This document shows, one piece after another, positions 1 to 64,000 of a DNA stretch of 64,000 nucleotides. This DNA is from Candidatus Atabeyarchaeum deiterrae (GTDB lineage: Archaea > Asgardarchaeota > Atabeyarchaeia > Atabeyarchaeales > Atabeyarchaeaceae), in contig CP147780.1 in the NCBI GenBank assembly GCA_037310415.1, forward strand, positions 2,496,001 through 2,560,000. The letters are read 5' to 3'. Numbering within the stretch: position 1 is the first letter of the stretch; each line of letters opens with the position of its first letter. Position numbers and translations under genes: made by a program. The notes beneath the pieces are model-generated. The model was not told the origin of the DNA, ran no database searches, and worked only from the letters and a program-made list of their open reading frames with translations.

Positions 1-128
1 TAACTTTGGCTATGGTCGCCTCTTCTTAATATGCCGAGATGGTTGCTACGACTAGAGGATTTTCATTCAAGTCTGTACTCCAATCTTCAGTAAACGTTGC
101 TGATGAGCATCGCTAATTCGAAGTTCTA

Positions 129-1232
129 TTATCTGATTACTTTGTAGCCCTTTAATTTACTCAAGACCTTTTCGTGGTAGCAATCATTCATAGCTAAGAA
201 AACGGTCTTGCATGGGTATTTTGACATGTCGTGCGGGGGAATTACGGGTTTTCCATCTAGCCGCAGTTTCCAATACGAGGGATTATCATCGACGAAAGCT
301 ACGACATTTTCGGGTTTAACGAATCCTTTTGCTTTTAGAAACAGGTATATCAACCCGAGTCCGTACACGAATATTTCCTTATGTATGATATCGCCTGCCT
401 TCCATTGCTCAACAACGCGTTCTATGTAACTTGTCGACTTCTGTATGTAAGGGTTGACATCCATCTTTTCCACGCGTCTCTCAACATCTTTCACAGCCAG
501 ATACCTCATAGGAACACCCTTGGAGACCTCCTTCTCAATTACGCGTAGTCCACTCAAGTTGAAGATATTCGATAGACTTCCCTCTGTAAACTTCCACTTG
601 TGATCAACGACTAATAGATCGGTCTTATTATTATCAAAGTTGGGAACATCCACTAGCAACACCGTATCATTATGCATACATTTCCTTATTAAAGAAAGAA
701 ACTCTCTAGGGTTATCGACATGCTCTAAGACTTCAATCAATGTTATGATATCAAACTGCTCTCCTACGAAAGGAGAATCTTCAAAAAAACCTTTGAACTT
801 GTTTATTTTGACTAGTCGCTTACTCAACATTTCGAAAGACTCGCTTGGTTCAACGCCGTATAAGGCTAGATTAGGGAAATGCTCATGGAGATAATAGAGA
901 AAGTCTCCCTTACCGCAACCTACATCCAGAAGAGACCCTACACTCAGCCTTGTAAGATAGGGACTTATGAAATCGACGAGATACTTGCCTTGTTCAACAG
1001 CGCCTTCCGCAGTTATGATTGAACACTCGGTTTCTTCATGTAGAAGCTGATATCCCCTGTAGAACATTCTAGCATTAATGCTTGAGCCGTCTGCTACTTT
1101 GACTGCACCGCAATTGACGCAGAAATCATGCGAAAGGTCGCGTCTAAGAATTCTGTAGTCAGAAGTCAAAGCCACATCAGTAGCAAATTCAAGGGGCTTC
1201 AGCAGACCCCCACAGATTTCGCATTTAGACAT
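129..1232 (-). CDS. Class I SAM-dependent methyltransferase with N-terminal Zn-binding motif (sugar-methyltransferase-like)
   Basis: CxxC...CxxC N-terminus, LLDVGCGKG motif I, FDIITLIEVLEHV; lies in a glycan cluster. Confidence 0.85.
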   Translation of the reverse strand: MSKCEICGGLLKPLEFATDVALTSDYRILRRDLSHDFCVNCGAVKVADGSSINARMFYRGYQLLHEETECSIITAEGAVEQGKYLVDFISPYLTRLSVGSLLDVGCGKGDFLYYLHEHFPNLALYGVEPSESFEMLSKRLVKINKFKGFFEDSPFVGEQFDIITLIEVLEHVDNPREFLSLIRKCMHNDTVLLVDVPNFDNNKTDLLVVDHKWKFTEGSLSNIFNLSGLRVIEKEVSKGVPMRYLAVKDVERRVEKMDVNPYIQKSTSYIERVVEQWKAGDIIHKEIFVYGLGLIYLFLKAKGFVKPENVVAFVDDNPSYWKLRLDGKPVIPPHDMSKYPCKTVFLAMNDCYHEKVLSKLKGYKVIR

Positions 1233-1250
1233 ATTCTGGACTTCCCTTAG

Positions 1251-2090
1251 CTAGATTAGGGATCCTAAGGCTTCGGATAAGGCGGTTCTGGCTCTCCATC
1301 CAAGAAGATGAAAACCCTGTGCAGGGTCAACCACTAGGTTGGACGTTTTATTGTTTATGGAGACTATTTCTATCTCAGATCGTGAATTCGAAAGGTCTCT
1401 AATCAGTTCAGCCAACTGAAGAATAGAAGTCCCTGTTCCAGTTCCAACATTGATGGTCTCCCGCACGAATGACCATTGTTTCAGGCTTGCCACTATCGCT
1501 TCAGCAAGGTCCTCTTTGTGGAGATAATCTAGTACTTGGAAGCCATTTACATATTTGTGGACAGTGATCCGCACATTTCTTTTCGCGTTGTCAATGAACT
1601 TGTATATGACTCTGCTCTTGTCCATTCCTGGACCGTATATGTAGCTTGGTCTTAGTAAGACGGCTTTCAAGCCATAAAGCTCTTCATACGATTCAATTAG
1701 CTTCTCACAAAGATATTTGGTTTGGCCATAGACTCCTTCTGGTAGAGGTCGAGTCTCGGGAGATATAGTTTCCAAATTGTGATAACCAGTAAACACTGCG
1801 AGACTAGACAGGTAAAGTAGGGGTATATTGTTTAATCTACAGACTTCAAGTATATTTCTCAGCATCATGATTGCTTCTGACATGGAATTCAGAATATGCG
1901 GTAACCTTGGATGAGCTAGATGCACAATGAACTCGATGTTCTCTTTCTTTACTGCTAGGTCCAATTCGACTGGGCTGTTGACTGAGTCTAGATCGGTTCT
2001 CCCAGGACAGACAAGTCGATGATTACCCTCCAGTTTGGGAACCAGAGCACTTCCTACAAAGCCTGTCGAGCCCGTTAACAGTATGTTCAT
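1251..2090 (-). CDS. NAD-dependent epimerase/dehydratase (extended SDR)
   Basis: TGSTGFVG Rossmann motif, YGQTK catalytic YxxxK, LRPSYIYGPG. Confidence 0.9.
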   Translation of the reverse strand: MNILLTGSTGFVGSALVPKLEGNHRLVCPGRTDLDSVNSPVELDLAVKKENIEFIVHLAHPRLPHILNSMSEAIMMLRNILEVCRLNNIPLLYLSSLAVFTGYHNLETISPETRPLPEGVYGQTKYLCEKLIESYEELYGLKAVLLRPSYIYGPGMDKSRVIYKFIDNAKRNVRITVHKYVNGFQVLDYLHKEDLAEAIVASLKQWSFVRETINVGTGTGTSILQLAELIRDLSNSRSEIEIVSINNKTSNLVVDPAQGFHLLGWRARTALSEALGSLI

Positions 2091-2437
2091 AAGGTCCTTG
2101 TGACCTCCATTATGTCATTGAGTAATTCCAGGTTTATTGCTTGAGCCCCCATTTTTCTGGACACAAGTTTTATGGCTTCTTCGAGTGTTAGACCTAAGTA
2201 TGTTAATACTCCAATGGCAAGAGTATTGCTTCTAACGATGCCCTTGTCGCAGCGAATGACAACTTTTCTCCCTGCCTTAATTTCTCTTATGCACTGAAGC
2301 ATTCTCTCCTTTAGGATACGTCTATCATTTCCTTTTCCCTCAACTAAGTCTCTGACTTCAATTACCTGAACACCATTCTCATCGAGTTTCTCAGCGTAAG
2401 ATGCGGTTCCCAGGTTATCCTTCAGCCATACCACCAC
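2087..2437 (-). CDS. Small dual-specificity/PTP-like phosphatase
   Basis: KVVIRCDKGIVRS = CX5R(S) P-loop, followed by a DSP-like LTLEEAIKLV helix; overlaps both neighbours. Confidence 0.75.
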   Translation of the reverse strand: MVVWLKDNLGTASYAEKLDENGVQVIEVRDLVEGKGNDRRILKERMLQCIREIKAGRKVVIRCDKGIVRSNTLAIGVLTYLGLTLEEAIKLVSRKMGAQAINLELLNDIMEVTRTL

Positions 2438-3497
2438 TCTTCTTCACCTTCTCAAAAGGAATGTACAGCTCCGTTAATCCACGAAGATAATAACCCTTGT
2501 TTAATCTTTCAGGTTTCAACAGCCTATCTCCAAAAACAGACTGTAACAGTATATCAGGCTCGTTGAAGCCTGCCAAGGCTCTTAGGTATGTTGTTCCAGA
2601 GTGCCTAGGGTTTATTTCAAAAACGTAGAAAACGTCGCCTACTAGACGACCTTGAACATTCAAGCTCCACTTGCTTCCTAATATTCGGGCGATTCTCTCT
2701 GATTGCTCCTGCACGAGGCTGAAATTATCTATGATACCCTGACTAACCCCTGTGGACAGAACTCTTTCACCATATCTTATCATGTAAGATAGTCTATTAT
2801 GCAAAAGCCTCTTCAGAGCTATAGAACCAATGATATCTCCATGTGGAGTTGACAACACTCCAACCGTATACTCGCCTTCTTGTTCACCAATATATTCTTG
2901 CATTAGAGGACTGATGCTCCTTCTCATCAGATATTTCACAAAGAATTTGGCTTCTTCCTCGTCTTCAGCAAGAAATGCAAACCTCGAACCCCCGCTTGAA
3001 GTGGAGGGTTTAACGACAGACGGATAGACACCAAATTCTGTTACATCCTCTTCTCTGGAGATGATTTCAGTCTTCGGCACAGGAATGCCGTTCTCCTGCA
3101 GGTATTTGGTTTGTTTCGCCTTGTCACTGCATATGCGAATAACCTTGGGATCATTAATCATAAGCATGATTCCTGTTTCATCGAATGTCTTCTTATTATC
3201 GGCCAAAACCATGAGCTCTGCTTCTGAACCCGGCGCCAAAGCGCTGACCCTCTCCTTCTTGCACAGAGACAACATTGTCGACAAATAAGATGAGTTGTCT
3301 GCCCTGGGAACCATGAAGGTCCTTTCAAATTCTTCCATGTATAGCCCCATGCTTAGGGGTGATGCATCAACGCCAAGGAGCCGATATCTATTGGCAAGCC
3401 TCAACGCCTTGAATATCTCTAATCCTACTCCTCCTCCACTTACCCCTGTTATGAGAACCGTTTTCTGCGTGTCTCTGAGGGGAATCCGTATGGTCAT
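2415..3497 (-). CDS. ATP-grasp protein (CarB-like, glycan-modification type)
   Basis: CSDKAK, VVKPSTSSGGS, MQEYI, FEINPR motifs. Confidence 0.85.
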   Translation of the reverse strand: MTIRIPLRDTQKTVLITGVSGGGVGLEIFKALRLANRYRLLGVDASPLSMGLYMEEFERTFMVPRADNSSYLSTMLSLCKKERVSALAPGSEAELMVLADNKKTFDETGIMLMINDPKVIRICSDKAKQTKYLQENGIPVPKTEIISREEDVTEFGVYPSVVKPSTSSGGSRFAFLAEDEEEAKFFVKYLMRRSISPLMQEYIGEQEGEYTVGVLSTPHGDIIGSIALKRLLHNRLSYMIRYGERVLSTGVSQGIIDNFSLVQEQSERIARILGSKWSLNVQGRLVGDVFYVFEINPRHSGTTYLRALAGFNEPDILLQSVFGDRLLKPERLNKGYYLRGLTELYIPFEKVKKSGGMAEG

Positions 3498-3711
3498 TCT
3501 CCATAAACCTCCAGACCATTTCTCAAACGAAGTCTATTCGACATTGCTCAGTCTTCACTCTCCTAATAGTTTACTAGTAAATGCTATTAGCTTTGAGGTC
3601 TGGTACCACTCTATCTGAGCTATCCTGTTCAAGAAATGCCTTCTCTCTTTCTATAGGACAGTCTCCCGTTATCTTTGTCTGATGATAGCAACCTGTTCAG
3701 CAAAGCAGTAA

Positions 3712-4632
3712 TCACTTCTCTGTTTCTGACGCCATTAACCTCTTAACGAATTCCCTCTTCTTCGCAAAATCAGATACAGGCTCAGCAGGGACACCTGCCA
3801 CCGTTGTATTGTCAGGAATATCCTTTGTTACCACAGCACCCATACCTACCAGACAGTTTCTGCCAATCCTGATGTGTTCCAAGACGGAAGCGTTTCCTCC
3901 GATCCATGTGCCATCTCCTACGCTACAACTTCCCCCCAGTAATGCGCATGCTACTACCATACAGTTCTTACCTAGGTGAACACTATGAGCCACGTGAACC
4001 AGGTTGTCAATCTTGGTTCCTCTGCCGATTATCGTCGCGTCCAAGGGCGCTCTGTCAATAACTGTGTTTGCCCCAATTTCAACATCATCCTCTATCATAA
4101 CTTTCCCAACATGAGGGAACTTCAACCAAGCTCCGTCTTTGTCTCGCTCGTAGCCAAAACCCGACTTACCGATAACAACCCCTGCGTGAATAACAACTCT
4201 ATCGCCTATCTCTGTGTCTCCGTAAATTATCGCAGAAGGATGTATTACTGCATGATGTCCAATAGTCGGTTTTCTGAAAGATCTGAAGTATTGGCTCTTC
4301 ACATCTTCCTCAGGCAAGATCAGATTGCACGCTTTTATGAAGTCAAGTCTGGGATTTTCGGAGATAATCACTCCCAGACTAGTATCCTTCAATATTGGGC
4401 CCGAAATCGAATCATAGACCTTTCTCGGCATTATCACTATCAGGGGCTGTGAGAACCCGCTGACGCTGCGTAGATACTCCAGGAATTTCACATCCTTAAT
4501 AAAAGTCAGACTGTCCGATCGTGGATTCACCGCCGAACAAATATCTTTCACCGCATATTCTTTGCCAATATACACAAGACCTAACTTCTTAGCAATCTGT
4601 CCACCAGTTAGGTTCCTAACTACGTAATCCAT
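3712..4632 (-). CDS. LpxD-like hexapeptide-repeat acyltransferase
   Basis: LpxD-type N-domain (ENPRLDF), [31 protein letters not shown] and hexapeptide repeats. Confidence 0.85.
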
Positions 4633-4787
4633 CCAACCACCTCAGCACTTGGACAAACTTAGGATTGTCTTTCCTAATCTTGGCAATACATTCACAAGCT
4701 TCCTAGAAGAATACTATCTGAATTCAAACTGCTCTGACTTTCTCATAGGAGTGAAGCTCCAACAATCCAATTTACTGTTTCCTGAAT

Positions 4788-5564
4788 CTAGAATTCTGAT
4801 TGCTCACCCTTTCCAGCCAGTTTTTTCGCCACATGGTCAAGCAAATTTCTATTGCCTGCTATAGCGCGATATGTACTATTCGGACGGAAGTGTGCATCTA
4901 TTTCCAAAGCCATTTCGATTATGAAATCAGAGAATATGTCAAGATAGTTCGATCCCTTGTCAGTGTAGTGCAGTGGATGCAACAATATCTGGATAGGATG
5001 TTCCTTGGCTTTCATGACAATCTTGTATGGATCTTTGCCCTTGAAATCCATGCAGGAATCAGAAATATAGCGGTCGTCGGCATATATCTTACTGTCATAT
5101 GCGTTCCTGTAGCCTTGAGTAGTGGGATATTTGCCGCTCAGAGAAGGATTGTGTAGACTAAGAGATCTTACTTTCTTGCCGACGATAGATTCGAGGATTT
5201 TTGCCTCCCGATCGGCTTCATCGTTCAATCGGTCTATTGGTATTTCACCATATACTACTGGGTCGAAATGCAGACCAATCTCAAAATTCATTCTCGATAT
5301 TTCGAGTAGTAGTTTCCTATTGGAAATCGACATCGGGTTGTAGGTGTGGCAAGTTGTCATTACTAGGAACGTTGCGGGAATGCCGCATTCATGTTCCAAA
5401 ACTGCGAACCTGTAAGCTGCTTTTAAGTCAAAATCAACGTCATGCCTAATGATGACGGCATTGGATCCGTCCCAGTCGCCAAGAGTGGTTACTTTGAAGT
5501 TATCTCTCAGGTAATTAAGGAATTTTCTCATCTCTGTGTAGCGAAAAATCGTGTTCTTGCTCAT
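4788..5564 (-). CDS. Polysaccharide deacetylase-like (CE4/WbmS-like) protein
   Basis: IIRHDVD, ATFLV, EIGLHFD, SLHNP, LLHPLHY; start set at ATG 5564. Confidence 0.75.
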   Translation of the reverse strand: MSKNTIFRYTEMRKFLNYLRDNFKVTTLGDWDGSNAVIIRHDVDFDLKAAYRFAVLEHECGIPATFLVMTTCHTYNPMSISNRKLLLEISRMNFEIGLHFDPVVYGEIPIDRLNDEADREAKILESIVGKKVRSLSLHNPSLSGKYPTTQGYRNAYDSKIYADDRYISDSCMDFKGKDPYKIVMKAKEHPIQILLHPLHYTDKGSNYLDIFSDFIIEMALEIDAHFRPNSTYRAIAGNRNLLDHVAKKLAGKGEQSEF

Positions 5565-5619
5565 GTATTGTCCGCCCTTCCTTTGCTGGATTGGCTCGTG
5601 TTCTCGATTTCCAATAGGT

Positions 5620-6729
5620 TCAAGCGTTGCTCTTGGCTTTCTCTTCACCTCTCAGGAGACTTACGATTCTCTGACTTGCATTGCCATCTCCGTATGGATT
5701 AATGACATTCTTGAATCGCATCAGAAGGTCATCTTGATGCTTGATTGCATATTGGATGGTTTTGATGATCTTGTCCTTCTGAGTTCCGGCGAGTAAGTTT
5801 ACACCGAGTTTATTTGTCTCGATCCACTCGGTTTCGTTTCTTAGAGTTATGCAAGGCACTTTTGACCAAAAAGCTTCCTTCTGTAGACCTCCAGAGTCTG
5901 TTAGCGCGAATCTGGCGGATGTGAGCAGATTTAGCATATCATGGTATCCCAATGGTTCAATTAAAGTCAAGTTTTTAGCAGATGGTTCGATTCCCAGTTC
6001 TTTTATCTTACTCTTGGATCTTGGATGAATGGGAAAAACTATTTTCAGATCGGACGCTAGAATCGCTTCAATCATTCCAAGGAACGTGTCTTTGTCATCG
6101 ACATTCTCAGCCCTATGAAGGGTCAATAAGTCGTACTCCTTGTTGTCCAAATCGAGCTTGTCCAATATGTTGCACTTCTTCGCTTGAGGCAGGTGCTTAA
6201 GATATGCGTCATACATCGTGTCTCCAGTTACGTCTACGTCCCCTAGCACACTTTCTTTGTGGAGGTTATTCTTACAGTTTTCAGAAACAGCAAAAAGCGA
6301 GGAGGAGATATGGTCGATGATGCGCCTGTTTACTTCTTCAGCCATGAACATGTCGTAGCTTCTGGCGCCGGCTTCGACATGTGCAACTTTGAGGTGAAGT
6401 TTAACAGAGGTGAGAGCCGCGCCCAGCGCTGAATTCGTGTCACCAGGTACCAAAACTATATCAGGTTTATAGTCCAGAAGGATCGCTTCAAGTTTAGTCA
6501 TTATCTGAGCAGTCTGATACGCATGTGAACCGGAACCAACCTCCAGATTAGCTCTGGGGGGAGGAAGGTCATTCTCGTCGAAGAAGATCTTTGATAATTC
6601 GTAGTCGTAGTGTTGTCCCGTGTGGACAAGTTGCAGTTCGACATCTCTGTGCTTCTCCGCTTCGTGAACAATGGGCGCTGATTTGATTATCTGAGGTCTA
6701 GTTCCAACGACAACCATTAGCTTGAGCAT
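5620..6729 (-). CDS. wecB: UDP-N-acetylglucosamine 2-epimerase (non-hydrolysing)
   Basis: VVGTRPQIIK, HTGQHYD, GDTNS, HVEAGARS, TDSGGLQKEA, NPYGDG. Confidence 0.95.
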   Translation of the reverse strand: MLKLMVVVGTRPQIIKSAPIVHEAEKHRDVELQLVHTGQHYDYELSKIFFDENDLPPPRANLEVGSGSHAYQTAQIMTKLEAILLDYKPDIVLVPGDTNSALGAALTSVKLHLKVAHVEAGARSYDMFMAEEVNRRIIDHISSSLFAVSENCKNNLHKESVLGDVDVTGDTMYDAYLKHLPQAKKCNILDKLDLDNKEYDLLTLHRAENVDDKDTFLGMIEAILASDLKIVFPIHPRSKSKIKELGIEPSAKNLTLIEPLGYHDMLNLLTSARFALTDSGGLQKEAFWSKVPCITLRNETEWIETNKLGVNLLAGTQKDKIIKTIQYAIKHQDDLLMRFKNVINPYGDGNASQRIVSLLRGEEKAKSNA

Positions 6730-6878
6730 AATGCGCCCAACCTTGTTACCAAGGGTACTAGTTACTAGCTATCCTTTTTACCATCTATTTAAGTAGGATG
6801 TTAATCGCATACCTTGACAATTAAGAAGCGCTTGGAACCTTATGGTTTTTCTCCAGCTAGACTCACACTTGTCTAGTT

Positions 6879-8282
6879 TCACTTGATGAATATGTTGAAG
6901 CCTTCGACCTGCCTAAGAATGAGTCCCTCCATGGCTGCGTCAGAGATGTTTATGGGAAGTATGTTCCGTGCGTCGATCAGTATGGCGTGTGCTGCCGCTG
7001 TCTTCAACACTTCACCTGCTGTCAACGAATCCTTGAAAGCTGAGTGTTCGGTCATAATGATTAACAGTTCCGCGTCTCTAGCAGCTTCACTTGTGCTGTG
7101 GGCAAGTCGTATCTTCTTATCGCCTAAGCTCAGATCTTCCGATACGTAAGGATCATAAGCAGTTATTGCCCCAACTCCTTTCTTCAGTAACAACTCTATG
7201 ACTTCATAGCTGGGAGAGTTCCTTGTATCCGCAATGTCTCCGCGGAATGCCAGTCCAAGGATTGTCACTTTGGAGTTCTTGAGTCCTTTTCCGCGGACTT
7301 CCCTAAGTGTGGAATCAGCCACTCTGATAAGCAGTTCAGGTTTGTCCTCGTTTACCTTCCTTGCAAGACTAGTCAATGGCAGTTCCTCGTTCTTATCCTG
7401 GGCGACTTGCAGCACGAAATAAGGGTAGAAGGGGATACACCATCCTCCCACGAACCCCGGGTAGTGGAGATAGCAAAAGGGTTGCGAGTTGGCTATTTTT
7501 CTGACTTCTATGAAGTCTATTCCCACGGATGTGCAGAACCTCGTGAGCTCATTGGCCAATGCTATGTTTACGTCTCTGTAAATTCCTTCGAAAAGTTTTT
7601 CAGTCTCAGCCACGGTTGAACTTGATGTCTTTATGACGCCTTGCTTGGCTATCACACCATATAATGCCGCTCCAGCTTCCGTGCTCTTGGATCCAATCCC
7701 GCCTACCACTTTTGGGTACCTTCTTTCTATGTCTTCAATTGCTCGTCCTTCAAAAACTCTTTCAGGGCTAAACGCCAATCCGAAATCCTCTTCAACTCTG
7801 AGTCTACTGCCCATCTCAAGTATTGGCTGAGCTACTTTGATAGTTGTCGTTGGAGGCACGCTTGATTCAATTATAACGAGATCGCCTTTCTTCAGTCCTC
7901 TGGCGATGACTTGTAAGACCTGCTTGAGAGCAGCAATGTCACAGTTTTTCTCCTTGCTCAGAGTCGTTGGTACGGCTATGATCTTGACATCAGATTCTCT
8001 AGACGCTTTGACTCCATCAAGAGTGGTTCTTAGTTTTCCTTCGGCGACGGACTCGCTAATGGCTTCGGGAATACCCGGTTCGTCTTTTATTGGCGATACA
8101 CCGGCACCTATTGATCTTACAACGTCCTCTCTCACATCGACTCCAATGACTTTTGCTCCAGCGCGGAGCCATACGGTGGCGATCGACAAACCCACATGTC
8201 CAAGACCATAGACTGCCACAGTGATCTTTCCTTCCTTTAGACTACTGTTAAGCGATTCTGGAGTACTATGAAGAACGTCCAT
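6879..8282 (-). CDS. wecC: UDP-N-acetyl-D-mannosamine/nucleotide-sugar dehydrogenase
   Basis: GLGHVG, ESSVPP, SPERV, K..E..YRDVNIALANE, GGWCIP, D.RNSPS; next to wecB; start set at ATG 8282. Confidence 0.85.
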   Translation of the reverse strand: MDVLHSTPESLNSSLKEGKITVAVYGLGHVGLSIATVWLRAGAKVIGVDVREDVVRSIGAGVSPIKDEPGIPEAISESVAEGKLRTTLDGVKASRESDVKIIAVPTTLSKEKNCDIAALKQVLQVIARGLKKGDLVIIESSVPPTTTIKVAQPILEMGSRLRVEEDFGLAFSPERVFEGRAIEDIERRYPKVVGGIGSKSTEAGAALYGVIAKQGVIKTSSSTVAETEKLFEGIYRDVNIALANELTRFCTSVGIDFIEVRKIANSQPFCYLHYPGFVGGWCIPFYPYFVLQVAQDKNEELPLTSLARKVNEDKPELLIRVADSTLREVRGKGLKNSKVTILGLAFRGDIADTRNSPSYEVIELLLKKGVGAITAYDPYVSEDLSLGDKKIRLAHSTSEAARDAELLIIMTEHSAFKDSLTAGEVLKTAAAHAILIDARNILPINISDAAMEGLILRQVEGFNIFIK

Positions 8283-8528
8283 AATACGAACACAACTCCG
8301 CAAAACCATTCGGAGAGCAGGAATGCTGATTGATACCAAGTTTTACGATGAAGAATATGCTCCTATAAAGAAAGGCCGTTTATGAAGATTGCGATGGAAA
8401 GCGATAAATAATGTAAGTATTTGTTTTTGTCATCAATCCGACACCTTGCCCGGTTTACCGAGTTTCACCAAATTGGACGTTAAAAACTGGGGAAAAGCCA
8501 ATAACTGGAATTCAGAGGTAATTCAATC

Positions 8529-9254
8529 ATGAGCGCCAAGAAAGCACTACAATTCCTTAGGAATGAGGCAGACACGCTGAGGAATTTCGTCCGTTATGGG
8601 AACTATATCAATCCCATGCAAGAGAAAAACAACATGGACTGGTTCCACAAAACGTACTACAACGCTGCCTCTCGTGGTCAAACATGGGACAACACATATT
8701 GGCTTGGAGTCAAGGCTCTGAAGTGCCCATTCGACCTCTGGGTCTATCAAGAACTAATCTGGGAACTAAAGCCAGACCTTCTAATTGAGTGCGGCACAGC
8801 AAATGGAGGAGGAGCTTTGTTCTTAGCCACAATGTGTGACATTGCAAACAATGGCAAGGTTGTGACGATAGATATCGAGGATAGAAAAGACAGACCGAGA
8901 CATAAGCGAATAGAATATCTCACTGGATCATCAACCTCAGAGGAGATTGTGCAGCACGTAAGCAAAATGGTGCCTAGTAGGGGCAAAGTGATGGTACTGC
9001 TGGACTCCGATCATCACAAAGAGCATGTCCTTAACGAGTTGAGGATTTACAGCAAGTTCGTAACGAAAGGAAGCTACTTGATAGTTGAAGACACAAACAT
9101 GAACGGTCACCCCGTAGCGCCCGATTTTGGTCCAGGTCCGATGGAAGCAGTGGAAGAATTCCTAAAAGGGAACAAGAACTTCATCATAGACAAAGCGAAA
9201 GAGAAATTCTATTTGACATTCAACCCGAATGGCTATCTAAAAAGAATGAGATGA
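8529..9254 (+). CDS. CmcI (cephalosporin hydroxylase)-family methyltransferase
   Basis: WLGVKALKCPFDLWVYQE, IECGTANGG, LDSDHHKEHV, YLIVEDT, NPNGYLKR. Confidence 0.9.
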   Translation: MSAKKALQFLRNEADTLRNFVRYGNYINPMQEKNNMDWFHKTYYNAASRGQTWDNTYWLGVKALKCPFDLWVYQELIWELKPDLLIECGTANGGGALFLATMCDIANNGKVVTIDIEDRKDRPRHKRIEYLTGSSTSEEIVQHVSKMVPSRGKVMVLLDSDHHKEHVLNELRIYSKFVTKGSYLIVEDTNMNGHPVAPDFGPGPMEAVEEFLKGNKNFIIDKAKEKFYLTFNPNGYLKRMR

Positions 9255-9287
9255 ATAAGATATCCACTTCGTAAATCCAACTTCGAG

Positions 9288-9839
9288 ATGAAATCCCATT
9301 TGAGTCCAAAAATAGACAAGGGGCTTGTCCAAGTTTACACTGGAAATGGCAAGGGAAAAACTAGCGCCGCGCTAGGTCTAGCCTTGAGAGCGATTGGTAG
9401 AGGATTCAAGGTCTGCTTTATCTGCTTCTTCAAGAAGAATGTGTCTGGGGAGATGCTGGCGGCCAAAGAATATTTTCCCGAAAAACTCGTCATCTATCAG
9501 ACTGGTCGCCCTGGTTTCATCTGGATCGATACCAAACCCTTGCCCAAAGACTATGAGCTCGCTAAGACAGCATTGGAGCTAGCGAAGAAAGTTGTTGAAA
9601 GTGAGGAGTACGATATTGTCGTATTAGACGAGATCAACCCCGCCATGGATCTCGGACTGATCAGTGTCGATGATGTCATCAAATTGATCAAGGAGAAGCC
9701 TCCCATTCTTGAATTGGTTCTGACCGGGCGAAGCGCCCCAAAAGAGATCCTGGATGTAGCTGATCTTGTAACCGACATGGTCGAAGTGAAACACTGGTAC
9801 AACAAGGGAGTATCAGGTAGACTCGGCATAGAATTTTAG
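9288..9839 (+). CDS. cobO: Cob(I)alamin adenosyltransferase (CobO/BtuR)
   Basis: QVYTGNGKGKTSAALG, LDEIN, ELVLTGR, ADLVT, GIEF. Confidence 0.93.
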   Translation: MKSHLSPKIDKGLVQVYTGNGKGKTSAALGLALRAIGRGFKVCFICFFKKNVSGEMLAAKEYFPEKLVIYQTGRPGFIWIDTKPLPKDYELAKTALELAKKVVESEEYDIVVLDEINPAMDLGLISVDDVIKLIKEKPPILELVLTGRSAPKEILDVADLVTDMVEVKHWYNKGVSGRLGIEF

Positions 9840-9871
9840 AAATACCCTCAGGATTTTTAGCGGGGATCGGA

Positions 9872-10690
9872 ATGCTCGGTTTCATGGTCTTAGTCGATGA
9901 AGTGTTCAACCGCGAACGACTCATGATCAGCTATCAAAATGCAGAGAAGAAATACCCAAAGGAAGCCACGAAACTCATAGAAAGAATCTGGCTTGAGAAA
10001 AAAGCCTCTGGAATCAGGTTGTTTGACGGAAAGCTTTTCGAAGTCATATCCTACAAGACGAGAGATCAAATACTATCCCTTGAGTTGCAGAATACGTCGT
10101 ACAAGTACCTCGTTGGAACCAGGGAAGCGGAGTTTGTGTCCAAGTTTGGTTCGGAGATGATATCCAACTCACTATCTGTCGGCGCGGTAGTTGTATCATC
10201 TGATGACTGTTTTGTTCTGGGCAAAAGGCGCAGCGACCTTTACTTCAATCCCGGAAAGTATAGCACAATTGCTGGAACAATGGACCCAGAAAAAGACTTC
10301 AAGGGTGGCAACCCAGATCCTTTCGAAGCTATTCTGAGAGAGCTATTTGAAGAGAAGGGTGTTGAAGAAAGCAATGTTCGGGATGCTCTTTGTTTGGGAC
10401 TAATCTATAACATCGAATACAAGCAGACATACATGCCGTTTTATATCAAGCTCGGCATATCTTGCGGTGCTCTTCAGAATAGCTCGCCGCGTGAGGAGGA
10501 GTTTGAGAGGTTCATATATGTTAAAGCTGATGGCAATGGAGTGTCCGATTTCCTCGCGAAGAATCTAGAGCAAGTATCTCAGACCTGCCAAGGAAATATA
10601 CTGATGTTCGGCAAAAGAATGTTTGGAATACCTTGGTTCAAGGATATTCTGAGCAGACTCAAAGTAGAACCAGAGTTCATCAGTTCTTAA
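9872..10690 (+). CDS. Nudix hydrolase (NUDT22-like)
   Basis: Nudix box AILRELFEEKGV; LFDGKLFEV and LSVGAVVVSSD elements. Confidence 0.75.
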   Translation: MLGFMVLVDEVFNRERLMISYQNAEKKYPKEATKLIERIWLEKKASGIRLFDGKLFEVISYKTRDQILSLELQNTSYKYLVGTREAEFVSKFGSEMISNSLSVGAVVVSSDDCFVLGKRRSDLYFNPGKYSTIAGTMDPEKDFKGGNPDPFEAILRELFEEKGVEESNVRDALCLGLIYNIEYKQTYMPFYIKLGISCGALQNSSPREEEFERFIYVKADGNGVSDFLAKNLEQVSQTCQGNILMFGKRMFGIPWFKDILSRLKVEPEFISS

Positions 10691-12239
10691 TGGCGCCCCC
10701 CGCTTCCTGAAACGTAATCTTCCCACTGATTAGCTTTCTGATTGTCGATGGCAACTCCTCCGCAGATGCTCGCACTTGTTTTGCGCTGTCTCTGTCTCTG
10801 ATGGTTACAGTGTTGTCTTCCAAGGTAGTATAGTCGACTGTAACAGCGAATGGAATACCGATCTCATCTGCCCTCGCATAGATCTTGCCCACAGATCCTT
10901 TCTCGTCGTACGTTACATCAAGACCATCTATCTTTAGCGCTCTGTAGATTTCTTTCGCCTTCTCAGGCAGCTTGTCTTTTCTCATTAGAGGGACTACTAT
11001 TGTGTGTATCGGGGCAATCTTCAGCGGGAACTGGAACCATGTCCAGTCACGGTCTCCTTCTCTAAAGCAATGCTCCAACACGCAGTAGGTTATCCGCTCG
11101 ACCCCGATTGAAGGCTCGATCACATGTGGAATTATCCGGTCCTTTTCATCAGGCAACATGACAGATAGGTCTTCTCCACTCGTCTTCCCGTGGCTCTTCA
11201 AGTCATAGTCGGTTCTATACGCGTTTCCAATGATCTCCTTCCATCCCATGCTGAGTTCAACTTCTGCGTCGATGTTTCCGCCAGAGTAGTGTGGAGTTTC
11301 CTCAGGCATCATATACCTAAATCTGAGCCTTTCGAAGGGGATCCCAAGCGTAGTGAAAAGCAGTGTCTCTTTCACAATGAAATAGGCAATATATTGGTTA
11401 GGCACGAGTTTTCTGTTGACCGCTTCTTGCGCTGTGACTTCGACAACTTCTCCATCCCCACCGGGTTCCTTGTTTTGTTTTTGTGCTTCCCTCGGGAGAA
11501 TTCTAATATGGATATTTTTCACTTCGTCGAATCTCGGGTGATTGTTAAGTTGTCTTTGGTCCACAAACATCTCGATCTCCATCTGTGTGAATTCGCGGAC
11601 CCTTATGACTCCTTGTCTCGGAGATATTTCGTTTCTAAAGACTCTACCTACTTGGGCAATCCCAAAAGGCAGTGTTCCTCTCATCGTGGGGAAGACCCGT
11701 TTGAATGCCGTGAAAATGTTCTGTGCGGTTTCTGGGCGTAAGAATCCTTGGTTAGCTTCTGCACCTATGCCAACCCCAAACATCAGTTGGAAAGGCTTGA
11801 CATCAGAAAGGTCTCCTCCACACTTGGGGCATTTTACCTTCTCTTTTCGAATGATTTCAGTCATCGCGTCAAACGGGACTCCCTCAACGTTCCGTCCAGT
11901 GACCTCTTCTATCAAGTGGTCTGCTCGGAAAACTTTCTTGCATTTCGTGCATTCAACTTTCGGATCGGTGAAGTGGTCAACATGTCCAGAAGCCTTCAGC
12001 ACATTATATGGAAGAATAGTTGAGCCCTCAATCTCATGGACATTGTCTTCAGATTTGACGAAAATCTCTCTCCAAGCATCAATTACTTTTCTTCTAAGAA
12101 GAGAACCGACTGGCCCCCAATCGTAGAACCCGGCCACGCCGCCATAGATCTCTGCAGTAGGGAAGAATATGGCTCTGCGTGCAGCGACATCGTTTATCTT
12201 TTCAGTAAGTGTCCTCTCTTTCTTGCTATCTGGAGTCAA
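10680..12239 (-). CDS. glyS: Glycyl-tRNA synthetase (archaeal/eukaryotic type)
   Basis: EIYGG..GFYDWGP, LRPETAQ, FRNEISPRQG..RVREFTQMEIE, VIEPSIG, C-terminal anticodon-binding domain; start set at TTG 12239 after GGAGGTTGA. Confidence 0.96.
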   Translation of the reverse strand: MTPDSKKERTLTEKINDVAARRAIFFPTAEIYGGVAGFYDWGPVGSLLRRKVIDAWREIFVKSEDNVHEIEGSTILPYNVLKASGHVDHFTDPKVECTKCKKVFRADHLIEEVTGRNVEGVPFDAMTEIIRKEKVKCPKCGGDLSDVKPFQLMFGVGIGAEANQGFLRPETAQNIFTAFKRVFPTMRGTLPFGIAQVGRVFRNEISPRQGVIRVREFTQMEIEMFVDQRQLNNHPRFDEVKNIHIRILPREAQKQNKEPGGDGEVVEVTAQEAVNRKLVPNQYIAYFIVKETLLFTTLGIPFERLRFRYMMPEETPHYSGGNIDAEVELSMGWKEIIGNAYRTDYDLKSHGKTSGEDLSVMLPDEKDRIIPHVIEPSIGVERITYCVLEHCFREGDRDWTWFQFPLKIAPIHTIVVPLMRKDKLPEKAKEIYRALKIDGLDVTYDEKGSVGKIYARADEIGIPFAVTVDYTTLEDNTVTIRDRDSAKQVRASAEELPSTIRKLISGKITFQEAGGAIKN

Positions 12240-12442
12240 TATGGAATCAACCTCCACAAGACCTCTCCGCGAAAGTGGTTTGCTTGATCTGCAGGCAATG
12301 TCTGAGTCCTGACGTATCGAATGACAATCCAATAGTCCCCAATTAGATGCTGGTTCTCAAGTTGATATGTTGGCAATATATTTTAATCTATTCTCTGCAT
12401 CAAGTGACGACGACCACATGATCAACGGAGGGTTATGCTAAA

Positions 12443-12787
12443 TTGAAAGTTTGGCTAGATGGAAGCTCAAAGGGTAACCCAGGTCCCGCGAAAGCGAGTG
12501 TCGTATTCGAAGACGGGGAGAAGATTAGCAAGGAACTTGGTGTAACGACCAACAATAGGGCCGAGTACAGTGCGCTCATACTTTGTTTGAAGATGGCCGC
12601 TAAGAAGGGTGTTAATGATCTGACAATCTTGACTGACAGCCAATTAATAGATGGTCATATCAACAAGGGGTGGAAAGTCAACGAGAACGGCGACTTGGTC
12701 AGTGAAGCCAAATCATTATTGAAGAAATTCAAACGTCCCAAGATCATTTGGATTAGAAGAGAAGAGAACAAGGCACATATTGATTGA
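12443..12787 (+). CDS. rnhA: Ribonuclease HI family protein
   Basis: DGSSKGNPGPA, TNNRAEY, TDSQL, WIRREEN. Confidence 0.88.
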   Translation: MKVWLDGSSKGNPGPAKASVVFEDGEKISKELGVTTNNRAEYSALILCLKMAAKKGVNDLTILTDSQLIDGHINKGWKVNENGDLVSEAKSLLKKFKRPKIIWIRREENKAHID

Positions 12788-12802
12788 AATTAGTGTTCGA
12801 AG

Positions 12803-13420
12803 CTAATCGACGAGTATGAGCGCATAGTTCGTCCAGTTCTCGTATATGCCAGTCTTTACATTTACGCGCCACCCTGTGTTCTTCACAGTCGAAAACATGT
12901 CAATTCCGAGGCTTTCTGGCGATGGTCGTGCTTCCGCCGGGTGTCTACATCTATCTCCTTGTCTAACACATTCTTCGCATCGAGTGCATATTCCCGGTTC
13001 CATTGAGAATGTCTTGTAATAACCTCTCAACATCAGTTCATTCTCGATCTTCAATGTAATATCGTTTACCTCGCTTTGCCGCTTGTTGAACTCCTTCATG
13101 AATCCCTCTGCGCCAACTTTTTCGGGAATTGGCGGCTGCTCGAACCGTACCAGCAGGATATTCCTGTATTCTGAGAGCATCCTCCTAACTTGCTCGATTG
13201 ACGGCGTGAATGGTGGGCACGTAAGTCTTCTACCATATTCAGGACACCCGTATTGGCATTTGAATCTCACCCACTCGCTCACGACGACTTCGCTTGGGTT
13301 TATTCGCTTGGCATCTGAAGCGCCGAGCTTCAAAGCAACATCAATGATAAGGTCATCATGTCTTGTGAAGTTCTGGCTATTCTTTCTGGTACTTCGGTGC
13401 TTCTGGGAACGCATATTCAC
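12803..13420 (-). CDS. DUF2284-like Cys-rich metal-binding protein
   Basis: KCQYGCPEYG..LTCPP, CTRCEEC, CRHP..ARPSPESLGID. Confidence 0.8.
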   Translation of the reverse strand: MNMRSQKHRSTRKNSQNFTRHDDLIIDVALKLGASDAKRINPSEVVVSEWVRFKCQYGCPEYGRRLTCPPFTPSIEQVRRMLSEYRNILLVRFEQPPIPEKVGAEGFMKEFNKRQSEVNDITLKIENELMLRGYYKTFSMEPGICTRCEECVRQGDRCRHPAEARPSPESLGIDMFSTVKNTGWRVNVKTGIYENWTNYALILVD

Positions 13421-13482
13421 GGCAGCTCCTTGAACAGGGAATTGAGATTCAAACGCTGGAAGAAGTATCTTATCGGTTCTGG

Positions 13483-14424
13483 CTAGGCTTTCTCGAGCAC
13501 GCTTTGTTGTAACCCGATGTCCTTTGGCTTTACGCCTTTGTTACGGAGGTTTGCAGCTTTTGCCTTTCCTTCAGGGTGCCCAAGCCCAGCGGCAACATCG
13601 TAGCAGTACAGTGCGTTGCTCTCTTTCTTCTGATCAGCAAATATGTCTCCAGTCAGTATCCACGTTGAGGAGGTATTGAATCTGACCACGGCTTTACGGC
13701 ATGTTTCAATTGCCTCTTTGTATTTTCTTGCCACTGCATGTGATAGTGCTAGGTCTTCCCATCTTCCGACATCATCTTGGTCAAGTTCAAGTAGCTTGGC
13801 TTTAGTCTTGATTGCTTTCTCGTGTTCTCCGATCGTAGTGTACATGATGGACAGTTTCTGCAGAATCGGCTCGGAATCAGGCTTAAGCCGAAGAGCTTTT
13901 TCCAAGGCTATGATAGCATTGTTCGGTTGACCCAGCTTCTCGCAAAAGAATGAGTAGCTGTACAGAAGATTGGGGTCATTAGGGGTCAGACCAAGTGCCT
14001 TTGCGTAGTATAGGTTAGCATCTTGAATCCTTCCAGATTTCTCGTAGGCACGAGCTGCCTTCCCCACTATTGACCGATCTTCAGGAGACTTCTGCTGCAA
14101 AGCAGTATAGGTTTCCACTTCCTTCTCAAAGTTAGCCGCTTTTGAATATGCGTCAGCGAGACCATTCAAGATGAGAATCTCTTGTTTCTTATCAGGAGAC
14201 ATAAGCAGAGCCTTGTCATAGCACTTGAGAGCTTCGTCGTGCTCACCCTTGCCACTGTAGGCATTTCCTAGGTTAATCAATGTCACAACATCTGTATTAC
14301 CTGACCTGATCTCTGCTTCATACTTCTCAATCACAGCAGCATAATCTTCATCGCCGCCTTTGCCTTCCCCACCACCCTTTGGGGACCTTCCTTCGTGAGG
14401 ACGAGCCTTTTCGACTGGATCCAA
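13483..14424 (-). CDS. Tetratricopeptide-repeat protein
   Basis: Repeated TPR units such as NLGNAYSGKGEHDEALKCYDKAL and AIIALEKALRLKP. Confidence 0.88.
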   Translation of the reverse strand: MDPVEKARPHEGRSPKGGGEGKGGDEDYAAVIEKYEAEIRSGNTDVVTLINLGNAYSGKGEHDEALKCYDKALLMSPDKKQEILILNGLADAYSKAANFEKEVETYTALQQKSPEDRSIVGKAARAYEKSGRIQDANLYYAKALGLTPNDPNLLYSYSFFCEKLGQPNNAIIALEKALRLKPDSEPILQKLSIMYTTIGEHEKAIKTKAKLLELDQDDVGRWEDLALSHAVARKYKEAIETCRKAVVRFNTSSTWILTGDIFADQKKESNALYCYDVAAGLGHPEGKAKAANLRNKGVKPKDIGLQQSVLEKA

Positions 14425-14553
14425 GCCGCTTCTCCCCTTCTACAACTTGCAGGTATTCACTCTGCTTAGTGTCAACAAATTCAGTTTGCAGCAGTCTGTT
14501 AGAGTGTGGCTATTATTATATAAAAAGAGGTAGATGAGTGTTGTGTTTTGCAC

Positions 14554-15432
14554 TCATGCGCCTTTGGCGATTCCACGGAATCCAAATGCGAGCGACAGGA
14601 ACGCAAACATCGTTAGGATAGGAATCGTTATCATCTTGAGAAATACGCCGACCCCGAACAATATCAGTGGTACAAGCAATGATGAGATGTCTGGAATGCC
14701 GCCGCCACCGCCGCCCAGCCCACTGATCAAGGTTGTTATGGCTCCTTGAAGGAGTGGGACAGCTATGAACAGTGCGACCATGGAGATTAGATTCATGATT
14801 GAGACCGTTAGAATGAGCCTTCCTCCGCGTGCTATTTTTCCATAGGTGTTGTTGATTTTGTTTAGTGTTTTCCGCGTGAAGAGTCCAAAGATGAAGAATG
14901 CGATCCCTTGAATCAGGAAGATTGTTACGAAACCGAAAAGCCCCAAGACGATGCTTCCGAATATGATTATGTTCATCGGCGATCCTGCTATAGCCATCTG
15001 GTCGAATGACAACATTATCGGGGGCAATAGGAAGAAGCGAACGTACAATGCAATTCCTGCGAAGAAGAAAGCTCCGAGTGCAGCCATGAACGCGCTTCCG
15101 CCAGATTCCTTGATTTTCATCCACAAAAGAATGAGTGCAATGCCCATGAAAATGAATGCCATGATGTCCAAATAGAATGTGAAACTTACGCTAGACGTAG
15201 AGGCACTCACGATGCCTAAGGCTTGACCGATGAGGTTGAATGGATCACTGAATCCGATTGTCTGAAATAGCCCAACGATGCTGTATATTGAGGATAATAT
15301 AAGGTAGACTGTGAGGGCGTTGACTATGAAGAGTACCAAACCTGCTGCTGCCCCAAAAGCGCCTGCGAGTCCTGCTCTTGTTCCAGCTCCGCCAACTGAC
15401 ACTACCTTAACATCTTTACCTGCTTTGGCCAT
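14554..15432 (-). CDS. Polytopic membrane protein, function unknown
   Basis: About 6 long hydrophobic segments; GGAGGTAAGGTGA SD-like sequence upstream. Confidence 0.75.
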   Translation of the reverse strand: MAKAGKDVKVVSVGGAGTRAGLAGAFGAAAGLVLFIVNALTVYLILSSIYSIVGLFQTIGFSDPFNLIGQALGIVSASTSSVSFTFYLDIMAFIFMGIALILLWMKIKESGGSAFMAALGAFFFAGIALYVRFFLLPPIMLSFDQMAIAGSPMNIIIFGSIVLGLFGFVTIFLIQGIAFFIFGLFTRKTLNKINNTYGKIARGGRLILTVSIMNLISMVALFIAVPLLQGAITTLISGLGGGGGGIPDISSLLVPLILFGVGVFLKMITIPILTMFAFLSLAFGFRGIAKGA

Positions 15433-15459
15433 TCTTGATTCACCTTACCTCCCTTGAGA

Positions 15460-16266
15460 TCACTTTCTCCGAGGACGTATCACCACAGCGAAGAGCACTG
15501 AGAGTCCAAAGAGGATACCCGCCGCTTCGAGCCAAAGAACTATGTCGCCACCGATGTTCCATGAGAAACTAAAGATGTTTGTGCTGTTCATGACCACTGG
15601 GAAACTGATAATGGACACACCTGGTAGAAATGAACCGATTCCCAACGCAGTGGCATTGATGGATAGTGCTTCCGCCATCAGTACATGCGTTTGAGTGTCA
15701 TAGTACTTCGTTACACCAATCGTTCCAATCATTGGAATTGGAATACTCAGATTGCCCGTATTCTTGACACAACTTCGGCCTCCAATTGAGAATGGTGAAG
15801 GCTGCATGCCAGCTATACTCTCAACCCACAATGTAGTATTGTGTCCATTCTGTTCCTGCATGAAGAGATCGAAATAGTGCGTCTGGATTACTTGGCTTAT
15901 GCTGAGGTCGATCCATTCGTACCCCCCCGGGGTTGAGGTATAGAGAGCCGAGGCACTCATGTTTGCCATGGTAATATTCAGTAGAGCGAGAAAAGCGAAT
16001 GAACCAGTTACGTATGCCGTAGTATCATTTGACTGTGGACCTACTTCCCAGTTGAACTCAACCATCACCAAGATCTTTATGTATGTTGGCTCACCAGGGT
16101 TTCCAAATTGTAGGTTGATTCCGCCTTGATACTTGGCGTATTTGCCGGAGCTGTTAGGAGGCTGCATCCATGAAGGAGCCCATCCACTTGCAGGTGCCAT
16201 AGCACTGAACCCAAGCAACGTTGCGATGAGAAGGATTCCCACGAATTTGTACTTGTTGCTGCCCAA
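15460..16266 (-). CDS. Secreted/surface protein with C-terminal membrane anchor
   Basis: N-terminal signal peptide, beta-rich body with N-x-S/T sequons, C-terminal TM plus basic tail RPRRK. Confidence 0.75.
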   Translation of the reverse strand: MGSNKYKFVGILLIATLLGFSAMAPASGWAPSWMQPPNSSGKYAKYQGGINLQFGNPGEPTYIKILVMVEFNWEVGPQSNDTTAYVTGSFAFLALLNITMANMSASALYTSTPGGYEWIDLSISQVIQTHYFDLFMQEQNGHNTTLWVESIAGMQPSPFSIGGRSCVKNTGNLSIPIPMIGTIGVTKYYDTQTHVLMAEALSINATALGIGSFLPGVSIISFPVVMNSTNIFSFSWNIGGDIVLWLEAAGILFGLSVLFAVVIRPRRK

Positions 16267-16399
16267 TTGACTTCTCTCACACCTTTTTTGATCTGATCTT
16301 CTACGCTAAGATTTATCCGTAGTCGGCAAATTTAAATGTTCTTTATAAAGAGAATACTGGAGCCAAGGTCGTTGCGAGGTCGGCAAAATGAGAGACGGG

Positions 16400-16425
16400 C
16401 GGCTACGCCATATTGGCGTAGACCG
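16400..16425. terminator. GC-rich hairpin immediately downstream of the Bet3-like gene
   Basis: CGG-CTACGCCA-TAT-TGGCGTAG-A-CCG inverted repeat, 3 nt from the stop codon; role inferred. Confidence 0.4.
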
Positions 16426-16428
16426 TTG

Positions 16429-16968
16429 CTATTTGGTGTTCGATTCAAGTCTTCTAACGCATCTTATCTCAGTGAGGCATGACGGTGCGCCAGCTGCCTT
16501 GCATTGTATTTCTCGTCCGATCCCTTCATAACCTCGTAGCGTTAGCACCTCTAGGAATACGCCTGCTAGAGTATTGCAGTATTTCAGGTCTTTTAGCTCG
16601 GGTGATAGTGTGATTCCTCGGCACAAGGGACAATCTTTGTCCTCATAGATGATTCTCTCTCCGTCTCCGTCGTTTAGATATGTGATTTTGTCGAACTCCT
16701 TGCCAAAGTTGTACTTGTAGGCTAGGTTGAGTGTGTTTTTGAATTCCTTGAATTCGGCCGCGTGCTGGCCGACTCTATCATGGAATCTGGCGAGAAGCTT
16801 TGGAGCTAACGACCTTCCTGTCTCCATGATACCTTCATTTGTTTTCGGTATGTCACCAGCGTTCATCTGGAGAAGCAGTTCAGTGACACTTCCGTACAGT
16901 GCTTGCAGAAGTGTCAGGTTGGCTTTCTCCGCCATGAATCTCCAAGCGATCTTACCTTTCATTCCCAT
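16429..16968 (-). CDS. Bet3/TRAPPC3-like (V4R/H-NOX superfamily) protein
   Basis: LLQALYGSVTELL, ETGRSLAPKLLARF, CPLCRGITL...LKYCNTLAGV, TEIR parallel the recalled Bet3 motifs LFTLTYGALV, MGFNIGVRLIEDF, NPLVDFVEL...LIYSNLLCGV, TEIR; also carries V4R-type Cys. Confidence 0.75.
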   Translation of the reverse strand: MGMKGKIAWRFMAEKANLTLLQALYGSVTELLLQMNAGDIPKTNEGIMETGRSLAPKLLARFHDRVGQHAAEFKEFKNTLNLAYKYNFGKEFDKITYLNDGDGERIIYEDKDCPLCRGITLSPELKDLKYCNTLAGVFLEVLTLRGYEGIGREIQCKAAGAPSCLTEIRCVRRLESNTK

Positions 16969-16976
16969 GGATATAG

Positions 16977-17843
16977 TTACCCCCTGAATACTTCTTTGAT
17001 TTCCACCTTACGGGCATTCTTGTATTTGTTTGCAACCTGGAGGGCGTCAAAATACGGTACGCCAAGCCTTCTGGCGATTTCGTTCAAGCTGAGGTTTCCA
17101 TCAAATAGCTCAAGGAACCTGCGATCTTTATCTGGGCATTTCTCCAAGACTTTCGGATCGGTTAGTACCGGTACCGTGACCCGTTCCATTGACTTCCGCT
17201 GTGCAGTGACTGGTGCAACAGCAACCGTGGACTGCGGTGCCTTAGGCTTCGGCTTCGTTTCCGGCTGTGGCGGTGGCTGTATTTTGGGCTCCGGTCTAAC
17301 CTGGGGTTGAATCTTCGGCTCGGGCTGAGCTTGTGGCTGATACTGAGTCTGCCGCTGTTCTTCTTGCGGTATCTGTGGTTGAACTGTATTAGATGTTTGA
17401 ACCTCTTCGACGACAGAGGATGACTCATTGTAGCTGGAAACCGTCTCCACTGTCGGATTTCTTGAACTCTGATCAGGTCCACTCCTTGATTCATCCATAG
17501 TTATGAGTTCATCTAATAGTCTACCAAACTTGTCAGCTACCCCACTCATCTTAGTGAGAACGATCCCCACTTTCTTGTCTGTCAAGGCGATTAAGATCGC
17601 CCTGTTGGAGATTCTTGAGGCTATGATTGTCTTTACGTTGTCCAAAGCCAGTGAGAGGTTGTCTCCCAGCCCCATAATCAGCATGCTATCGTAGAAGGGG
17701 GAGATTCTACTCATGGCAGGCCTGCTCAAGTCAGAATACAACACCTTGCCTGTGTTTGATATGAGAGCCATCTCAAGTACCGACGGGATTCCCAGGGTTG
17801 TTAGTTCCTTTCTTATGGCCTCAGACAGACTTGGTATGCTCAG
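16977..17843 (-). CDS. Roadblock/longin/profilin-like N-domain + Pro/Gln-rich linker + C-terminal winged HTH
   Basis: EMALISNTGKVLYSD hairpin and AILIALTDKKVGIVLTKM end are typical of that fold; FLELFDGNLSLNEIARRLGV wHTH; frame open to a CTG at 17843 preceded by GGAGGG. Confidence 0.65.
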   Translation of the reverse strand: MSIPSLSEAIRKELTTLGIPSVLEMALISNTGKVLYSDLSRPAMSRISPFYDSMLIMGLGDNLSLALDNVKTIIASRISNRAILIALTDKKVGIVLTKMSGVADKFGRLLDELITMDESRSGPDQSSRNPTVETVSSYNESSSVVEEVQTSNTVQPQIPQEEQRQTQYQPQAQPEPKIQPQVRPEPKIQPPPQPETKPKPKAPQSTVAVAPVTAQRKSMERVTVPVLTDPKVLEKCPDKDRRFLELFDGNLSLNEIARRLGVPYFDALQVANKYKNARKVEIKEVFRG

Positions 17844-18053
17844 GTGGCGACCCTCCGCTTGGTCATTGTCGATCCTGCTCGATGAATCAACTAAATCGTT
17901 TCGTCCTTATTGCCTTTTCTATATACGCAATGATAGTTGGTCTCCCCTTGCGACATTCTGAATTGACGAGGTGATATCTATCGCGTCGTTGTTAGGTTTT
18001 TGGTCTTGATTCTTCATGATTATCCCCGTTATCCTTAAATTCCTGTTGAAATA

Positions 18054-18067
18054 TATCGTATTAGATA
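18054..18067. promoter_or_regulatory. Putative PadR operator (TATC-N6-GATA)
   Basis: TATCgtattaGATA upstream of padR; same palindrome recurs twice upstream of the ABC genes. Confidence 0.6.
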
Positions 18068-18094
18068 CAGGGTTGCGCGGAGAGTGGACTGACG

Positions 18095-18658
18095 TTGGTA
18101 AGAGAGCCACATGCGGTTCCAAGAGGGTTGCTCAGATTCTATATTCTGAGGCTACTTGTGAACAAACCCATGAAAGGATATGAAGTAATCACTGATATCG
18201 AGAGCAGGACAGAAGGGATCTGGAAACCAGGACCAGGTTCGATTTATCCCATGCTCGAGTCACTTAAGAACGAGGGCTTAATAAAACCAGCTTCCGCTTC
18301 AAAGGGCAAAAAGACCCAGACGAGAGGAACGACGCTTCAGATTACAGAGAAGGGAAAGGAGTCACTTGCCGAGTTTAGACAGAATGTGACACACGGTATT
18401 ACTGCAAGATCAAGAAATCTCTTCAAGATTTTCATGGATTTGGCATACCCAGGCTTGGGGTTTGATGAGGTAGTTCTTGCTCAGCGCAGAAGAGAAATTG
18501 ATACGCTCAAGGAAGTGTTAAGCGATGACTACTGGAATACCGTTTCAGACGAGAAAAGAAGGAAGTTTCTTGATGCTTTCTCGAAAATAACTGAAGAGGA
18601 GCTTGAGATAGTCAAGAAAGAGTTGCTGACTGTTCGGAAGAAGGAGGATAAAGTTTAA
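18095..18658 (+). CDS. PadR-family transcriptional regulator
   Basis: RGLLRFYILRLL..PMKGYEV, WKPGPGSIYPML, ITEKG. Confidence 0.92.
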   Translation: MVREPHAVPRGLLRFYILRLLVNKPMKGYEVITDIESRTEGIWKPGPGSIYPMLESLKNEGLIKPASASKGKKTQTRGTTLQITEKGKESLAEFRQNVTHGITARSRNLFKIFMDLAYPGLGFDEVVLAQRRREIDTLKEVLSDDYWNTVSDEKRRKFLDAFSKITEEELEIVKKELLTVRKKEDKV

Positions 18659-18659
18659 A

Positions 18660-18687
18660 TATCTTATTAGATATATCGAATACGATA
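18660..18687. promoter_or_regulatory. Two tandem putative PadR operators overlapping a TATA-like box
   Basis: TATCttattaGATA (18660-18673) and TATCgaatacGATA (18674-18687); TTTAAATA at 18654-18661. Confidence 0.65.
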
Positions 18688-18733
18688 ATTCTGACTACAC
18701 AAAACAAAAAAAGTTTTAGGTCGTGTACACAAA

Positions 18734-19924
18734 ATGGCAAATGAGCATATACACTCGCATGCAATAGAAGCAAAGAACCTTACCAAAGTTTTCCCCGGAG
18801 GACTAAAGGCGGTCGACAATGTATCATTTGACATCAATGAAGGCGAAATATTCGGGTTCCTAGGCCCGAACGGAGCGGGCAAAACTACAACCATTATGAT
18901 GCTGATCACACTTACCAATCCAACAAGCGGAACGGCTACGATCTGTGGGCATGACATTCGAGAAGAAAGGGATGCTGTGCGTAACTGTATTGGCTATGTG
19001 AGTCAAGACACAGCTGTTGACGATCAGCTCACGGGACGAGAGAATATAATGCTCCAAGGAAGATTCTACCACGTGCCCAAAGATGTACTGCAGGAACGGG
19101 TTGACGAGGTTCTCAAGCTGCTTGAATTGAGCGACAGAGACAATGACAAAGTTGAGACATACTCCGGTGGCATGCGAAAGCGTCTAGATATCGCCGAAGG
19201 ACTAATTCACAGACCTGAAGTCCTGTTTCTTGACGAACCAACACTAGGCTTGGACATTCAGACGAGAGAGAAAATCCATGAGTACATCAGACTACTACAA
19301 GAAGAGAAGAAAATGACCATATTCATTACAACACACTACATGGACGAAGCGGACAAACTGTGCGACAGAGTCGCAATCATAGACCACGGACAGATAAAAG
19401 CCATGGATAACCCTGAGAAACTGAAAAGCGATCTCGGAGGGGAAATCGTCACCCTGAAAATCGCACCCGAGTCAAAAGACAAGGTGCAACAAACCATTGC
19501 AGAGATCAAGAAGCAACCATTCGTTCAGAACATTATAGAGACACAGAATGCGCCACAAATGAGCCCAGAGCAACTTGCAAAAATCGCTGAAATGATGAAG
19601 AAAGGTGGGGGAATGCCAGAAGGTTCCCCAGCAGGACCGGGTGCAGAAGCCATGAAATCTTGGATGGCAACGCAGTCAGCCAAGAAATCAAGCATTAACG
19701 GGGACAACGTCTACAATATCGTGGTGAAGGAAGGCGCAACAGCTATACCTCAGATATTCAAGGTCGCCGCACTCACTGGCGCTACGATAGAAAGTATCTC
19801 TACGAAAAGACCATCACTTGATGACGTATTCTTGTCTTTCACTGGCAGAGCGCTTCGTGAAGAGGAAGGCAGCCGAATAGAACACATAATGCAAACGATG
19901 AGAATGAGGAGGGCAAGACAATAA
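18734..19924 (+). CDS. ABC-2 exporter ATP-binding subunit (DrrA-like)
   Basis: GPNGAGKTT, YSGGMRKRL, FLDEPT, TTHYMDEA, PSLDDVF. Confidence 0.95.
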   Translation: MANEHIHSHAIEAKNLTKVFPGGLKAVDNVSFDINEGEIFGFLGPNGAGKTTTIMMLITLTNPTSGTATICGHDIREERDAVRNCIGYVSQDTAVDDQLTGRENIMLQGRFYHVPKDVLQERVDEVLKLLELSDRDNDKVETYSGGMRKRLDIAEGLIHRPEVLFLDEPTLGLDIQTREKIHEYIRLLQEEKKMTIFITTHYMDEADKLCDRVAIIDHGQIKAMDNPEKLKSDLGGEIVTLKIAPESKDKVQQTIAEIKKQPFVQNIIETQNAPQMSPEQLAKIAEMMKKGGGMPEGSPAGPGAEAMKSWMATQSAKKSSINGDNVYNIVVKEGATAIPQIFKVAALTGATIESISTKRPSLDDVFLSFTGRALREEEGSRIEHIMQTMRMRRARQ

Positions 19925-20817
19925 TGGTAGCAAGAGGACTTGCAGATACATGGAACGTGACTTGGAGAGAGCTAAAGCATTTCTCTAGATCAAGGGCGGC
20001 AATGTTCTCGACGCTCATCCAGCCATTCATATGGCTAGCATTCATGGGAAACGCCTTCAACTTCTCAAACATTGGGACACAGGCCATGAGCCAATTCATG
20101 CAGTCGTTCGCGAATACAATACCACCCTCACTTCTGGCGCAGCTCCTACCATACTTGGGCAGCATACAAATCCCAAATTTCACCGCATTGGCCTTTAATG
20201 GCGCGCCGACTTTCTTGAACTACTTCACTCCTGGTGTAATAGCGATGACAACGCTGTTCGGTGGAATCTTCGGAGGGTTCTCGATAGTCTGGGATCGTCG
20301 ACTTGGGTTTCTTAACAAGATGCTTGCGGCGCCGATTTCAAGAACGTCGATAGGTACAGGTAAGATATTCTCGGCTAGCATTAGAACAGGGCTTCAAACC
20401 GCGATAATCGGTATGATAGCTGTTTTTCTGCTTGGCGTCACAGTAGCGACCGGTGTACTAGGATTCATAGTTGCAATCCTGATAGCTATGCTGTTGTGCT
20501 TAGCCTTTGCAGGATTGTCGATGGCAATCGGGGCATCGGTGAAGAATGTGGAGGCTATGATGCCCGTAATGAACCTGTTGACTATGCCACTACTCTTCAT
20601 GAGTACCGCTATGTTCTCAACGACTATGATGCCCGATTGGATGGTTACTGCAACAAGGTTTAATCCGGTGACTTATGCCGTCGACCCTATCAGAGCGTTG
20701 TTCAATAACGACTGGACTACTTTCTTCGGACTATTGCCTGATCTTCTCGTGGTAGGCGTATTTGCATTGGCCTTGATGACTTTAGCAACGATTCTCTTCA
20801 GAAGGAGCGTCGCTTAG
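19924..20817 (+). CDS. ABC-2 exporter permease (DrrB-like)
   Basis: WRELKHF, LIQPFIWL, DRRLGFL, NPVTYAVD; 6 TM segments. Confidence 0.93.
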   Translation: MVARGLADTWNVTWRELKHFSRSRAAMFSTLIQPFIWLAFMGNAFNFSNIGTQAMSQFMQSFANTIPPSLLAQLLPYLGSIQIPNFTALAFNGAPTFLNYFTPGVIAMTTLFGGIFGGFSIVWDRRLGFLNKMLAAPISRTSIGTGKIFSASIRTGLQTAIIGMIAVFLLGVTVATGVLGFIVAILIAMLLCLAFAGLSMAIGASVKNVEAMMPVMNLLTMPLLFMSTAMFSTTMMPDWMVTATRFNPVTYAVDPIRALFNNDWTTFFGLLPDLLVVGVFALALMTLATILFRRSVA

Positions 20818-20829
20818 AAGATACTCCTT

Positions 20830-22182
20830 TCATTTTTTTTCTTTCAGGAGTTTCTTAGCTTTTTCTTTGTGCAGGGATTCCACATCTTTTTTCAGTTTTG
20901 ACAGTCTCTCGCCGACTAGTGGGTACTTCGCTAGTACTACGAGCCCTATTGCCACAGGAACCAATGTTACTAGTCCCATAAGGAGGCGTATGCCAAGTAT
21001 TGCAGACGCCGGCTGCACCGAGTAAGTGGAGACATATCCAGAGAATGCCAGAACGCTAGTCACTATTAACCCGGACATCGAAATCGATAGCTTCACTATG
21101 AAACCTGAGATTCCCGTGTACATTCCCTCTCTTCTTGCATCCGTTTTAAGTTCATCTTCATCACAGACGTCAGCAAGCATCATTGTCGGGATCATCATTG
21201 GCCCCGCTAGAGCGATCCCCGCTACGATCAGGACAGCAATAACTTCGATGGTCTCCGTAACGAACAGCGTCAAGAAGAGTGCAATCATTAGAATCACCAT
21301 CGAGACTGACAACGCTTTTCTGGGACCACTTCTGCGGCTGAACACAAACCACACTGCCAGACCGACAACGATAAAGACGAACATTATTATTAGAAGCGTG
21401 AACAGATCTCCTCCGAGAACATCATTGACGAAGAATGGAATTGTCATCACAGCAATTGAATAAGTTAGCTGCAATGTCAGTTGCGTGCCGAGGTAAGTCA
21501 GAAATGATCTGTTCTTGACCGATGTACCAAGAGCCTTTCTGAATGAGAGGGGCTTGTCTAGGCTAAATTCGCCGTGCTCCTTGACAGAGATTACGGGCAT
21601 GTAGAAAGAGACCAGTATGATAGCGCAGAGGATCAACGCTATGGTATTCCAGCCGTATCCCATACGGGTAAGCAGAGAGGGAACGGCATATGCGAAAGCG
21701 AGACCCAAGATTCCAAAAACCTGAAGATATGTGGATATCTCCAGCCTGTCACCCATAGTTGTCGAGATCTCGGGGTACATAGCATACCACAGCGTCGACA
21801 TAGTGAGAAAAGTATCATAGATGCAGAGCAATACCGCAAGAATGAAGAACATCAAAAATACATCCGTTGAGACTACCGGATTCCAAAGCAGGTAGTAGAA
21901 GACAACCAAGAACGGTACGCCAAACATTATGAACGGCTTTCTTCGTCCCCATCTGCTTCTTGTTCTGTCGGACCATTGCCCTATTAAAGGATCATTCGAT
22001 GCATCCCAAATCGTGAAGATTAACAGTGCAATCCCCACCAGCAGAATGCCGCCAGAAGACTGCCCCAACACAGTACCATTAACATAATTGTATACCAGAT
22101 ACATCCCTACAGCTTGCGGCGCCATCAGACTGCCGAAATTTGTAAGACCAAAACCTACCTTTCGCTTCCTGCTTAGAGACAA
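20830..22182 (-). CDS. MFS transporter, GPH (MelB-like) family
   Basis: WDASNDPLIGQWSDRTRSRWGRRKPF, ADVCDEDE...RREGMY; about 12 TM segments. Confidence 0.92.
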   Translation of the reverse strand: MSLSRKRKVGFGLTNFGSLMAPQAVGMYLVYNYVNGTVLGQSSGGILLVGIALLIFTIWDASNDPLIGQWSDRTRSRWGRRKPFIMFGVPFLVVFYYLLWNPVVSTDVFLMFFILAVLLCIYDTFLTMSTLWYAMYPEISTTMGDRLEISTYLQVFGILGLAFAYAVPSLLTRMGYGWNTIALILCAIILVSFYMPVISVKEHGEFSLDKPLSFRKALGTSVKNRSFLTYLGTQLTLQLTYSIAVMTIPFFVNDVLGGDLFTLLIIMFVFIVVGLAVWFVFSRRSGPRKALSVSMVILMIALFLTLFVTETIEVIAVLIVAGIALAGPMMIPTMMLADVCDEDELKTDARREGMYTGISGFIVKLSISMSGLIVTSVLAFSGYVSTYSVQPASAILGIRLLMGLVTLVPVAIGLVVLAKYPLVGERLSKLKKDVESLHKEKAKKLLKEKK

Positions 22183-22292
22183 GTGGAGACCTCTCCTCCG
22201 AATGAAATCCGAGGATCCTATTCAGGAACGTTTTGTCTGTTCTTGTGGACTTGTTATATAAGGATTTACTTTTCTAATTCGCTCAAAGATAT

Positions 22293-23438
22293 TCACACGT
22301 GGTCAAGTGTAATCTGGGTCGACGATCTTGCTGTAGCGTAAAGAATCTTCTTGTCATATGGGAACTGTAAAGCAAGTTGAGACTTTCCGCAGGGAGGATT
22401 CTTTGAGTTCGGGCAACTTCTAACACAATCAGCGTTGCATATTGGTTTGAATTTCCCTTCTTTAGTTCTTATCATCATGTAAGAGTTGGGCGAGCCTTCA
22501 CAATGTGAGAGTTGAGAAGAGTCGAATGATCTTTCAAGCTCCATGCAGACAGCATAGGTCATGCCGAGTCTTTCAGTCTCTGCCTTGAGTCGTTTGTGGA
22601 ATCGTTCACGTTTCTCTCGGGGAACTCTCAGCCATCCATTCTCGCGAGCGTAGCTTTCCTTGATTTGCAGGTATGATTTGTCCATTCCTTCTCTCAGCAG
22701 TCGATCCTTCACTGCTTGAAGCCCTAATGAATCAAATCTTGTTGTACTTGTAATGATATGCTTGACACCAATTCTCTTTGCGATTTGCAGAAGTTGAGTT
22801 AGCTCGTTGTGGTCATTACTGTATCCGAATATTATCGGGTCGATCCGCATCACCGTGTAGAAGCCTCGTGCCGCAAAGAGTCGTAGCGTTTCGATTCTCT
22901 CTTTTATGGGCGAGGAGTATGGAGATAGTACTCTTCTTTTTTCGTCATCGATTGTTTCCACGGACATCTGAAGGAAGAAGTACGGGTAATTTGTGAATCC
23001 TGGGATCTCGAGGAGCCTCTTAACCTGCATATTCTTTGTGATGATGTGAAATGAGACGCCAAACCTCATTATTGTTCTAACGGCTTTCATAGTTGATTGA
23101 ATTATATCCTCAACTGGCTGGAACACGTCCGTCGTAGCACAGAGGTAAAGTGGAGGACAAAGTACTATTTCGGAAAGCTCGTTTTCAAGTTTGTCGGGGA
23201 TATTATCGTAATAGGTGACTTCCCCAGTTTCCTCAGGATGAGCGCTCCACTTGTATCCTCTCGCATAGCAGTATGCACATAAATGTGTACATTGCCCAGG
23301 TGGCGTAAGATTGACCAGGCCCATGTGGGGGCACTTTCTGTTGGGCAGTTGATAAGTGAAATCGTGTATCAATCTGCCTTTTAGGCTTAGCGGCACAGCT
23401 TCAAACATGTGTCTGACTTTCACCACAGGGAAACTCAT
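22293..23438 (-). CDS. Radical SAM protein (SplB/Rv2578c-like)
   Basis: CTHLCAYCYAR, TDVFQP, IITKN, MRIDPII; extra Cys-rich C-terminus; start set at ATG 23438. Confidence 0.85.
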   Translation of the reverse strand: MSFPVVKVRHMFEAVPLSLKGRLIHDFTYQLPNRKCPHMGLVNLTPPGQCTHLCAYCYARGYKWSAHPEETGEVTYYDNIPDKLENELSEIVLCPPLYLCATTDVFQPVEDIIQSTMKAVRTIMRFGVSFHIITKNMQVKRLLEIPGFTNYPYFFLQMSVETIDDEKRRVLSPYSSPIKERIETLRLFAARGFYTVMRIDPIIFGYSNDHNELTQLLQIAKRIGVKHIITSTTRFDSLGLQAVKDRLLREGMDKSYLQIKESYARENGWLRVPREKRERFHKRLKAETERLGMTYAVCMELERSFDSSQLSHCEGSPNSYMMIRTKEGKFKPICNADCVRSCPNSKNPPCGKSQLALQFPYDKKILYATARSSTQITLDHV

Positions 23439-23540
23439 AGTGAAGCATATTAATCCCTTTGCGTATAGTCTGATTGTTGTTTTTTGGACAACAGACATAG
23501 GAAACAAGAGCTGGAATCGTGTTGTCTGGCCAAGGAGGGA

Positions 23541-23777
23541 ATGTGCATATTGAAGCGCGTGGTTATTGAGAAGTTGGGGCCAGAGGGTCACACAACGCTT
23601 GAAACTGATTTTGACGCGGCACTAGTCCTGTTGACCGATGAGATGGCTCGTGGATATCTTATTTTCAGTAGAGATACCCAGCAACGCGTAGCGAAGCAAG
23701 AGGATTTGGAGTCGCTAAAGGATCGTGTGGAAGACTCCATTAGAGTCATGGTCATACCACCTGTGGCTGGTGGGTAG
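23541..23777 (+). CDS. Small ubiquitin-like (beta-grasp candidate) protein with C-terminal GG
   Basis: About 75-78 aa ending RVMVIPPVAGG-stop; GGAGG at 23534-23538; start ATG 23541 or TTG 23550. Confidence 0.7.
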   Translation: MCILKRVVIEKLGPEGHTTLETDFDAALVLLTDEMARGYLIFSRDTQQRVAKQEDLESLKDRVEDSIRVMVIPPVAGG

Positions 23778-24613
23778 TGGTGACGGAGAACCTCATGCGC
23801 AATCAGAACATTGAAGTGGAAAAAAGAGCTCTGGCTCTCCTCAAAAGGATTTTGGAGGAGAACAGGCAGTCATTCAGATTGGAAGATGGCGCACTCAACG
23901 TAACGGCGCAGAATGGCGTTAAATACTCCATAGATACGAAGTCAGCCAGAGTCTACGACGACTCTGGCAAGTTCATATGTCTGAGAGTGTTGAGCCCAAG
24001 GTTGCCCGTCATTGACCAAGTCATAGCCAAGTCTCTCTACCTGTTGACTAATCCTCGACCGTCAATCGGCATTGATCATGACATGTTGTTCAAAGTTGCC
24101 TTCTTGGGATCCGACCCCGAAATTGAATGGCCTTGGATAAAATCAATCTCCCTCGCCACCCTTGGGGACGATTTTTCGAGTCTAATCGGAGTTGATTTTG
24201 CCGTCAAAAGAATTGAGACAATGGATCATGTGATAAAACTGCAGATGTGGTATTTGAACTGCGTCAATAGATTCAAGTCGGTGGGTGCAAGGTACATTCA
24301 TGGTGCGATGGGAGGAGTCGTACTGTGGAATGCAAGTGAAGATCCTGGTAAGATCGTTGATTTGCAGAGAAGCATTAATGATTTCTATTTCTGCAACGAA
24401 AGAAGCATGCCAACAATAATCATTGGATTGTGCGACGATACGAATGGCTGCAATGGAGATGAAAGGGCGCTGGAGGCTGGGGAAGATATCGCCAGGCGCA
24501 ATAACATACCTTTCTTTAAATGTGAACTCGGTCATCCTTCAACGACCGAAGCCCCTCTCAAATACTTAGCGAACATAATTATCAAGATGACCAACGTTTG
24601 CGCCTCAGGATGA
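23777..24613 (+). CDS. Fusion of an unknown Cys-containing N-domain with a degenerate Rab-like small GTPase
   Basis: RabF-like motifs IGVDF, KLQMW, RFKSV, YIHGA retained; P-loop, DxxG and NKxD lost. Confidence 0.75.
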   Translation: MVTENLMRNQNIEVEKRALALLKRILEENRQSFRLEDGALNVTAQNGVKYSIDTKSARVYDDSGKFICLRVLSPRLPVIDQVIAKSLYLLTNPRPSIGIDHDMLFKVAFLGSDPEIEWPWIKSISLATLGDDFSSLIGVDFAVKRIETMDHVIKLQMWYLNCVNRFKSVGARYIHGAMGGVVLWNASEDPGKIVDLQRSINDFYFCNERSMPTIIIGLCDDTNGCNGDERALEAGEDIARRNNIPFFKCELGHPSTTEAPLKYLANIIIKMTNVCASG

Positions 24614-24684
24614 TGATCTCTCTCTAGTCATTGAGCAAGTGCTTGGAGATTCCTTCTTTTTCATCAAGTGTGCGGGGAATTAGG

Positions 24685-25251
24685 ATGACACAAGAAGTAC
24701 TACTAGTCTCTACTAGTGGTTTGCCCAAAAGCGAAGCGCGACATGCCATCAAAGTTCTTGAGGAAAAACTCGGTCAGATCTTTTCGTTCAGGTCAAGCCA
24801 TGCAGGTGTCTTGCCTCTTGGTGCGTACGACAACAAAAGGAGGCAGTACGCCGCAGAAGCTTTTCTATCAATTGCAGAAGACATCAGAGTGAAAGAGAAG
24901 TGCGTTGCATCACTTGTGCTCACAGAAGTTGATATATTCGCCGCATCCACAAACTATGTCTTCGGGCTAGCTGACCTAGAGAGAGGCGTTGCTGTTGTGT
25001 CAAGTCACAGGATACATCCTTCTTTCTGGGGGATTGTGGAGCGTAGAGATTTCTTTGAGACTCAGTGGGGGAAAGTGGTGACTCATGAATTCGGGCATAC
25101 AGTTGGATTAATACACTGTCAAGATTGGAGTTGCGTTATGAAGTTCAGTAACTCGCCATCAGAGCTCTATGCGAAGGGAACGGGCTTCTGCAAGAAATGT
25201 GGAATAGAGCTGCAAGAAGTAGTCACAAAACTAGTAGAACAGAGACGATAA
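24685..25251 (+). CDS. amzA: Archaemetzincin (peptidase M54)
   Basis: RRQY, NYVFGLA, HEFGHTVGLIHC..SCVMKFSNS, FCKKC; start set at ATG 24685. Confidence 0.9.
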   Translation: MTQEVLLVSTSGLPKSEARHAIKVLEEKLGQIFSFRSSHAGVLPLGAYDNKRRQYAAEAFLSIAEDIRVKEKCVASLVLTEVDIFAASTNYVFGLADLERGVAVVSSHRIHPSFWGIVERRDFFETQWGKVVTHEFGHTVGLIHCQDWSCVMKFSNSPSELYAKGTGFCKKCGIELQEVVTKLVEQRR

Positions 25252-25293
25252 GAAACGGGCAAAATGGGGCAGTCGAATCATGGCCAAATGTCC

Positions 25294-26034
25294 TCATTTA
25301 TCATTTTGTGTTCTTGTATAGTCTTCTCTAGTATACTTAGCACCAGGAACTTTTCTCTTCAAGAGAAAACTGAGCACTGCCTTTCCCATAAGTGAATAGT
25401 ATTTTCTTATCCCGATTTTCTGAATCCGGCGCGCCGAGGTATACACAACCCAATTCTTGTCAAACACGATCTTACCATACTCTCTTGCTCTCATGCCTAT
25501 TTCCACATCATGTATCATGCTAAACTCTGGCTTGTAACCACCTATTCTCCTGAAGACATCCAGACTTATTGCGCTTCCCTGACCTGAAAGCAGCGGCCTT
25601 CCAGCGAAGGCACAGACCCTTGCCCAAACTGCTAGCAGATCTAAGCTTACCCTCGACATGGAATCGCGTTCGATTGAATGGCTTACCCCGGCAAGACCAA
25701 TCACACGTCTGTCTCGAAATCTCTCAAGAATTGTTGCCACCCAGGTTTTCGGTGCGATGACATCTGCATCCATTGTTGCGACTATTTTTCCTTTCGCGAT
25801 AGCAGCAGCGTCGTTCTTTGCTCCTGCAACGCCCTCACCTTTCTGAATAATGATTCTGTCGGCACCGTAGTTTTTCGCAAGCTCTCTTGTTCCATCATTA
25901 GATCCGCCATCCACCACGATTATCTCATAGTTCACCCTGAGAGTAGTCTGGTGGTTGAGTGCCCTCAGGCAGGTTCCTATGTTCTCCCTTTCGTTGAAAG
26001 TTGGGATTATTATGGACAGCTCTGGTCCTGCCAT
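25294..26034 (-). CDS. GT2 glycosyltransferase
   Basis: SIIIPTFNE, EIIVVDGGSNDGT, MDAD, TSARR. Confidence 0.92.
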   Translation of the reverse strand: MAGPELSIIIPTFNERENIGTCLRALNHQTTLRVNYEIIVVDGGSNDGTRELAKNYGADRIIIQKGEGVAGAKNDAAAIAKGKIVATMDADVIAPKTWVATILERFRDRRVIGLAGVSHSIERDSMSRVSLDLLAVWARVCAFAGRPLLSGQGSAISLDVFRRIGGYKPEFSMIHDVEIGMRAREYGKIVFDKNWVVYTSARRIQKIGIRKYYSLMGKAVLSFLLKRKVPGAKYTREDYTRTQNDK

Positions 26035-26094
26035 TTCCAGCACCACACAAAAGTATATCACTGGGGGCTCTGCAATTCTCCGCCAGTTCCAGCT

Positions 26095-26865
26095 TTATTT
26101 CCAGACCACTGAGTACAGATCGCCCTTTGTTCGACCTTTCTTGGGTTTATCTCGAAGTCTGAGATTGACGTTTGCATAGTCATTTGAGATCAGCCGCAAT
26201 GTGAAACTGTCAGAGCCCTTCCCGTACTTTGGCAGCTCATACGTTAGCGTATTGATGACCGTCTGTGCCAGATCTTTACATGTCTCCGAGAGATCCTCGA
26301 TCATTGTCGCGCCATACTTCCGTATTCCCTCTACGTTTCTATTCATAAGCTTCCTCAATCTTGACTGACCATAGAATTGCAGTCCGAAAACTAGTACGAA
26401 AGCCCCGATAACAATGTATATGAAGTACGGTCCGTTGAAAACGTACAATGAAACCATCAAAACAGCGAAAGCAATGAATCCCCCAAGGAGGCTTATCAAT
26501 CTCCACGGATTCTTCCCCGATGATAGCTTCATGAGTTCCCCCAAGGCTTCCTTGATCTTGGGAGCTGTCCTGACTTTCTGCACTTTTTCAGTCAGTGTGC
26601 TCCAGCCGTCAATAACCTTCTTGAAGTCTCCTGCACTAGTCTTGACAGCTTGATCGGCACGACTCAGATTCGTGAAGAGCAAAGATGATGGCTCAAGTCT
26701 CCAGTAGTCCAAAGTTGTTGCAAGACTGCCCAATAGGTTCAACTTTGAGTCGATTTCCTCTGGAGCGCCAGCTGAGGCTCTCTTCTCTGATGAATCGTTC
26801 TCCTTGTCGTCTTTTGATCTGCTAGGCAAATGACACAGCTCCTTTATCTGCTGATCTTGCAGCAA
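26095..26865 (-). CDS. Hypothetical protein with two central TM helices
   Basis: 256-aa ORF filling the gap between genes; hydrophobic hairpin. Confidence 0.65.
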   Translation of the reverse strand: MLQDQQIKELCHLPSRSKDDKENDSSEKRASAGAPEEIDSKLNLLGSLATTLDYWRLEPSSLLFTNLSRADQAVKTSAGDFKKVIDGWSTLTEKVQKVRTAPKIKEALGELMKLSSGKNPWRLISLLGGFIAFAVLMVSLYVFNGPYFIYIVIGAFVLVFGLQFYGQSRLRKLMNRNVEGIRKYGATMIEDLSETCKDLAQTVINTLTYELPKYGKGSDSFTLRLISNDYANVNLRLRDKPKKGRTKGDLYSVVWK

Positions 26866-27013
26866 TATCTGTATTCGGTATGGAAGATTAGACAGGTTGG
26901 CTTTAGTAAGAAGAGTTCTAGTAATTAAACTCTATGATTAAGGAACCCCGAAGCAGATGATTTATAGCTTAGAACGATCGAAGTCAAGAAATGAGTTTAG
27001 TTTGGAGTGAAGA

Positions 27014-28885
27014 CTATTTCTTTTGTGCCCAAAGGTTCTCTGCTTCCTTCTGAAGTCCAAGCTCGATTAGTCTCTGCTCCGTAGGTTTGCCCGTCGCGTC
27101 CCACTTTCTCAGTGAGTAATACTCCTTTATCAAGCCCGCAAAGTTCTGAATGGCTTGACCTTGGTTGCCACCCTCAGTCTGCGGCTGCATGAGGCGCTTA
27201 GGAAGCACGTCATCCTTCGCCGTCAAACCTTGCCGTATGTTAAAAGCTCTTGTGACGTTAGAGATACGTTCGCCTGCTTTCATGAGGTCATCCACAGATA
27301 TTGTCCAGCCAGTTGCAGCATTTAGTAGGGAAGCCAATTGTCCAACACTGAAACCCGTTGACGTAGCATACGTGCAGACGCCGAGAGCATCGATTATCAT
27401 GTTCAGGTTGATTGCGGCCAGTGAGAGAGCTGCCTTGTGATCTTCTGAAGTAGCGTCGACTGACTCTGAGAGAGCTGGAACATCTGGTACGGGCGACTGA
27501 CCCATCTCTGCCGATTGTCCTTCAGTGTGTCGTCCACCTGTTGAGCCTACGGCATAGGTGACCGCCAATGATTTGTTGTATCTTGGGTCATGCATGGCCA
27601 CTTCAAGACCTTTGACATGAAGAGCGAATTCATCCGAGCCCTTGCCTATTTTCTTGGAAGCTCTCAGAACACCCTCAGCTAATGTGTTTCCAATGTCTTT
27701 CCGATATGCTATTTTTCCTATCATTTCAATTGTCGCGTTGCTGTCTCCCCATTTCAGTTCGATTTCGCCACATTCCCTCTTTGTTATCAAACCTTTTTCG
27801 TAACACTCCATGGCGAACGCTATAACCGTGCCAGTAGATATCGTGTCCAATCCCAGTCTATTGCACATGTCGTTTGCTTTGCAGAGCGCTGGAAGGTTGT
27901 CATTCATGCACAGTGTACCGAGAGAAGCGCATGTTTCATACTCTGGTCCGCACCCTTCGCAGACATAAGGCTTCTCAGTTATCTTCACCCATCGACCGCA
28001 TGCGATCTGACAGTTATAACAAGCGTATTTCCTTTTCAGATATGTTTCAGCCAATGCTCCTCCAGAGATCTTAATAGCATTCTCGAATTCGCCTTTGCTC
28101 CAATTCTTGACTGGTGTGTCTCCAGTGCCGACAAGCATGATCAGGCCGCCGCTCGATCCGTAGGCTGATAGTGCGGGAGTGATGGGGCTTTCTTTTATCA
28201 TTCTGATCGCTTCAAGACTCAGCTTTCTTAGCTCTCCCTCGTCTGCCAGGAGAGGCTTACGTGTTCCTCGGGCTGCAATGGCTTTCAGGTTCTTTGAGCC
28301 CATTACCGCGCCCATGCCACACCTTCCGGCTGCTCGATGCTTGTCGTTCATGACCGCCGCGAATCTAACAAGGTTCTCTCCTGCAGGACCACAGCATGCA
28401 GTTCTAATCTTCTTATCGCCCAAATCGTCTTGAATGATATCCTCCGTCTCAAATGCATCTTTTCCCCAGAGGTGGTCAGCTGACTTGAGCTCGGTTTCTC
28501 CATCATGAACCCAAAGGTATACTGGTTTGGGTGCTTTGCCTTGGAAGACTATCCCATCAAAGCCAGCACATTTCAGTTCGGGACCGAAATATCCACCACT
28601 GTTCGCATCTCCCCATGCCTCTGATGCAGGAGACTTGGCACACACTTCGTAGCGCCCACTTGAGGGGACTTGTGTCCCAGTTAGCGGACCGGTCATGAAA
28701 ACTATTCTATTCTCAGGATCAAAGGCGCCGACCTTCGGGTCAACCTCATCATAGATGATCCTGGCTCCAATGCCTCGCCCCCCTATGTAGGATTTGGCGA
28801 TGCTCTCTTTCAGAGGAGACTTTGTGATTTTCTGCTTAGTGAGGTCAACTCGAAGTATTTGACCAGCGTATCCGTATTTTGTCAT
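27014..28885 (-). CDS. aor: Tungsten-type aldehyde:ferredoxin oxidoreductase family
   Basis: GYAGQILRVDL, GGRG, AGRCGMGAVMGSKNLKA, CYNCQIAC, EYET, GLDTIS, HDPR. Confidence 0.95.
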   Translation of the reverse strand: MTKYGYAGQILRVDLTKQKITKSPLKESIAKSYIGGRGIGARIIYDEVDPKVGAFDPENRIVFMTGPLTGTQVPSSGRYEVCAKSPASEAWGDANSGGYFGPELKCAGFDGIVFQGKAPKPVYLWVHDGETELKSADHLWGKDAFETEDIIQDDLGDKKIRTACCGPAGENLVRFAAVMNDKHRAAGRCGMGAVMGSKNLKAIAARGTRKPLLADEGELRKLSLEAIRMIKESPITPALSAYGSSGGLIMLVGTGDTPVKNWSKGEFENAIKISGGALAETYLKRKYACYNCQIACGRWVKITEKPYVCEGCGPEYETCASLGTLCMNDNLPALCKANDMCNRLGLDTISTGTVIAFAMECYEKGLITKRECGEIELKWGDSNATIEMIGKIAYRKDIGNTLAEGVLRASKKIGKGSDEFALHVKGLEVAMHDPRYNKSLAVTYAVGSTGGRHTEGQSAEMGQSPVPDVPALSESVDATSEDHKAALSLAAINLNMIIDALGVCTYATSTGFSVGQLASLLNAATGWTISVDDLMKAGERISNVTRAFNIRQGLTAKDDVLPKRLMQPQTEGGNQGQAIQNFAGLIKEYYSLRKWDATGKPTEQRLIELGLQKEAENLWAQKK

Positions 28886-29087
28886 TTTGGATTGTTCCTC
28901 CACAGAGGTACGATTCGCGCTGAGGTCGTAACCAAATAATTAGCTAATGCAGATGTCACCAAAGAACGTTGATGATCCCATGACTAAAAAAGCATTTTGG
29001 ATTCTGTCCCGCTATAGGCAACACCTCAGTCGTTGTCAACCTATAAGTTAAAACAGTCTCGAAAATGTGCTCGATTCCTTCGTTCTG

Positions 29088-30050
29088 CTATAAATGCCTT
29101 CGTCGCAATGGGAGTGAGCGTCCCCTCTTCTTTTCTGCTCTGGTGTCAAAAAGTGCGTAGTCTGCAGCAACTGAACAGCGATGTCCTTCGACAAATGGCT
29201 TCCCTAAGTGTCTTATGGCATGAATTACATTAGGATCCAGTAGGCATCCGCTTTGCGCGCTCGGACATGAATGAGGACACGATCCATCATGCGCCGTGTA
29301 GCTGTTTATGAAGGCAATGTCTCCCTGCAATAGATCGAGTGGATCCTTCGGCAACACTCCCTTGACAACATCTGAGTTCGGAACTAGCAGCGCAACGGAA
29401 TCTGATGGTGGATCGAGGAAAACGATGCCGTCTCGCAATGACTTTATCGCGGGAGAGCATTTTCCATCTTTGGCAACATTCTGATATTCATCTTTTAGCT
29501 TCGAGGGGCTACCAAGCACTCTCAGAGAAGTGGGGGAGAATTGATGCGACTCAAGAAGCTTGAACATCACACTCTCGCTTAGAGAATCCGTATTGTACAT
29601 CAGAACTGAAGTCACGTTTCTGGCTGAACAAATCAGGCTAATAATTTCTTTGTGAAAAGAAAGTGCATCTTCGTCTGTCGCACTCTCTTTCAGAAAAGGA
29701 ACTGAAGTAAGTTCAGCTGCCATGCTTAACCGCGCATCTCCCTCAAGTTTACTGACTTCTCTCTGGATTGTGTTCAGGTACAAGGATCTGCCAGACTCTT
29801 CCATGTTTGGCGCATGGGAGCCATTGAGCAGAGTATAGCTGCTGATGCTTAGTAGCTTGACATATTGTTCTGCGTCTGCATCAATTAGGAGTCTATTAGA
29901 AAGAGCTTCAATTCTTGATGCCTTCAAAAAGGAGTTCAGGAATGCTAGTTTTTCTCCTAAGCCTGAGTAAAGGAAGAGGTAGCATCCGTCGCGCTCTGCC
30001 ATCCGGCTGTATATTAGTTCCCGCAATGATATGTTCAGACCTTTGGACAT
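29088..30050 (-). CDS. MEDS-like sensor domain protein with Cys-rich C-terminus
   Basis: CYLFLYSGLGEKLAFLNSFLK and VLMYN....LLESH resemble MEDS; CPHSC...C...HRC tail. Confidence 0.5.
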   Translation of the reverse strand: MSKGLNISLRELIYSRMAERDGCYLFLYSGLGEKLAFLNSFLKASRIEALSNRLLIDADAEQYVKLLSISSYTLLNGSHAPNMEESGRSLYLNTIQREVSKLEGDARLSMAAELTSVPFLKESATDEDALSFHKEIISLICSARNVTSVLMYNTDSLSESVMFKLLESHQFSPTSLRVLGSPSKLKDEYQNVAKDGKCSPAIKSLRDGIVFLDPPSDSVALLVPNSDVVKGVLPKDPLDLLQGDIAFINSYTAHDGSCPHSCPSAQSGCLLDPNVIHAIRHLGKPFVEGHRCSVAADYALFDTRAEKKRGRSLPLRRRHL

Positions 30051-30364
30051 TTGCGGCACCTCCTGCAAAAACTACCTGAATATGAAGCTCCACACTCACC
30101 ATCCACTCAGGCGGCTCCTTGATGCAAACGGCATGGATGGAGAGGCACTCAAACTATCAGACTTTCTTAATCCCTCTCAACATACTCGTTTTTCTGCTAC
30201 TATTGTGGGACATGAGAAGCAGTTGTTGCAACGATCTTAAATGTCTATCGTATCGCGTGAGATAGTCGCAACAAGTTGGATACACAGTTGGTATTTCCGC
30301 AATCAACAACTCGCCTAAGGGAATTGGATCTGCTTGATTATAGGGCTGACGGGCCAAAACCCAC

Positions 30365-31210
30365 CTATGCCTTAAGTTTTTCAGGATTCTCCGTCGATTT
30401 CTCTTCGATCTTGGCGCCTGCTTTGATCGCACCTTCCATGATCATCTGAGTAGCTTTCCGCACTCTCCTTTCGGCTTCATCTTCCGTCAGTGCCGTTGTT
30501 GAGATGCATACTTCTGACTTCCCGTGGCCTTTGACGCAACTCTTTATCCATGTGTCGCCCACCGTTCTCATAGCTTCAACAATTGTCGGCGCGAGCAAGG
30601 CCTCCGCGACGCCTGTGACCAGTAGGGTTTTTTCAAAATGGAAAGCACTCCCTAGATGGTTTTTGATCCATGGGATTATGCTGTAGTTGAATATTGCTTT
30701 CATTTCCGAAGGGACCCCAGGGACAGAGAAAATGACGGTGGCTTCATGCTCAATCATTACTCCGGGGGCAGCGCCAGCTGGATTTGGGAGAGGAGTTGAC
30801 TGCCATGGCAAGGTTGCCATTTTTCCCATTGATGACTCGACGTCCGTTATTCTAAGTATTCCTGCTTTCTCCGCAAGGTGGTACCTTTCCTGCACCATTC
30901 TTAGAGCGATCGAGTTGGTCTGAAGCTTTTTATTAAGTGCTTTTGCCACACCTTCGAGGGTCACATCGTCGTATGTTGGTCCGAGTCCACCAGACGTTAT
31001 GATGTAGTTTGGTCTTCTGCCAAGAGCTCCTCGAATAGCATCAGCAATAATATCGACGCGGTCTTCGATCACGGTCATCCTTCTGACTTGAATGCCTATG
31101 GATGTGAGCTCCTTTGCTATCCATTGTGAGTTTGTGTCTAGAATGTTACCATTTAGCAGTTCATTTCCAGTAAGTATCAGTTCAGCAGTCTTCCAAGCGT
31201 TGTCATTCAA
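30365..31210 (-). CDS. CinA N-terminal/molybdopterin-binding domain protein (COG1058)
   Basis: GNELLNGNILDTN, TSGGLGPTYDDVT, NPAGAAPG, PGVPSEM. Confidence 0.9.
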   Translation of the reverse strand: MNDNAWKTAELILTGNELLNGNILDTNSQWIAKELTSIGIQVRRMTVIEDRVDIIADAIRGALGRRPNYIITSGGLGPTYDDVTLEGVAKALNKKLQTNSIALRMVQERYHLAEKAGILRITDVESSMGKMATLPWQSTPLPNPAGAAPGVMIEHEATVIFSVPGVPSEMKAIFNYSIIPWIKNHLGSAFHFEKTLLVTGVAEALLAPTIVEAMRTVGDTWIKSCVKGHGKSEVCISTTALTEDEAERRVRKATQMIMEGAIKAGAKIEEKSTENPEKLKA

Positions 31211-31294
31211 GGTACCACCAGAGAGAGTATTGAATAGCCAGTCTTACAAACAGACCTGTCTCAGTGTTCTACGAGTTTGTAATTTCGGGGGTTC

Positions 31295-32242
31295 CTACTT
31301 CTTGAGCCTGCATATTACGTCGAATCCTCTGTTGAAGTACTCCACTTTGCCTTCTTTTCGGAGTTTGCTTAGATATGCAAGGACACATGATGCTAAGAAG
31401 TAGACCTCACTCGGAGGGCAATCGTACACCTCTTTTGTGATAGTCCAGATGTCTTTCTCATCGACTCCTTTAATGGATTCAATAATTGACTTTTCCCGTT
31501 TGAGTTTCCTTTCTATTGTTTCGTCTATTCTTTTGTATGGTTCCGTAACAAGCGGTCCATGACTTGGCAGAATCAGATTCAGATCAAGTTCTTTCAGTCT
31601 CTTGAGAGATGCTAGGTAATCACCCATGTCTCCGCTTGCATCATATCCCCATCGACCCACATAGGGTGTACCCGTGCCCAGCACTTGATCTCCTGAGAAC
31701 AGAGTCTTCTTATCTTCATCGTACAGGCATATGTGTCCTCTGGCGTGCCCTGGGGTGTGAATGACTCGGAGTGCCTTACCATCCACTTGATCCAGCAAGT
31801 CCCCATCTTCGACGATCCTACTCACTTTGGTTGGCTTGATAAGATTGAAAAAGCTGCCCCATCGTCTCAGTTGATCACCGGCTTCTTTGGGCAGGCTCTT
31901 TATGACATCCTCTCCTTCGACCATCCTTGATGGGTTCTCAATATACTCTCTGGCGATTCTGTGGGCAACTATTAGTGCGCCTGTCGACTCGACCAGTGAG
32001 TAGTTTCCTGAGAAGTGCTCTATGTGTTCATGCGTGTTCACTACGAAGGACACGTCTCTTCTGCGTAGTCCTAGTTCGTCAATTCCTTTCGTGAGGAATC
32101 GGTCTGACGTAGCGTCTCCCATTCCTGTATCTATGACAATTGAGGATTTTGTGCCCTTAATTATGTAAACGTTCAGGACAGGAGTATCATGAAAAGGTAG
32201 TTTCAGTTCAATAATATGTACAGATTCTGAGACTTGTATCAT
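31295..32242 (-). CDS. Metallo-beta-lactamase-fold hydrolase with C-terminal wHTH
   Basis: IDTG, THEHIEHF, TPGHARGH, FSGD, PSHG. Confidence 0.9.
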   Translation of the reverse strand: MIQVSESVHIIELKLPFHDTPVLNVYIIKGTKSSIVIDTGMGDATSDRFLTKGIDELGLRRRDVSFVVNTHEHIEHFSGNYSLVESTGALIVAHRIAREYIENPSRMVEGEDVIKSLPKEAGDQLRRWGSFFNLIKPTKVSRIVEDGDLLDQVDGKALRVIHTPGHARGHICLYDEDKKTLFSGDQVLGTGTPYVGRWGYDASGDMGDYLASLKRLKELDLNLILPSHGPLVTEPYKRIDETIERKLKREKSIIESIKGVDEKDIWTITKEVYDCPPSEVYFLASCVLAYLSKLRKEGKVEYFNRGFDVICRLKK

Positions 32243-32428
32243 GGGGAAGCCTTCGCGACATAAGTTTCTAAGACCTTATTTCAAGTTGATATATAATGAT
32301 TGCTGACACGGAAGAAGCGCTGAGTGAACAGCAGAATAGTGACTGCAATTCGATAAATCAGATTGTATGTAAGTCTGAGAACATATCCCCAGCAGAGGGA
32401 GAAATGAGGAGGTAAACCATTCCTTTCG

Positions 32429-32962
32429 CTAGTAGAGCTTTCGTTTGACGGTTACCTCTTGAGTCGTCTCATTGTAGTTAACCAGGTTAGCGTTCGCAAG
32501 ATCATATATGCTTTTCAATACGATGGCAGGTTGAACGCCAGATGTGTTATTTATTTCGCTTCGGGTCAAACTTTGTTTCTTGCCATGAAGCAGCCAAAGT
32601 ATCTTTGCGTGAGGCCTGCCTTCAAAAACCTCTTCGAGCAAAGTCACGTAAATTGTCAGAAGCTCTTTGACATCAACTTGCTCCGTTACCCTGCCAGAGA
32701 GCTCTTGGTATGTCTTGGAAAGTTTCTGAAGTTGAGTTTCATAACCTCCGAGCTTTGATACAAGATCGACGTTAGACTGTTTTAGCTTCGACAACTCCAC
32801 GTCCTTCGTGTCAAGTTCAGCTTTCTTGTCTTCCTCGGCTTTCCTGGCAACTTCTAATGCTTCCTTGATTCTGGTGCGTAAGTCTCCAAATCTACTCTCA
32901 AACTCTGATAATCTGCTGTCAATATCCTTTAGAATTGACGACTGTCGGTTCGATGAGCTCAT
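32429..32962 (-). CDS. Coiled-coil + winged-helix protein
   Basis: Heptad-rich N-terminal ~95 aa, then HAKILWLL...TRSEI...IYDLANANLV wHTH. Confidence 0.7.
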   Translation of the reverse strand: MSSSNRQSSILKDIDSRLSEFESRFGDLRTRIKEALEVARKAEEDKKAELDTKDVELSKLKQSNVDLVSKLGGYETQLQKLSKTYQELSGRVTEQVDVKELLTIYVTLLEEVFEGRPHAKILWLLHGKKQSLTRSEINNTSGVQPAIVLKSIYDLANANLVNYNETTQEVTVKRKLY

Positions 32963-33576
32963 ATTGATAGGCTCCTTTCTCTTTGAGTCCAGAGTGAGAA
33001 TTTCCAGTTGAGAATACTTGAAATGGATAGTTTATAACTCTTTACTCGGTCATGAATCGACGTGATCCGTAGACCCATCTTCTCAGAGTCGTAGCGCGAT
33101 TCTTTTTCTCTTCTTTATGAGATAGCTGTTGGTAAGACGCCATCTTGATATTTGAACTTTAATACGAGTATTCTCTACCCGTTTAGATGGGTGGGCTTCG
33201 AGTATTCCTGACTTGAAGGCTGAGGCCGAGAGCCATTGGTGGCGACAACTGTTGTGCGATTTCACTCTTGCCCAAGTTGCAGGTCACATTGGGAAACTGT
33301 ACCTGTTAATTAGAGACGGATACAATTAAGACAAATAGTTGAAGCTATTGATGAAAGTACTTATACTCGGAAGACGATCTTAGGTGGGAAATTCAACACC
33401 CATCGCCCGAAGCCCAATTATAAACGGTCTGGAATACCGACAGACTCGAAGGTCGATGCAAGCACTTTTCATCGAGGGCAGAGGAAAATGGATTCAGAGA
33501 CCGGGACTAATGAGAGACTGCTTCGCTCGTTGGGATTGCACCACCATCAGCTGCTATTGCAGGAAAGTCTAACTAG

Positions 33577-35928
33577 GTGAGCGGCGGCATGTACACTGAT
33601 TTTCTCATCGGCATCGGCTATCTCCTTGGACAAAAGGATAGAACCAAGTTGCTCAGATTGACTCTAAGCCTGACGAACAGAGAATCAGACGATTTTGCCC
33701 GCGTGTTTTATGAGTTGGCGCCATATCTCAAAGTGGAAGAAAAGCGCAAGTATGGTAGTGAAGCGCTAGAGAGTGACGCTTCTTCGCTTTCTAATCTCGT
33801 AATTTTGTCAAGCTGCTCTAATTACCTGCCAAAGGACAATGTTACCAGAAGAATCAGATTGTGCCTAGAATCAATAAGAAGAGAGCTTCCATCCGTGAAA
33901 CCCGACTTGATCAGTAAATCGCATCACGGTTTCGTTTCATTCATGATTCAGCAAGGACTGTCCACCATCATCGACTATGAGAGTGATTCCATCTCAGTCA
34001 TAGCTAATATTGTGGAGCAAGAAGACCGACTTAACGAAGCAGCCGAGTACTTCAGTAAGTCGCGAATCTGGTTGAGCAGGATCTCGTTGGCACAAGCTTC
34101 ACTGACGTACCTGCGAGCAACAAAAACCACGAGCATAAAAGTGCCAGAAACACTTGATCAAGCGCGGCGAAAAGCTCTTGCATCGACCAGCAACATGAAG
34201 AAGTTCAGCGACTATGGCACGCTATTCACAGGATTCAGGGTCTTGTACCTGATCGATTATAGAATTTATACGATGTCACATACAAGTAACAAAAAGGCAT
34301 TGAAGATTTCGAGCCGGATGAGACACGATGCTCGACTCATGATCGTCGCGGGGGAAAATGTAGCTGATGTCGAAAAGCTTGCAGGTGCCTACACTGATAT
34401 GGGAATAGCTTTGAGGATCCAAGGCGAACTCGAGAAGAAACTTGCCAAGAAGAGGCTACTACTCGAGTCAGCAAGAGAAATGCATCTGAAAGCAGCTTCC
34501 ATGATGAGAGGAATAAATGATGGCTCATTTGCCCTGCATCTCTATAACGCGGGTTCAACTCTGATTGGTCTAGCGTCATTTGAACCAAATGATGTTAAGC
34601 TCAACGACCTTTACGAAAGGGCGTCGAAGGAAATGGATGAAGTGATTAGTCTGTCTAGCGCTTCAGTCGAAGCCAAGACCCGCGTTATGGCAATAATAAC
34701 CAAACTTCTTTGCATGGAGGAGACGAGTGAATCAAAGCCAGTCTCAGTTACAGCGGATGCTCTGGCGGAGTTGGACCGCCTTAGCAAACAGCTCGAAGAA
34801 ATCAGAGCGAGAGCTTACGAGCTCTATGTCCTCCCCTATGCATACATGAATCTATCACGATACTATCTGAAGTTGCTGAGAAACAGCGGAAGGCATCGCA
34901 AGGAATTCATTGAGAAAGCCAATACAAACGCGATAAAGGCATACGAGATTGCCGAGAGCATTTCTAATATTGAGATTCTGTGGGCTATTCTTCTTCTTGA
35001 GGCAGAGATTCTGACGGCAAAAGGAATTATGAACAATGACCTGGAAGCGCTTGACAAGGCCAGCGTCATGATCGAGAAATCCTGTGAACTGGTGGAAGGA
35101 AACGTAGATTCGAGAATCTTCAGGAGCTTATCTTTCGCCCCAGAGATCCATCTCGCCAAGTATGGTTTCACTGGCAATCCGAAAGAGTTGAGCAAAGCCA
35201 TTGCATATTCAAAGCGATGTATCGCGATATGTGTGAAGCTCCGATATCTGCAATTCGCCGGAGAGGAATCATTCAGGTTGGCAACAATGTATGTTCTCGC
35301 AGGTGAGGACAGAAGAGCAGAAGAATCCCTAGATCAGGCAGCAAGACTATTCAAGAAGTCAGGTGAAGCCAATCTTGCATTTAAGCGCGAGCTCGACAAT
35401 TCGTCAAGAATATGCAAAGCGACGAAGAAACTAGTTAAGGCTCAGACGGCACTAAAGGCTGGTCAAAAAGCAAGGGCTAGAGCACTGGCGGAACAAGCTG
35501 AGAACGAGATGGTTAAGGCAAATGCTAGATGGAGAGAAGTTTGGTTAGTCAGAGGATTGAAGGAACTGATCTTGGGCAACCCAGAAGAAGCAAAGAAGAA
35601 TCTTATAAGGATCCTCGAGGAATCGCTTGATGAAAAAAACCCGATTTCAACAGGGTACACTGCCAAGAGACTGATGAGCTTCATTGATGAGGATTCAGAG
35701 ATGGGCAAGAAAATACTTCCGCCAACCGTGATCGACATGCCTCTCAAAAGTGAGACAATACTCGCAGTAATTAGACTGGACAGGATCGGCAAAGAGATTT
35801 CATCAATGGTGGGAGCAGGGCAAGAAGAGCAAAAGGAACTCAACATAGATGAGATTCGTGAGACAATCAGAAGACTAACGGGAACTGGGAATAGGGAAGA
35901 GAAGAACTCGGCGAAGAAAACACCCTAG
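33577..35928 (+). CDS. Large alpha-solenoid (TPR-like) protein
   Basis: 783-aa helical ORF with degenerate TPR units (LAGAYTDMGIAL, AEESLDQAARLF). Confidence 0.7.
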   Translation: MSGGMYTDFLIGIGYLLGQKDRTKLLRLTLSLTNRESDDFARVFYELAPYLKVEEKRKYGSEALESDASSLSNLVILSSCSNYLPKDNVTRRIRLCLESIRRELPSVKPDLISKSHHGFVSFMIQQGLSTIIDYESDSISVIANIVEQEDRLNEAAEYFSKSRIWLSRISLAQASLTYLRATKTTSIKVPETLDQARRKALASTSNMKKFSDYGTLFTGFRVLYLIDYRIYTMSHTSNKKALKISSRMRHDARLMIVAGENVADVEKLAGAYTDMGIALRIQGELEKKLAKKRLLLESAREMHLKAASMMRGINDGSFALHLYNAGSTLIGLASFEPNDVKLNDLYERASKEMDEVISLSSASVEAKTRVMAIITKLLCMEETSESKPVSVTADALAELDRLSKQLEEIRARAYELYVLPYAYMNLSRYYLKLLRNSGRHRKEFIEKANTNAIKAYEIAESISNIEILWAILLLEAEILTAKGIMNNDLEALDKASVMIEKSCELVEGNVDSRIFRSLSFAPEIHLAKYGFTGNPKELSKAIAYSKRCIAICVKLRYLQFAGEESFRLATMYVLAGEDRRAEESLDQAARLFKKSGEANLAFKRELDNSSRICKATKKLVKAQTALKAGQKARARALAEQAENEMVKANARWREVWLVRGLKELILGNPEEAKKNLIRILEESLDEKNPISTGYTAKRLMSFIDEDSEMGKKILPPTVIDMPLKSETILAVIRLDRIGKEISSMVGAGQEEQKELNIDEIRETIRRLTGTGNREEKNSAKKTP

Positions 35929-35931
35929 TGA

Positions 35932-36423
35932 GTGGTTTCAGCAATGAGTATCGAGAAAAACTATCTGGTGCTCAGATGCCCCAACTGTAGTTACTACGCG
36001 ATTGCGCAAGCGGGGCAGAAGACTCATATGTGTGTCAGGTGCGGGAACAGAAACAAGGTAGACAATTCGTTCCCAAGAGTAATTCAAGGTTTTGATGAAG
36101 CACATAGACTAGTCAAGGAGCTAAACTCTAAGGAAGTACTGGACAATACAAGTACTTCAAAAGATCCGTCGAAAGCTGCTCTGGTGAATGAGAGCTTGAA
36201 GGGAAACGTCATTGCCAAGGATCGAGCCAAGGGTTTGCTAAGGACATTCAGGGAAGATGTATTGCCAAAATATCTAGACAAGGAAGTCGAAGAGTCCAGA
36301 CTCATTTCAGAGTGTAGAAATGCGGGCATACCGAATGCCTATGCTGAGAAGATTATTGCAGAGTCTGTAGAGAACGGTTTAGCATACCGTCCGAGAAAAG
36401 ATTGGATAAGATTTCTGTCATGA
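35932..36423 (+). CDS. Zn-ribbon (DUF1922-like) + wHTH protein
   Basis: RCPNC...MCVRCG; C-terminal ENGLAYRPRKDWIRFL wHTH end. Confidence 0.7.
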   Translation: MVSAMSIEKNYLVLRCPNCSYYAIAQAGQKTHMCVRCGNRNKVDNSFPRVIQGFDEAHRLVKELNSKEVLDNTSTSKDPSKAALVNESLKGNVIAKDRAKGLLRTFREDVLPKYLDKEVEESRLISECRNAGIPNAYAEKIIAESVENGLAYRPRKDWIRFLS

Positions 36424-38922
36424 CAACGAGGCAAGTTGCCTGTGATTGATGATCCTCGCAACGTATTCTATTATCATCGATGCCGTGCTTTCATGCAACT
36501 TCACGACTTCAGCAAGTTCTTCAACTGAAGCTCTGCCAAGTTCGTCCAAGCCTGTGTATCCTAGATCATAGAGAGCCCTGGCTGATTTTCGCCCTATCGA
36601 TGGTATTGATGGTTCAACTAGGGGCAGAAGCTCTTCTCTAACTCCGAACCGAATCCTTTTGCCAATCGTTGACAAATCCTTTGAGAGGTTTACGAGTCCA
36701 AGAAGTCGTGCCACATTTGCCGTCGCATTCGCTAGTCTAGCAACTTCCACAATCAGCTCGTGGAAGTCCCCTGGGGCCAACGCTTTGGATCCTGTAATCG
36801 TCTCTTCGTTTCTCTCGTCGATCCATTCTACTATCGCCTTCATGACGGCGCGTTGGTTCGTGACTAGTCGTTCTCCACTTTCAATGATCAAGGCTCTCAA
36901 AACGATGTTGATCATTGACTCCACTTCGAGTCTAGTATCGGTATGCAGTTCCGCGAAAGCGTTTTTTATGAAAATCGCTGTAAGTACATGCAAATATGAT
37001 GTCGCGGTGATATGCCCGAGTTCAGTGCACTCATATTTCCTGTCAACGATTGTGACTAGTCCAGAGCTCACTAGCCGGTCCAATGGTAATGAGGTTGAAA
37101 GGGAACGAAAGATGATGTCTTCAGAGTGTAGTCTGGTCGCGGAGGCATGGAGCGCACACCTAGCCAAGCCTAATAGATGTTTGCACAGTTTACCGTTACT
37201 ATTCCATTCTGCTTCTGAGTGTTTCAAATGCATCTCCTGGCAATCACATCTTGCACCTCTGCTTGAATCGAAGGAGCATGAAATCCAAATCCGTCCGCCT
37301 TCATCCATTACCCTTGCTTCAATCCTCTCCCTGGAGATATCCAGAATTCTCACAAAGGATCGCTTGTGATGGTTCTTGTTGTCTTCTTCTCTTCTTGGAG
37401 ATGAGAGTAGTCTCAGTAATCCTTGAATATCAAATGAATCTGCCCTCAGCAGTAGATTAACATCGGAGTCTCTCTTGTTTCTTGTTTTCCACCAAAGTGT
37501 TTTTGAGAGATAGTCAAGTAGATCGCTTTCACCACATTCTCCCAACTCATGAATCCGGATTAGGAGTTGTTCGAGCATCGCGTCCTCTTCGTTCATTCTA
37601 GACTCGATTAAGGGGAGCCTGTACCTCAGTCTGGGTCCTTGTTTTTCTTTGATGTCTTGGTCGAAATACATTCTCTTTACGAACTCCTGCTCAGCTATGC
37701 TATCAACGAGTATCACTCCATGCCCAGACGTGTCATAGCCAAGACGACCGGCTCTGCCAAGCATTTGATCCAGCCTATCAGGTTCGACCCTTCTAAGCAG
37801 GGGCAGAGGAGCAAAGGCACCATGGGATTCTGACTCAACGTATGAGGTGTCTGTGATGATAACCATGCTCGCGGGAGTGTTAATTCCTGTTCCGAGCGTT
37901 GTTGTGCAAACAATTGCCTTGATGATACGTTTTCTGAACCCTTCTTCAACGATATTTCGCTCTTCGGCTTTCAGTCCAGCATGATGGAATGACACTCCAT
38001 CAGCGATTAGTGATGCTAGTTTCCGCGTTACCATCGGGATTTCATCATTGTTTGTCAGCAATGTTGAGGAGAGCCCTTCTGTATCAGTTCTTTCTTCAAC
38101 GGTCAATGTTTCCCGAAGAGCGTTGGAGAGAAGAAATGCGATTTGTTCCGACCGAGATCTACTATTCGTGAATACGATCACGCTTCCTCCTTGCGAGATA
38201 CTTCTCAGTGAAAGCGCGATTGCTGACCTAACCTTGTTGCTTGTTATCGTTACATCTAAGTAGAGTGGTACTGGTCGTTTGTCCAATCTTATCAGCTTGC
38301 AGCCAAGCCAGTTGGCTACTTCGTCAGCATTCCTGATTGGAGGACAAAGAGCGATGAGTTGAACGTCGGGCAGCTTCTCCTTCAATCTGATTATAGTAGA
38401 TTCGAGTCTCGGACCTCTACTCTTGTGAGATAAATAGTTGATCTCGTCAGTCACAACTAGACTGATTCTTTTCAGCCACCAGACCTTCGATCTGATTGAG
38501 GAGTCGAATCGTTCGTATGTAACAACCATGGCCTGACAATTAGCAAGAGAGTCTTCACTCAAGTGAGGGGGAAAATCCCCTGTATTCATAACCACTCTGA
38601 AGCCTTTGTATCCCAATGCTTGCCTGAGTAAGTTGAACAACTGATGAGCAAGTGCCTTCAAGGGAACGAGGAAAACGGCTTTTCTATTAGCATTCGTCTC
38701 AACCAAGAGCTTCAAAGCTGCAATTAGTCCGATGAGTGTTTTTCCACTCCCTGAGGGGGCAACAACAATCAGATTGGCCCCCTCAAGTAGGCCCTCATCT
38801 AGTGCTTGCCTCTGAATTCTGTTCAACTCATGTATATCGAGTCTTCTGAGTGCACCGTCCAATGCCGACTGGAAGTTCTCCCCGTGCGTCCTATTAATAT
38901 CACCAGGTGACTCGGGAGTCAA
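36418..38922 (-). CDS. Hel308/Ski2-like SF2 helicase with inserted SWIM zinc finger
   Basis: APSGSGKT, VPLKALA, DEIN, FHHAGL, TTTLGTGINTPA, QMLGRAGR, C-terminal HhH; CDC...CKH insert. Confidence 0.88.
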   Translation of the reverse strand: MTPESPGDINRTHGENFQSALDGALRRLDIHELNRIQRQALDEGLLEGANLIVVAPSGSGKTLIGLIAALKLLVETNANRKAVFLVPLKALAHQLFNLLRQALGYKGFRVVMNTGDFPPHLSEDSLANCQAMVVTYERFDSSIRSKVWWLKRISLVVTDEINYLSHKSRGPRLESTIIRLKEKLPDVQLIALCPPIRNADEVANWLGCKLIRLDKRPVPLYLDVTITSNKVRSAIALSLRSISQGGSVIVFTNSRSRSEQIAFLLSNALRETLTVEERTDTEGLSSTLLTNNDEIPMVTRKLASLIADGVSFHHAGLKAEERNIVEEGFRKRIIKAIVCTTTLGTGINTPASMVIITDTSYVESESHGAFAPLPLLRRVEPDRLDQMLGRAGRLGYDTSGHGVILVDSIAEQEFVKRMYFDQDIKEKQGPRLRYRLPLIESRMNEEDAMLEQLLIRIHELGECGESDLLDYLSKTLWWKTRNKRDSDVNLLLRADSFDIQGLLRLLSSPRREEDNKNHHKRSFVRILDISRERIEARVMDEGGRIWISCSFDSSRGARCDCQEMHLKHSEAEWNSNGKLCKHLLGLARCALHASATRLHSEDIIFRSLSTSLPLDRLVSSGLVTIVDRKYECTELGHITATSYLHVLTAIFIKNAFAELHTDTRLEVESMINIVLRALIIESGERLVTNQRAVMKAIVEWIDERNEETITGSKALAPGDFHELIVEVARLANATANVARLLGLVNLSKDLSTIGKRIRFGVREELLPLVEPSIPSIGRKSARALYDLGYTGLDELGRASVEELAEVVKLHESTASMIIEYVARIINHRQLASLS

Positions 38923-39003
38923 GCAACAGCATCCCTCTCATGGAAAGGCGTTTCGCATTTGACCAAAAAACCGATCGGAGATATTCGCATTGAAGTAGAG
39001 TAA

Positions 39004-42000
39004 CTAGTCACGTCTGTGGAACCGCCTCTTGGAATTCGCTGCCTTATCTCCTCTTTTGGTGCTTTGGTTGTCTCTGTTGTTGAGTGAATCCAATTCTCTC
39101 TGTCTGGCTCTGAGCACGTATGTTGCTGACATCAGACATCCTGAACCTATTAGAAGGCTGAAACCAAGAGGTGAAAAGATGGCGTCTAAGATGGAGGTTT
39201 CCCAGCTCTCACCGGTTCCGTCATTATTGTCACCATTGTTCGAGGTCGAGCGCGGGGTAGCTTCCACCAACAGGACCTCCGACGTTGATCCAGAATAGTA
39301 CTCGGTTGTTTGGAATTCGCAGTAGATGGAATAGTTGCCATTCTCATTCACTGTGAATTGCGCCGAGGCGGAGCCATTGAGCCTCGTTGTTGATAACAGA
39401 GTTGTTTGCTTCTCTGAAGGACCCAGAACGACGAATGTTATGCTCGAATTTGCAACCGCTTTGCTACTAGTTATTTCTGAGAGCTGTGCTCCAAGTTGCA
39501 GAATAGAACCAACGCATATCGGATCCAAGGCAACATGATTTGACGAGATCGCGAGTCTGGTGGCTGTCTTATTGACATAGATTGCTTTTGACGAATTTGC
39601 AGGGCTAAGTGTACGAGAGCCGTCGAAGATGATGCTAATACAGTATGCGGCTGAGCAGTACGGTTTCCAAGCGAAGGCGAGTTGACCTGACGAATTTGAT
39701 GATGCGGTTTCCGACAGCGAGCTATTCACATAGAGACGAAGGCTGGCTCCGATGATAGGTGTCCAACTTGCATTCAGCGCATGAATTGATGCTGAAACGG
39801 AAGTGTTTGAAGTTGTGAGATAGCAGACGTCGACAGGAGTAGTTATGACTAGATCAATCAGGGTCCTGTTATTCGATATTGTCACCGTAAGCTGGGTGAG
39901 ACTGGTCTGATATCTTTCCTTGGAACATCTGAAAGTCACGCATTGCGATCCTAGGAGAGAGTTATCATATGGAACACTGATGTTTGAAGCGTACTTTCCG
40001 CTGCTGACCGGCGTTTCAAAGCATGAATAGGCGTGGGTTCCGAGCTTGATTCTCGCTGTCGCACCAGTCATTGGTGACAGGAATTTGTCATCGGTCATTG
40101 TAAAATTGGCGGCATAGCAGAGTCCTTGTTGCATTTCACTAGGTGCACTGACTGAGTGGATGGCAGTTTTTAGTTGCTTCGCTGCAACCCAGGTGTAGTT
40201 GCAGTCACTGAGGATCTCCACTGACATTCTCGTTGTATCAAGCCGGTAATTGACCTTGTCATTATCCTCGAATGCTCCGTCAGGTTTCTCAAAGCTCTTC
40301 ACAAACTTGACTAGTGATGTCTTGTTGATGATGGAGAGTTCGTTGAGTGCTTGCAGTCCCTTGAAGGAGTAATAGCTGTCAACTAGATTTGAGAATAAGC
40401 TGGACTGGAGGAATGCAGTTGTTTTTCCGTAGTCCACCTGCGACAATGCATTCAGCAGCTTTAGTGAGGCTAAGGACATAAAGGTGGCTTCAGCTGGAGA
40501 GTAGGGCTCCATCATGTAGCTGTCATCATTGAAGGAGCCTGTCGACGGATCGTAAAGACTCATTATTCTCTGTACTGTAAGAGCCGTGTCGGTTAGGTGA
40601 CTTGTGAATTCGTTTGTGAAGTTTAGGAAGGCAGCTAGGTTCCTCATACAGTTGAGGGCGTGATATGTGTAGCGCAGTCCTGCGGTTAGGTTACTTGCAG
40701 GTGCACTGGAGAAGCTCTTGTAGTAGCCACAATAAGACCCTGTGGTGACTTCGCACTGGCAAATTTCGTTCCAAATCTGCAATGCATGGCTATTTATCCA
40801 GCTATTGCGGTCGAGGTTCAGTAGAGAGGTTGTGGCTAGATCTGTTAGTATTACACCGGTTCGACCTCTTTGAATGGACGAGTATTCAAAGGGCTCTTCC
40901 ACGATGAAGCTACTGTAACCGTCCGAGCTTGCAGGGTAGCTGATTCTGAGCCATTCAAAACGGGCCGAAATATCGCTGTATGAATAGATTATTGAGTTGA
41001 ACAAATGGGTCGATTCTGCTGAATCTAGGAGACCGAGGTTGCAGAGAGTTGATATCGCGTTAGTGGTCTGCCAGAGGTTAGACAAAGTTCGTGGGATATT
41101 TGAGAAACCATACATTGGCTCTGGAGAAAGACATCTATTCAGAAACTCGATGAACCCTCCGATGTCCCTAATCATGTTGGTGTAGCCTATCAGTTGTAGC
41201 CCAAGAATCACTGGATAGCAGTCCCTGACTTCATCTACAGCTTCATCTGTGCAATTAGCTTCGGACCATCCTCCGTCTTTGAACTGGACTGCTGTCAGAT
41301 AATTGGCCACAAGCCATTGATCAATGTTCTGCGTTTTGCCAAGTATGTAGAGGCTTGCAATGGAGTAGCCTGTTCCATCATTAACTAGGTTACGTTTGTG
41401 AAAAATGTGCTCATCATAGAATATCCCTTTTGATGGTACGTATCCATTCATCAACCATTGCTCAGCGATTATTCGATTCGCTGAGTCCAACGCGCCAAGC
41501 AATTTGAGACTAGTTAGTGCCATGTAAGTGGAAGTAGCGAAGGATATGCCGGCGGGTGCATTAGAAAACCCACCATAGTTGGCAGTATCCCATTGGTTCT
41601 GGTTCTGGCAGGATAGAAGGTAGTCTACGACTCGAGTTCTGTTGATAGTATTGAGGCTTCCCGCAGCATTCAATCCTTGCAATGCCCAATAGGTATTCGT
41701 AACATCCCTCGAAGTGTCTCCACGGAAGCGGACGAATCCATCCCCAAGCTGGCACGATCGAAGGTATTTTGAAGTCTTCGTTACATTGATCTTGCCCAAT
41801 GCGCCAAAGCTGGAAAGCGTGAGGAGGGCCATCCCGGTCTCGACCACCGTGGGTTCGGACGACTGTGTAGAATATCTTTGAGGGGACCAGAATGCCCCTT
41901 CTGTGAACGAGTAGCAGTAGTCTACGAGCCAGTCAGCCAAGGCTGAGGTGTTGATAACGTCAAGTCTCCCAACAAGTTTCAATGACTCGCAAGCGTAATA

Positions 42001-42960
42001 CGTTGCGGAGATCTCGGGTTCAAAGTAGTCACCGAATCCACCTGTCCAATATTCTGACTCGGATGCGTTTAGACTCTCAGCTTCATTTAAGAAGTCATGA
42101 ACTAGTTCAAGATCTGTATACCCACCCATCCACTCAACAGTATTTGCAAAGAGATGTTTGCCATTTTCATTCAGAGTTGATGGATCCTGGAATGCCCACC
42201 AGAAGACTCGCCCATTACTTCCACGCGAACTGTAGAGGGCTCCGACGACCGATTCAGTAACTCCTACAACAATACCAAAACTGTAGAGATGGTCAATCGT
42301 GTTCGCTGGATATGATTCAACGCTTACGGCTTGACAGAACATCTCAATCGAGTGAGGCGGGCCAAATCCAGATTCGATAACCTGGTAAGGGGAAGTGAAC
42401 AGCGAGTGGCCATATCTATCAGAGGTTTTCTGAATAATCCCTGTGATGGCTACTCGACCCATAGCTTGGGTGAAGTTAGAGATTCTATCTATAATACCGT
42501 GTGACGCGCCGAGAAGTATTAGAGGCTGCGCCGTTTCGCCGAGTGATTCAGCTTCCTGCAGCGTTATCTCTTTCCCATTAGTTCCTCCACAAGAACTATC
42601 CAACAAGACCAGATTGTAATTCCGCATTAGACTAGAATTTCCGATTGCTGCTTGAATCGGGAGAACTGCCATCTCGTATCCGTAGCTTGTGAGAAACAGA
42701 CTCCAATCATTTGCAAATGAATGTGCTCCTGTTGTAGGGTCATATAAAACGAGGAGCCGGATACTGGAAGCAAGATAATAGAAATCGCCCGAAGGTGAAG
42801 GCAATGAGGAGGAATAAGGCTTGGCGAGTTCATGGAGCGATCTCCCCGACATGGTTGGCAGTCCGGCAGCCTGCAGCCCCGCAGTCAAAGCGCTCCATGA
42901 TAAGAGGATCAGTAAAGAGACTGCCATCTTTGAGGTGTGACATGTTGCGTGGCGGTGCAT
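39004..42960 (-). CDS. Secreted, membrane-anchored protein with prenyltransferase/squalene-oxidase-type repeats and Ig-like domains
   Basis: Signal peptide; repeats such as DYLLSCQ...GGFSNAP...TYMALTSL and YLTAVQFKDGGWS; Ser/Thr-rich Ig-like domains; C-terminal TM. Confidence 0.8.
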   Translation of the reverse strand: MHRHATCHTSKMAVSLLILLSWSALTAGLQAAGLPTMSGRSLHELAKPYSSSLPSPSGDFYYLASSIRLLVLYDPTTGAHSFANDWSLFLTSYGYEMAVLPIQAAIGNSSLMRNYNLVLLDSSCGGTNGKEITLQEAESLGETAQPLILLGASHGIIDRISNFTQAMGRVAITGIIQKTSDRYGHSLFTSPYQVIESGFGPPHSIEMFCQAVSVESYPANTIDHLYSFGIVVGVTESVVGALYSSRGSNGRVFWWAFQDPSTLNENGKHLFANTVEWMGGYTDLELVHDFLNEAESLNASESEYWTGGFGDYFEPEISATYYACESLKLVGRLDVINTSALADWLVDYCYSFTEGAFWSPQRYSTQSSEPTVVETGMALLTLSSFGALGKINVTKTSKYLRSCQLGDGFVRFRGDTSRDVTNTYWALQGLNAAGSLNTINRTRVVDYLLSCQNQNQWDTANYGGFSNAPAGISFATSTYMALTSLKLLGALDSANRIIAEQWLMNGYVPSKGIFYDEHIFHKRNLVNDGTGYSIASLYILGKTQNIDQWLVANYLTAVQFKDGGWSEANCTDEAVDEVRDCYPVILGLQLIGYTNMIRDIGGFIEFLNRCLSPEPMYGFSNIPRTLSNLWQTTNAISTLCNLGLLDSAESTHLFNSIIYSYSDISARFEWLRISYPASSDGYSSFIVEEPFEYSSIQRGRTGVILTDLATTSLLNLDRNSWINSHALQIWNEICQCEVTTGSYCGYYKSFSSAPASNLTAGLRYTYHALNCMRNLAAFLNFTNEFTSHLTDTALTVQRIMSLYDPSTGSFNDDSYMMEPYSPAEATFMSLASLKLLNALSQVDYGKTTAFLQSSLFSNLVDSYYSFKGLQALNELSIINKTSLVKFVKSFEKPDGAFEDNDKVNYRLDTTRMSVEILSDCNYTWVAAKQLKTAIHSVSAPSEMQQGLCYAANFTMTDDKFLSPMTGATARIKLGTHAYSCFETPVSSGKYASNISVPYDNSLLGSQCVTFRCSKERYQTSLTQLTVTISNNRTLIDLVITTPVDVCYLTTSNTSVSASIHALNASWTPIIGASLRLYVNSSLSETASSNSSGQLAFAWKPYCSAAYCISIIFDGSRTLSPANSSKAIYVNKTATRLAISSNHVALDPICVGSILQLGAQLSEITSSKAVANSSITFVVLGPSEKQTTLLSTTRLNGSASAQFTVNENGNYSIYCEFQTTEYYSGSTSEVLLVEATPRSTSNNGDNNDGTGESWETSILDAIFSPLGFSLLIGSGCLMSATYVLRARQRELDSLNNRDNQSTKRGDKAANSKRRFHRRD

Positions 42961-43181
42961 TGATCTGACTGCCCTCCTTCATGATTCTACCGAAAGTGCA
43001 TGAAAGACCCATAGTATTTAAGGCTGAGAAAGGCATTCAGATCCGCTCAGCAAGTTCACTACAGAATGGCCTGGTCGTCAAGGGGGACCACGAAACATAT
43101 CTTCCGTGAAAATCGGCATATCCCGTTTTGATCAAGCGAAATACGAATGAAAAAAAGTAAAGTCTGCCCTGGGTATTCGGA

Positions 43182-44243
43182 CTACACTTCATTCAATATT
43201 TCTTTCTCATCCATGTGGTGGTGACAAATTGGGCAGTAGTCCTTCACGTGCAACCATTCCAACAAGTGGGTCTTGTGACTGGCGTTGCCGCAGTAGGGAC
43301 ACCACATGATCTGGTCACTTCTGTTCAATTCCAAGCCACAAACCATGCATCTTCCCATCCTAGCAGTCGTTCTGCGCTGTCTACCCCTAGCGACAGCTGA
43401 GGCAACAAGGGCTCCTCGCCTTTTCGCTCCAGTTCCTATTGATGCGCTTTCGCTAACGCGAGGATTGGCAGTTCCTGAGTGAACCTCCAAGTTTGCCCCG
43501 CAGTTCCAGCAGAAATTTGCAACTGGAAGGCGCGAGTTTTCACCACAGTATGGACAGAAATTCGCGGATGCTCTTGGTGTGATAGGCTCTTCAAACTCAT
43601 TTGAGTGTTCAGCTTCATCTGGTTCTTGAACCCCGAGAGTTGGAACTAACGTGTCAATTTCCTCTTGACTCAGGGAAGTTGTGTGACTTGACCGTCTCCC
43701 CCCCACTCTACCCGATTGAATGTTCCTTACCAGTCTTCTCCTTCTAACACCCAGAAACACGATCATCACAAGTGCCACTAGGAGCACGATGGAAGTTGGC
43801 ACCAGAACGCCGCCAAGAAACGGCGCGGTGTACATTGTGACTACTATAGAGTTATCTTGGTTGACTACAACGGTAACATCTTTGGTTACATCAGCGTACC
43901 CTTCGTACGAGACCTGGATCGTGTAATATCCAGGTAATACGCTCGCAAAATAGGCGCGCCCTTGGTAGTCCGTATAACCGTTCAACGCGGGTTGACCTCC
44001 GGGTGTCGCGATTGATATAACATGGGCTAAAGAGAGACCTTGTCCATTCTTGTTAACAACGACGACATTCAATCCGCCCGTTGTTGCGTTATAATTGGCA
44101 TTGAAAACGGTTTGCTCGCGGAAAGCATAGCTCTCACGAGGCGACTGATTCGCGCTGCCATTAGCAGCCACAAATGGTGTCATAGCCACTGTTAATAGAA
44201 TCAGAAAAATGAACAATGTTTTCCTGCTAACAGTTGCAGTCAT
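43182..44243 (-). CDS. Single-pass membrane protein: carboxypeptidase-regulatory-like ectodomain, cytoplasmic Zn ribbon + RING-like domain
   Basis: Signal peptide; TDYQG..F..VLPGYYTIQVSYEGY; TM + RRRR; CPYC..CWNC; C-x2-C-x12-C-x2-C-x4-H-x2-H-x10-C-x2-C. Confidence 0.8.
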   Translation of the reverse strand: MTATVSRKTLFIFLILLTVAMTPFVAANGSANQSPRESYAFREQTVFNANYNATTGGLNVVVVNKNGQGLSLAHVISIATPGGQPALNGYTDYQGRAYFASVLPGYYTIQVSYEGYADVTKDVTVVVNQDNSIVVTMYTAPFLGGVLVPTSIVLLVALVMIVFLGVRRRRLVRNIQSGRVGGRRSSHTTSLSQEEIDTLVPTLGVQEPDEAEHSNEFEEPITPRASANFCPYCGENSRLPVANFCWNCGANLEVHSGTANPRVSESASIGTGAKRRGALVASAVARGRQRRTTARMGRCMVCGLELNRSDQIMWCPYCGNASHKTHLLEWLHVKDYCPICHHHMDEKEILNEV

Positions 44244-44408
44244 TTTTTCCCCCCGGAGTTTTTGAACTCGTTTCCCATGCAAGGACACACTATATCAATC
44301 AATGAAAACGTTCCGCTTTTATATTTTGTCTTTCTGCTAAAAGAGGAGAACTCAAGACTGAAGCAAGGGTCTGCAATCTGATGAAAATGAAGATCTAATT
44401 TCTTGTCA

Positions 44409-46043
44409 CTACTGCGAAACTTTTCCCCTAGGCAGGGTTGCCTCGGTTTCATCTACATGTGCTCCGTTCTCGCATTCCTTGGTTGCGAATGTGTCGCTTC
44501 TCTTAAGCACTAGAGATGCCAACCCTTTGCCGCTAACCTTTCCCAGAGAGGATGCCAGATCTCTTCTGACGATGCGTCGCACATCTGGAAGTCGACCCCT
44601 AACGACTGAGAGTTTATTATCTGAGTCTAAGGACGACAAATTCTCGCTGAGCACTCTTGATATGCTTTCGGCCACAGGCGGCTCACCTAAGATTGTGAGG
44701 CTGACTTCAAAATAACCTGAACTTTCTGCTTCCTTCAGGTGTTTGAACGTATTCTTTGCCTCTTCCGTTCTTCTTGTCGCGTCTGCCACAACATTTTGAC
44801 GTTCTGGTGGCAATATCCTGTTCTTTGATCTCCGAGTGAGTATTCCACTCTTGAATTGCTCGACGACTTGGCTCATGGCATATTGGTAGGTCTCGCCTGT
44901 TTCAACGAGTTCCTTGCAAAGAACACTTTCAGGTAGGGGCTTTACGTGAAGGATAACCGCAAAGTTCTTCAGAGTCCTTTGGTTCGAGGTCAGTTTATCA
45001 AGTTCATCGACGATATTGGCGCTATCAGTTTCACTTGTTTGTTTTGGGCCAATTAGATGAATCAAGCGTAGTCTGGTGGTCCTTCCTGAATTGCCTGAAG
45101 TGAGTACCTTGACATTGTAGCCATCACTCTCGATATACTCAACGTCCTCGAGCTTGGTTGAGAAAGGAGCCATGAGCACCTTCTTAGCGATGGTGTTGTC
45201 ATCTACTGGTCTTACTGAGAGCGATGTAAGACCAGCTGCTTTGATACTATCGGACAGTGTTCGGGAGAAGTCGTCAATAATCGCTCGACACTTTCGATAG
45301 TCCCGTCCCTCGCAAGCTGATGAAACAAAGAAGAGCGGAGCGCCGTCTTGGAAAAACATGTCTAGGCTTGTCTCTATACCTAGTTTTCTCGCCATGATCA
45401 ACGGCCTCATCAACCTCTTAGTCATCTCTTTGCCGTTTCCACAAGGGACAAGAAGTCTTGTTTTGCTGGCATGTTGTTGCCTGACTTCTATGAATTTTAG
45501 CACTTTGAAGCCTCTTCTTCCTGCACCGTATACTATGTGACCTTCCTCTAGGCCCTTAGGTAGCAGGGCGTGTCCTTTCAATCTCCAATGATGCTTGAAA
45601 CCAGTTTGGCTTGACAAGAATCTGCCAATATGCTGCCTTTTCCGATAGATGACATAGACTATAAATGGAAGTGACAAAGCAGACAACTTCATTGGGACGC
45701 TCATCGGGTATGGAATCGGCGCGGATACGACCATATTGAAGATGAATAGTAGTGGAACGACTGTGATGAAAAGAAACTTCGTTAATCCTGATAATGGTCT
45801 TAGGCGATCTAGTCTCGTCGTGAGGACGAGTGAGACCGCTAATACAAGAACAGCGGTCACAATCTGGGATAGCAAGCTCAAACCGCCAAATGTCGCCATT
45901 GACCATCCAAGAACCTGTAGGAATAGGTAGACCGCGACAATGATGAAGAAGAAACTCAATAGCCATCTATTGAAGAAAAGGCGCAACAAGCCCATGATGA
46001 ACACCACCATCCGCCTAAACGCTGTATAAGCAAGCATCCTCAA
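44409..46043 (-). CDS. Hypothetical protein with N-terminal TM bundle and large soluble domain
   Basis: 4-5 hydrophobic segments, then an alpha/beta region with a coiled hairpin; no NTPase motif seen. Confidence 0.65.
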   Translation of the reverse strand: MRMLAYTAFRRMVVFIMGLLRLFFNRWLLSFFFIIVAVYLFLQVLGWSMATFGGLSLLSQIVTAVLVLAVSLVLTTRLDRLRPLSGLTKFLFITVVPLLFIFNMVVSAPIPYPMSVPMKLSALSLPFIVYVIYRKRQHIGRFLSSQTGFKHHWRLKGHALLPKGLEEGHIVYGAGRRGFKVLKFIEVRQQHASKTRLLVPCGNGKEMTKRLMRPLIMARKLGIETSLDMFFQDGAPLFFVSSACEGRDYRKCRAIIDDFSRTLSDSIKAAGLTSLSVRPVDDNTIAKKVLMAPFSTKLEDVEYIESDGYNVKVLTSGNSGRTTRLRLIHLIGPKQTSETDSANIVDELDKLTSNQRTLKNFAVILHVKPLPESVLCKELVETGETYQYAMSQVVEQFKSGILTRRSKNRILPPERQNVVADATRRTEEAKNTFKHLKEAESSGYFEVSLTILGEPPVAESISRVLSENLSSLDSDNKLSVVRGRLPDVRRIVRRDLASSLGKVSGKGLASLVLKRSDTFATKECENGAHVDETEATLPRGKVSQ

Positions 46044-46148
46044 ACTACGGGAGGCATGTTTGCTACGTAGATTCGTATCATTGAGTGGTTCCTTATAAGA
46101 TCATAATTCGATCGATCTCACGCGGCGCCAGCCTTTCGTCTGAAGTGC

Positions 46149-46853
46149 TCAAACGCTTGCGGTTTGCGTTATACCCAGATGAGTGATTGCATATTCTGCA
46201 CTGCTCCCGATTTGCCTTATCAATGGGCTCTTTGTAATCGTTGCCAACCCAATGTGCTTCATTGTATCCAGTATCTCGAGTTTGAGCTCGTACTTCGCAG
46301 CTCTGGAGACTGCATCTCCTCCAACTGGTTTCGATATCTGCGGATCCGATGGATCCGCTGTCACTTGATTGAGGAGGAGGATCGCGATATCGAACTTTCT
46401 TGCAATTTTGAGGAGGGCAGGAATCTGCTCTTCTGCAAATCTCCTGAATACTTTGGTGAAAGGACTTAGCGCGACTTCGATCCGGTAGTGTTTCGCAATA
46501 GTGTCAACGATTATGAGTCCAAGGTTGGTCATACTCCACGATCTCCCTCCCGAGTTATGCAGGGTTAAGAACTGGTCATGTTGTTCTTCGAAAGACAGTG
46601 GTTGGGCAACAGCGATCCTTTGCATAAAGGCAGGATCCCTACCATCAAGTATTTGACGCAATCTTGAGGCTGGAAACATTTGTTCTGTGTCGAAATATAG
46701 TACATCGTAACCAAGCGAGCATGCTGTGATCGATAATTGAAGTGCGAAAGTAGTCTTGCCACACCCTGCGCACCCGTAAACGTGGGTTAGTAGACCCGTC
46801 TGAACTCCCCCGTCAAGCAAGTTATCTATGGGGCTACCTGAAGAGATTCTCAT
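46149..46853 (-). CDS. radB: DNA repair/recombination protein RadB-like
   Basis: IDNLLDGG, GCAGCGKTT, YFDTE, IIVDTIAKHYR, NQV, PVGGD; lacks the RadA N-domain. Confidence 0.8.
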   Translation of the reverse strand: MRISSGSPIDNLLDGGVQTGLLTHVYGCAGCGKTTFALQLSITACSLGYDVLYFDTEQMFPASRLRQILDGRDPAFMQRIAVAQPLSFEEQHDQFLTLHNSGGRSWSMTNLGLIIVDTIAKHYRIEVALSPFTKVFRRFAEEQIPALLKIARKFDIAILLLNQVTADPSDPQISKPVGGDAVSRAAKYELKLEILDTMKHIGLATITKSPLIRQIGSSAEYAITHLGITQTASV

Positions 46854-47054
46854 GCTCTGATTCCTCTCTGTATGCAGGAAGCGAAGCATTCTGAGGCAAT
46901 GGAAGGGGTCTGCTACAGCCCTCTTCTTTCAAGTCGATTTTGGGAGATGGGAATTGAAGGAGAGAACTGTAGTCGGATCATTGAGGACCCCGTATGTTGC
47001 CTCAGGGAGGCATTGCTTATAAGACTAAAAACCCGAAAGCCAGCCGACTCTAGT

Positions 47055-47864
47055 CTAGAGCAAAACCCTCGAGATTTCCTTGATGGACTGAGTGTAAATG
47101 TGGTCAGGGTTCCGGAGTATGAACAATTGATCCAGTTTGCTCAGCATTACGTCACAAAGGCATGGGATTATCGTCACGACTGGATACTTCAGCCGTTTCT
47201 TCAAGTCTCGCTTCATTTTCTCTTTATCCTCTTCTTTGGATATCGCGCTCGGAAAGGCGAAGTTCACCACGATGTGAGGGTCCAGAGGCTGGAGCTGGCG
47301 GTAGAACCCTTTTATTAGCTTTTCTGTCCCGATGAGGTCCGGCACGTCCATCCTAGTTAGCAGAAGTAGCTTGTCGCTGGAGACCATCGCGTTAACTGAG
47401 GAGTGAGCTACTCCAGGACTTGTGTCAAAAACTATGAAATCATAGTTGAGTTCGCCTAATGCAGCGCCCTTCAGTTTGCTTATTTTCGTTAGAGCGTTAA
47501 TCTGCCATTGCTCAGTCAGAAGCTTCAAGGTGATCAGGTCGATGGACTGAGGATCTGAATCAGCGAGAATAACATCTAGCGGCAGATCTATTTTCTTTGG
47601 GTGGATCACTACTTCATCTGCGTCCGTCTTGTCAAAAAGATAGTCATTTACGTACACTTTCACTTCGTCATCATTGATTCCGAACAGGGCTTGAATGCTT
47701 GGAGCTCTGAAGTCCATGTCAACAAGTAGTACTTTTTTTCCTGTTTGAGCGAGGTATATGGAGAGGTTTGATGCAATTGAGGTTTTGCCAGTTCCTCCCT
47801 TATAGCTGTGAACTGAAACTGCAAGCTTCCTGCTGCTGCTGCTCTTTCTCTTCCGGTCGCTCAC
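47055..47864 (-). CDS. MinD/ParA-family ATPase
   Basis: HSYKGGTGKTS deviant Walker A, VDMDFRAP, FDTSPG. Confidence 0.9.
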   Translation of the reverse strand: MSDRKRKSSSSRKLAVSVHSYKGGTGKTSIASNLSIYLAQTGKKVLLVDMDFRAPSIQALFGINDDEVKVYVNDYLFDKTDADEVVIHPKKIDLPLDVILADSDPQSIDLITLKLLTEQWQINALTKISKLKGAALGELNYDFIVFDTSPGVAHSSVNAMVSSDKLLLLTRMDVPDLIGTEKLIKGFYRQLQPLDPHIVVNFAFPSAISKEEDKEKMKRDLKKRLKYPVVTIIPCLCDVMLSKLDQLFILRNPDHIYTQSIKEISRVLL

Positions 47865-47914
47865 TTCGAACCACTCCTCTTGCTTTTCCGTTTCGGTTCT
47901 TGGAAAGTTGTTTG

Positions 47915-47927
47915 TGTGTCGGACACA
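47915..47927. promoter_or_regulatory. Palindrome in the divergent ParA/HTH promoter region
   Basis: TGTGTC-G-GACACA next to AT-rich TTATAAT/TATATTAA boxes. Confidence 0.4.
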
Positions 47928-48000
47928 ATTAACTTATAATAGTTCTATATTAATAAGGTGTGTGCATTCCTTGCCATGAACAAGGGAGGGAAAGAGAATA

Positions 48001-48480
48001 GTGGGGCGCTTGCCAGAATCCTCGCCGCCGTCATCGCCGTCTACAGGTGGTTTGTTGCCAGCAAATGAAAACAGCGTCATCATAACGCGGCTGGACAAGA
48101 TAGCATCGCTACTCGAAAAGTTGCTGAACGTTCTTGCTGAGATATCGGAGCGCCTTGAAAACAAGAACGGAATAGACAAAGTTAGCAGGAACGCTGAAGA
48201 CAAGGACATAACAAAGTATCTCCCAAAGGGGGCGAACCTTTCAACGTTGCTGGAGTTACCTGACCACCTACGCAACCCTCTGATGGCACTATTCAAGTTG
48301 GGGGGCAAAGGCACTGCAAAGCAGGTGAGTCAGAAGCTTGGGATAAGTAGACCTCAAGCCAGCGCAACCTTGAATAGCCTCGTGCATCTGCATCTATTGG
48401 TCAAGAAACGAGAAAGCAAAGAAGGACGGAGGGGAGCTGACGCAATCTTCTCAGTTCCCGATGGAAAACTGCAGAAATGA
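48001..48480 (+). CDS. Coiled-coil + winged-HTH DNA-binding protein
   Basis: LLELPDHLR...GTAKQVSQKLGISRPQASATLNSLV. Confidence 0.78.
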   Translation: MGRLPESSPPSSPSTGGLLPANENSVIITRLDKIASLLEKLLNVLAEISERLENKNGIDKVSRNAEDKDITKYLPKGANLSTLLELPDHLRNPLMALFKLGGKGTAKQVSQKLGISRPQASATLNSLVHLHLLVKKRESKEGRRGADAIFSVPDGKLQK

Positions 48481-48555
48481 CGACAGAGACAACGACATTG
48501 TCAGACATCACGTATGCTACCTTTCTGGTCAGAGAATGAAAGAGATAAAAAGAGG

Positions 48556-48981
48556 CTACTGATGTTTCTTCGGGCTCTGTTTTGCCAGACTACTCTGCTT
48601 TTCTTGGCTGCTCTTCTCCATCTTTTCGCCTTTCCAGCTCTTAAGCCAATCAGCGACTTCCCGTGCCACTGTGCTTCTTGACATGTCGATAACAGGGATG
48701 TCAACTGTTCCAATGCTAACCCTCTCTGCGTATTGAGGCATGGGTGCAAAACTGATACTAAGCCAGTAACTGCGACCTTGGATAAGCTCCTTAAACAAAG
48801 GTGTGGATGTAGGAGTAAGAGGCACCCCCGTGAAAACTATCCCATCGGCCCAGTTCAGTAGGCTAGGCTGTCCTATTCGGAAGAGAACTGCTGCGATGTT
48901 TGCCAGTTCTTCCTTTGTTTCGTATTGAACAACTTCCATAATGAAGATTTGTTTAACCGGATTGTAGAGGATTTCGATCAT
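48556..48981 (-). CDS. Archaeal hypothetical protein
   Basis: GGAGGTG SD; globular composition (IEILYNP..IFIME, LNWADGIVF, ISFAPMPQY). Confidence 0.7.
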   Translation of the reverse strand: MIEILYNPVKQIFIMEVVQYETKEELANIAAVLFRIGQPSLLNWADGIVFTGVPLTPTSTPLFKELIQGRSYWLSISFAPMPQYAERVSIGTVDIPVIDMSRSTVAREVADWLKSWKGEKMEKSSQEKQSSLAKQSPKKHQ

Positions 48982-49068
48982 GGAGTTCAACAACACCTCC
49001 AGACGCGGTTCCCATCAAGTTGCTTTGGACGAATTGCCTTGGTGATTAGAGTGTTAAGTAGTCGCCTT

Positions 49069-50769
49069 TTATTTAAGCTCATCTCTTGCTGCTAACGTCT
49101 CCATAGAACTTAAGATGTGTCTAGCAGGCGACCTGCGCCCAAGTCCCCAGTAATTGGAGAAGCTCAGAGGCTTTACCTCCACTACTTTAACTTCTTCAAG
49201 TCTGGATTTTCTCATTCGTCGCACTATGATGATGCATGCTATCGCTATGACTGTAATTATTGGAGAAGCAATCACCAACGCCAATGTCAGGTCGAAATAG
49301 ATATAGTTCCCTCCACCATTGTTCGCGACTGCAAGATTTCCCGCGTAGTCGTATGCTTCGATATAATACTCGACCGATGAAGAGTGTTGAGGGGGTATTA
49401 CGGCAGAGTATATGTCGTCGTCTCCGATGGGAGTCATTGCAGTTCTTAGCCATGTCTTTCCGCTATCAGATGAATATACTAGAGTGGCATTCTTGACGGC
49501 GCTTGAACTGCTTCCAACATCAGTTATGGAGACTTGGATAGTCGCCGGCATTGATGTCGGCCAAAGAAACTGAATAGCGCTACTTATATCGATCTTGGGT
49601 GGGGTATTGTCCTGACTAATCAAGCTGATTGATACACGGAAGGACTGCGAGTACTGAGCCAAGATCGTTATGTTTATGTTATTTGAATAATCTAGAAGCT
49701 TGTTTGAGCTCGGGCTAACTGTGAAGGGAGCTTGTGAAAGTGTGCGATTAGGATGCTGCACCTGCACTATTCCTTGACCTGATTCACGGGTCTCATCACA
49801 ATAGAGGATCAACGTCCCATTTGAGGGCAGATTTACATCATATGGGAAATCTCTTTGTCTGTCCTCAACCAAATAGTATGTTTTAGTAGTGATTGGAATC
49901 TTTATTGCTGTGAAGTTAGTTCCTTGAATCTCAAGCGGATCAAGAATGCCGATGAGCATTCTCCCGACAAGAGTCGAATTTGCAGAGATCCATCCTAGTG
50001 CGATTCTGCTCCATGATGTCATCTGCGAAGGAAGCCAAGCTCCAGTCGCCATCAGATCCCACGGACCCACATAGGTGTCAGGACTGCTCTTGTACAAGTC
50101 TGGTAATCCCAAGAGGTGCCCGAATTCGTGTGCAAATATCCCCGCTGGGTCCGACTCTGCCACAATGGACGCTTCCTGAATGACAACACCGTCATTTGTC
50201 TGTAACCATATGCCGCTCCAAGTGGCTGACCAAATATCGTTTGGGCTATGTGATGATGCTTGATCGTTGCCTGAGTGTACAACCACTACTTTGTCGTAGT
50301 CGGCAAAGTTGACATAGGTGTCGACATTTTTGACGACATCCCGTACCAGCCACCAACTATAGTCGTCCGATCCGTACTGTATTGTGGTGTTGCTGAGGTG
50401 CACCCAATCAGTCGTGTTTCCAGTTATTGTCATCTTGTCGTATGATACTTCTTCGTAGTATGACCTCATATCCGTAAAAACGGTGGAGTTTATCTGCGAA
50501 CGAGTCTTGGAGTAAGGCACGTCAGAGAGTTCAGCAAGTATCACAATCACGCTATGGTTCTGAATAGGCGGTGCGCCGTCTTGATGAATCTGCTGGTTGG
50601 TCCACACTTCATTCAAGGTCTTTCCTGATTGGGCACTATTCAACATGGCTCCTGCGATAGGAGTATACGCGGCTGCAACATAATATGCAGGAATTATGAG
50701 AACCGCTATCAGTACGCCGATCTTGAGAAAACTCTTCTGTCCGGTCTGAGCTGCGGGATTGTTCTTCAA
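49069..50769 (-). CDS. M6 (immune inhibitor A)-family metalloprotease, membrane anchored
   Basis: YYEEVSY, VVHSG, AHEFGHLLGLPDLY, WDLMATG, YYLVEDR; signal peptide and C-terminal TM. Confidence 0.9.
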   Translation of the reverse strand: MKNNPAAQTGQKSFLKIGVLIAVLIIPAYYVAAAYTPIAGAMLNSAQSGKTLNEVWTNQQIHQDGAPPIQNHSVIVILAELSDVPYSKTRSQINSTVFTDMRSYYEEVSYDKMTITGNTTDWVHLSNTTIQYGSDDYSWWLVRDVVKNVDTYVNFADYDKVVVVHSGNDQASSHSPNDIWSATWSGIWLQTNDGVVIQEASIVAESDPAGIFAHEFGHLLGLPDLYKSSPDTYVGPWDLMATGAWLPSQMTSWSRIALGWISANSTLVGRMLIGILDPLEIQGTNFTAIKIPITTKTYYLVEDRQRDFPYDVNLPSNGTLILYCDETRESGQGIVQVQHPNRTLSQAPFTVSPSSNKLLDYSNNINITILAQYSQSFRVSISLISQDNTPPKIDISSAIQFLWPTSMPATIQVSITDVGSSSSAVKNATLVYSSDSGKTWLRTAMTPIGDDDIYSAVIPPQHSSSVEYYIEAYDYAGNLAVANNGGGNYIYFDLTLALVIASPIITVIAIACIIIVRRMRKSRLEEVKVVEVKPLSFSNYWGLGRRSPARHILSSMETLAARDELK

Positions 50770-50779
50770 GGAGTGCTTC

Positions 50780-51040
50780 TCATCCTCCAGCCACCGGCAA
50801 TATCAAGGATACTTCATCTCCTTCTTTCAGAAGAGGCGCGTCGAGCTCAGCTTTCCTCACTATTCTTCCTCCTATGAATGCGCCTGCTTGCTTCAAGTTC
50901 TCTTCTGCCTTCGGATATTCTTCCAAGATGTTGTCTAGGAGTTCTTTGATTGTGCCTTTCTTAAGCTGAAATATATGTCTTTCTTCGCCGATCACTTGTT
51001 TCAAAGGCCCAACGAATCTTGCGCTGACTTTCAACGTCAT
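50780..51040 (-). CDS. MoaD/ThiS/SAMP ubiquitin-like sulfur carrier
   Basis: TIKELLDNI, LKEGDEVSLILPVAGG-stop. Confidence 0.92.
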   Translation of the reverse strand: MTLKVSARFVGPLKQVIGEERHIFQLKKGTIKELLDNILEEYPKAEENLKQAGAFIGGRIVRKAELDAPLLKEGDEVSLILPVAGG

Positions 51041-51143
51041 GTCCCTCGGTTGCACCCGTTTTGCTGGCACCTTGTGCGCTTTGATGGAATCTGAAAGTTG
51101 GCCTGGAATTTCCCCTAGTCCGCTATGTCGTACACCTATTGAA

Positions 51144-51782
51144 CTAGGAAATAAGTCTTAGCTCAACAGAGCCAAGAGTTTTCTGCATCATTTCCTCGAC
51201 GTGGAGTTTTCCCTCTTCTCTAATGACTCTCACAGGTTCGGTTGATGTCGCTGGTTTGCTGGGAACCGCCGTACAGCAAAGACCTGGCGAGATCGAGATG
51301 TCGTAAGTTCCTATTTGCTTCGCTATATCCATTATCTCCTGCTTATCCAACCCTATCAAAGGACGCAGGATAGGTATACTCACAGCTGAACTGATCGCCC
51401 TCAGGTTCTTTAGAGTTTGACTTGCCACTTGACCGATTGATTCACCAGTTACGAGGGCTTGGCATCCTTCTTTTGCAGCAATCTGTTCGCCCGTTCTGTA
51501 CATGAATCTCCTGCAAAGCACGCAGGTTAGATGTCGATCACAGTTTCTCATGATCTCAGTCTGGTTTGCGCCGTGTCCAGCTATGTAGAGTTTCAAAGGT
51601 TGATCGTAGAACCCTCTCAGAAGTTTTGCGAGAGTCTCGACCTTGCCTATGTTTTTCTTGTCCGAGTATGGCCAATTACTGAGGTGAAGTAGAACCATAT
51701 CGAATCCTCTTTTGATCATCATGTAGCAGGCAACTGCTGAGTCTATGCCACCCGAAATCAAGCATAACAACTTAGCTTTCAT
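51144..51782 (-). CDS. thiI: ThiI/TtuI-like PP-loop thiouridylase, catalytic domain only
   Basis: SGGIDS, CVLCRR, TGESIGQVASQTLKNL, LRPLIGLDK, GLCC; no THUMP domain. Confidence 0.85.
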   Translation of the reverse strand: MKAKLLCLISGGIDSAVACYMMIKRGFDMVLLHLSNWPYSDKKNIGKVETLAKLLRGFYDQPLKLYIAGHGANQTEIMRNCDRHLTCVLCRRFMYRTGEQIAAKEGCQALVTGESIGQVASQTLKNLRAISSAVSIPILRPLIGLDKQEIMDIAKQIGTYDISISPGLCCTAVPSKPATSTEPVRVIREEGKLHVEEMMQKTLGSVELRLIS

Positions 51783-52053
51783 ATAGACCTAGATCCTCGA
51801 GCAACTTTTCAATTAGACTCTTTGCAACATTCATGTCTTCAATGTCCTTGATCAAAACTCTTCCTGAAGGGAATACGGTAAATTCGTAGTCCCTTTTTAC
51901 GACCATAACGTAGTCTGTTACGGCTATTAACTCGTATCCTTTGCTCTCGAGTTCCTTTGAAGACTCGGTGAGGTTAATTCTCACCTGGCGCTTCAATACA
52001 GCTTCAAAAGCTGCTTTCGTTGAACACGGTCTTATTATGAACATGCTAACCAC
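51772..52053 (-). CDS. Small alpha/beta protein resembling a TBP-half/MoeB C-terminal domain
   Basis: FTVFPSGRVLIKDIEDMNVAKSL; overlaps the thiI start. Confidence 0.6.
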   Translation of the reverse strand: MVSMFIIRPCSTKAAFEAVLKRQVRINLTESSKELESKGYELIAVTDYVMVVKRDYEFTVFPSGRVLIKDIEDMNVAKSLIEKLLEDLGLYES

Positions 52054-52252
52054 ATCATGCCAGCATGAACCCGTCTACTCCTACAAGAGAGAATTCACCG
52101 TTTCTTTAATAAGCGTCTGCATCGTACCGCAGAGTCACGCGGCGTTGCTGGTAACTCGTATTCTGATCCACTATCAGAAAAAGGTGTCTATTGCGAGTAA
52201 CGATGTGTCTCGCTGAACGTTTGAGAAAGCAAGCAAGGGTTTGGTGTTGGTG

Positions 52253-53362
52253 ATGGTCGAAAAACGATGGAGGCTCTTAGACCTAGGCGGAATTGAGCCA
52301 GTTGCCACCCAAGCGGTTTACGAGGCGGTAGCTTTGGCAAGGAGCAAGGGGATTGTTCCTGACACTTTGGTCATATGCTGGCCTAGATCCCCTGTTGTCT
52401 GTGTTGGCTATTTTCAGGAAGTGGACAAGGAAGTCGATGTCGAATACTGCAGAGCAAAGAAGATCCCCATAGTCAGAAGAATTCTTGGCGGGGGCGCAGT
52501 CTACTTGGATTCGAATCAGGTGTTCTACCAGGTCATAGGTCAAAGAGGAAGCGACGCGATCCCAGTTGCAGTTGAATCGATTTTTGGCAAAATGCTGGGG
52601 GCGCCAGTCAAGACCCTCAATGAAATCGGAATTCAGGCAACTTACAAACCCGTGAATGATATTGAGGTGGAAGGTAGAAAGATCTCAGGTAATGGCGCAG
52701 GCGAGGTCGATGGAATGGCTATTCTAACAGGGAATATTATTCTCGATTTCAATTACGATGAGATGACCAAGATACTGAAGGTTCCAGATGAGAAATTCAG
52801 AGACAAACTGGTCAAATCTCTTAGGGAAAGAGTCACCACGGTGAAGCGAGAACTTGGGCAGGTGCCTCACCGACAGAAGATAATGGAGCTGCTTGTGAAT
52901 AACTTTGAGAAAACGCTGGGAGTCAGATTCGATCATGGGGTTCTAACAAAAGAAGAGCAAAGACTACTTGACAAGCTCACAAAGGAGAAGTATGCATCAA
53001 AGGAATGGACATATGAGAATAGCAGTAGACACCCTGCCTTGTCACAAACAAGAATAGTAAAGATAAGCGGTCGTTCCACGATCGGACAGGGAGTCTACAA
53101 GTCATCCGGCGGTCTGATCAGAGTCTCCGGCGAGTTCGTAGAGAGCAGCATTAATGACATATTGATTAGTGGTGACTTCACACTGATTCCGTCAAATAAA
53201 ATACCAGAATTGGAGAAAGTACTCATTACCGCGAAACTTGACGATCAGAATCTGACAGGCATCATCAGAAAGTTCTATGAGAGCCACAAAATTGAGGCAC
53301 CTGGTTCTAGTCCCGGTGACTTCGCCAGAGCAATCTTGATTGCCTCAGGAGTAAGCCACTAA
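52253..53362 (+). CDS. lplA: Lipoate-protein ligase A with C-terminal accessory domain
   Basis: VRRILGGGAVYLD, NDIEVEGRKISGNG, KSSGGLIR...ISGDF. Confidence 0.92.
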   Translation: MVEKRWRLLDLGGIEPVATQAVYEAVALARSKGIVPDTLVICWPRSPVVCVGYFQEVDKEVDVEYCRAKKIPIVRRILGGGAVYLDSNQVFYQVIGQRGSDAIPVAVESIFGKMLGAPVKTLNEIGIQATYKPVNDIEVEGRKISGNGAGEVDGMAILTGNIILDFNYDEMTKILKVPDEKFRDKLVKSLRERVTTVKRELGQVPHRQKIMELLVNNFEKTLGVRFDHGVLTKEEQRLLDKLTKEKYASKEWTYENSSRHPALSQTRIVKISGRSTIGQGVYKSSGGLIRVSGEFVESSINDILISGDFTLIPSNKIPELEKVLITAKLDDQNLTGIIRKFYESHKIEAPGSSPGDFARAILIASGVSH

Positions 53363-53475
53363 CATCAGGAAACCATAGCCCAAGTATTGTCGCACGAAGA
53401 CGAAGGCGGTCCCTTCACAGAATTCTGCATCTCACCGTCTTGCTTCCAAGCCTTATCTTGATGAAGTTTTCTTTA

Positions 53476-54723
53476 TCATGTCTGCAGATTTGCACCACAC
53501 TGTGGACAATAGTTCACATGAAAGCCTTTTAAAGCCAAGCCACAATATGGACAGAAGCTGGGAGATGTACGAACCATTACTCCCCTTCCATCCTCGCTTT
53601 CCCCGAGAGTCCGATCTTCCCTGTTCTGAAGCACTGGGCGGATCTCTGCACCCCGAGCGCTGCTTCTTCTTCCCAATGTCTTTACCACTGCGCCGATGAG
53701 AAACAATCCTGCAAGCAGACCTCCGCCGCCGATTATCAGAATGATCACAGGGTCGACAGGAAATGCGATGGGTCCAGTATCAGGCGATGGCACTTTCTCA
53801 ATAATGAATCCATACCAGAATTGACTACCGGAATAAATTGTGAAGGGGTGGACTTGGCTGTAGTATCCATCTTTAGAGCATTCAAATTGATAGAATCCCG
53901 TCAATATATTGTTGAAATAGACGGCCCCCCATGAATCTGTAACATTCGACAGCGCGGGTTGACCGAATGGTTCGAAACTTGAGACAACGACAACACCAGC
54001 GACAGGTGCATTTGTGACCGAGTCTACGACCCAGATAGCCAACGACCCATTTGTCGGGTTCCATAACGATTCTGCCAATCCAAGGACGTCGTATGCAGTA
54101 CAGCAAATGCCTCCTTGTTGGCATGTTATGTCTATGACCTTTCCGCTCAAGTACTGGGATGCGCCCTTCATGACCAAGTCATTTGTCAGGTTGCGATTCC
54201 ATGAATACCAATGGCTGAGTTGTGTTCCAATAAGGAAGTACTTGTCGGCCGCAGTGTCAGTAGGCTGACTGCTCTGCAACCTGTAGTGCAAGTACAAGAT
54301 AGGTTGTCCTGGAGCTGTTATTGTCAGCACTGTTTCATGCCAATCCGAATCGTCAATTGACACAATTGCGAGCATAGCGCCTTGGAATCGGCTGACATTG
54401 GAGATCGAGTACGACAGTGGCTGGAAGAAGTAGTCATAGTAATGATTGTTCAACCCAGAGCATAATCCCTCATATTTCGAAATCCAGTCATCTGAATCAG
54501 CAACCAAGGGATGATTCACTACTGTCCATCCAGTGAAATCATCTGTCTCAAAGTCGCCATTTATTATTGCGTTTGTGCCATTGCTTGGTGAAGAATGATA
54601 TGCTGGATATGCCAACGCACTGCCGATGCTGGTACCTGGCTTAGCGATTGGGACAGGAGTCGCCAAGGCTACCAGCAGGACAGCAATGATTAACCCACTG
54701 GCCAGAATTCTCTGCTTTCTCAG
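53476..54723 (-). CDS. Single-pass membrane protein: beta-sandwich + carboxypeptidase-regulatory-like ectodomain, cytoplasmic Zn ribbon
   Basis: INGDFET..TGW; TDSWG..F..ILTGFYQFECSKDGY; TM; CPYC...CPQC; signal peptide is complete only if started at CTG 54723 or ACG 54732. Confidence 0.78.
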   Translation of the reverse strand: MRKQRILASGLIIAVLLVALATPVPIAKPGTSIGSALAYPAYHSSPSNGTNAIINGDFETDDFTGWTVVNHPLVADSDDWISKYEGLCSGLNNHYYDYFFQPLSYSISNVSRFQGAMLAIVSIDDSDWHETVLTITAPGQPILYLHYRLQSSQPTDTAADKYFLIGTQLSHWYSWNRNLTNDLVMKGASQYLSGKVIDITCQQGGICCTAYDVLGLAESLWNPTNGSLAIWVVDSVTNAPVAGVVVVSSFEPFGQPALSNVTDSWGAVYFNNILTGFYQFECSKDGYYSQVHPFTIYSGSQFWYGFIIEKVPSPDTGPIAFPVDPVIILIIGGGGLLAGLFLIGAVVKTLGRRSSARGAEIRPVLQNREDRTLGESEDGRGVMVRTSPSFCPYCGLALKGFHVNYCPQCGANLQT

Positions 54724-54821
54724 CTTGTCCGTCTCTCTTGTTCCTCCTCAATTGCACTAAACAATGAAATCGATTTCACACTCTTAAGTTCTTCTCTTGT
54801 AGCCACGTTGGTCTCCTTCTC

Positions 54822-56669
54822 TCAGGAATGGCGGATGATTAGTCTGCGCCCAGTATGCTCATCTTTGAGGTCTCCTTCGTTCAAATGGCTACCGCACATC
54901 GGACAGTAGTTCCTCAAATGGATCCACTGAAGCAGATGAGCTCTGTGCCCAGCATTTCCACAGTGTGGACAGTACAGGATCGGCTCACTTGATTCGACAT
55001 TTGAGCCACAGACCATGCATTTTCCTCCAACACGAGGTTCGATCTTTGCTCTCTCAATAGGTTTTATGGTCGACCTAGGAAACGTTCCCAGCCTTACCCC
55101 GCAGTTGAAGCAATACAATGAGTCAGGATGTGAAACCTCGGCGCCACAGTTGTGGCAATATCTCGGAGTGGAAATGGGAGCCGCCTCTCCGCGGACAGAT
55201 TCAGTCTCTTGTCGAAGGTCCCTTCCGATCGGATAGTCACGCATCGACGCTCTTACTTGACGACGTCGTATCGTCGAGACAACACCCATGATTGCGATCA
55301 GAAAGACTGCCCCTCCCGATATCAATAGAAAGTTGAAGTCAAAAGTGCTACCAGGATTCCCATCACCACCCAGATTACCACCGGTAAGCGGGGAAAGAGC
55401 AGTACCTATGCAGTAGACAGAATTTGAACCTACTGCCACTACGATTTCCTGTCTGCCATCTGCATTCAGATCTGCGAAGGATGGAGGCGCGCTTAAGTAA
55501 TCACCCAAATAGAATTTCCACTCAAGGCCATAAACCGTGTCACCGCAGTAGAGATTGTTATCAGAGCCTGCCACCACAACTTCGTTGCGGAGGTTTCCGT
55601 CCATATCGGCAATCCCGGGAGAGAAACTGTAGAGATAGGAGTCCGCCATAAAAAGATATTTCACTCCCTCGATCCCGTCAAGGAACAAGACGCTGGATCC
55701 TCCTGAGGGAATCACAACTTCCTGTTGGGAATCTGTGTCGATATTGCCGACCGCAGCGATTCCTCCAGATGGCGATTTGTAAATAGACTTTACTGAACCA
55801 TTGCCATTGAGACAGTAGATGTTGCCATCGTAAGATCCCACTACTATTACTGGCTTTCCACTTCCATCTCCATTGAAAACGACTGGGGGAAAAGTATAGT
55901 AGTTGTAATAGCTTGGTCCTTGGCTGCGACTCCAGTTCAAAGCGCCTGTTTCATTAAGACAGTAGATTGTGGTGGTTACCTGTCCATACTGGTCATACGC
56001 ACTTGAGAATAACACTATCTCAGGTTTGCCATCCTCGTTTAAGTCGGCGACGACAGGCGGCGAAAGACTGCCTCCTGCATTGAACTTCCACTGTAGTCCC
56101 CCCGTCCCATTTAAGCAGTACAGTGTATAGTTGTCCGATTCTGCAAATATCTTTTGGCCAACGCCTCCGCCAACTTTCGCTATTACCAGAGCCGGAGTGA
56201 TTGGACTTCCCGTCGCAAAGCTCCACTTCAAGCCACCAGTACTGTTCAGGCAGTAGACATACGAATTATAGGACCCAAGCACTATTTCCTTCTGTCCGTC
56301 ACCGTCCACATCTGCAGCCACAACAGAGGAAACGGAGTCTGGCACGCTTTGGGACACCCATTTCAAACTTCCATTATTGCCTAGCCAGTAGAAACCATAG
56401 TAACCGCCCTGACCGAAAAGGATCTCCAGCTTTCCATCATTGTCAATGTCATCGACGCAAGGTCTGCAGTTGAAGTAGCCCCCATATGTCTGATAGCGCC
56501 ATTCTATTGTCGGCACAATATAGCCATATACGAAATTTCGTTGGGTATGATTGTCCACCATCAACTTCGTAATGCCAAGTTGGCTTGTTCTAGCACTAGA
56601 CGGACTGCTTATCAATAGGGAAATAATCACTACCGCTCCGATGGCGAACAATCGATTTCGCGTTTTCAG
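54822..56669 (-). CDS. Single-pass membrane protein: FG-GAP/PQQ-type beta-propeller ectodomain, Zn ribbon + RING-like domain
   Basis: Repeats ADVDGDGQKEIVLGS...YCLN..G.LKW; TM; CHNC..CFNC; same RING spacing as the 43 kb gene; CTG start at 56669 inferred. Confidence 0.82.
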   Translation of the reverse strand: MKTRNRLFAIGAVVIISLLISSPSSARTSQLGITKLMVDNHTQRNFVYGYIVPTIEWRYQTYGGYFNCRPCVDDIDNDGKLEILFGQGGYYGFYWLGNNGSLKWVSQSVPDSVSSVVAADVDGDGQKEIVLGSYNSYVYCLNSTGGLKWSFATGSPITPALVIAKVGGGVGQKIFAESDNYTLYCLNGTGGLQWKFNAGGSLSPPVVADLNEDGKPEIVLFSSAYDQYGQVTTTIYCLNETGALNWSRSQGPSYYNYYTFPPVVFNGDGSGKPVIVVGSYDGNIYCLNGNGSVKSIYKSPSGGIAAVGNIDTDSQQEVVIPSGGSSVLFLDGIEGVKYLFMADSYLYSFSPGIADMDGNLRNEVVVAGSDNNLYCGDTVYGLEWKFYLGDYLSAPPSFADLNADGRQEIVVAVGSNSVYCIGTALSPLTGGNLGGDGNPGSTFDFNFLLISGGAVFLIAIMGVVSTIRRRQVRASMRDYPIGRDLRQETESVRGEAAPISTPRYCHNCGAEVSHPDSLYCFNCGVRLGTFPRSTIKPIERAKIEPRVGGKCMVCGSNVESSEPILYCPHCGNAGHRAHLLQWIHLRNYCPMCGSHLNEGDLKDEHTGRRLIIRHS

Positions 56670-56871
56670 GTATGACTCATCCCCCGGATACCCTCATCTT
56701 GATCTTTTAACGGGGGGAGATGCTCCTTTATATCTATCGTTTTCAAGGGTCTTGGCTTGTCCAGGTAAATCTTTTGCGTTGGAGGTAGGATAATGTATGG
56801 TCTACCCAGTCACCTTGAAATGAGCATACGTGACTCTAGAGATTCTAATGGAGAAGACCATCATAGGAGGT

Positions 56872-58011
56872 CTACCATGTCTGAGTTCCAGATATGATCT
56901 CTGCGATGTCAAGCACTGGCAGCTTTCTTTCTCCCTGCACACTTCTGTTTTGGACTTCGATCATCTGATCTTTGCAGAATGGGCAAGCAGTGGAGATAGA
57001 ATCCGCGCTGGTTGCGCGCGCCTCTTCTAGTCGCCTAAGACCAACTGACTCGGCAATATTCGGGTACGATGTTCTTAGACCGCCGCCACTCCCGCAGCAG
57101 TTGCTGTTCTTCTTGTTCCAGTCCATCTCAACAAGTTTGAGTTCCTTGACTTGTTGGAGGATGTTCCTCGGTTGGTCGTAGATGTTGCTGTGTCTTCCTA
57201 AGTGGCATGGGTCATGGTATGTGACTTTTCCAGCATGGGTTACTTCGGGGAGTGTTCTGCCTGATGAGTCAAGGTATTCAGTCAGATGCATTACTTTCGC
57301 GTCCAGTTTGAATCCTAGTCGTGGGTAGTCTTCCTTGAGAGTTCTGTGGCAACCTGGACACCCTGTGACTATTGTGTTGCATCCAAGCTTGTTTATTGAC
57401 TCAGCATTGTGTGTCAGAAGTCTCTTTGCTGAGTCCTCTAGCCCTAATCTGATTAGAGGTGAGCCGCAGCATTTTTCTGAGTCGGCCATCACGGTGTAAT
57501 TCTCATTCATCGTTTTGAAGATGGTTGTTATTGCGTTGGCGATCTCTGGATGCCGATAAGCTGTCGTGCAACCTACGAAGTACAAGGTTTCTGCTTTCTT
57601 AGCGCTCTTCTGGGTTCCCAGTTTGATTCTTGAGAATCTTTTGTTGTTTGCTTCCCCGTAGGGGTTGAAGTCTCTCAGCGTGGTCTCGTTCATCCGGGTT
57701 ACGCTTTGTGGTGACAATCCTTGGTGAACTATTTCCTTTCTGGCGGTCTCCATTATGCTGGCGACATCTACCTCCGGTTTACACCAAGTCTTGCATAAAC
57801 CACATGTGGCGCACTGGTAGATTGCCTCAACTGCTTTTGGGGAATATGCCATTTTCTTTATTGATGCAAGATAATAAGCAGAGCTGCGCCCGTAAGGTGT
57901 AATTGACTCATTCTTAGTTACTATGCCAGTCGGGCAAACAAATCTGCACATCTTATAGCATCCAGTACACATCTTAGCGTCGAAAAGCGAATCTCTTTGA
58001 ACTGTCGCCAA
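56872..58011 (-). CDS. Fe-S oxidoreductase with two CCG domains (GlpC/HdrD-like)
   Basis: CTGCYKMCRFVCP, CATCGLCKTWC, CCGSP, YHDPCHLGR, CCGSGGG, CPFC. Confidence 0.9.
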   Translation of the reverse strand: MATVQRDSLFDAKMCTGCYKMCRFVCPTGIVTKNESITPYGRSSAYYLASIKKMAYSPKAVEAIYQCATCGLCKTWCKPEVDVASIMETARKEIVHQGLSPQSVTRMNETTLRDFNPYGEANNKRFSRIKLGTQKSAKKAETLYFVGCTTAYRHPEIANAITTIFKTMNENYTVMADSEKCCGSPLIRLGLEDSAKRLLTHNAESINKLGCNTIVTGCPGCHRTLKEDYPRLGFKLDAKVMHLTEYLDSSGRTLPEVTHAGKVTYHDPCHLGRHSNIYDQPRNILQQVKELKLVEMDWNKKNSNCCGSGGGLRTSYPNIAESVGLRRLEEARATSADSISTACPFCKDQMIEVQNRSVQGERKLPVLDIAEIISGTQTW

Positions 58012-58026
58012 TGTGAGTCCACTTCC

Positions 58027-59463
58027 TCAGGTGATATCTAAACCGAGTTTTCCTGGGTTCATTATATTGTTCGGATCTAATGCCTTCTTCAATTTCACGA
58101 GGACTTCGTACGAGGAACCGAGTTCAGTTTTCAGGAATTTCCCTTTTAGCAGTCCTATGCTGTGGTGGTGACTCATTGTTCCTCCTGTGTCTAATGCGGC
58201 TTTCATTCCTTCTTCCCAGCATTTCTTGTAGATCTCTTCAGCTCGAATGTCATCAGACTCAGTTAAGACGAATATCATGTATATGGATCCGCCTTCAGTG
58301 TAGAAGTGTGAGAAGTGAGCCATGGCTTGAACCCGACCGCTTTTTTCGACGGCTTTCTTGACGTTCTGGTACAAATCCTCAAGCTTGTCATATGTGGCTC
58401 CGACATCAATTGTGTCGGCCAGCATGTGCATTCTTGCGTAGACGGGGTTCGGGTAGTACATGTTGTATCTCTTGCCAAACCATTTTTCCGCTTCTTCTGG
58501 TCCTAGGTCATTTCCTCCTTCTTCTTGGCAGATCTGGGTTGCTGCTTTCTCCTCAGCTCTAACAACGTCTTCGTTTCCTTCGAAGGTGAGTATTAGGAAG
58601 CAGTGTTTCCTTGGGATCTTTACCATCCCGAGGACTAGCATTGCATCCGTCTCGTCGTAGAGTCTAATGAGGCAGGGAATCACGTTCTTCCTGTAGAGTT
58701 TTCTCACTGCCTCGAGCCCACTGTGTAAGCTCGGTAAAATGAAACCTCTGAAGCGCCTCTCTTCAGGAAGCGGCATTATCCTGAACGTCAGCTCCGTTAT
58801 GATCCCCAACGTTCCTTCGGAACCTATGAAAATCTGGTTCAGGTTTGGACCAGTTGATGACTTTGGAGCTTTCCTTGTTCTGATGACTTCCCCCGTGGGT
58901 AGCACAGCTTCTAAACAGACAACCATGTCTTCTACTCTGCCGTATTTCGATGAGAATGTTCCAGCTGAGCGGCAGGCAGCAAATCCGCCTACCGATGAGC
59001 AGTACATGGAGGCTGGTTGATGAGGAAAGGTATAACCTCGCTTGTTGAGTGCATTCTCCAAGTCTTGACCAATGACTCCTGCTTGCACAGTCACCGTTGC
59101 AGACTTCTCATCTATCTCAAGTATCTTATCGAGTTTCTTTAGGTCAACAATCACGCCACCGTGAATGGGAATGGTTCCACCAGTTACTCCCGCACCGCCT
59201 CCATAAGGAATTACTGGTATCGTTTTTTCATTGGCTACTTTGACTATCTCTGCAACTTGCAACGTGTTTTCGGGCCAAACAATCACGTCGGGGAAAGGTT
59301 TGATGATACCTCTCTTGAACTCCATCAGTCTAAGAGACCAAGTATCTTTGCTATACGAGATTTTATCGAACAGAGCATCAGATACATTCTCTTCTCCAAC
59401 GATGTCTGTCAACGCTTGTTTGACATTCCCAACTTCTTCCTGTGGAATCCTACTGCTACTCAA
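58027..59463 (-). CDS. FAD-linked oxidase (VAO/PCMH), alkyl-DHAP synthase/GlcD-like
   Basis: PYGGGAGVTGG, SSVGGFAACRSAG..SSKYG, GSEGTLGIIT, HFSHFY..GGSIY, GTMSHHHSIG, DPNNIMNPGK. Confidence 0.88.
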   Translation of the reverse strand: MSSSRIPQEEVGNVKQALTDIVGEENVSDALFDKISYSKDTWSLRLMEFKRGIIKPFPDVIVWPENTLQVAEIVKVANEKTIPVIPYGGGAGVTGGTIPIHGGVIVDLKKLDKILEIDEKSATVTVQAGVIGQDLENALNKRGYTFPHQPASMYCSSVGGFAACRSAGTFSSKYGRVEDMVVCLEAVLPTGEVIRTRKAPKSSTGPNLNQIFIGSEGTLGIITELTFRIMPLPEERRFRGFILPSLHSGLEAVRKLYRKNVIPCLIRLYDETDAMLVLGMVKIPRKHCFLILTFEGNEDVVRAEEKAATQICQEEGGNDLGPEEAEKWFGKRYNMYYPNPVYARMHMLADTIDVGATYDKLEDLYQNVKKAVEKSGRVQAMAHFSHFYTEGGSIYMIFVLTESDDIRAEEIYKKCWEEGMKAALDTGGTMSHHHSIGLLKGKFLKTELGSSYEVLVKLKKALDPNNIMNPGKLGLDIT

Positions 59464-60089
59464 TTTTCATCCTTCCTCAAGATACACATAGATTTGCATC
59501 TTGCGAAAACCTTGATTACAGATACCAGTCGAAGTTACGAAGTTGTACGACATGCAAGATTACATATTATACTTCGTACTCGGCTCATTTTTCTTAGAAC
59601 TCCATGCCATTGTCTCATACAGCTTTTTCGCTGCCTTAAAAGCTTTGTAGCGATCTTTCAGTAAGAAACTTGCTTCTAACGATCTAAGTCGTCGTTCCTA
59701 TCTTTTTCTCCAAGAAGTATAGTGTGCGTTTGAACATGCAACTCCCCAACGATATCATTTTTGTCAATAAAAACAAACATCACTTTTCTTTATGTACTTC
59801 CCCTTGGTCGCGTTGCTACTGATCATAATTGAGCCGATACCATCTATGGGCAAGCGCATTATCGAGAACTTGACCAGCCTGCTAGATTCCGAATCCTAGT
59901 TATTAGTCGCTTGATTCGAGTCGGCCTCTCGGCAGAGATAATGCTCTGAGATAGAAAGACCTGCGCCATTACATGCCATTCGCAAGCCAAAGCCTTCTCT
60001 CTGCCTCGACATAAATCCGAGGATAGTGTGTGCATATCAAATCCTAAGACACGTGCAACCTTCCCCACGCCAAACCACTTTCCCGTTTA

Positions 60090-61055
60090 CTACATTTTCG
60101 CCTGCTCATCACCGCTCTTTCTCAGCTCAGACTCAAGCCTTCTAAATTCCTCCACCGGGATCAGATGCATGTAGTACTTGGACTTGGGGCTGCCACGAAT
60201 GAGAATGTGCTTAATGTGGCCGCTCCTACACCATCTTATCACAGTTGAAAGCGAGATAAGACCATGCAACCTCTGAGCAACTTCAAAAGGCGAGTAGAAT
60301 CTCAACTTCAACTCTGAAAGCGCACTGCTCAACTTCTCAACCTTCAACAGCCACCGTTGCACCTTCCACGAGTACTCGGTTATTCCCCTGCTCAACAAAG
60401 CTTCCCTCCCACGTTTCAAGATAGAGACAACTCTACCATTACTCTCAGAACCTGCATACCCCACCGAGACACCGTTAGGAGTCAAGCCGTCGACATACGC
60501 TTCAAGGAAATCAATTAGAAACGGGAACAATGTTTGAGCGAAACCCCAATGGGAAACCACCGCACCAAAGACACTATCCCTGTAATCCATCCTTACACTA
60601 GCATGCCCATCTCCGTCAATGAGACCAGCAATGAAAGGAACACCACACCTTATACCAAATAACTTGTTCTCCACCAGAAAACTCTCGACTTCTGCAATAC
60701 CCTTCCCTCTAAGAGCTTGCTTATCGGGAAGAAATCTACAGAGGTCCTTCGAGTTTACAGCCACTGTCACCATCTTCTTCTTCGAATGCTTCCACTTGAA
60801 TGGATTCAAACCAACACGCTTTAACAATTTAACCACCCTACATGCCAACTCCTCCTCCTTGCCCTCAGTGAGAAGAAAGCTAACGGTATACGATGTACTA
60901 CTCCTCCTCGCATAAGTGTAGGACTGTCCATCGGCAAGAAATAACCCGCGAAGGTAGCTCCATTCCTCAACGGAGAGCGCATGAACTTGAAGCACACGCA
61001 GCCCACTGGGGCATGAGGAACCAGATCCCCCGGAACAACTATTATTATTGCACAA
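60090..61055 (-). mobile_element. Free-standing double-LAGLIDADG homing-endonuclease-like gene with C-terminal excisionase-type HTH
   Basis: YLRGLFLADGQ and FIAGLIDGDGH motifs; FYSPFEVAQRL...STVIRWCRSGHIK HTH; base composition differs from the flanks; exact start uncertain. Confidence 0.75.
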
Positions 61056-61059
61056 TTTT

Positions 61060-61250
61060 GGAAATCAACTCGAACGCCAGAGAGAGGCGATTTCCCAGGA
61101 TACTGTGAGACGGCCGAAGCATTCGCCCGACTCCGAGCCCACAGGGCGAGGGGAAAAGAACAAAGTAGACGTAGGTGGAACGTCCTCCAAACGTACGCCA
61201 CTTGTCCTTCTAGGACGAAGGCAGGGGAGCAGAGCCACTTTCTCCAAGCG
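61060..61250 (-). ncRNA. Candidate structured RNA/leader upstream of the LAGLIDADG gene
   Basis: Four adjacent stems: 61060-61095, 61123-61149, 61168-61199, 61201-61220; G-U pairs favour the minus strand. Confidence 0.45.
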
Positions 61251-61726
61251 ACAACACAGCAATCAGTATGAGGAGGAGCTATAAGAACCCCTAAAACGCA
61301 AACCAAAACAAAATCTGCACCAAAAACGCCAAGAAGAATCAAGATAAAACGAAAATACTATGCGAGCACCGTACGACGCCGTAAAACGAACCACTGTAAA
61401 ATGTGGAAAAGCCCAGCATGAACTTCAAATACTATGCAAAAAGCAGAGCACTTTCATCAACAGAAAAAGCCCGATAGAGCACGATTTCACGGATTCGAGC
61501 AAGGAAACCACCCAGCCCAACCAAAAAGACATGATCAACTGGAGAAATAAGAAATCTTGCCGAACTCCGAGTCAGAGATATTTCCTTTTCCAACTATGCC
61601 CATTGGAGCTTGTTAAATAGTCTCAAGTTCTTCGACTGGAATTCCACTTTCGCTCAATTCTAGGCGCTCCTTTAGAATAGACTCTGATATGTTTCGCCAA
61701 CGGTCTCAGGTTTTGAGGCTGTAAGC

Positions 61727-63010
61727 TCAGACGATCTTTTTGGCCAGTAGAACAGTCAGATCTTCGACTTTGGTCATTAGAGATGAATTTGAGACTTCTT
61801 CGCTAAGTCGTATTACACATGTGGGGCAGGGGGCCACAATTCGCTGCGGGTTCTTTCCCTGTTGGAGGATTTCTTTCAATCTTGCACTTGTGATCTTTGA
61901 TGCGACATTTGGTTTGTATGTGCTAAGAAGCCCTCCTGCGCCACAGCATTGCTGGCGGATGTTTCGAGTTGTCACCTCAACTCCGGGTAGTGTTTTCGCG
62001 ACTTCAATGATGTAATCTTGAATTCGCCTGCTTAGATGTCTGGTCAAGTGACATGCGGGGTGAATAGCAACTCTTTCGATAGTCTCCTTCTTCTTTCCCT
62101 GTTTTGCCTTCGCTAGCTTCATGACTTTGTCCAAGCCAACGTCCTCAACCAAATACTCCGTGAGATGTTTCACGCGTATCCCCGAATTCGATTCTAACTT
62201 CGTAAACGAATTTTGAAGCGTATTTGCACATCCAGCGCACGTGGCTACAACTGTCTTCGCTCCGACTTGCTTGACTCTCTCAAATGTTGAGGCTGCCAGC
62301 TTGCTGGCTAGCTCGACATCCCCTATTAGGGTTGCCGGGAGACCGCAGCATGCTTCATTCTTCATTAGTGTGTAGTCTGTTCCAAGTTTCTCTAGGGTAA
62401 GTTTTCCTGACTCTCTGATTTCAAGTGATCTGTGAGTTGATATGCAACCCGCAAAGTAAACGACATCTGCTGACTCCTTATAGATGTCCCGCTTGTACGG
62501 TAGACCGAGGTCCTTCACTGCTGATTCCGCCAGATCAATTCGAAGCTGTTCATCTTCGGGAACCAAACTCGTCCCGTATCGGGATAGGTTCTTATGCATC
62601 ACTTTATGGCTCTCGGGGATAATTTCTGGCCTCAATTTGAATATCTTTGCTCTAATTGCACTCACGATTTCTGGAACCGGTACTTTCTCAGGGCATATTT
62701 CTTCGCACGCTCCGCATTCACTACAACTGTAAACCAGGTCCTTAACGTTCCAGAAATCTGGATTCACACGCGAGAGAGTTGTTGCCATACTTCTCGGACC
62801 AAGAAAGACGTCGAATGATGTTGCTTCCAAGACAGGACAAGACGGAAGACATACGCCACAGTTCAAGCATTTGCCGAGCTCCGCAATCAACTTGTCCTCT
62901 CCTGGCTCAGCCTGAAGCAAGTTCAGTGACTTCACTTTTTCCTTTATGAAGTCATATCCTGCAATACTGCTACTTGAAGTCGTTTTGCCTTCTGCGGTCA
63001 TTTCTATCAT
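61727..63010 (-). CDS. glpC: Anaerobic glycerol-3-phosphate dehydrogenase subunit C-like Fe-S/CCG protein
   Basis: CLNCGVCLPSCP, CSECGACEEICP, two CCG domains; directly downstream of glpB. Confidence 0.75.
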   Translation of the reverse strand: MIEMTAEGKTTSSSSIAGYDFIKEKVKSLNLLQAEPGEDKLIAELGKCLNCGVCLPSCPVLEATSFDVFLGPRSMATTLSRVNPDFWNVKDLVYSCSECGACEEICPEKVPVPEIVSAIRAKIFKLRPEIIPESHKVMHKNLSRYGTSLVPEDEQLRIDLAESAVKDLGLPYKRDIYKESADVVYFAGCISTHRSLEIRESGKLTLEKLGTDYTLMKNEACCGLPATLIGDVELASKLAASTFERVKQVGAKTVVATCAGCANTLQNSFTKLESNSGIRVKHLTEYLVEDVGLDKVMKLAKAKQGKKKETIERVAIHPACHLTRHLSRRIQDYIIEVAKTLPGVEVTTRNIRQQCCGAGGLLSTYKPNVASKITSARLKEILQQGKNPQRIVAPCPTCVIRLSEEVSNSSLMTKVEDLTVLLAKKIV

Positions 63011-63035
63011 TGCACCCCAATGTTGTTCTTCCTTG

Positions 63036-64000
63036 TCAATTCCTTGATGCCTCATCGCCTGCCACGTAGCCTGTGCTTATTGCTACGCCGTACCGACATC
63101 CACCACTTGTATGACTGAAGCCAGAGAGGATGTTTCCGCAGGCGAACAGATTGCCGTATATGACCTCTCCTTGAGTCGTAGTCGGTTGCATGTTTTCGTT
63201 CACTTTGACCCCGATCGAGAACACTGAATGCCCCCCCATTGGAACAGCTTCGCTGGAGAGCATCGTTCTAATGAACACGCCATCTGCTTCCCTGCCGTTT
63301 TCGTCGAAGAGCGGTAAGTTCAGAAGCGGTTCTTTGGCTGTTTCGTCCTTCTCGACGATTCCTCCACCAATGAAGCTGCCAGTTGCTAGGACAAACTTCT
63401 CAGCTTCGACCTGGAATTTTCTTTCACCTGACACTACAGTCATATTTCTCAAGGTTTTTCCTTCAGCTTCGAACGCGCTAGTCTCGTATGGCAGCATAAT
63501 GGGGACTCCTGAGTCACTGGCAGAGTCATCTAACGCCAGCTGCAACCTGTAGCCGAGAACTGAAGGTGGAGTCAGATTCACGCATTCAAATGGTATCAGA
63601 CCAGATTCTTCACCAATGATTTTCATGTTTTCCTCGACGTTTCTTATTCCCATGCATGGCGGCAAACATGCGTGCGTTGCTCCCAGCCCATTCGCAGCAC
63701 CTGCAATCATGCGCCCGACTTTTTTCGCAACTCCTTCCTCGCGTTCGATCTCTCTAGCCACTTCGATGCTGAGCAACGTGTTTCTGCCTTCAAAGTTGGG
63801 CAAGTCGATTACTGTACTGCTGCACCCGTTCACTTCGAGGGGGAGACGTAGAATGCTCTTTATCGACGTGAAATTCTGATAACATCGATTGGGGTCGTAG
63901 TCAGAGTGTCTCTTGAATCCTACAAACACAATTCTCCCCTTCTCCATTCGTGTCAGATCTCCTCTTCCAACGCTTGGAGGAGCGAGACAAGTTGTTCTGA
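63036..64000 (-). CDS. glpB: Anaerobic glycerol-3-phosphate dehydrogenase subunit B (5' end outside window)
   Basis: PPSVLGYRLQ, VLATGSFIGGG, EPLLNLP, GVKVN, NLFACG, GVAISTG; frame open to the window edge. Confidence 0.88.
   Translation of the reverse strand, partial: RTTCLAPPSVGRGDLTRMEKGRIVFVGFKRHSDYDPNRCYQNFTSIKSILRLPLEVNGCSSTVIDLPNFEGRNTLLSIEVAREIEREEGVAKKVGRMIAGAANGLGATHACLPPCMGIRNVEENMKIIGEESGLIPFECVNLTPPSVLGYRLQLALDDSASDSGVPIMLPYETSAFEAEGKTLRNMTVVSGERKFQVEAEKFVLATGSFIGGGIVEKDETAKEPLLNLPLFDENGREADGVFIRTMLSSEAVPMGGHSVFSIGVKVNENMQPTTTQGEVIYGNLFACGNILSGFSHTSGGCRYGVAISTGYVAGDEASRN

What the first reader, a model, noticed from the sequence alone, without database searches (positions are those of the whole stretch)
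23541..25251. Candidate new ubiquitin-like system: atypical GG-Ubl + Cys-domain/pseudo-Rab fusion + archaemetzincin
Seen: a ~75-aa protein ending VIPPVAGG that lacks MoaD/SAMP hallmarks (its N-terminus is IEKLGPEGHTTLE; compare the canonical SAMP at 50.8 kb). Its stop overlaps the start of a fusion gene. The fusion's ~95-aa N-domain (RALALL...NGVKYSI...RVY...FICL...LPVIDQVIAKSLYL) has a single Cys68 (23978-23980) and is joined to a Rab-like domain. A Zn protease follows on the same strand. From memory, unverified: the N-domain resembles an uncharacterised prokaryotic/phage family with a G..Y.I...C...LP..D...A..L pattern. Inference: the Cys domain is a non-canonical E2-like acceptor or ligase for this Ubl, the pseudo-Rab is an adaptor or target, and archaemetzincin could be a deconjugase. 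No E1 is present in the window.
Basis: partly seen in the sequence, partly recalled or inferred. Interest (0 to 1): 0.85.

Follow-up and report, generated by a model that had tools for sequence, protein, structure and literature searches.

The report
Ubiquitin-like tag with mini-E2-like partner
An Asgard archaeon encodes a small ubiquitin-shaped protein ending in Gly-Gly directly before an undescribed ~90-residue cysteine domain with an E2/RWD-like predicted shape (here fused to a dead Rab-like GTPase). The gene pair recurs in every Asgard lineage examined that has either gene, so it looks like a new minimal ubiquitin-type module, untested at the bench.

Summary
A 75-aa protein ending VIPPVAGG (23550-23777) is translationally coupled to a 278-aa protein (23777-24613). 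That protein has a ~95-aa domain with one Cys (C68, 23978-23980) followed by a Ras/Rab-like domain that has lost motifs G1-G5. An intact M54 archaemetzincin follows.

Searches from either gene recover the other directly adjacent on the same strand in Njord-, Hel-, Hod-, Heimdall-, Prometh- and Freyr-archaeal DNA.
- GG is invariant (33/33).
- The Cys is present in 45/46 domains.
- The small protein is beta-grasp, with a ThiS/MoaD-like C-terminal half.
- The Cys domain models confidently (pLDDT 87). Its best solved matches are RWD, E2 and UEV domains at modest Z (6.1 or below).
- By sequence it is a compact relative of Pfam DUF7737, not of UQ_con.
- A controlled complex prediction supports binding, with the GG tail against the Cys loop.

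Most likely reading: a dedicated Ubl plus a minimal E2-like thioester carrier, charged by an E1 encoded elsewhere.

The archaemetzincin, radical SAM and AOR neighbours are conserved only within Njordarchaeota and are not part of the module.

This scan saw the same module before on another genome (e1-5499830), and bacterial and phage Ubl-DUF7737 pairs as well. I found no published description.

The parts
23534..23538 (+). GGAGG ribosome-binding-like site ahead of the Ubl gene
   Evidence: Read directly from the sequence. It lies 11 nt before the TTG at 23550 and 2 nt before the ATG at 23541.
23550..23777 (+). Ubl gene: 75-aa beta-grasp protein ending VIPPVAGG, then stop (alternative ATG start at 23541)
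   Evidence: 33 homologues, GG invariant, Gly13 invariant, His/Asp14 next to it; the Atlas model matches ThiS, SUMO and YukD beta-grasp clusters (TM 0.59-0.66); the C-terminal 29 aa align to ThiS/MoaD (Prob 90%).
23777..24061 (+). Cys domain (residues 1-95 of the fusion): helix, four-strand meander, Cys loop, helix. E2/RWD-like predicted fold; a compact DUF7737-superfamily member.
   Evidence: AF2 pLDDT 87, pTM 0.76. (RWD, E2 and UEV top the list, Z 6.1-3.8). (TM 0.64-0.66 to DUF4132+DUF7737 clusters). (13 of 32 members give sub-threshold DUF7737 hits). (wider family).
23978..23980 (+). Codon of Cys68, the conserved cysteine
   Evidence: Present in 45 of 46 domain copies. The only exception is the first copy of a tandem duplication. 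It lies in interface segment 67-77 of the predicted complex.
24074..24613 (+). Rab/Ras-like pseudo-GTPase domain of the fusion (residues ~100-278, plus stop)
   Evidence: Pfam Ras 29.5 bits from profile position 27. The alignment with canonical paralogues shows loss of the P-loop GK[ST], switch-I Thr, DxxGQ, NKxD and SAK. The fold is kept in the AF2 model. The fusion is seen only in Njordarchaeota relatives.
24631..25251 (+). M54 archaemetzincin (likely start at the ATG at 24685). A neighbour, not a core part.
   Evidence: Pfam Peptidase_M54 66.8 bits, HExxHxxGxxH present. Adjacent only in Njordarchaeota. Single copy and distant from the module in G127, G066, G108 and G124.
22293..23465 (-). 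Divergent radical SAM gene (neighbour; approximate true start from the 390-aa homologue)
   Evidence: Pfam Radical_SAM. Synteny only within Njordarchaeota.

Best explanation
The core feature is a two-gene module found in scattered Asgard archaea. It pairs a dedicated ThiS/MoaD-derived beta-grasp protein with a free C-terminal Gly-Gly and a ~90-residue domain of the DUF7737 superfamily. That domain has an E2/RWD-like layout (helix, four-strand meander, Cys loop, helix) and one nearly invariant cysteine.

Proposed mechanism:
1. An E1 encoded elsewhere adenylates the Gly-Gly end. The genome has a MoeB/UbaA-type ThiF at 2.681 Mb and a ubiquitin-type E1 at 0.349 Mb.
2. The activated C-terminus is passed to Cys68 as a thioester while the Ubl body packs on helices 1 and 2 of the domain.
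3. From there it goes to a target, or to the domain's own conserved Lys85.

In Njordarchaeota the domain is fused to a Rab-like pseudo-GTPase that cannot bind nucleotide in the usual way. That domain most likely serves as a docking or targeting module.

Shown: gene linkage, conservation of GG and Cys, the predicted folds, and model support for binding.
Inferred: the E1 step, the thioester, the target and the role of the pseudo-Rab.

The archaemetzincin is not part of the module.
For: Linkage.
- Starting from the Cys domain, a GG-ended ORF lies directly upstream in the window, G002, G003, L004, L005, L006, G127, G124, G123, G066, G108 and G109. In G122 the pair is split over two contig ends.
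- Starting independently from the Ubl profile, 4 of 4 new contigs (Hod-, Prometh- and Heimdall-archaeota plus one metagenome) have a Cys-domain gene 1-6 nt downstream, E 1e-19 to 1e-29.
- All-against-all comparison of flanks finds no other gene family shared across lineages.

Conservation.
- GG 33/33; 31 of the 33 end exactly at GG.
- Cys68 45/46, Asp80 45/46, Pro77 44/46, Lys85 42/46.

Folds.
- Ubl: the Atlas model matches ThiS (TM 0.66 and 0.62), SUMO (0.66) and YukD (0.59). hhalign to an Asgard ThiS profile gives Prob 90%, E 1.5e-6 over the last 29 residues.
- Cys domain: AF2 pLDDT 87.1, pTM 0.76.
- VIA-align against 48,161 chains ranks RWD first (2daw Z 6.1, rmsd 3.5, 91 aligned; 2dax Z 5.4, rmsd 3.6, 89; GCN2 RWD Z 5.1, rmsd 3.5, 85).
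- E2s follow (Ubc9 4y1l_C Z 4.9, rmsd 3.1, 80; UBE2E1 Z 4.7, rmsd 4.3, 90; E2S Z 4.7, rmsd 4.2, 88).
- Then UEV, UFC1 and a bacterial E1-E2-Ubl complex (8tyz_C Z 4.5, rmsd 5.2, 89). Most of the top 50 rows belong to this fold class.
- The Cys sits between strand 4 and helix 2, where E2s carry theirs.

Binding.
- Complex prediction score 0.74 against a best of 3 controls of 0.27. That mark was reached by 58 of 80 solved complexes and 2 of 110 mismatched pairs. These counts hold only roughly, because my own alignments were used.
- The runs agree in at least 96% of contacts, and the partner's pLDDT is at least 86.
- The interface comprises Ubl 69-75 (tail) and 9-14 (the conserved Gly-His loop) against domain 67-77 (Cys loop), helix 1 and helix 2 (80-91).
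Against: - No E1 is linked to the module in any Asgard locus.
- There is no significant sequence similarity to E2s: hmmscan finds no UQ_con, UEV, RWD or prokaryotic E2 family at E up to 10, and hhalign to an Asgard E2 profile gives E 0.12.
- The HPN motif and E2 helices 3 and 4 are absent.
- Foldseek against the PDB found nothing at E <= 0.001; its best row was frataxin/CyaY at TM 0.27.
- VIA Z values of 6.1 or below are in the range that the tool's own notes call a common arrangement.
- The large predicted non-covalent interface (75-77 contacts) would also suit a constitutive heterodimer.
- Bona fide DUF7737 proteins in other Asgard genomes keep the Cys yet have no GG ORF within 3-4 kb.
- A ThiS/MoaD-like tail and a Cys partner are equally compatible with sulfur transfer.
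Confidence: 0.48

Rival explanations
1. Non-catalytic pair. The Cys domain is a UEV/RWD-like binding module that holds the Ubl in a stable heterodimer, comparable to MoaD-MoaE or UEV-ubiquitin. The Cys would be structural or redox-sensing, and no thioester would form.
For: The top structural matches are RWD domains, which are non-catalytic. The predicted non-covalent interface is large and confident. No E1, HPN motif or E3 is linked.
Against: An invariant free Gly-Gly end (33/33) and a 45/46 conserved Cys in the loop that the tail contacts are hard to explain by binding alone. Two lineages carry a short extension after GG that would need trimming, which is typical of Ubls whose free C-terminus matters.
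Confidence: 0.2
2. Sulfur relay. The Ubl is thiocarboxylated by a MoeB/UbaA-type E1, as in ThiS, MoaD, TtuB or Urm1. The Cys domain would accept or donate sulfur as a persulfide or acyl-disulfide, possibly coupled to conjugation as described for Urm1 (from my own knowledge).
For: The only significant sequence relationship of the Ubl is to ThiS/MoaD. The genome's second E1 sits beside a NifU-like gene and a flavoprotein. In all sulfur-carrier complexes the GG tail inserts into the partner (established knowledge).
Against: No sulfur-using enzyme (MoaE, ThiG, TtuA, CysM type) or rhodanese is linked in any lineage. The genome already has five canonical ThiS-family genes. I know of no precedent for an E2/RWD-like fold acting as a persulfide carrier.
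Confidence: 0.17
3. One reading: Ubl, Cys-domain/pseudo-Rab and archaemetzincin act together, with the metalloprotease as maturase or deconjugase.
For: Same strand, 17-nt spacing, and conserved order in four Njordarchaeota-type loci. Some family members carry a post-GG extension that needs a protease.
Against: The adjacency is confined to one closely related family, where the radical SAM, GT2, AOR and MoCF genes are also syntenic. M54 is single-copy in each of five module-bearing genomes, and outside Njordarchaeota it lies on another contig or more than 1 Mb away. The Njordarchaeota Ubl ends at GG and needs no trimming.
Confidence: 0.1
4. An ordinary MoaD for tungsten/molybdopterin cofactor synthesis, serving the nearby aldehyde:ferredoxin oxidoreductase.
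For: AOR (27014-28903) and a MoCF_biosynth gene (30365-31210) lie within 7 kb, and this order is conserved in L004. The tail is MoaD-like.
Against: Pfam ThiS does not detect the protein, whereas it finds five other genes in this genome. No MoaE is adjacent. In Hel-, Hod-, Heimdall-, Prometh- and Freyr-archaeal loci the pair occurs without AOR or MoCF genes.
Confidence: 0.03

Closest known systems
Canonical E2 (UBC, Pfam UQ_con) with ubiquitin, as in the archaeal Ub-E2-E1(-RING) operons (Hennell James et al. 2017, PMC5654768). This genome has such an operon at 0.348-0.350 Mb.
   Same: Helix, four-strand meander, Cys loop and crossover-helix layout. The conserved Cys sits between strand 4 and helix 2. 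A Pro follows helix 2. The partner is a beta-grasp protein ending in GG whose tail is predicted to run to the Cys loop while its body packs on helix 2.
   Different: No detectable sequence homology. No HPN motif and no helices 3 and 4; the domain is about 90 aa rather than about 150. The Ubl is ThiS/MoaD-like, not ubiquitin-like. No E1, RING or JAMM gene is linked.
Pfam DUF7737 (PF24879), the C-terminal domain of bacterial DUF4132 proteins such as D. radiodurans DRA0166. The drA0165-drA0166 operon is induced on DdrO depletion (bioRxiv 10.1101/2021.07.07.451423).
   Same: The sequence pattern is shared: a hairpin motif, then the Cys, then L-P...D and an amphipathic helix. This is seen directly in bona fide DUF7737 sequences. 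There are 13/32 sub-threshold hits. The Asgard profile hits a true DUF7737 at E 4e-4. TM is 0.64-0.66 to DUF4132+DUF7737 Atlas clusters. Earlier notes of this scan report a GG-ended Ubl next to these bacterial and phage proteins, which I did not test.
   Different: The window's domain scores nothing against the Pfam model. It is standalone, or fused to small domains or a pseudo-GTPase, not the end of an 800-aa DUF4132 protein. It lacks the ~25-aa insert before the last helix. The family has no known function, so membership explains nothing by itself.
ThiS/MoaD/SAMP sulfur carriers and modifiers with MoeB/UbaA-type E1 (Pfam ThiS, PF02597)
   Same: Beta-grasp fold, a hydrophobic-P-P-V-x-G-G tail and a free GG end. 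Probably uses a ThiF-type E1.
   Different: Not detected by the Pfam model. A conserved Gly-His loop after strand 1. The partner is a Cys domain, not MoaE, ThiG or TtuA. Archaeal SAMP conjugation is E2-independent (established knowledge).
RWD and UEV domains (GCN2, RWDD2, Tsg101/Vps23): non-catalytic members of the UBC-like fold
   Same: Best structural matches (Z 6.1-4.3, 83-91 residues aligned). Small size and no HPN motif.
   Different: RWD and UEV domains lack the catalytic Cys; here it is conserved in 45 of 46 copies. No sequence similarity was found.
Bacterial E1-E2-Ubl operons (Bil/Bub; structure 8tyz; PMC10557695, PMC11601603)
   Same: A prokaryotic Ubl paired with a divergent E2-like protein. 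8tyz chain C is among the structural matches (Z 4.5, rmsd 5.2, 89 aligned).
   Different: Those operons encode their own E1 and a deubiquitinase. Their E2s are recognisable as prokaryotic E2 families. Here there are only two genes.
Rab-family small GTPases (Pfam Ras)
   Same: The fold and the Rab-type interswitch motifs (I-G-V-D-F, K-L-Q-x-W) are kept.
   Different: All five nucleotide-binding motifs are replaced. The score is 29.5 bits against 114-184 bits for 17 canonical paralogues in this genome.

Membership tests
E2 / UBC superfamily (UQ_con and relatives) | UBC-like core fold: N-terminal helix, four-strand antiparallel meander, crossover helix | tested here: met
   The AF2 model (pLDDT 87) has H3-28, four strands and H78-91. 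RWD, E2, UEV and UFC1 dominate the top 50 of 48,161 chains, but at modest Z (6.1 to 3.8, rmsd 3.1-5.2, 80-94 aligned). Foldseek found nothing at E <= 0.001.
E2 / UBC superfamily (UQ_con and relatives) | Catalytic Cys in the segment between strand 4 and the crossover helix | tested here: met
   C68 lies between strand 4 (59-60) and helix 2 (78-91). Conserved in 45/46 copies. The best, non-significant hhalign path pairs it with the E2 Cys.
E2 / UBC superfamily (UQ_con and relatives) | Significant sequence or profile similarity to a known E2 family | tested here: not met
   No UQ_con, Prok-E2, UEV, RWD or UFC1 hit at E up to 10 for any of 32 members. hhalign against 31 Asgard E2s gives E 0.12, Prob 0.5%.
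E2 / UBC superfamily (UQ_con and relatives) | HPN motif before the Cys and C-terminal helices 3 and 4 | tested here: not met
   The alignment shows V-Y/x in place of H-P-N. Most family members end about 10 residues after helix 2.
E2 / UBC superfamily (UQ_con and relatives) | E1-dependent thioester with the Ubl | not testable with these tools
   Only a predicted non-covalent complex is available: score 0.74 against a best control of 0.27, a mark reached by 58 of 80 solved complexes and 2 of 110 mismatched pairs (roughly, as my own alignments were used). The tail 69-75 contacts the Cys loop 67-77.
Pfam DUF7737 (PF24879) | Score above the Pfam gathering cut-off (27 bits) | tested here: not met
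   The window's domain gives no hit. 13 of 32 relatives give sub-threshold hits, best E 0.0015.
Pfam DUF7737 (PF24879) | Shared fold and motif, including the Cys (superfamily level) | tested here: met
   TM 0.66 and 0.64 to DUF4132+DUF7737 Atlas clusters. The Asgard profile hits a true DUF7737 (Pfam E 3e-38) at E 4e-4 over positions 13-88. The motif and Cys are visible in true DUF7737 sequences.
ThiS/MoaD family (PF02597) | Beta-grasp fold with a C-terminal Gly-Gly | tested here: met
   The Atlas model gives TM 0.66 and 0.62 to ThiS clusters. GG is present in 33/33.
ThiS/MoaD family (PF02597) | Match to the family profile | tested here: inconclusive
   Pfam ThiS is not found by hmmscan at E up to 10, nor by the genome search at 1e-5, which found 5 other genes. 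hhalign to 30 Asgard ThiS proteins gives Prob 90%, E 1.5e-6, but only for the last 29 residues.
ThiS/MoaD family (PF02597) | Linked sulfur-using partner (MoaE, ThiG, TtuA, CysM) or E1 | tested here: not met
   No such gene is shared among flanks.
Ras/Rab small GTPases (PF00071) | Profile match above the cut-off | tested here: met
   29.5 bits against a cut-off of 21.6, profile positions 27-141.
Ras/Rab small GTPases (PF00071) | G1-G5 nucleotide-binding motifs | tested here: not met
   P-loop GxxxxGK[ST] is replaced by G-S-D-P-E-I-E-W-P-W. Switch-I Thr is Leu. DxxGQ is Y-L-N-C-V. NKxD is L-C-D-D. SAK is C-E-L. The same replacements recur in 14 homologues.
Archaemetzincin (Peptidase_M54, PF07998) | Profile match and the HExxHxxGxxH zinc site | tested here: met
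   66.8 bits; the motif is read in the translation. It is a genuine member, but its link to the module is not supported.

The most novel reading that the evidence does not exclude
The DUF7737-type Cys domain is a minimal, E3-independent E2 that predates or parallels the UBC family. It would work with ThiS/MoaD-derived GG proteins in bacteria, phages and Asgard archaea, forming a mechanistic intermediate between sulfur-carrier systems and ubiquitin conjugation. In Njordarchaeota its fusion to a Rab-like pseudo-GTPase would couple this tagging step to the Asgard small-GTPase network.
Probability: 0.3. Interest if true: 0.9.

Novelty: new variant of a known kind. Interest (0 to 1): 0.75.

Why it matters
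How E2 enzymes and E2-dependent conjugation arose from E1-only sulfur-carrier systems is still open. Archaeal SAMPs use no E2, and the known archaeal E2s already look eukaryotic. This module pairs a MoaD-like Gly-Gly protein with a 90-residue E2-shaped cysteine domain, and it occurs in the archaeal group closest to eukaryotes.

If Cys68 takes a thioester, this would be the smallest E2 known. It would also give a first functional handle on DUF7737/DUF4132 proteins, which are widespread in bacteria and, in Deinococcus, induced on depletion of the DNA-damage-response repressor DdrO. The pseudo-Rab fusion would be a rare natural link between a tagging enzyme and the GTPase machinery of Asgard archaea.

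The question can be tested directly with three recombinant proteins.

Tried and rejected
- Sequence searches of the PDB with both profiles gave nothing useful. The Ubl gave no hit below E 0.3. The Cys-domain profile hit only designed 'Cake' propellers and a PQQ protein through an 18-residue hairpin motif.
- For the same reason, the multi-stretch hits of the sensitive search (P0023, P0024, P0028, P0029, P0032, P0042) are PAS arrays, repeats or low-complexity proteins and were discarded.
- Foldseek against the PDB and against viral models gave no match at E <= 0.001.
- The first AF2 run on the whole fusion with 14 close homologues left the N-domain below pLDDT 50. Only the 32-sequence alignment gave a usable model.
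- PHROGs gave no convincing hit.
With a narrower one it found nothing in viral contigs and only four already-known loci in genome contigs.
- The Atlas rows pointing to Uroviricota and Thermoplasmatota clusters therefore remain untested leads.
- Own-genome search with Pfam DUF7737: no hit.
- Flanks of true DUF7737 proteins in Asgard genomes G041-G043 and G012: no GG ORF and no Ubl-profile hit.
- Neighbourhood annotation in G127 and G066 showed only unrelated genes (LRR, PIN, ABC).
- Literature searches found no description of the pair. The library is incomplete, so this is not proof of novelty.
- Rejected: MoaD for the nearby AOR, and archaemetzincin as a module component (see the rival explanations).
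Full report
WHAT IS THERE

The window is bases 2,496,001-2,560,000 of a 2.76-Mb single-contig genome. Its closest named relatives are Candidatus Njordarchaeota, an Asgard group.

On the + strand, three genes follow one another.
- A small ORF ending VIPPVAGG. The start is the ATG at 23541 or, better, the TTG at 23550, which gives 75 aa. A GGAGG lies at 23534-23538.
- A 278-aa ORF whose GTG at 23777 shares one base with the small gene's TAG. A second GTG at 23780 fits the homologues' start.
- An M54 archaemetzincin (24631-25251) with an intact HExxHxxGxxH motif.

A radical SAM gene diverges upstream. A GT2 glycosyltransferase, a membrane protein, an aldehyde:ferredoxin oxidoreductase and a MoCF gene follow downstream on the other strand.

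THE FUSION PROTEIN

Residues ~100-278 match Pfam Ras just above the cut-off (29.5 bits) and only from profile position 27. I aligned them with three of the 22 canonical Ras-family proteins of this genome. The P-loop, the switch-I Thr, DxxGQ, NKxD and SAK are all replaced, while the Rab-type interswitch motifs are kept. The same replacements recur in all 14 homologues. This is a pseudo-GTPase.

THE PAIR IS A CONSERVED MODULE

Close homologues of both proteins occur only in Njordarchaeota-type DNA, where the whole neighbourhood is syntenic.

A full-library profile search with the N-domain found about 30 genuine distant relatives. They are either standalone (85-93 aa) or lie at the C-terminus of 170-260-aa proteins. 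The named ones come from Helarchaeota and Freyrarchaeum.

Reading the DNA upstream of these genes showed a ~72-aa ORF ending in GG in each case.

A scan of 400 Asgard genomes found the domain in 11 of them, spanning 9 of 85 genera. A GG-ended ORF lies directly upstream wherever upstream sequence exists.
- In G108 and G109 the Ubl was missed at first because it continues for 11 residues past GG.
- In G122 the two genes lie on two contig ends.

Conversely, a profile of the small protein retrieved 32 proteins, all unannotated. Where named, they come from Hel-, Hod-, Heimdall- and Prometh-archaeota. In 4 of 4 new contigs examined, the next gene, 1-6 nt downstream, carries the Cys domain at E 1e-19 to 1e-29.

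Clustering of all flanking ORFs found no further family shared between lineages. In particular, the M54, radical SAM, AOR and MoCF genes are syntenic only within Njordarchaeota. M54 is single-copy in five module-bearing genomes and distant from the module in the four that are not Njordarchaeota.

The core is therefore two genes. The patchy distribution suggests an accessory rather than a housekeeping function.

CONSERVATION

- GG is invariant in 33 sequences, and 31 of them end exactly there. Gly13 is invariant, followed by His or Asp.
- In 46 domain copies Cys68 is present 45 times. The exception is the first half of a tandem duplication. Asp80 (45), Pro77 (44), Leu87 (44) and Lys85 (42) follow.

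FOLDS

The ESM Atlas holds the small protein. Its model (pLDDT 0.74) matches beta-grasp clusters: ThiS TM 0.66 and 0.62, SUMO 0.66, YukD 0.59.

Pfam ThiS does not detect it. However, hhalign to a profile of 30 Asgard ThiS/MoaD proteins gives Prob 90%, E 1.5e-6 over the last 29 residues. The cross-control against E2s gives E 0.13.

The Cys domain, folded with the 32-sequence alignment, gives pLDDT 87.1 and pTM 0.76: helix 3-28, strands 33-36, 39-43, 49-53 and 59-60, a loop with C68, then helix 78-91.

Foldseek against the PDB found nothing at E <= 0.001. An exhaustive VIA-align run placed these on top:
- RWD domains: 2daw Z 6.1, rmsd 3.5, 91 aligned.
- E2s: Ubc9 Z 4.9, rmsd 3.1, 80 aligned.
- UEV domains, UFC1, kinetochore and FANCL RWD-like domains.
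- A bacterial E1-E2-Ubl complex: 8tyz_C Z 4.5, rmsd 5.2, 89 aligned.

These Z values are modest, and by the tool's own notes could reflect a common arrangement. What argues for a real resemblance is that one fold class fills most of the list.

There is no significant sequence link to E2s. hhalign gives E 0.12, although its best path pairs C68 with the E2 Cys. No E2, RWD or UEV Pfam family is hit. The HPN motif and helices 3 and 4 are absent.

RELATION TO DUF7737

- Thirteen of 32 family members give sub-threshold hits to Pfam DUF7737.
- The model matches Atlas clusters of DUF4132+DUF7737 proteins at TM 0.66 and 0.64. It matches unnamed Uroviricota and Thermoplasmatota clusters at 0.74-0.78.
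- The Asgard profile hits a true DUF7737 (Pfam E 3e-38) at E 4e-4.
- True DUF7737 sequences show the same hairpin motif, Cys and L-P...D-helix pattern.

The domain is therefore a compact branch of the DUF7737 superfamily, whose function is unknown.

Published context: D. radiodurans DRA0166 is a DUF4132 protein, and the drA0165-drA0166 operon is induced on DdrO depletion (bioRxiv 10.1101/2021.07.07.451423).

Earlier notes of this scan report GG-ended Ubls next to bacterial and phage DUF4132/DUF7737 proteins, sometimes with a minimal E1. They also report this same Asgard module in another genome. I treat these as leads. I tested only the DUF7737 relationship.

The link is not universal. True DUF7737 proteins in Asgard genomes G041-G043 and G012 have no GG ORF within 3-4 kb.

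DO THEY BIND?

Complex prediction with both alignments scored 0.74 against a best of three controls of 0.27. That mark was reached by 58 of 80 solved complexes and 2 of 110 mismatched pairs. The counts hold only roughly, because my own alignments were used. The runs agree in at least 96% of contacts, and the partner's pLDDT is at least 86.

The interface comprises the Ubl tail (69-75), its Gly-His loop (9-14) and strand residues, against the Cys loop (67-77), helix 1 and helix 2 (80-91) of the domain. The conserved residues of both proteins thus map to the predicted interface. The geometry resembles the closed E2~Ub arrangement, a comparison I make from knowledge, not from a computed superposition. 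The model supports binding; it does not show it.

MECHANISM

Most likely (about 0.5): a trans-encoded ThiF-type E1 activates the GG end, and Cys68 takes it as a thioester. The genome has a MoeB/UbaA-like E1 at 2.681 Mb beside a flavoprotein and a NifU-like gene, and a ubiquitin-type E1 with a ubiquitin-fold domain in a Ub-E2-E1 operon at 0.349 Mb. The variable appendages would then direct the tag: the pseudo-Rab in Njordarchaeota, and unrelated N-terminal regions elsewhere.

Rivals:
- a non-catalytic RWD/UEV-like binder (0.2);
- a sulfur relay of the MoaD/Urm1 type (0.17);
- an ordinary MoaD for the AOR cofactor (0.03).

VERDICT

The module is a new variant of the Ubl-E2 theme and is unannotated in all sources seen. 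I found no paper describing it. This scan saw it before on other DNA.

Noticed in passing
L035 1501-1749 (G108) and L034 36-287 (G109); P0087: In two related genomes the Ubl continues for 11 residues after Gly-Gly, and another member ends GG plus two Cys. In each case the first extra residue is Cys. These would need C-terminal trimming, unlike the other 31 family members.
   Followed up: partly
P0022 (Helarchaeota, NVM01150.1), residues 85-175 and 190-280: Tandem duplication of the Cys domain in one protein. The first copy is the only one of 46 that has lost the Cys.
   Followed up: partly
L116, L117, L123, L124, L126 (G041-G043); L115 (G155): Bona fide Pfam DUF7737 proteins (196-834 aa) occur in other Asgard genomes. 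They keep the Cys but have no GG-ended ORF within 3-4 kb.
   Followed up: partly
G000 0.3456-0.3499 Mb (L002, L039, L040): Eukaryote-like ubiquitin cluster: a 78-aa ubiquitin, a UQ_con E2 and a ThiF E1 with a C-terminal ubiquitin-fold domain lie in tandem. A second, 284-aa UQ_con-related (UEV-like) protein lies about 2.5 kb upstream on the opposite strand.
   Followed up: partly
L001 44-1135 (G000 about 2.680 Mb): A NifU-like gene interrupted by an intein with a LAGLIDADG homing endonuclease lies next to the second ThiF-type E1 and a flavoprotein.
   Followed up: no
window 22293-23591 (-): A radical SAM protein with weak DUF1848 similarity diverges from the Ubl gene. This arrangement is conserved in Njordarchaeota only. 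The listed 432-aa ORF probably starts about 40 codons later, judging by its 390-aa homologue.
   Followed up: no
L104 = DATKTP010000094.1: A contig labelled Candidatus Deferrimicrobium (a bacterium) carries the Asgard Ubl/Cys-domain pair, and its genome sits in the Asgard phylum of the genome collection. The record name is probably wrong, or the bin is mixed.
   Followed up: no
L005 4340-5687; L027 9413-10554: Two Cys-domain genes in tandem follow a single Ubl gene in a Helarchaeota-like contig and in G108.
   Followed up: no
window 24598-24610: The pseudo-Rab ends in C-A-S-G, which resembles a prenylation box. The ending is not conserved in the 14 homologues, so it is probably meaningless.
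   Followed up: yes

Follow-up and report, generated by a model that had tools for sequence, protein, structure and literature searches.

The 64,000-nucleotide stretch of the Candidatus Atabeyarchaeum deiterrae genome analyzed here (hereinafter, the window) encodes on its minus strand, between positions 43182 and 44243, a protein of 353 amino acids (followed by a stop codon) that combines, from the N-terminus to the C-terminus, a signal peptide or signal anchor, a beta-sandwich of the CarboxypepD_reg type, a single transmembrane (TM) helix, an RRRR tract, a zinc ribbon and a RING-like finger. The open reading frame would span 43182-44288 if read from a GTG codon; the ATG at 44243, which gives the 353-residue product, is the same start methionine as in the metagenomic ortholog P0002 (92% identical). 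The neighbors in the window are genes for a 1318-residue prenyltransferase-like surface protein, a 544-residue membrane protein without a Pfam match, a Rad51/KaiC-like ATPase and a ParA/MinD-like ATPase; no operon logic is seen among them, and the gap to the downstream gene is 221 bp. The sister genome G012 carries the locus of a 32%-identical ortholog, and comparison of the 36-60 kb region of the window with this locus reveals no further gene in common, so that no conserved partner gene can be proposed. The window also encodes, at 53476-54666, a paralog-like protein that has the ectodomain, the TM helix and the ribbon and lacks the RING, which implies that the surface module can exist alone.

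The signal peptide or anchor at the N-terminus (residues 1-27; 44163-44243, minus strand, as all the features below) consists of a basic n-region (R7, K8) and a hydrophobic stretch (residues 10-27), with a V-A-A tripeptide preceding N28; the AlphaFold2 (AF2) model of the protein has a helix at residues 7-29. Cleavage of the signal appears plausible from the sequence and, whether or not it occurs, the following domain would be located outside the cell. That domain, at residues 56-137 (43833-44078), is a transthyretin-like beta-sandwich that is recognized by the Pfam CarboxypepD_reg model (PF13620; residues 58-137; 43.7 bits, with the cut-off at 32.3) and is modeled by AF2 at residues 56-136 with a pLDDT of 80-89. 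Foldseek matches it to the transthyretin-like domains of carboxypeptidases N, D and M, of teneurin and of the Sulfolobus S-layer protein SlaB. The outside part of the protein contains three N-x-S/T sequons, at N28, N32 and N52. No PA domain is matched in the protein by Pfam at E values up to 1, and neither Pfam nor Foldseek revealed a ligand-binding signature in the ectodomain, which is a generic cell-surface transthyretin-like fold. The TM helix at residues 142-166 (43746-43820) comes from a hydropathy scan and corresponds to an AF2 helix at 148-176. It is followed directly by the RRRR tract (residues 167-170; 43734-43745), a candidate stop-transfer or positive-inside signal in which R169 is at least 90% conserved, and the net charge of the 15-residue flanks of the TM helix is -1 outside and +6 inside. 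Taken together, sequence and model indicate that this is a type-I membrane protein, with the C-terminal tail predicted to be cytoplasmic. Within the tail, disordered linkers (residues 173-227 and 253-295; AF2 pLDDT below 50) separate the TM helix, the ribbon and the RING from one another.

The zinc ribbon, C-x2-C-x11-C-x2-C at residues 230-248 (43500-43556), scores just below the cut-offs of the Pfam models DZR (26.2 bits; cut-off 27.3) and Zn_ribbon_3 (24.0 bits; cut-off 27), and a comparison of 11 homologs puts the conservation of its four cysteines (C230, C233, C245 and C248) at 90% or more. The NZF motif, found in ubiquitin-binding fingers, has x10 spacing and a T-F dipeptide; with its x11 spacing and no such dipeptide, the ribbon seems an unlikely NZF-like ubiquitin-binding module. 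The finger proper occupies residues 299-340 (43224-43349) and has the spacing C-x2-C-x12-C-x2-C-x4-H-x2-H-x10-C-x2-C, with an LLEWL helix and a CPxC motif; an alignment of 18 family members shows no variation at any of the eight zinc ligands. Behind the last cysteine comes a short tail (43185-43223) with the alignment consensus H-L-x-E-x-E-L and an AF2 helix at residues 54-57 of the domain model. Among solved structures, the best sequence matches of the finger are the RING-H2 domains of RNF24 (E value 6e-5) and EL5 (7e-4), and the positions of V301, W330 and P338, which are presumed to form the E2 face, align with both. Across 208 homologs with the exact motif, Val or Ile follows the first ligand at C1+2 in 206, Pro occupies C7+1 in all 208, and the helix Trp is present in 193, with Tyr or Phe in 14. 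Thus, the type-I topology of the preliminary description (signal peptide, ectodomain, TM) is corroborated by the Pfam ectodomain match, the AF2 model and the hydropathy and charge scan; the ribbon that it placed between the TM helix and the finger retains its cysteines; the location, ligand spacing and LLEWL...CP motif that it gave for the finger match exactly; and the residues that it assigned to an E2-binding face are conserved both in the aligned members and in the homologs at large.

The finger nevertheless differs from the canonical RINGs. Its ligand set is C4H2C2 versus C3H2C3 or C3HC4: the RING-H2 signature is broken by C-x2-C at ligands 3 and 4 and by His at ligand 6, and the canonical His4 position is occupied by Asn in the alignment with RNF24. 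Scores against the respective Pfam models fall below the cut-offs, with 19.2 bits (cut-off 27.3) for zf-RING_2 (PF13639) and 20.9 bits (cut-off 29.1) for Prok-RING_1 (PF14446), the latter alignment being restricted to profile positions 6-32 of 54 and, in the target, to the first half of the finger. The residue immediately after the last cysteine, a linchpin Arg or Lys in many active RINGs, varies in the 208 homologs, with Gly in 80, Arg in 36 and His in 25, and in the target it is His. So is this finger a RING at all? The AF2 model of the finger (pLDDT 89.4), used as the query in a Foldseek search against the PDB, retrieved only RING or U-box-type domains among the top 50 matches, nearly all of them from E3 ligases and including EL5, RNF24 and RNF165 (TMq 0.65-0.83; rmsd 1.1-2.5 A for all but two matches, which reach 2.8 and 5.2 A). 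The top 50 matches of the VIA search of 48,161 chains are, again, only of the RING or U-box type (Z 5.6-7.7), among them HRD1, the Pex RINGs and the PA-TM-RING protein RNF13. The predicted structure is therefore that of the beta-beta-alpha cross-brace fold of RING and U-box domains. The presumed zinc sites of the cross-brace would be C299/C302/H323/H326 and C315/C318/C337/C340, and ribbon and RING together would hold three zinc ions.

A paralog link to the ubiquitin operon comes from the rest of the genome. The genome holds twelve copies of the finger with identical spacing, each close to the C-terminus of a long open reading frame; chance would yield 3.6e-6 matches, given the Cys and His frequencies in the six-frame translation of this genome. 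Against Prok-RING_1, four of these equally spaced paralogs score above the cut-off (38.7, 31.6, 29.4 and 40.4 bits). One copy is a small RING of 63 residues counted from its ATG (G000:C1:347724-347912) that lies directly upstream of the Ub-E2-E1 genes and adjoins the genes for JAB, UEV-Vps23, Vps28 and EAP30, that is, ESCRT-I/II genes; it passes the zf-RING_2 cut-off with 27.7 bits (cut-off 27.3), and another paralog scores 27.0 bits against the same model. The spacing of the operon RING is identical to that in the target, as are 23 of the 42 core residues, which makes the target finger the same RING variant and, by sequence, a direct paralog. The two genes are 2.19 Mb apart, the target at 2.54 Mb and the operon at 0.35 Mb. 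The ubiquitin, E1 and E2 genes that the preliminary description proposed to seek are thus all present in this Asgard archaeon, along with JAB. Complex prediction for the target RING (from an alignment) and the genome's E2 gave 0.49, 0.01 and 0.02 in three runs, set beside a mark of 0.32, and, having been run without controls, these values are counted neither for nor against binding.

The family extends far beyond this genome. The preliminary description treated the protein as a singular oddity, whereas it is one of the 12 paralogs and belongs to a family whose finger profile is found in 143 of the 201 Asgard genomes that were sampled for the census. An E2 of the UQ_con family is likewise found in 143 genomes, and the two occur together in 142. 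Per family, the tallies differ by a single genome in f6 and by another in f12, and otherwise agree; both finger and E2 are absent from f5, f11, f16, f22 and f26, as well as from f6 save for one weak E2 match, and the sole positive genome in f19 (G104) has both. These numbers overstate the support because genomes of common ancestry are not independent. A small copy of the finger lies within about 1 kb of an E2 gene in at least 33 genomes. About two thirds of the 208 homologs are membrane-anchored, and in 154 of the 208 a ribbon occurs no more than 110 residues upstream of the RING. The ectodomains of other family members include SBP_bac_5 solute-binding domains (P0177, P0039, P0182), beta-propellers and NosD beta-helices. 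The source names of the homologs comprise Njordarchaeum, Atabeyarchaeia, Freyarchaeum, Baldrarchaeota and 'Asgard group', and many of them carry precomputed PF14446 or PF13639 matches; in the public records, the relatives are labeled 'zinc ribbon domain-containing protein' or 'hypothetical', so that the family is effectively unrecognized. No membrane-bound or receptor-like RING ligase of Asgard archaea turned up in a search of the literature (the study of Burroughs, Iyer and Aravind, 2011, which defined prokaryotic RING families, lies outside this search).

Three known systems invite comparison. The first are the archaeal srfp-type RINGs of ubiquitin operons: srfp of Caldiarchaeum subterraneum acts as an E3, and the displaced C3/H4 and the extra cysteine, 'C3B', were noted by the authors of that study (PMC5654768); the E1/E2/RING E3 cascade of Helarchaeia ubiquitylates UEV-Vps23 (bioRxiv 10.1101/2023.07.25.550441). 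The target shares with the srfp proteins the extra cysteine in lieu of the displaced C3/H4, the conserved Trp and CPxC, but differs in its size (353 versus about 60-90 residues), in the presence of the signal or anchor, ectodomain, TM helix and ribbon, and in its location away from Ub/E2/E1; the srfp biochemistry covers small soluble forms, and the membrane-bound members are known here from sequence. The second comparison is with the PA-TM-RING ligases (RNF13, RNF128/GRAIL, RNF43/ZNRF3 and the plant RMRs), which likewise consist of a signal peptide, a small beta-rich extracellular or luminal domain, one TM helix and, in the cytoplasm, a RING-H2-like finger; the fold matches of the target finger include the RING of RNF13 (5zbu, Z 5.7). 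Of the parallel with RNF43/ZNRF3 and GRAIL drawn in the preliminary description, the order of the parts stands, but the target has no PA domain, a different ligand set (C4H2C2) and an additional ribbon between the TM helix and the RING, and the resemblance is best regarded as architectural only. The third comparison is with the RINGs of GATOR2 and SEACAT (human WDR59 and WDR24, yeast SEA), which share the central C-x2-C-x4-H-x2-H spacing and, in the WDR59 alignment, the EW helix, and are represented among the fold matches (7uhy_D, Z 6.4, and 8adl_A, Z 6.7, in VIA; 9oti_D and 8adl_C in Foldseek). Unlike the target, these RINGs terminate beta-propeller/alpha-solenoid coat-like proteins that do not span membranes. 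The GATOR2/SEACAT RINGs, that of WDR59 included, are described mainly as structural or assembly elements.

Thus, given that the tail ends in the same RING as the E3 of the ubiquitin operon, the protein is probably a membrane-bound ubiquitin ligase, specifically, a RING E3 that is anchored in the membrane, acts within the Asgard ubiquitin system and would work in a PA-TM-RING-like manner while belonging outside that family. By the predicted topology, the small, glycosylatable beta-sandwich faces the outside of the cell, and the cytoplasmic part holds the ribbon and, at its C-terminus, an archaeal srfp-type RING, with a CPxCG knuckle where RING-H2 usually has C-x-H. The RING most likely would dock what appears to be the single canonical E2 of this genome, charged with ubiquitin by the operon-encoded E1, and ubiquitin would be passed to lysines of nearby cytoplasmic segments, either in the protein's own tail or in membrane proteins that ectodomain, TM helix or ribbon would bring close. 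Proteins so marked might then be read by UEV and other ESCRT-I/II proteins or by the proteasome and Cdc48, and the mark might be taken off by the JAB enzyme. E2 binding, ligase activity, the substrates and any contribution of the ectodomain to their choice or to sensing are all surmised in this scheme.

Some features of the protein count against this assignment, namely, the Pfam scores below the cut-offs, the C4H2C2 ligands, the variable linchpin position and the lack of a conserved neighbor. The same applies to the occurrence of the CxxC-x4-H-x2-H pattern in the human WDR59 RING of GATOR2.

Could the protein be a genuine receptor, in line with the extracellular sensing proposed in the preliminary description? 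A ligand bound outside by the beta-sandwich would then alter conformation or oligomerization and thereby turn the cytoplasmic RING on or off, and ubiquitylation would relay the external signal. The receptor-like topology and the bona fide ligand-binding ectodomains of other family members (the solute-binding domains, propellers and beta-helices) are compatible with such gating, which we nonetheless consider unlikely for the protein at hand: its ectodomain is a single transthyretin-like module of about 80 residues, typical of structural surface proteins and with no known ligand site, no conserved neighbors were found, and the long disordered linkers offer no obvious path of conformational coupling between the TM helix, the ribbon and the RING. 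Alternatively, the RING might be non-catalytic, a zinc-stabilized interaction or assembly module akin to WDR59 of GATOR2/SEA or to BARD1 and Bmi1, that links the surface protein to some complex in the cytoplasm and does not itself activate E2~Ub. The spacing shared with WDR59, the GATOR2/SEA fold matches, the poor conservation of the residue after C8 and the ratio of 12 paralogs to apparently one canonical E2 would all fit. Still, we regard this possibility as rather improbable, given that each of the three classical E2 contacts is retained in more than 92% of the 208 homologs, which is unusual for inactive RINGs, that the operon-encoded member belongs to a type with demonstrated E3 activity in two archaeal systems, and that the family is essentially absent from the sampled genomes without E2.

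RING E3s commonly auto-ubiquitylate, and the target might mainly modify its own Lys- and Arg-rich tail, leading to its removal or turnover, with no other substrates. The long disordered stretches of the tail and the RING-less paralog-like protein encoded in the window would be in line with such self-modification, but the diversity of ectodomains attached to one ribbon-RING cassette fits a recognition repertoire better than 12 self-destructing proteins, and we deem this version quite improbable; because it requires an active E3, it is in any case a sub-case of the membrane-anchored ligase rather than a true alternative. Finally, a PHD finger, or a treble clef of some other non-RING kind with peptides, lipids or nucleic acid as its binding partners at the membrane, is very improbable, in agreement with the RING assignment of the preliminary description: the central C-x2-C-x4-H-x2 spacing does resemble that of PHD fingers, the first half of the finger shows a weak partial match to the DPF3 PHD (E 0.16), and zinc-ribbon Pfam models score weakly on the finger region, but the C4-H-C3 signature is violated by an invariant His, not Cys, as the sixth ligand, no PHD match to the protein is detected in Pfam at E values up to 1, the LxxW-x6-CPxC helix and loop is a RING-H2 hallmark, and the AF2 model together with both fold searches points to a RING, the only PHD chain in either top 50 being PHF7, itself an E2-binding E3, although a fold can be missing from such lists without being excluded by them.

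If the protein is, indeed, a membrane-anchored ligase, what would it be for? Ubiquitin, E1, E2, small RING E3s and ubiquitin-binding ESCRT-I/II proteins are all known in Asgard archaea. As a tentative and broader scenario, which we consider possible rather than probable, these archaea might have an extensive, modular set of receptor-like E3s in their membranes, the present protein being one of them, in which a single ribbon-RING cassette is combined with swapped ectodomains (transthyretin-like, propeller, beta-helix, solute-binding) and surface proteins are marked with ubiquitin for UEV and ESCRT; such a repertoire would be a prokaryotic forerunner of eukaryotic receptor down-regulation and of PA-TM-RING/RNF43-type signaling. 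Should this be the case, the membrane-spanning RINGs with their varied outside domains would supply the missing 'cargo-marking' step of ubiquitin-ESCRT sorting, with concrete candidates that can be expressed, as a cytoplasmic tail together with the E1, E2 and ubiquitin of the same genome. Furthermore, the receptor-E3 architecture that is widespread in eukaryotes would then predate them in their archaeal relatives.

The minus-strand reading frame at window positions 43182-44288, read from the ATG at 44243, encodes a 353-residue protein (P0001) that we predict to be, with fair probability, an active membrane-anchored E3; its initiating Met is that of a 92%-identical metagenomic ortholog. The N-terminal segment (residues 1-27), a putative signal peptide or anchor, consists of a basic n-region and an 18-residue hydrophobic stretch ending in V-A-A. 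A short segment of low complexity, which contains three N-x-S/T sequons, joins it to a beta-sandwich (residues 56-137; CarboxypepD_reg at 43.7 bits against a Pfam cut-off of 32.3; model pLDDT 80-89). Its structure matches are transthyretin-like domains: those found in carboxypeptidases N/D/M, in teneurin and in SlaB, an S-layer protein of Sulfolobus. A transmembrane helix (residues 142-166; 25 hydrophobic residues followed by RRRR, with flank charges of -1 and +6) precedes a zinc ribbon (residues 230-248; C-x2-C-x11-C-x2-C, all four Cys at least 90% conserved in 11 homologs) and a finger with the spacing C-x2-C-x12-C-x2-C-x4-H-x2-H-x10-C-x2-C (residues 299-340, window 43224-43349, minus strand), with linkers predicted to be disordered on either side of the ribbon. 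The domain order and the finger pattern and position reported in the preliminary description are the same as those found here: the beta-sandwich lies outside, the single transmembrane helix is followed by the ribbon and the RING inside. That the E3 is gated by an extracellular ligand is a stronger claim and appears doubtful, because the ectodomain is of a generic cell-surface type, disorder is predicted for the linkers of the tail, and no neighbour gene was found to be conserved between this locus and the ortholog locus in the sister genome.

The region around the gene is rich in cell-surface genes. All on the minus strand, these include a 1318-residue protein with a prenyltransferase-type alpha-alpha toroid domain (39004-42960) and a 566-residue M6 (immune inhibitor A-like) metallopeptidase carrying HEFGH (49069-50769), each with a C-terminal transmembrane anchor and a basic tail. 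A 396-residue protein (53476-54666, minus strand) combines a large ectodomain, including a weak CarboxypepD_reg-like stretch, with a transmembrane segment, RR and a FCPYCG...CPQCG ribbon directly after which it ends, that is, the surface module and the ribbon of P0001 without the RING. Directly upstream of P0001 lies the gene of a 544-residue protein (44409-46043, minus strand) whose N-terminal part contains several hydrophobic segments and which also has a large cytoplasmic part; no Pfam family matches it at E <=1e-4.

Modelled alone from an 18-sequence alignment, the finger adopts a beta-beta-beta-alpha layout (pLDDT 89.4), and the best 50 Foldseek matches in the PDB are all RING or U-box-type domains, E3 ligases nearly throughout (TMq 0.65-0.83 except for two weaker rows), including 3lrq, EL5, Rad18, RNF24, RNF165, TRAF6, APC11, gp78 and GATOR2/SEA. 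Residues 315-330 and human WDR59 (PDB 7uhy_D) share CxxC-G-x3-H-x2-H-x2-EW at the same spacing. A Foldseek-independent search of 48,161 representative chains likewise returned only RING or U-box-type domains among its best 50, HRD1, Pex RINGs and the PA-TM-RING ligase RNF13 among them, at Z scores (5.6-7.7) that are unremarkable as values and gain their weight from the uniformity of the match list. By sequence, the finger comes closest among solved structures to two RING-H2 domains, those of RNF24 (6e-5) and EL5 (7e-4); in the RNF24 alignment, an Asn stands at the fourth-ligand His of RING-H2 and an additional Cys lies three residues upstream, so that a CPxCG knuckle takes the place of C-x-H. 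A His serves as the sixth ligand. The finger falls below the Pfam cut-offs of both Prok-RING_1 and zf-RING_2. Among 208 retrieved homologs with the exact finger spacing, 206 have V/I, 193 have W and all have P at the E2-contact positions that V301, W330 and P338 occupy in P0001. The finger has a RING fold by its model and structure matches, and its E2-face residues are conserved. The main true rival to an active E3 is a non-catalytic scaffold RING, an explanation that we deem improbable; it is suggested by the WDR59 RING of GATOR2, which has this spacing too, and by the lack of a linchpin residue, the position after the last Cys being unconserved among the 208 homologs. A PHD finger, the fold raised in the preliminary description against its own assignment, is very improbable, since the ligand signature does not fit it and no Pfam match supports it.

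The prediction of an active E3 is set in a genome (2.76 Mb, a single contig) that encodes ubiquitin, E1 and E2, as the preliminary description had proposed to confirm, in one cluster at 0.34-0.35 Mb together with EAP30/Vps36, Vps28, UEV-Vps23, JAB and a small RING ORF. The E2 bears the HPN...Cys signature. The ubiquitin gene (ubiquitin-operon locus L005:8098-8334, plus strand; G000:C1:348097-348333 on the host contig) ends in ...TEGGR, Gly-Gly plus one extra Arg, so that C-terminal processing would be needed before activation; the JAB/MPN gene lies 1.5 kb upstream. The small operon RING agrees with P0001 in finger spacing and in 23 of 42 core residues, and P0001 is a paralog of this operon E3. 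A Helarchaeia operon RING of the same kind ubiquitylates UEV-Vps23 in vitro with its E1/E2 (bioRxiv 10.1101/2023.07.25.550441). Altogether, 12 ORFs of the host genome bear the finger, compared with 3.6e-6 chance matches expected from six-frame Cys/His frequencies: the operon copy, which passes the zf-RING_2 cut-off, three soluble proteins (TPR, HEAT-like and ribbon-only), five proteins with one or two transmembrane segments near the N-terminus, and three type-I receptor-like proteins; four paralogs pass the Prok-RING_1 cut-off. The receptor-like proteins are P0001, a 609-residue protein (window 54822-56651, minus strand) with a signal/anchor, an FG-GAP/beta-propeller ectodomain, a transmembrane segment, RRR, a zinc ribbon and the same C4H2C2 RING, and a 425-residue protein just upstream of the window (G000:C1:2493253-2494527). 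The HEAT-like paralog, in which repeats of this type are joined to the RING, has 669 residues (G000:C1:1583817-1585823); with the WDR59-like spacing of the finger, a connection to coat-like RING proteins is conceivable.

Across 201 sampled Asgard genomes, the finger was found in 143 and a UQ_con E2 in 143, with both in 142 and neither in 57; one genome (G125, 77% complete) has the finger without an E2 and one (G142, weak match at 3.2e-5) an E2 without the finger. The tallies per family agree apart from a difference of one genome in f6 and of one in f12, and both genes are absent from five families; the largest family, f6 (43 sampled genomes), shows no RING copy and a single weak E2 match, and in the mixed family f19 the only positive genome carries both. 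In at least 33 genomes of several families, the E2 gene has a small RING copy no more than about 1 kb away. Because related genomes are not independent, this co-distribution is supporting evidence that falls short of statistical proof. The RING variant is present in one copy at the lower extreme, in the 1.3-1.4 Mb genomes of family f2, and in 29-32 copies at the upper, in G012 (of the same family as the host genome) and G117 (of f12), a range indicating lineage-specific expansions.

Eukaryotic TM-RING ligases are well known. The parallel to them drawn in the preliminary description holds for the architecture and fails in the details, since the PA domain that defines PA-TM-RING ligases is absent and the RING-H2 ligand signature is not matched; P0001 belongs with the archaeal small RING finger proteins, whose domain family overlaps Prok-RING_1, and is likened to the PA-TM-RING ligases in its way of working. 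The RING would recruit E2~Ub made by the operon E1 and E2 and promote ubiquitin transfer to lysines in its own tail or in membrane proteins nearby, which the ectodomain, transmembrane helix or ribbon might pick as in the eukaryotic ligases; the mark could then be read by UEV/ESCRT or the proteasome and removed by JAB. RING E3s of Asgard and Caldiarchaeum ubiquitin operons are already known and tested (PMC5654768; bioRxiv 10.1101/2023.07.25.550441). We found no description, in the searchable literature, of archaeal RING proteins with a signal peptide, ectodomain and transmembrane segment, and public records label these proteins 'zinc ribbon domain-containing' or 'hypothetical'.

A search of 1.84 billion proteins with the finger profile yields 620 cluster representatives at E <=1e-10 and 3,756 at <=1e-3; all relatives with an organism name in the source records are Asgard (Njord-, Atabey-, Frey- and Baldr- lineages, 'Asgard group'), and the nearest named relative of P0001 comes from Atabeyarchaeia. 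The 208 homologs comprise 39 type-I-like proteins, 23 with a single transmembrane segment after a large N-terminal region, 79 with N-proximal transmembrane hairpins or anchors and 67 soluble ones; a CxxC..CxxC ribbon lies just upstream of the RING in 154. Among the soluble members are proteins with TPR, HEAT or arrestin domains, and the ribbon-RING cassette fused to arrestin N/C domains in P0093 and P0198 recalls eukaryotic arrestin-related ubiquitin-ligase adaptors. The ectodomains are varied (CarboxypepD_reg, FG-GAP/PQQ propellers, NosD beta-helix, PPC, fibronectin-III, delta-60 repeats, SBP_bac_5). The homologs in which the cassette is fused to an extracellular SBP_bac_5 domain of the ABC-type solute-binding kind, P0177 (817 residues, Atabeyarchaeia-1), P0039 and P0182, would make the strongest candidates for genuine ligand-sensing E3s.

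Follow-up and report, generated by a model that had tools for sequence, protein, structure and literature searches.

Among the 'eukaryotic signature' components recognised in Asgard archaea are ubiquitin with its E1 and E2, a small RING E3, and ESCRT-I/II. In archaeal ubiquitin operons the E3 is srfp, a small RING finger protein described in Caldiarchaeum subterraneum, in which mutagenesis has shown residues I30 and W58 to be needed, and in which the linchpin Arg (R69) lies directly after the last Cys (PMC5654768). A fixed unit of Zn ribbon, linker and RING, or the attachment of such a unit to ectodomains, was not described in the literature searched; nor did that literature, which does not include the 2011 paper defining the Prok-RING families, yield an account of Asgard RING proteins that are membrane-anchored or receptor-like. 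Here, three genes of Candidatus Atabeyarchaeum deiterrae, referred to as A, B and C, were analysed within a single window, i.e. the whole stretch of 64,000 nucleotides under study, and compared with these systems.

Gene C (54822..56651, minus strand) is predicted to encode a protein of 609 aa, starting from TTG 56651, with a signal peptide, an FG-GAP-type beta-propeller ectodomain, one transmembrane (TM) helix, a Zn ribbon and a RING finger. The ectodomain (55374..56573, minus), identified with Pfam and with an HMM of our own, carries eight N-x-S/T sequons, and its propeller repeats score above cut-off with PF13517 (75.1 bits), PF01839 (42.4 bits) and PF25292 (87.3 bits). The TM helix (55266..55346, minus), assigned by hydropathy, is followed by the positive-inside motif RRQVR, then by the cytoplasmic ribbon (55098..55157, minus) and by the RING finger (54894..55019, minus), which has C4-H2-C2 ligands in a cross-brace. 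Gene A (43182..44288, minus), located near 43 kb, has the same overall plan, with a signal peptide, a CarboxypepD_reg domain (43851-44078; PF13620, 43.6 bits against a cut-off of 32.3), a TM helix (43728-43835), a ribbon (43497-43556) and a RING (43224-43349). The preliminary description of the locus had given C a beta-propeller, a ribbon and a RING at 54894-55019 spaced identically to that of gene A, and all of these are present, the RING at exactly those coordinates. The homology of the tails, on which that description depended, was also borne out, in that the tails of A and C align at E 3e-24 and 15 RINGs align without gaps, whereas the A and C ectodomains are unrelated. The 5' ends that it had assigned to B (54723) and C (56669), on the other hand, each fall on a CTG, and the earliest canonical start codons are TTG 54666 and TTG 56651; use of CTG 56669, which is in the frame of gene C, would add a K/R n-region. 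Four K/R residues follow each TM helix and the sequons in B and C are confined to the ectodomains, and by these topology signals A and C are predicted N-out/C-in single-pass membrane proteins.

The tail that A and C share has two parts. All three proteins carry a ribbon of the form C-x2-C-x11-C-x2-C, matching DZR and Zn_ribbon_3, with DZR scores of 30.3 bits for C, 26.0 for A and 18.3 for B (cut-off 27.3) and E-values of 9e-12, 4e-10 and 8e-8, respectively, with our own ribbon HMM. The linker between ribbon and RING is usually about 26 residues long, and is 27 in C and 50 in A. In the AF2 model of the C tail the RING is predicted with a pLDDT of 89-96, and ribbon and RING have no fixed mutual orientation (linker pLDDT < 50, pTM 0.50). 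The RING spacing, C-x2-C-x12-C-x2-C-x4-H-x2-H-x10-C-x2-C, and its eight ligands are invariant across the 15 copies and in a set of 48 tails. Foldseek placed the modelled RING closest to RING/U-box domains, with RNF165 superposing at an rmsd of 1.2-1.3 Å over 46-48 columns, and RNF165, TRAF6, Rad18, RNF24 and RNF126 together spanning 1.2-1.8 Å over 46-57 columns, the E-values of these matches (4e-3 to 4e-2) being weak because the domain is small. Profile comparison retrieved RNF24 (4.6e-9), EL5 (7e-8), RNF126 (1e-6) and RNF165/Arkadia (about 1e-5), and also AMFR and synoviolin. As modelled, therefore, the tail RING has a RING fold akin to those of solved RINGs. The equivalents of srfp I30 and W58 are conserved: the hydrophobic E2-contact residue between C1 and C2 is V or I in 15 of 15 copies, the central E2-contact Trp is present in 13 of the 15 and invariant in the 48 tails, and the Pro after C7 (CP-x-C) is invariant in RING tails. 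The linchpin Arg/Lys is absent, the residue after C8 being G in C, H in A and N in the operon RING, and G, H, N, S or E across the copies in the genome; a basic residue or His occurs two to three positions past the linchpin site.

The same genome encodes Vps4, Vps25, EAP30 (Vps22), Vps28, UEV-Vps23, JAB, a RING protein, ubiquitin, E2 and E1 within about 9 kb (C1:341-350 kb), about 2.2 Mb from A, B and C. The cluster E2 scores 107.8 bits with UQ_con, and the solo RING protein, of 86 aa, scores 32.4 bits with Prok-RING_1, which is above cut-off. This RING is 40% identical to that of C and gives a gap-free alignment with the tails of both A and C, at 35-47% identity within the genome; by sequence, the A and C RINGs are paralogues of the small RING protein of the cluster. 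Since the RING is paralogous to one encoded with ubiquitin, E1 and E2, and has a predicted RING fold, the term 'ligase' appears reasonable for a predicted E3 activity. Substrates and any ligand sensing are putative as well. Given a shared cytoplasmic ribbon-RING tail joined to differing outer domains, proteins of the A and C type probably function as membrane-bound ubiquitin ligases, with a build resembling that of the receptor-type E3s of eukaryotes.

Gene B (53476..54666, minus; 396 aa from TTG 54666) lacks a RING. Its predicted product comprises a distal ectodomain (54070..54588, minus), a membrane-proximal CarboxypepD_reg-like domain (53824..54048, minus; 23.6 bits with Pfam, below cut-off, and 5e-27 with our own HMM), a TM helix (53680..53751, minus) followed by GRRSSAR, and, at the extreme C-terminus, a C-x2-C-x11-C-x2-C ribbon (53497..53553, minus), two codons after which the frame ends in TGA TAA. 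A 211-residue alignment of B with A, at 27% identity and E 4e-14, runs from CarboxypepD_reg through the TM helix as far as the ribbon and takes in the motif PFGQPALSNVTDSWG / PGGQPALNGYTDYQG; the earlier observation that B shares an ectodomain module and the ribbon with the 43 kb gene, and stops short of the RING, is thereby confirmed. The distal domain, which has an NGDFE..GWT motif, is a beta-sandwich that belongs to no Pfam family, and is 45-46% identical to tandem domains of the tail-bearing P0088 and the tail-less P0155. Its AF2 model is of moderate quality (pLDDT 61.7), and Foldseek and Atlas gave weak matches to jelly-roll, CBM-like or C5-epimerase beta-sandwiches (TM about 0.4-0.7); the domain is thus modelled as a beta-sandwich, with 'CBM-like' a lead only. 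No orthologue of B was found among 40 relatives, the only matches there being RING proteins of the A type with two CarboxypepD_reg domains, at about 31% identity. Its domain composition marks B as a mosaic, in which the distal beta-sandwich of another sub-family precedes the CarboxypepD_reg-TM-ribbon half of A-type relatives. The closest relatives of the latter half all bear a RING, and therefore B has probably lost its RING or was put together without one. No remnant of a RING was found 3' of B, where the 113 nt from TGA TAA to a convergent lplA-like gene contain no Cys-rich frame.

The ribbon-RING family has 12 copies in this genome and 29 in a sister genome. Of 201 Asgard genomes, 144 contain it, and worldwide it amounts to 3261 clusters at E<=1e-3. 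The RING is almost always C-terminal, behind many different N-modules, and in 113 of the 141 top matches a ribbon lies upstream of it at a quantised gap. Ectodomains were typed with domain-level HMMs, which replaced single-linkage clustering, the latter having merged several ectodomain types because of mosaics. The N-modules seen were CarboxypepD_reg (7), FG-GAP (6), PQQ (4), PPC (4), DUF5122 (3), fn3 (3), TPR (2) and arrestin (2), in architectures that include FG-GAP with CarboxypepD_reg, two CarboxypepD_reg domains, or two Ndom modules (2xNdom). In one pair of proteins, 59% identical, the sole difference is the presence of the tail, and in the tail tree, which rests on 82 columns only and has many weak forks, starred branches unite tails with different N-modules. 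Together with the mosaic B, these incongruent domain histories uphold the domain shuffling suggested in the preliminary description. The occurrence of the same tail behind unrelated ectodomains is likewise supported by the sequence comparisons, and A and C are assigned to a modular Asgard family of considerable size.

B is the next gene downstream of C and on its strand, with a 28-codon uORF (54720..54806, minus) alone between them, so that the two genes are probably co-transcribed. The uORF starts at GTG 54806, 13 nt past the C stop and behind AAGGAG-N6, and the TGA that ends it shares letters with CTG 54723 in the frame of B (CTGA). This frame stays open as far back as 54747, and a hydrophobic signal-peptide core is encoded upstream of TTG 54666; initiation at this TTG would yield a protein with a 300-aa ectodomain and no signal peptide, whereas initiation at CTG 54723 would provide RKQR plus the h-region. 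Within the open frame, as far as 54747, no ATG, GTG or TTG precedes the core. An assembly error was rejected as the cause, since 190 nt of this region are identical in two independent short-read (Logan) assemblies. A programmed -1 frameshift from the uORF into B was considered unlikely, no slippery heptamer being present between 54747 and 54723.

The foremost alternative for B is that it is a decaying or non-functional mosaic paralogue that has lost both its RING and its start codon. The missing canonical start ahead of the signal-peptide core, with CTG 54723 occupying the ideal start position, speaks for this, as do nearest relatives that all bear a RING and the lack of an orthologue. However, the 396-codon frame is fully open, the four ribbon Cys residues and the TM helix are intact and the gene ends cleanly in TGA TAA, while the CTGA overlap with the uORF stop has the geometry expected of termination-reinitiation coupling, and a similar CTG before the n-region in gene C hints at unusual start usage instead. 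Decay of B is accordingly regarded as possible but rather doubtful.

The preliminary description had gone further in proposing RING-less co-receptors or decoys that may pair through the ribbon; on this reading, B would associate with C, or A, and modulate the ligase. The position of B downstream of C, their likely co-transcription, the intact ribbon of the same spacing and a CarboxypepD_reg-TM-ribbon arrangement common to RING-bearing relatives are all compatible with this. But the same C-terminal ribbon occurs in at least 12 further RING-less proteins of the genome, most of them polytopic in the membrane and without linkage to RING genes, which indicates a common, separate architecture; in those RING arrays of the sister genome that were examined, no RING-less TM-ribbon gene was seen next to a RING gene, and B, with its start-codon problem, has no counterpart among the 40 relatives. 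Ribbons of the DZR/Zn_ribbon type are, moreover, widespread in organisms without ubiquitin. A complex prediction that combined residues 333-396 of B, its tail, with an alignment of C tails and four Zn returned a score of 0.00, which, the prediction having been run without controls, counts neither way. The co-receptor proposal therefore found no support, and pairing of B with C through the ribbon is judged improbable; B may act together with C, may act on its own as the many other ribbon-tailed proteins would, or may be in decay.

It is very unlikely that the ribbon-RING tails are non-catalytic and instead hold surface proteins in clusters, as zinc-stabilised modules for oligomerisation or scaffolding comparable to the C-terminal zinc-finger/RING domains of GATOR2, IFT-A and HOPS-type proteins. 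The top whole-tail Foldseek matches (~100 columns, ribbon plus RING) are indeed the C-terminal domains of IFT-A and GATOR2 (WDR24, WDR59 and MIOS) proteins, with WDR24 and WDR59 recurring in the profile search and the linchpin Arg absent, but those superpositions have an rmsd of 10-11 Å and are driven by two small domains matching separately, active RING-H2 E3s head the sequence matches, the E2-contact residues are kept, and the closest paralogue lies in the ubiquitin/E1/E2 cluster, its C. subterraneum orthologue, srfp, having been shown by experiment to be active as an E3 (PMC5654768).

The reading preferred here, which is considered fairly likely as a whole, is that of a modular Asgard family in which a ribbon-RING tail is carried on interchangeable ectodomains and acts at the membrane with the E2~Ub of the cluster. 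The cytoplasmic tail, in which a flexible linker separates the Zn ribbon from the RING-H2-like finger at the C-terminus, is usually connected via one TM helix to outer modules such as FG-GAP or other propellers, CarboxypepD_reg stalks, PPC, fn3 or the family-less beta-sandwich. It would recruit the cluster E2~Ub at the inner membrane face and ubiquitylate itself or neighbouring membrane proteins, the ectodomain setting the site or trigger, and the co-encoded ESCRT-I/II could read the resulting mark. A more specific version, put forward only tentatively, is that these are Asgard receptor-type TM RING ligases whose ectodomain binds outside while the tail ubiquitylates membrane cargo, the mark being read by UEV-Vps23/ESCRT, so that such sorting predates eukaryotes. 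A large, rapidly diversifying, surface-exposed family with an operon-type cytoplasmic RING would place E3 activity at the membrane and would supply the connection, so far missing, from ubiquitin to the recognition of ESCRT cargo. If this is true, ubiquitin-dependent down-regulation or sorting of surface proteins would be older than eukaryotes, and shuffled into 10-30 genes per genome. The origin of eukaryotic receptor-type E3s (RNF43/ZNRF3, PA-TM-RING, ATL) would then become directly testable with a few recombinant tails, and the conserved ribbon-linker-RING unit would constitute a defined module, the function of whose ribbon is open to assay.

With regard to described families, the ribbon of A, B and C is of the same type as DZR and the Zn_ribbon families (PF12773, PF13248, PF13240). 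Of the RING models, Prok-RING_1 (PF14446) matches best, and its gathering cut-off of 29.1 bits is exceeded by several paralogues in the genome; yet as single domains in hmmscan C (24.3 bits) and A (20.8 bits) fall below it, and below that of zf-RING_2, the scores in a six-frame search that included neighbouring stretches being 34.3 and 31.2 bits, respectively. The tail RINGs are of the same type as that of srfp, including the shifted third and fourth ligands (PMC5654768), and keep the Ile/Val and Trp positions for E2 contact. In contrast to srfp, which is soluble, operon-encoded and roughly 80-100 aa in length, the A, B and C proteins are of 368-609 aa and are encoded outside the cluster, while A and C are dispersed and predicted to be membrane-anchored, with large ectodomains and an extra Zn ribbon, and do not conserve the R69 linchpin. 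A and C are thus classed, on sequence, as srfp paralogues and not as srfp sensu stricto. In architecture they resemble eukaryotic TM RING-H2 E3s, i.e. the PA-TM-RING proteins RNF13 and RNF128, RNF43/ZNRF3, RNF24 and plant ATL/EL5, which likewise combine a signal peptide, an ectodomain, one TM helix and, on the cytosolic side, a RING-H2-like finger; among PDB entries, the RING profile matches RNF24 and EL5 best by sequence. A and C differ from these E3s in that FG-GAP, CarboxypepD_reg and beta-sandwich modules take the place of the PA domain, for which Pfam gave no match in A, B or C, in having a Zn ribbon before the RING, and in their C4H2C2 ligands. Homology with the eukaryotic TM E3s is claimed for the RING only, the architecture as a whole being alike in layout.

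Three minus-strand genes within positions 2,496,001-2,560,000 of this single-contig, 2.76-Mb genome (46.6% GC) share parts of one modular architecture. The 609-aa product of gene C (54822-56651) begins with a hydrophobic stretch, which leads into an FG-GAP-type beta-propeller (Pfam PF13517, 75 bits; PF25292, 87 bits); behind this come a single TM helix, the residues RRQVR and a Zn ribbon, and the C-terminal part holds a RING, located at 54894-55019, exactly as in the preliminary description. Gene A (43182-44288) encodes a signal peptide, one CarboxypepD_reg domain (Pfam, 43.6 bits), a TM, a ribbon as in C, a 50-residue linker and a RING as in C. Gene B (53476-54666; 396 aa) comprises a distal domain to which a Pfam search assigned no family, a CarboxypepD_reg-like domain, a TM and a ribbon, and its reading frame closes at TGA TAA, two codons past the ribbon. 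Pairwise BLAST aligned the A and C tails with E 3e-24, the ectodomains being unrelated, and aligned A with B across 211 residues, a stretch that takes in the CarboxypepD_reg domain, the TM and the ribbon, with E 4e-14; judged by these values, both resemblances are far above chance. The earlier claims that the same ribbon and RING tail stands behind unrelated ectodomains, and that B is an A-like module through the ribbon lacking the RING, are borne out by these alignments and by the position of the B stop codons. Gene A is followed immediately downstream, in the same orientation, by a gene (39004-42960, minus) whose 1318-aa product is secreted and has a TM at its C-terminus. Elsewhere, an ORF with LAGLIDADG_3 and HTH_17 domains (60090-61055, minus), situated between FAD-oxidase/CCG redox genes, may derive from a homing endonuclease or belong to a mobile element.

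A motif census of the source genome revealed 12 genes with the pattern C-x2-C-x12-C-x2-C-x4-H-x2-H-x10-C-x2-C, and these copies, together with three from relatives, give a gap-free RING alignment in which the eight ligands are invariant. Among the 12 is a stand-alone 86-aa RING (Prok-RING_1, 32.4 bits, above cut-off), encoded in a ubiquitin-ESCRT cluster of the classic Asgard kind with Vps4, Vps25, EAP30 (Vps22/36), Vps28, UEV-Vps23, JAB, ubiquitin, E2 (UQ_con, 107.8 bits) and E1. Since the gap-free alignment includes this protein, the A and C tails are paralogues of the genome's own operon E3. The srfp protein of Caldiarchaeum subterraneum, orthologous to the operon RING, was active as an E3 in experiments, required I30 and W58 for E2-dependent transfer, and was remarked upon for shifted third and fourth ligands, as seen here (PMC5654768). 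Both E2-contact positions are kept here, as V/I and as a Trp that is invariant in 48 tails; in the aligned RING copies, conservation does not extend to the 'linchpin' Arg that directly follows the last Cys. An AlphaFold2 model of the C tail, made with an input alignment of 48 sequences, has pLDDT values of 89-96 for the RING, a moderate 71-79 for the ribbon and below 50, indicating disorder, for the linker. In Foldseek the C RING superposes on RNF165, TRAF6, Rad18, RNF24 and RNF126 with rmsd of 1.2-1.8 Å, the E-values being weak and the domain very small. Comparison of the RING profile with PDB sequences returned RNF24 (4.6e-9), then EL5, RNF126, Arkadia/RNF165, AMFR and synoviolin, several of which are membrane-anchored RING-H2 ligases.

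The best-supported reading of these sequence and model comparisons is that the family comprises membrane-anchored RING E3 ligases, with ligase function of the ribbon-RING tails being probable. The cytoplasmic RING would recruit the genome's E2~Ub, and the ribbon, a part of the conserved unit joined on through a flexible linker, could contact substrate, Ub or E2, or mediate pairing. The ectodomain would localise or gate the enzyme, and the co-encoded UEV-Vps23/ESCRT machinery could plausibly act as the reader. GATOR2/IFT-A C-terminal domains also occur among the Foldseek fold matches, and a comparable role of the tail as a non-catalytic scaffold is a minor rival to the ligase reading.

Searching 1.84 billion proteins with the RING profile retrieved 3261 cluster representatives with E<=1e-3, of which 584 also pass a threshold of E<=1e-10. 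In the best 150 of the 3261 matches the RING is nearly always C-terminal and most proteins have one or two TM segments; from this set, a ribbon lies upstream of the RING in 113 of 141, at a quantised gap of mostly 25-28 residues, and also of 6, 35 or 50. Pfam analysis of 51 long N-terminal modules identified CarboxypepD_reg (7), FG-GAP propellers (6), PQQ (4) and PPC (4), and more rarely DUF5122 propellers (3), fn3 (3), TPR (2) and arrestin (2). The two arrestin cases, which lie within the set P0004-P0153, have Arrestin_N plus Arrestin_C as N-module, and the two TPR cases have TPR arrays. A census of tails by ectodomain type, as envisaged in the preliminary description, gave mixed architectures; domain-level HMMs distinguished FG-GAP alone, FG-GAP with CarboxypepD_reg, CarboxypepD_reg singly or in pairs, SBBP-like propellers, and the distal domain of B in two copies. 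At least one RING-tail copy is present in 144 of 201 Asgard genomes (E<=1e-8), with 1-3 copies per genome in several families and up to 29-32 in two genomes; one family has zero copies in 49 genomes at this threshold. In the sister complete genome the RING-tail genes number 29, and many of them form tandem arrays (C1:2154-2178 kb, 2026-2030 kb; loci L029-L031) that include four neighbouring soluble proteins, each ~430-460 aa long and equipped with both ribbon and RING. Local duplication is enlarging the family.

Domain shuffling, proposed from the outset, is supported by several comparisons. Residues 27-200 of B share 45-46% identity with either of the tandem domains in P0088, a protein consisting of a signal peptide, two B-type distal domains, TM, ribbon and RING without CarboxypepD_reg, and the affinities of the remainder of B are with A-type proteins and with their relatives bearing two CarboxypepD_reg domains in the sister genus. 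In a CarboxypepD_reg domain tree B joins the distal domain of a sister-genome protein, not A (95/94; long branches). By these affinities B is a mosaic. In the related protein P0155 both ectodomains and the TM match P0088 at 59% identity, and the protein ends right after the TM; its gene is internal to the contig and is followed, after 125 nt, by a convergent gene. As judged from this pair, the tail is gained or lost over short evolutionary distances. A ribbon-plus-RING tail tree built from 30 proteins of assigned N-module type groups these types more than expected by chance (16 changes, against 22.9 after shuffling); starred branches nevertheless unite tails with different N-modules (for instance A with a soluble protein, or a protein of N-module cluster cl10 with the B-domain pair), and CarboxypepD_reg needs at least two origins. 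The tail tree, so read, is partly incongruent with N-module type; since it comprises only 82 columns, mosaicism is supported qualitatively and nothing finer.

A ribbon HMM identified about 30 proteins in the source genome, at least 12 of them RING-less and mostly polytopic membrane proteins, with the ribbon (C-x2-C-x11..12-C-x2-C) 0-6 residues from the C-terminus, mostly after TM segments (e.g. C1:2054100-2055314, 2691305-2692144, 2124900-2125505 and 2116295-2117155). Going by this recurrence, a C-terminal ribbon is a common architecture in its own right, a recurrent cytoplasmic end-module. The signal peptide of B is covered by no canonical start: TTG 54666 falls downstream of the hydrophobic core, and the frame is open back to 54747. 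Ideally placed as a start is CTG 54723; its final TG also opens the TGA of a 28-codon uORF between C and B (54720-54806, minus; overlap CTGA), which begins at GTG 54806, 13 nt past the C stop, with a strong Shine-Dalgarno-like AAGGAG-N6 upstream. The start region and uORF are identical in two independent short-read assemblies (L027, L028), and B's odd start is therefore real. Likewise, C has a CTG (56669) in the ideal place for a start, ahead of a K/R n-region and after a GGGGGATGAG stretch, so that the 5' ends first assigned to B and C, 54723 and 56669, are both non-canonical CTG codons. Several secreted RING-family genes (including C1:2493253-2494575) have a K/R n-region upstream of the first ATG/GTG/TTG. 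CTG initiation or reinitiation may occur in this organism; the C-uORF-B layout suggests a single transcript, possibly with termination-reinitiation at CTG 54723. Downstream of B, a convergent lipoate-protein-ligase-like gene (52241-53362) is intact in the window and L027; in L028:3805-4919 it is broken into two ORFs of 66 and 289 aa, denoting strain-level variation beside an otherwise identical B.

That B is an independent ribbon-tailed surface protein is the likeliest of three readings, at a little under even odds. K/R residues follow the TM and sequons are confined to the ectodomain, and these topology signals, with the intact ribbon, speak for B being a genuine surface protein. That B is a decaying remnant is somewhat unlikely. 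That B is a functional partner of C, the co-receptor or decoy pairing through the ribbon that was originally suggested, is improbable and finds no support, given the RING-less ribbon-ended proteins elsewhere in the genome, the RING arrays examined in the sister genome, in which no neighbouring RING-less TM-ribbon partner was seen, and the uncovered signal peptide.

RING fingers are included among Asgard signature proteins (PMC11291895). A literature search, its coverage stopping short of the paper defining the Prok-RING families, turned up no account either of the ribbon-linker-RING unit or of membrane RING families resembling receptors. The A and C tails are paralogues of archaeal srfp and not srfp itself. 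The proposed Asgard ligases, which would bear on the origin of eukaryotic membrane ubiquitin signalling, would work like the eukaryotic single-pass RING-H2 ligases (PA-TM-RING, RNF43/ZNRF3, RNF24, ATL); however, because their ectodomains differ and the PA domain is absent (Pfam), they fall outside those families.

Follow-up and report, generated by a model that had tools for sequence, protein, structure and literature searches.

A putative homing element of the end-replacing kind at the 5' end of an Atabeyarchaeia FAD-oxidase gene

The window, a 64,000-nucleotide stretch of an Atabeyarchaeia (Asgard) chromosome (genome G000), contains a unit of 2194 nt (59353-61546, minus strand). With a probability of roughly 60%, this unit belongs to the end-replacing type of homing genetic elements, similar to the WHO elements of yeasts. 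It comprises, in this order, a T/G-rich tract, a promoter-like motif, a structured leader, a LAGLIDADG gene with one or more excisionase-type helix-turn-helix (HTH) modules, and a tail with spare codons 1-37 of the target gene. The nuclease would cut FAD-oxidase alleles that lack the element, close to codon 37/38, and repair would copy the entire unit from the element-bearing allele. With the new 5' end that comes with the unit, and probably with a new promoter too, the FAD-oxidase gene would be kept intact, while its old 5' end would persist upstream as a dead relic. The leader would limit the translation of the nuclease or make it conditional, as its last hairpin pairs the Shine-Dalgarno sequence (SD) with a segment that mimics the 16S rRNA 3' end. 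Homing needs DNA exchange between cells, and we know of no documented case among Atabeyarchaeia.

The relic, the empty site and the family

The neighbors of the unit are a GlpC-like gene, with Fer4 and CCG domains, and a gene with FAD_binding_4 and FAD-oxidase_C domains (Table 1), in line with the sequence-only reading, which had placed the unit between glpC and a FAD oxidase. The same reading had taken the unit for an intergenic one and had seen no target duplication; both statements are wrong. Specifically, over 111 nt the segment 61547-61657(-) repeats, in the same orientation and in diverged form, codons 1-37 of the FAD-oxidase gene (59353-59463), and therefore the unit sits inside the 5' end of this gene. 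The relic and the live 5' end are 65.8% identical at the nucleotide level and 54% at the amino acid level, in register (tblastn E 1.7e-8), and the relic also resembles the N-terminus of the FAD-oxidase of the sister genome SRVP18_Atabeyarchaeia-1 (G001; E 1.2e-8). The similarity between the relic and the live gene ends exactly after codon 37 (KISY), where the skewed tract starts, and the relic has its own SD and start codon, as well as an in-frame stop. In G001, the orthologous FAD-oxidase and GlpC-like genes are 39 nt apart, as compared to 2263 nt here, so that the empty site, which had been proposed as a check, does exist in a relative; this difference may reflect loss in G001 instead of gain in G000. 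Since the N-termini diverge fast, those of the relic (a short sequence), the live gene and the G001 gene all being about 50% identical to each other, the donor of the replacement end cannot be named. Contigs of four public DNA runs from two studies that cover the stretch contained no joint, no element-free allele and no circle; such contigs drop rare variants.

Table 1. Features of the unit and of the flanking host genes, in the order of the sense strand (window coordinates)
Feature	Coordinates	Strand	Remarks
GlpC-like upstream host gene, Fer4 + 2x CCG	61727..63055	-	68% identity to G001 ortholog
Original spacer from GlpC-like gene to old FAD-oxidase start	61658..61726	-	SD AAAGGAG 8 nt before TTG
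FAD-oxidase 5'-end relic, codons 1-37	61547..61657	-	TTG start, TAA at codon 15
T/G-rich tract, 5' part of the putative mobile unit	61293..61546	-	up to 74% G+T on sense strand
Conserved GGGGTTCTTATAG motif	61280..61292	-	~45 nt 5' of leader
Structured 5' leader RNA	61054..61241	-	model R1, 137 bits, E 8e-37
Leader terminal hairpin	61060..61095	-	5' arm AAAUCGCCUC, 3' arm GAGUUGAUUU
Gene of the predicted LAGLIDADG-HTH endonuclease, 321 aa	60090..61055	-	motifs 60927-60956, 60606-60635; HTH_17 60171-60299
Decayed second HTH module	59859..60089	-	still in frame, behind double stop TAG TAA (60087-60092)
Unit tail, AT-rich, unskewed	59464..59858	-	no gene found
Replacement 5' end: codons 1-37 of live FAD-oxidase gene, element-borne	59353..59463	-	
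Target/host flavoprotein gene, FAD_binding_4 + FAD-oxidase_C	58027..59463	-	81% identity to G001 ortholog

The T/G-rich tract contains many runs of four to five T and has weak motifs in common with other copies. The GGGGTTCTTATAG motif is a probable BRE/TATA promoter, from which transcription is predicted to begin some 25 nt 3' of 61280, and the tail is likely to carry the promoter and the SD (GAGGAAGG) that now serve the FAD-oxidase gene. A second relic-like trace in the tail (DIVGELHV, 59733-59756) is not significant (E 1.5). Five candidate open reading frames (ORFs) within the insert matched no Pfam family, and the insert contains no transposase, integrase or reverse transcriptase. As had been claimed, terminal inverted repeats (TIRs) do not exceed shuffled controls; the window pairs I4 and I6 looked suggestive of TIRs or of a BHB-like end-to-end RNA pairing, yet nine elements performed no better than shuffles. 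Similarly, the reported absence of intein and of tRNA and rRNA exons held for the region 58500-64000, where no intein, tRNA, rRNA or Rfam RNA was found (Rfam at E<=1); ARAGORN, applied to the window, detected nothing either. A group I or archaeal BHB intron was considered and rejected, there being no Rfam match at E<=1 and no end pairing above shuffles; it is a duplicated end, and not splicing, that restores the host gene.

The search for paralogs revealed a multi-copy family, with four copies and one remnant in G000 and 6 and 18 copies in its relatives; these three genomes carry the family, and no copy was found in 38 further genomes from the same phylum. One of the intact paralogs in G000 encodes 376 aa (1081697-1082828 of that genome). 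The members are 33-46% identical and mostly present or absent by site: for most of the G001 and G002 copies, the syntenic site in G000 is empty. This presence/absence at otherwise syntenic sites is seen between genomes and, in contigs, not within populations. Decay is represented by pseudogenes and the one remnant. Thus, the notion of a selfish element is well supported by the empty site in G001, the multiplicity of the family, the other empty sites and the decayed copies. In IMG/VR, inspected as a viral reservoir, there were only two distant N-terminal matches, and the 17-mer matches there fail the RNA model. The present copy appears to be fixed and starting to decay, as its SD is mutated and the double stop TAG TAA separates the second HTH module from the rest of the protein; because of the mutated SD, the lowest leader score and the truncated C-terminus, it may be inactive.

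The layout recurs at a different target. In locus L059, a relic GTPase 5' end is followed by a GT tract, a leader, an endonuclease pseudogene, a tail and the live 5' end, and the site is empty in G000. More generally, same-strand diverged duplicates flank 12 distinct loci among about 50 of the family, as compared to 6 of 246 control genes, an approximately ten-fold enrichment. It could be argued that the unit is an ordinary free-standing homing endonuclease gene beside the FAD-oxidase gene, capable of "intronless homing" like the seg/mob genes of phage T4, with the relic being a by-product of sloppy repair or co-conversion. The empty site, the multi-copy family, the absence of TIRs and the hairpin that sequesters the ribosome-binding site (RBS) all match phage precedents (PMC2988022), and at most leader-bearing copies no flanking duplicate is detectable at E<1e-3. 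Nevertheless, we consider this explanation unlikely, even if it deserves to be taken seriously, given that the relic begins with a genuine SD and a start codon and stops exactly at the element edge, that the same architecture is found at another gene in L059, and that flanking duplicates are so strongly enriched over control genes. The T-even phage seg/mob endonucleases and I-TevI (GIY-YIG/HNH families; Edgell, Gibb & Belfort 2010, PMC2988022) resemble the present element in residing outside introns and inteins, in spreading by double-strand-break repair, as presumed here, and in the RBS-sequestering RNA hairpin, which in the phage genes holds back translation; they differ in belonging to phage genomes and in having short hairpins, whereas here a multi-helix leader of about 190 nt is conserved across paralogs.

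The predicted nuclease

The two acidic LAGLIDADG motifs that had been recognized by inspection are YLRGLFLADG and FIAGLIDGDG, in this order, and the 321-aa protein matches Pfam LAGLIDADG_3 (E 4e-8). The excisionase-like HTH was identified as a C-terminal HTH_17 domain (residues 253-295, E 2e-4), which is under the Pfam cut-off in this copy and over it in relatives, where TIGR01764 "excisionase" matches as well; NCBIfam yielded no match for this copy. Apart from these two domains, Pfam detected nothing in the protein, a phmmer search of PDB sequences returned no relative, and longer fused or intein forms were not found, which is weak evidence. All 49 sequences compared, at 30-42% identity, have the catalytic residues D42 and D149, one per motif, without exception. 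An AF2 model (pLDDT 92.9) was matched best by I-AniI and I-DmoI in Foldseek (TM by target 0.70-0.74, E 1e-8, probability 1.00), so that, as modeled, the protein has the pseudo-dimeric alpha-beta-beta-alpha-beta-beta-alpha fold of monomeric, double-motif LAGLIDADG nucleases. With I-DmoI it shares this fold, two motifs per chain and both acidic residues; I-DmoI, however, is encoded in an rRNA intron, lacks an HTH and is only about 17% identical in sequence. The predicted activity is site-specific cutting of the element-free allele, for which the G001 FAD-oxidase gene, at codons ~30-45, would be the candidate substrate.

WhiA, a bacterial regulator that has lost the catalytic residues and is single-copy and syntenic, likewise has its HTH C-terminal to a LAGLIDADG scaffold. 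It differs from the present family in that this HTH belongs to another family, whereas here the catalytic Asp is kept and the copies are many. A single-copy, syntenic, vertically inherited gene of this type had been named in the sequence-only reading as the outcome that would speak against a selfish element; this description does not fit the present copy. A basal clade of the family (L004/L044 and others) is syntenic across genera, leaderless and compositionally ordinary. Both this clade and the domain order favor a domesticated LAGLIDADG-HTH DNA-binding regulator with WhiA-like logic, which would have expanded in the lineage, with the leader serving as a regulatory 5' untranslated region and the copies undergoing ordinary gain and loss. 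Such a scenario seems improbable, considering that both catalytic Asp residues are invariant, that HTH_WhiA is absent and LAGLIDADG_WhiA appears only in one relative at a sub-threshold E of 0.088, that the present copy is missing at the syntenic G001 site, and that relics of target-gene ends lie beside many copies and many copies are pseudogenes.

The leader RNA and the strand bias

The leader-bearing subfamily, which includes the present copy, has a structured 5' leader of ~190 nt that consists of closing helices, a 24-bp hairpin, a variable arm and the terminal hairpin, and shows covariation. All 18 instances lie 5' of a LAGLIDADG-HTH ORF, and the leader DNA is 70-94% identical while the encoded proteins are ~40% identical; the R1 score is lowest in the present copy, being 154-207 bits in the others. 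In the alignment, 90.6% of the cells are paired, as compared to 39-48% with the partners slid, the double-change cells number 24 versus 1-8 in these controls, and none of 500 shuffles reached the observed score. In particular, the pair 52:76 occurs as AU 8, UG 7, UA 1 and CG 1 and the pair 193:227 as UA 6 and CG 5, with G-U pairs being possible on the sense strand only. The structure becomes visible only from the alignment, the single-sequence fold having a z of -0.81. An upstream ORF in the leader (peptide LRPKRTSGV...) was ruled out, as 1-nt indels shift the frame between copies; open frames there carry little weight because they are expected in an A-poor sequence. The 5' arm of the terminal hairpin mimics the 16S rRNA 3' end, which reads GGAUCACCUCCU, and the 3' arm is the SD (consensus GAGGUGAUUU), which is mutated in the present copy and is followed 6 nt later by the TTG start; among the copies, the start codon is TTG, ATG or GTG. 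This hairpin is a plain SD-sequestering expression platform and, therefore, points to cis-regulation, so that the leader would be a cis-regulatory RNA. That it represents a new structured RNA class without an Rfam family is well supported.

The conspicuous A/C-richness of the plus strand was borne out by calculation: the segment 60060-61570 has 61.2% A+C, whereas the genome averages 49.8% (sd 2.8%), which gives z=4.0 and a rank among the highest 0.4% of windows, and the skew itself delimits a domain from ~60000 to ~61600. The proposed "own mutational signature" is real as a fact of composition, with the most extreme values at the third positions of codons (G+T 0.68, 99.8th percentile) and in the unconstrained upstream DNA of the unit (G+T 0.74). 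The skew tracks the gene orientation and is common to the leader-bearing copies; its onset is sharp at the 5' edge of the element, where 14 copies show a composition jump, and from its peak at this edge it declines towards the tail. The comparison of leader and skew under phylogenetic control draws on a poorly resolved tree, with only 2 independent contrasts on supported branches, too few for a valid p-value.

These features invite a scenario in which the RNA is the active partner of a mobile unit, acting like an intron or a guide or as a template for retro-homing, and the skew was left by a phase as RNA or single-stranded DNA. Conservation is, indeed, higher in the RNA than in the protein, which the RNA always accompanies, I-AniI, the best structural match, is also an RNA maturase, and the G+T skew of the sense strand is of the type produced by single-strand deamination. 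Yet we regard this scenario as very improbable: there is neither an Rfam intron or ribozyme match nor an exon context, end-to-end pairing stays at chance level, the insert has no reverse transcriptase, and the 3' hairpin is an ordinary expression platform. The insertion of a transposon or of an island of the integrase type, with a long duplication of its target, would explain the flanking direct duplicates but is hardly credible, as transposase, integrase and TIRs are all lacking and the duplicates are 66% identical versus ~74% for orthologous genes of the two genera, despite the clean empty site in G001.

The end-replacing reading might be extended to an Asgard radiation of 5'-end-replacing elements that hit many genes and share a riboregulator, with the G+T bias being a scar of homing; taken jointly, these propositions are speculative and rather doubtful. 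Each element would be throttled by the shared riboregulator, which its own nuclease or a signal of the cell state would open. In productive homing, the upstream break end would invade and synthesize the sense strand across the element, and this strand would wait single-stranded, with C-to-T and A-to-G deamination to follow. If so, the composition would record the direction and frequency of homing.

End-replacing homing beyond yeasts

The closest analogues of the proposed element are the HO-related WHO elements of Torulaspora and Lachancea yeasts (Coughlan et al. 2020, PMC7282813; Osborne et al. 2026, bioRxiv 10.64898/2026.08.13.744650). In both systems, a LAGLIDADG nuclease carries an extra DNA-binding domain, the element resides at the end of a host gene, a diverged copy restores this end while the old one becomes a relic, splicing is absent, and the family is diverse, with some members decayed. 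The differences are the following: in yeasts the 3' half is replaced, whereas here it is the 5' end (codons 1-37) and the chromosome is archaeal; WHO has a Hint/intein-like domain and a zinc finger, whereas here there is an HTH and no Hint; WHO has one target gene, as opposed to many different targets here; and the conserved structured leader RNA is peculiar to the present family, in which cleavage is predicted only. Descent from WHO/HO was rejected, as Pfam reveals no Hint-like domain or zinc finger in the protein, and the similarity is one of mechanism only.

In the literature, end-replacing homing figures as a third and rare category of homing elements, recorded in a few yeasts; the WHO preprint of Osborne et al. 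2026 (bioRxiv 10.64898/2026.08.13.744650) does not mention archaea, and we found no paper that ties Asgard LAGLIDADG genes to this type of homing. The category would be widened by the form proposed here, which mirrors that of yeasts, exists in multiple copies with many targets, and belongs to the archaeal lineage nearest to eukaryotes. The family could also provide new scaffolds for meganucleases, with HTH modules as add-ons, and its strand bias stands out as a clean signal in composition that is tied to this one family of elements. Such elements would remodel gene starts and operon wiring; in the present case, the flavoprotein gene is severed from a glpABC-like transcription unit.

Insertion site and duplicated target

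In the sister genome, Promethearchaeati archaeon SRVP18_Atabeyarchaeia-1, the ortholog (81% identity) of the FAD_binding_4/FAD-oxidase_C gene adjoins the ortholog (68%) of the GlpC-like Fer4+CCG gene with a spacer of 39 nt, which provides the empty site, whereas 2263 nt separate the two genes in the window. The insert was searched for copies of the ends of the neighboring genes, a repeat family being one prompt. A relic translated as LSESGIPVEELETI*QAPMGIVGKGNISDSEFGKISY matches residues 1-37 of the live FAD-oxidase in register (54% amino acid and 65.8% nucleotide identity, E 1.7e-8), as well as the N-terminus of the sister protein (E 1.2e-8); it starts with TTG, with AAAGGAG ahead, has TAA at its codon 15, and its likeness to the gene stops precisely past codon 37. 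Since the relic is in register with codons 1-37 and ends exactly there, the insertion point of the unit within the gene is directly behind codon 37. The unit brings replacement codons 1-37 at its own 3' end, and the relic is the old 5' end, still joined to the glpABC-like gene string. Hence, the sequence-only reading, which described an intergenic element without target duplication, has to be revised on both counts: the unit lies inside the FAD-oxidase gene and is flanked by a diverged copy of codons 1-37. This duplication is the key to the most likely mode of action of the element. The same reading reported no terminal repeats, and indeed, none of the inverted type was detected above shuffled controls in nine elements; a Pfam search of the insert for further genes revealed no transposase and no other family.

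The gene string consists of a GlpB-like (FAD_binding_2) gene, the GlpC-like gene, the element, the FAD-linked oxidase and a second CCG protein. The oxidase/CCG pair is severed by the element from the upstream genes, so that its expression now depends on sequence within the tail of the element. Outside this string, the window also encodes a membrane protein of 609 aa, in which the ectodomain is of the FG-GAP/beta-propeller type and the cytoplasmic tail combines a double zinc ribbon with a RING-like part (Pfam).

Coordinates of the features (window positions unless a genome is indicated)
Feature	Position	Strand
Membrane protein gene	54822-56651	minus
Gene string	56872-64000	
Element	59353-61546	minus
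321-aa ORF	60090-61055	minus
T/G-rich tract	61293-61546	
Relic of FAD-oxidase 5' end	61657-61547	minus
Fifth, decayed copy (leader remnant + LAGLIDADG pseudogene)	G000 (this genome):C1:39700-40140 (L126:1204-1607)	minus
Locus L002	G000:C1:1216410-1217522	
Sister-genome region compared with L002	G001:C1:1403172-1404785	

The same design recurs elsewhere. At locus L059 of MAG LC30, the relic is the 5' end of a GTPase gene; it shares 68% identity with the live end (E 2e-9) and runs directly into the T/G-rich tract, followed by the leader, an endonuclease pseudogene, the tail and the live 5' end; the counterpart site in the window genome is empty. At another locus (L066), codons ~1-15 of the downstream gene are duplicated on both sides of the insert. 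Diverged same-strand duplicates surround the endonuclease gene at 12 distinct loci out of ~50, compared to 6 of 246 size-matched control genes. Among the 14 leader-bearing loci, the upstream ORF is co-oriented with the endonuclease gene in 11 of 14 cases and the downstream ORF in 9 of 12 (crude ORF calls on copies that are not independent), as would be expected if the downstream gene were targeted at its 5' end. Locus L002, compared with contig C40 of LC30 and with the sister genome, where there is a 43-nt empty site, contains a copy of the 3' end (40 codons, 55% identity) of a downstream gene in convergent orientation and so is a tail-replacing case.

The WHO elements of Torulaspora and Lachancea yeasts have been described as a third, rare category among homing elements (bioRxiv 10.64898/2026.08.13.744650). 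In comparison, the archaeal design is mirrored, with the 5' end of the target replaced, and the protein architecture is unrelated.

Endonuclease and leader RNA

The 321-aa ORF yields a LAGLIDADG_3 match with E 4e-8. At its C-terminus, an HTH_17 module (E 2e-4) is below the Pfam cut-off in the window copy, whereas relatives contain 1-3 such modules above the cut-off that also match TIGR01764 'excisionase', in line with the excisionase-like HTH noticed originally. An alignment of 49 sequences gave an AlphaFold2 model of high confidence (pLDDT 92.9, pTM 0.86), which among PDB structures is closest to I-AniI and I-DmoI (TM by target 0.70-0.74), with WhiA structures absent among the best 50 matches. 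In this alignment (30-42% identity to the query), Y34, G37, D42, F141, G144, D147, G148, D149, G150 and Q174 are invariant; the invariance of D42 and D149 means that the acids of both LAGLIDADG motifs are kept, as originally perceived. A search for longer fused or intein forms found none, which is weak evidence.

Over the 220 nt immediately 5' of the ORF, identity to the corresponding stretch of a paralog is 77%, although the proteins are only ~40% identical. A search with an HMM and then with a covariance model of 190 positions and 56 pairs detected 18 instances of this leader (8 in the three genomes, 11 in metagenome contigs), every one directly ahead of an ORF of the family. A decayed remnant in the window genome is matched by the model as well, with no further matches in the three genomes, none in viral contigs, and no match of the leader in Rfam. 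In the 18-sequence alignment, 90.6% of cells are paired versus 39-48% with partners slid, double-change cells number 24 versus 1-8, and the observed score is reached by 0 of 500 shuffles. Pairs 52:76 (AU 8, UG 7, UA 1, CG 1), 41:88 (AU 10, GU 4, GC 3) and 193:227 (UA 6, CG 5) covary. The numerous G-U pairs work on the sense strand only, which argues for an RNA rather than a DNA palindrome. A conserved upstream peptide is excluded by one-nucleotide indels and inconsistent frames between copies. To our knowledge, a large leader that comprises several helices and is conserved between paralogs has no precedent among phage homing endonucleases.

In the terminal hairpin, (C/U)AAAUCACCUC is paired with GAGGUGAUUU(G/A). 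The 16S rRNA of the window genome ends with GGAUCACCUCCU, which identifies the 3' arm as the SD and the 5' arm as a mimic of the anti-SD; 5-9 nt further on lies the start codon, which is TTG, ATG or GTG depending on the copy. Hairpins sequestering the ribosome-binding site are known in phage homing endonucleases (PMC2988022). The GGGGTTCTTATAG motif, conserved ~45 nt upstream of the leader, is a putative BRE/TATA promoter. The T/G-rich tract contains weakly conserved blocks common to the aligned copies, namely, GGGCTGAGCGGTTTC..GCTCAAATCCGTG, GCGTAAA.TGCGT and TATATGAAGTCC, the last of which is another TATA-like motif; the actual transcription start may lie upstream of the assumed one.

Strand bias

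The compositional oddity described in the sequence-only reading is real: across 60060-61570, the plus strand is 61.2% A+C, which ranks in the top 0.4% of windows across the genome (z 4.0). Sense-strand G+T of the ORF is 59.8% (99.7th percentile of 1729 long ORFs), with most of the bias at third codon positions (G+T 0.68, 99.8th percentile; AT skew -0.43). The same bias is seen in paralog L003, which is encoded on the opposite strand, and thus tracks gene orientation, not replication. Averaged over 14 leader-bearing copies, G+T steps up at position -500 relative to the start codon (0.49 before, 0.66 after), reaches its maximum of 0.73 immediately 5' of the promoter motif, stays at 0.60-0.67 across the ORF and declines through the tail to 0.55. 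In the window, this step is located at the boundary between relic and element. Mean third-position G+T is 0.676 in leader-bearing copies (n=17) versus 0.55 in the others (n=40) and 0.478 genome-wide; these are raw means over copies whose family tree is poorly resolved.

An excess of T over A and of G over C is what would be expected if an exposed sense strand underwent C-to-T and A-to-G deamination. Candidate causes are exposure by transcription or by homing repair synthesis, or selection for the bias itself; in the case of selection, T runs could be archaeal terminators shielding the nuclease gene from operon read-through.

Distribution and fate of the family

Among 41 genomes of the phylum, the protein family is restricted to the window genome (2.76 Mb, one contig; 4 copies and one frameshifted remnant), the sister genome (6) and LC30 (18). 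All these copies are 33-43% identical to the window protein, several with stop codons; an exhaustive profile-free search yielded 116 cluster representatives, at most 46% identical to the query. The Atabeyarchaeia genome papers of Valentin-Alvarado et al. (PMC11291895, PMC11529989) do not mention the family genes. In the remnant, the leader has an 87-nt internal deletion (31.6 bits), and the pseudogene reads YLMGLYFTDG and then LQGNEIEIAERV in a different frame. The majority of the copies in the sister genome and LC30 are absent from the syntenic site of the window genome, and syntenic pairs are few (L004/L044, L017/L026). The empty site, the multi-copy family and these absences bear out the original view of a selfish element.

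The window ORF stops at TAG TAA, and 70 in-frame codons past it match the second HTH module of the family (HMM E 1.6e-5, three-sequence search). Its SD is GAGUUGAU instead of the family form GAGGUGAU, and its leader scores 137 bits, the lowest of the full-length copies (others 154-207). In contigs from four public DNA runs (two studies), the element is present throughout, with no joint across it. We read the window element as fixed in the sampled populations and starting to decay. In the leaderless basal-clade copies (L004/L044/L101, L023/L045/L099), composition is ordinary (third-position G+T 0.45-0.60), the upstream regions are short and of the TATA type, and synteny extends across genera; these copies may be domesticated or long-fixed.
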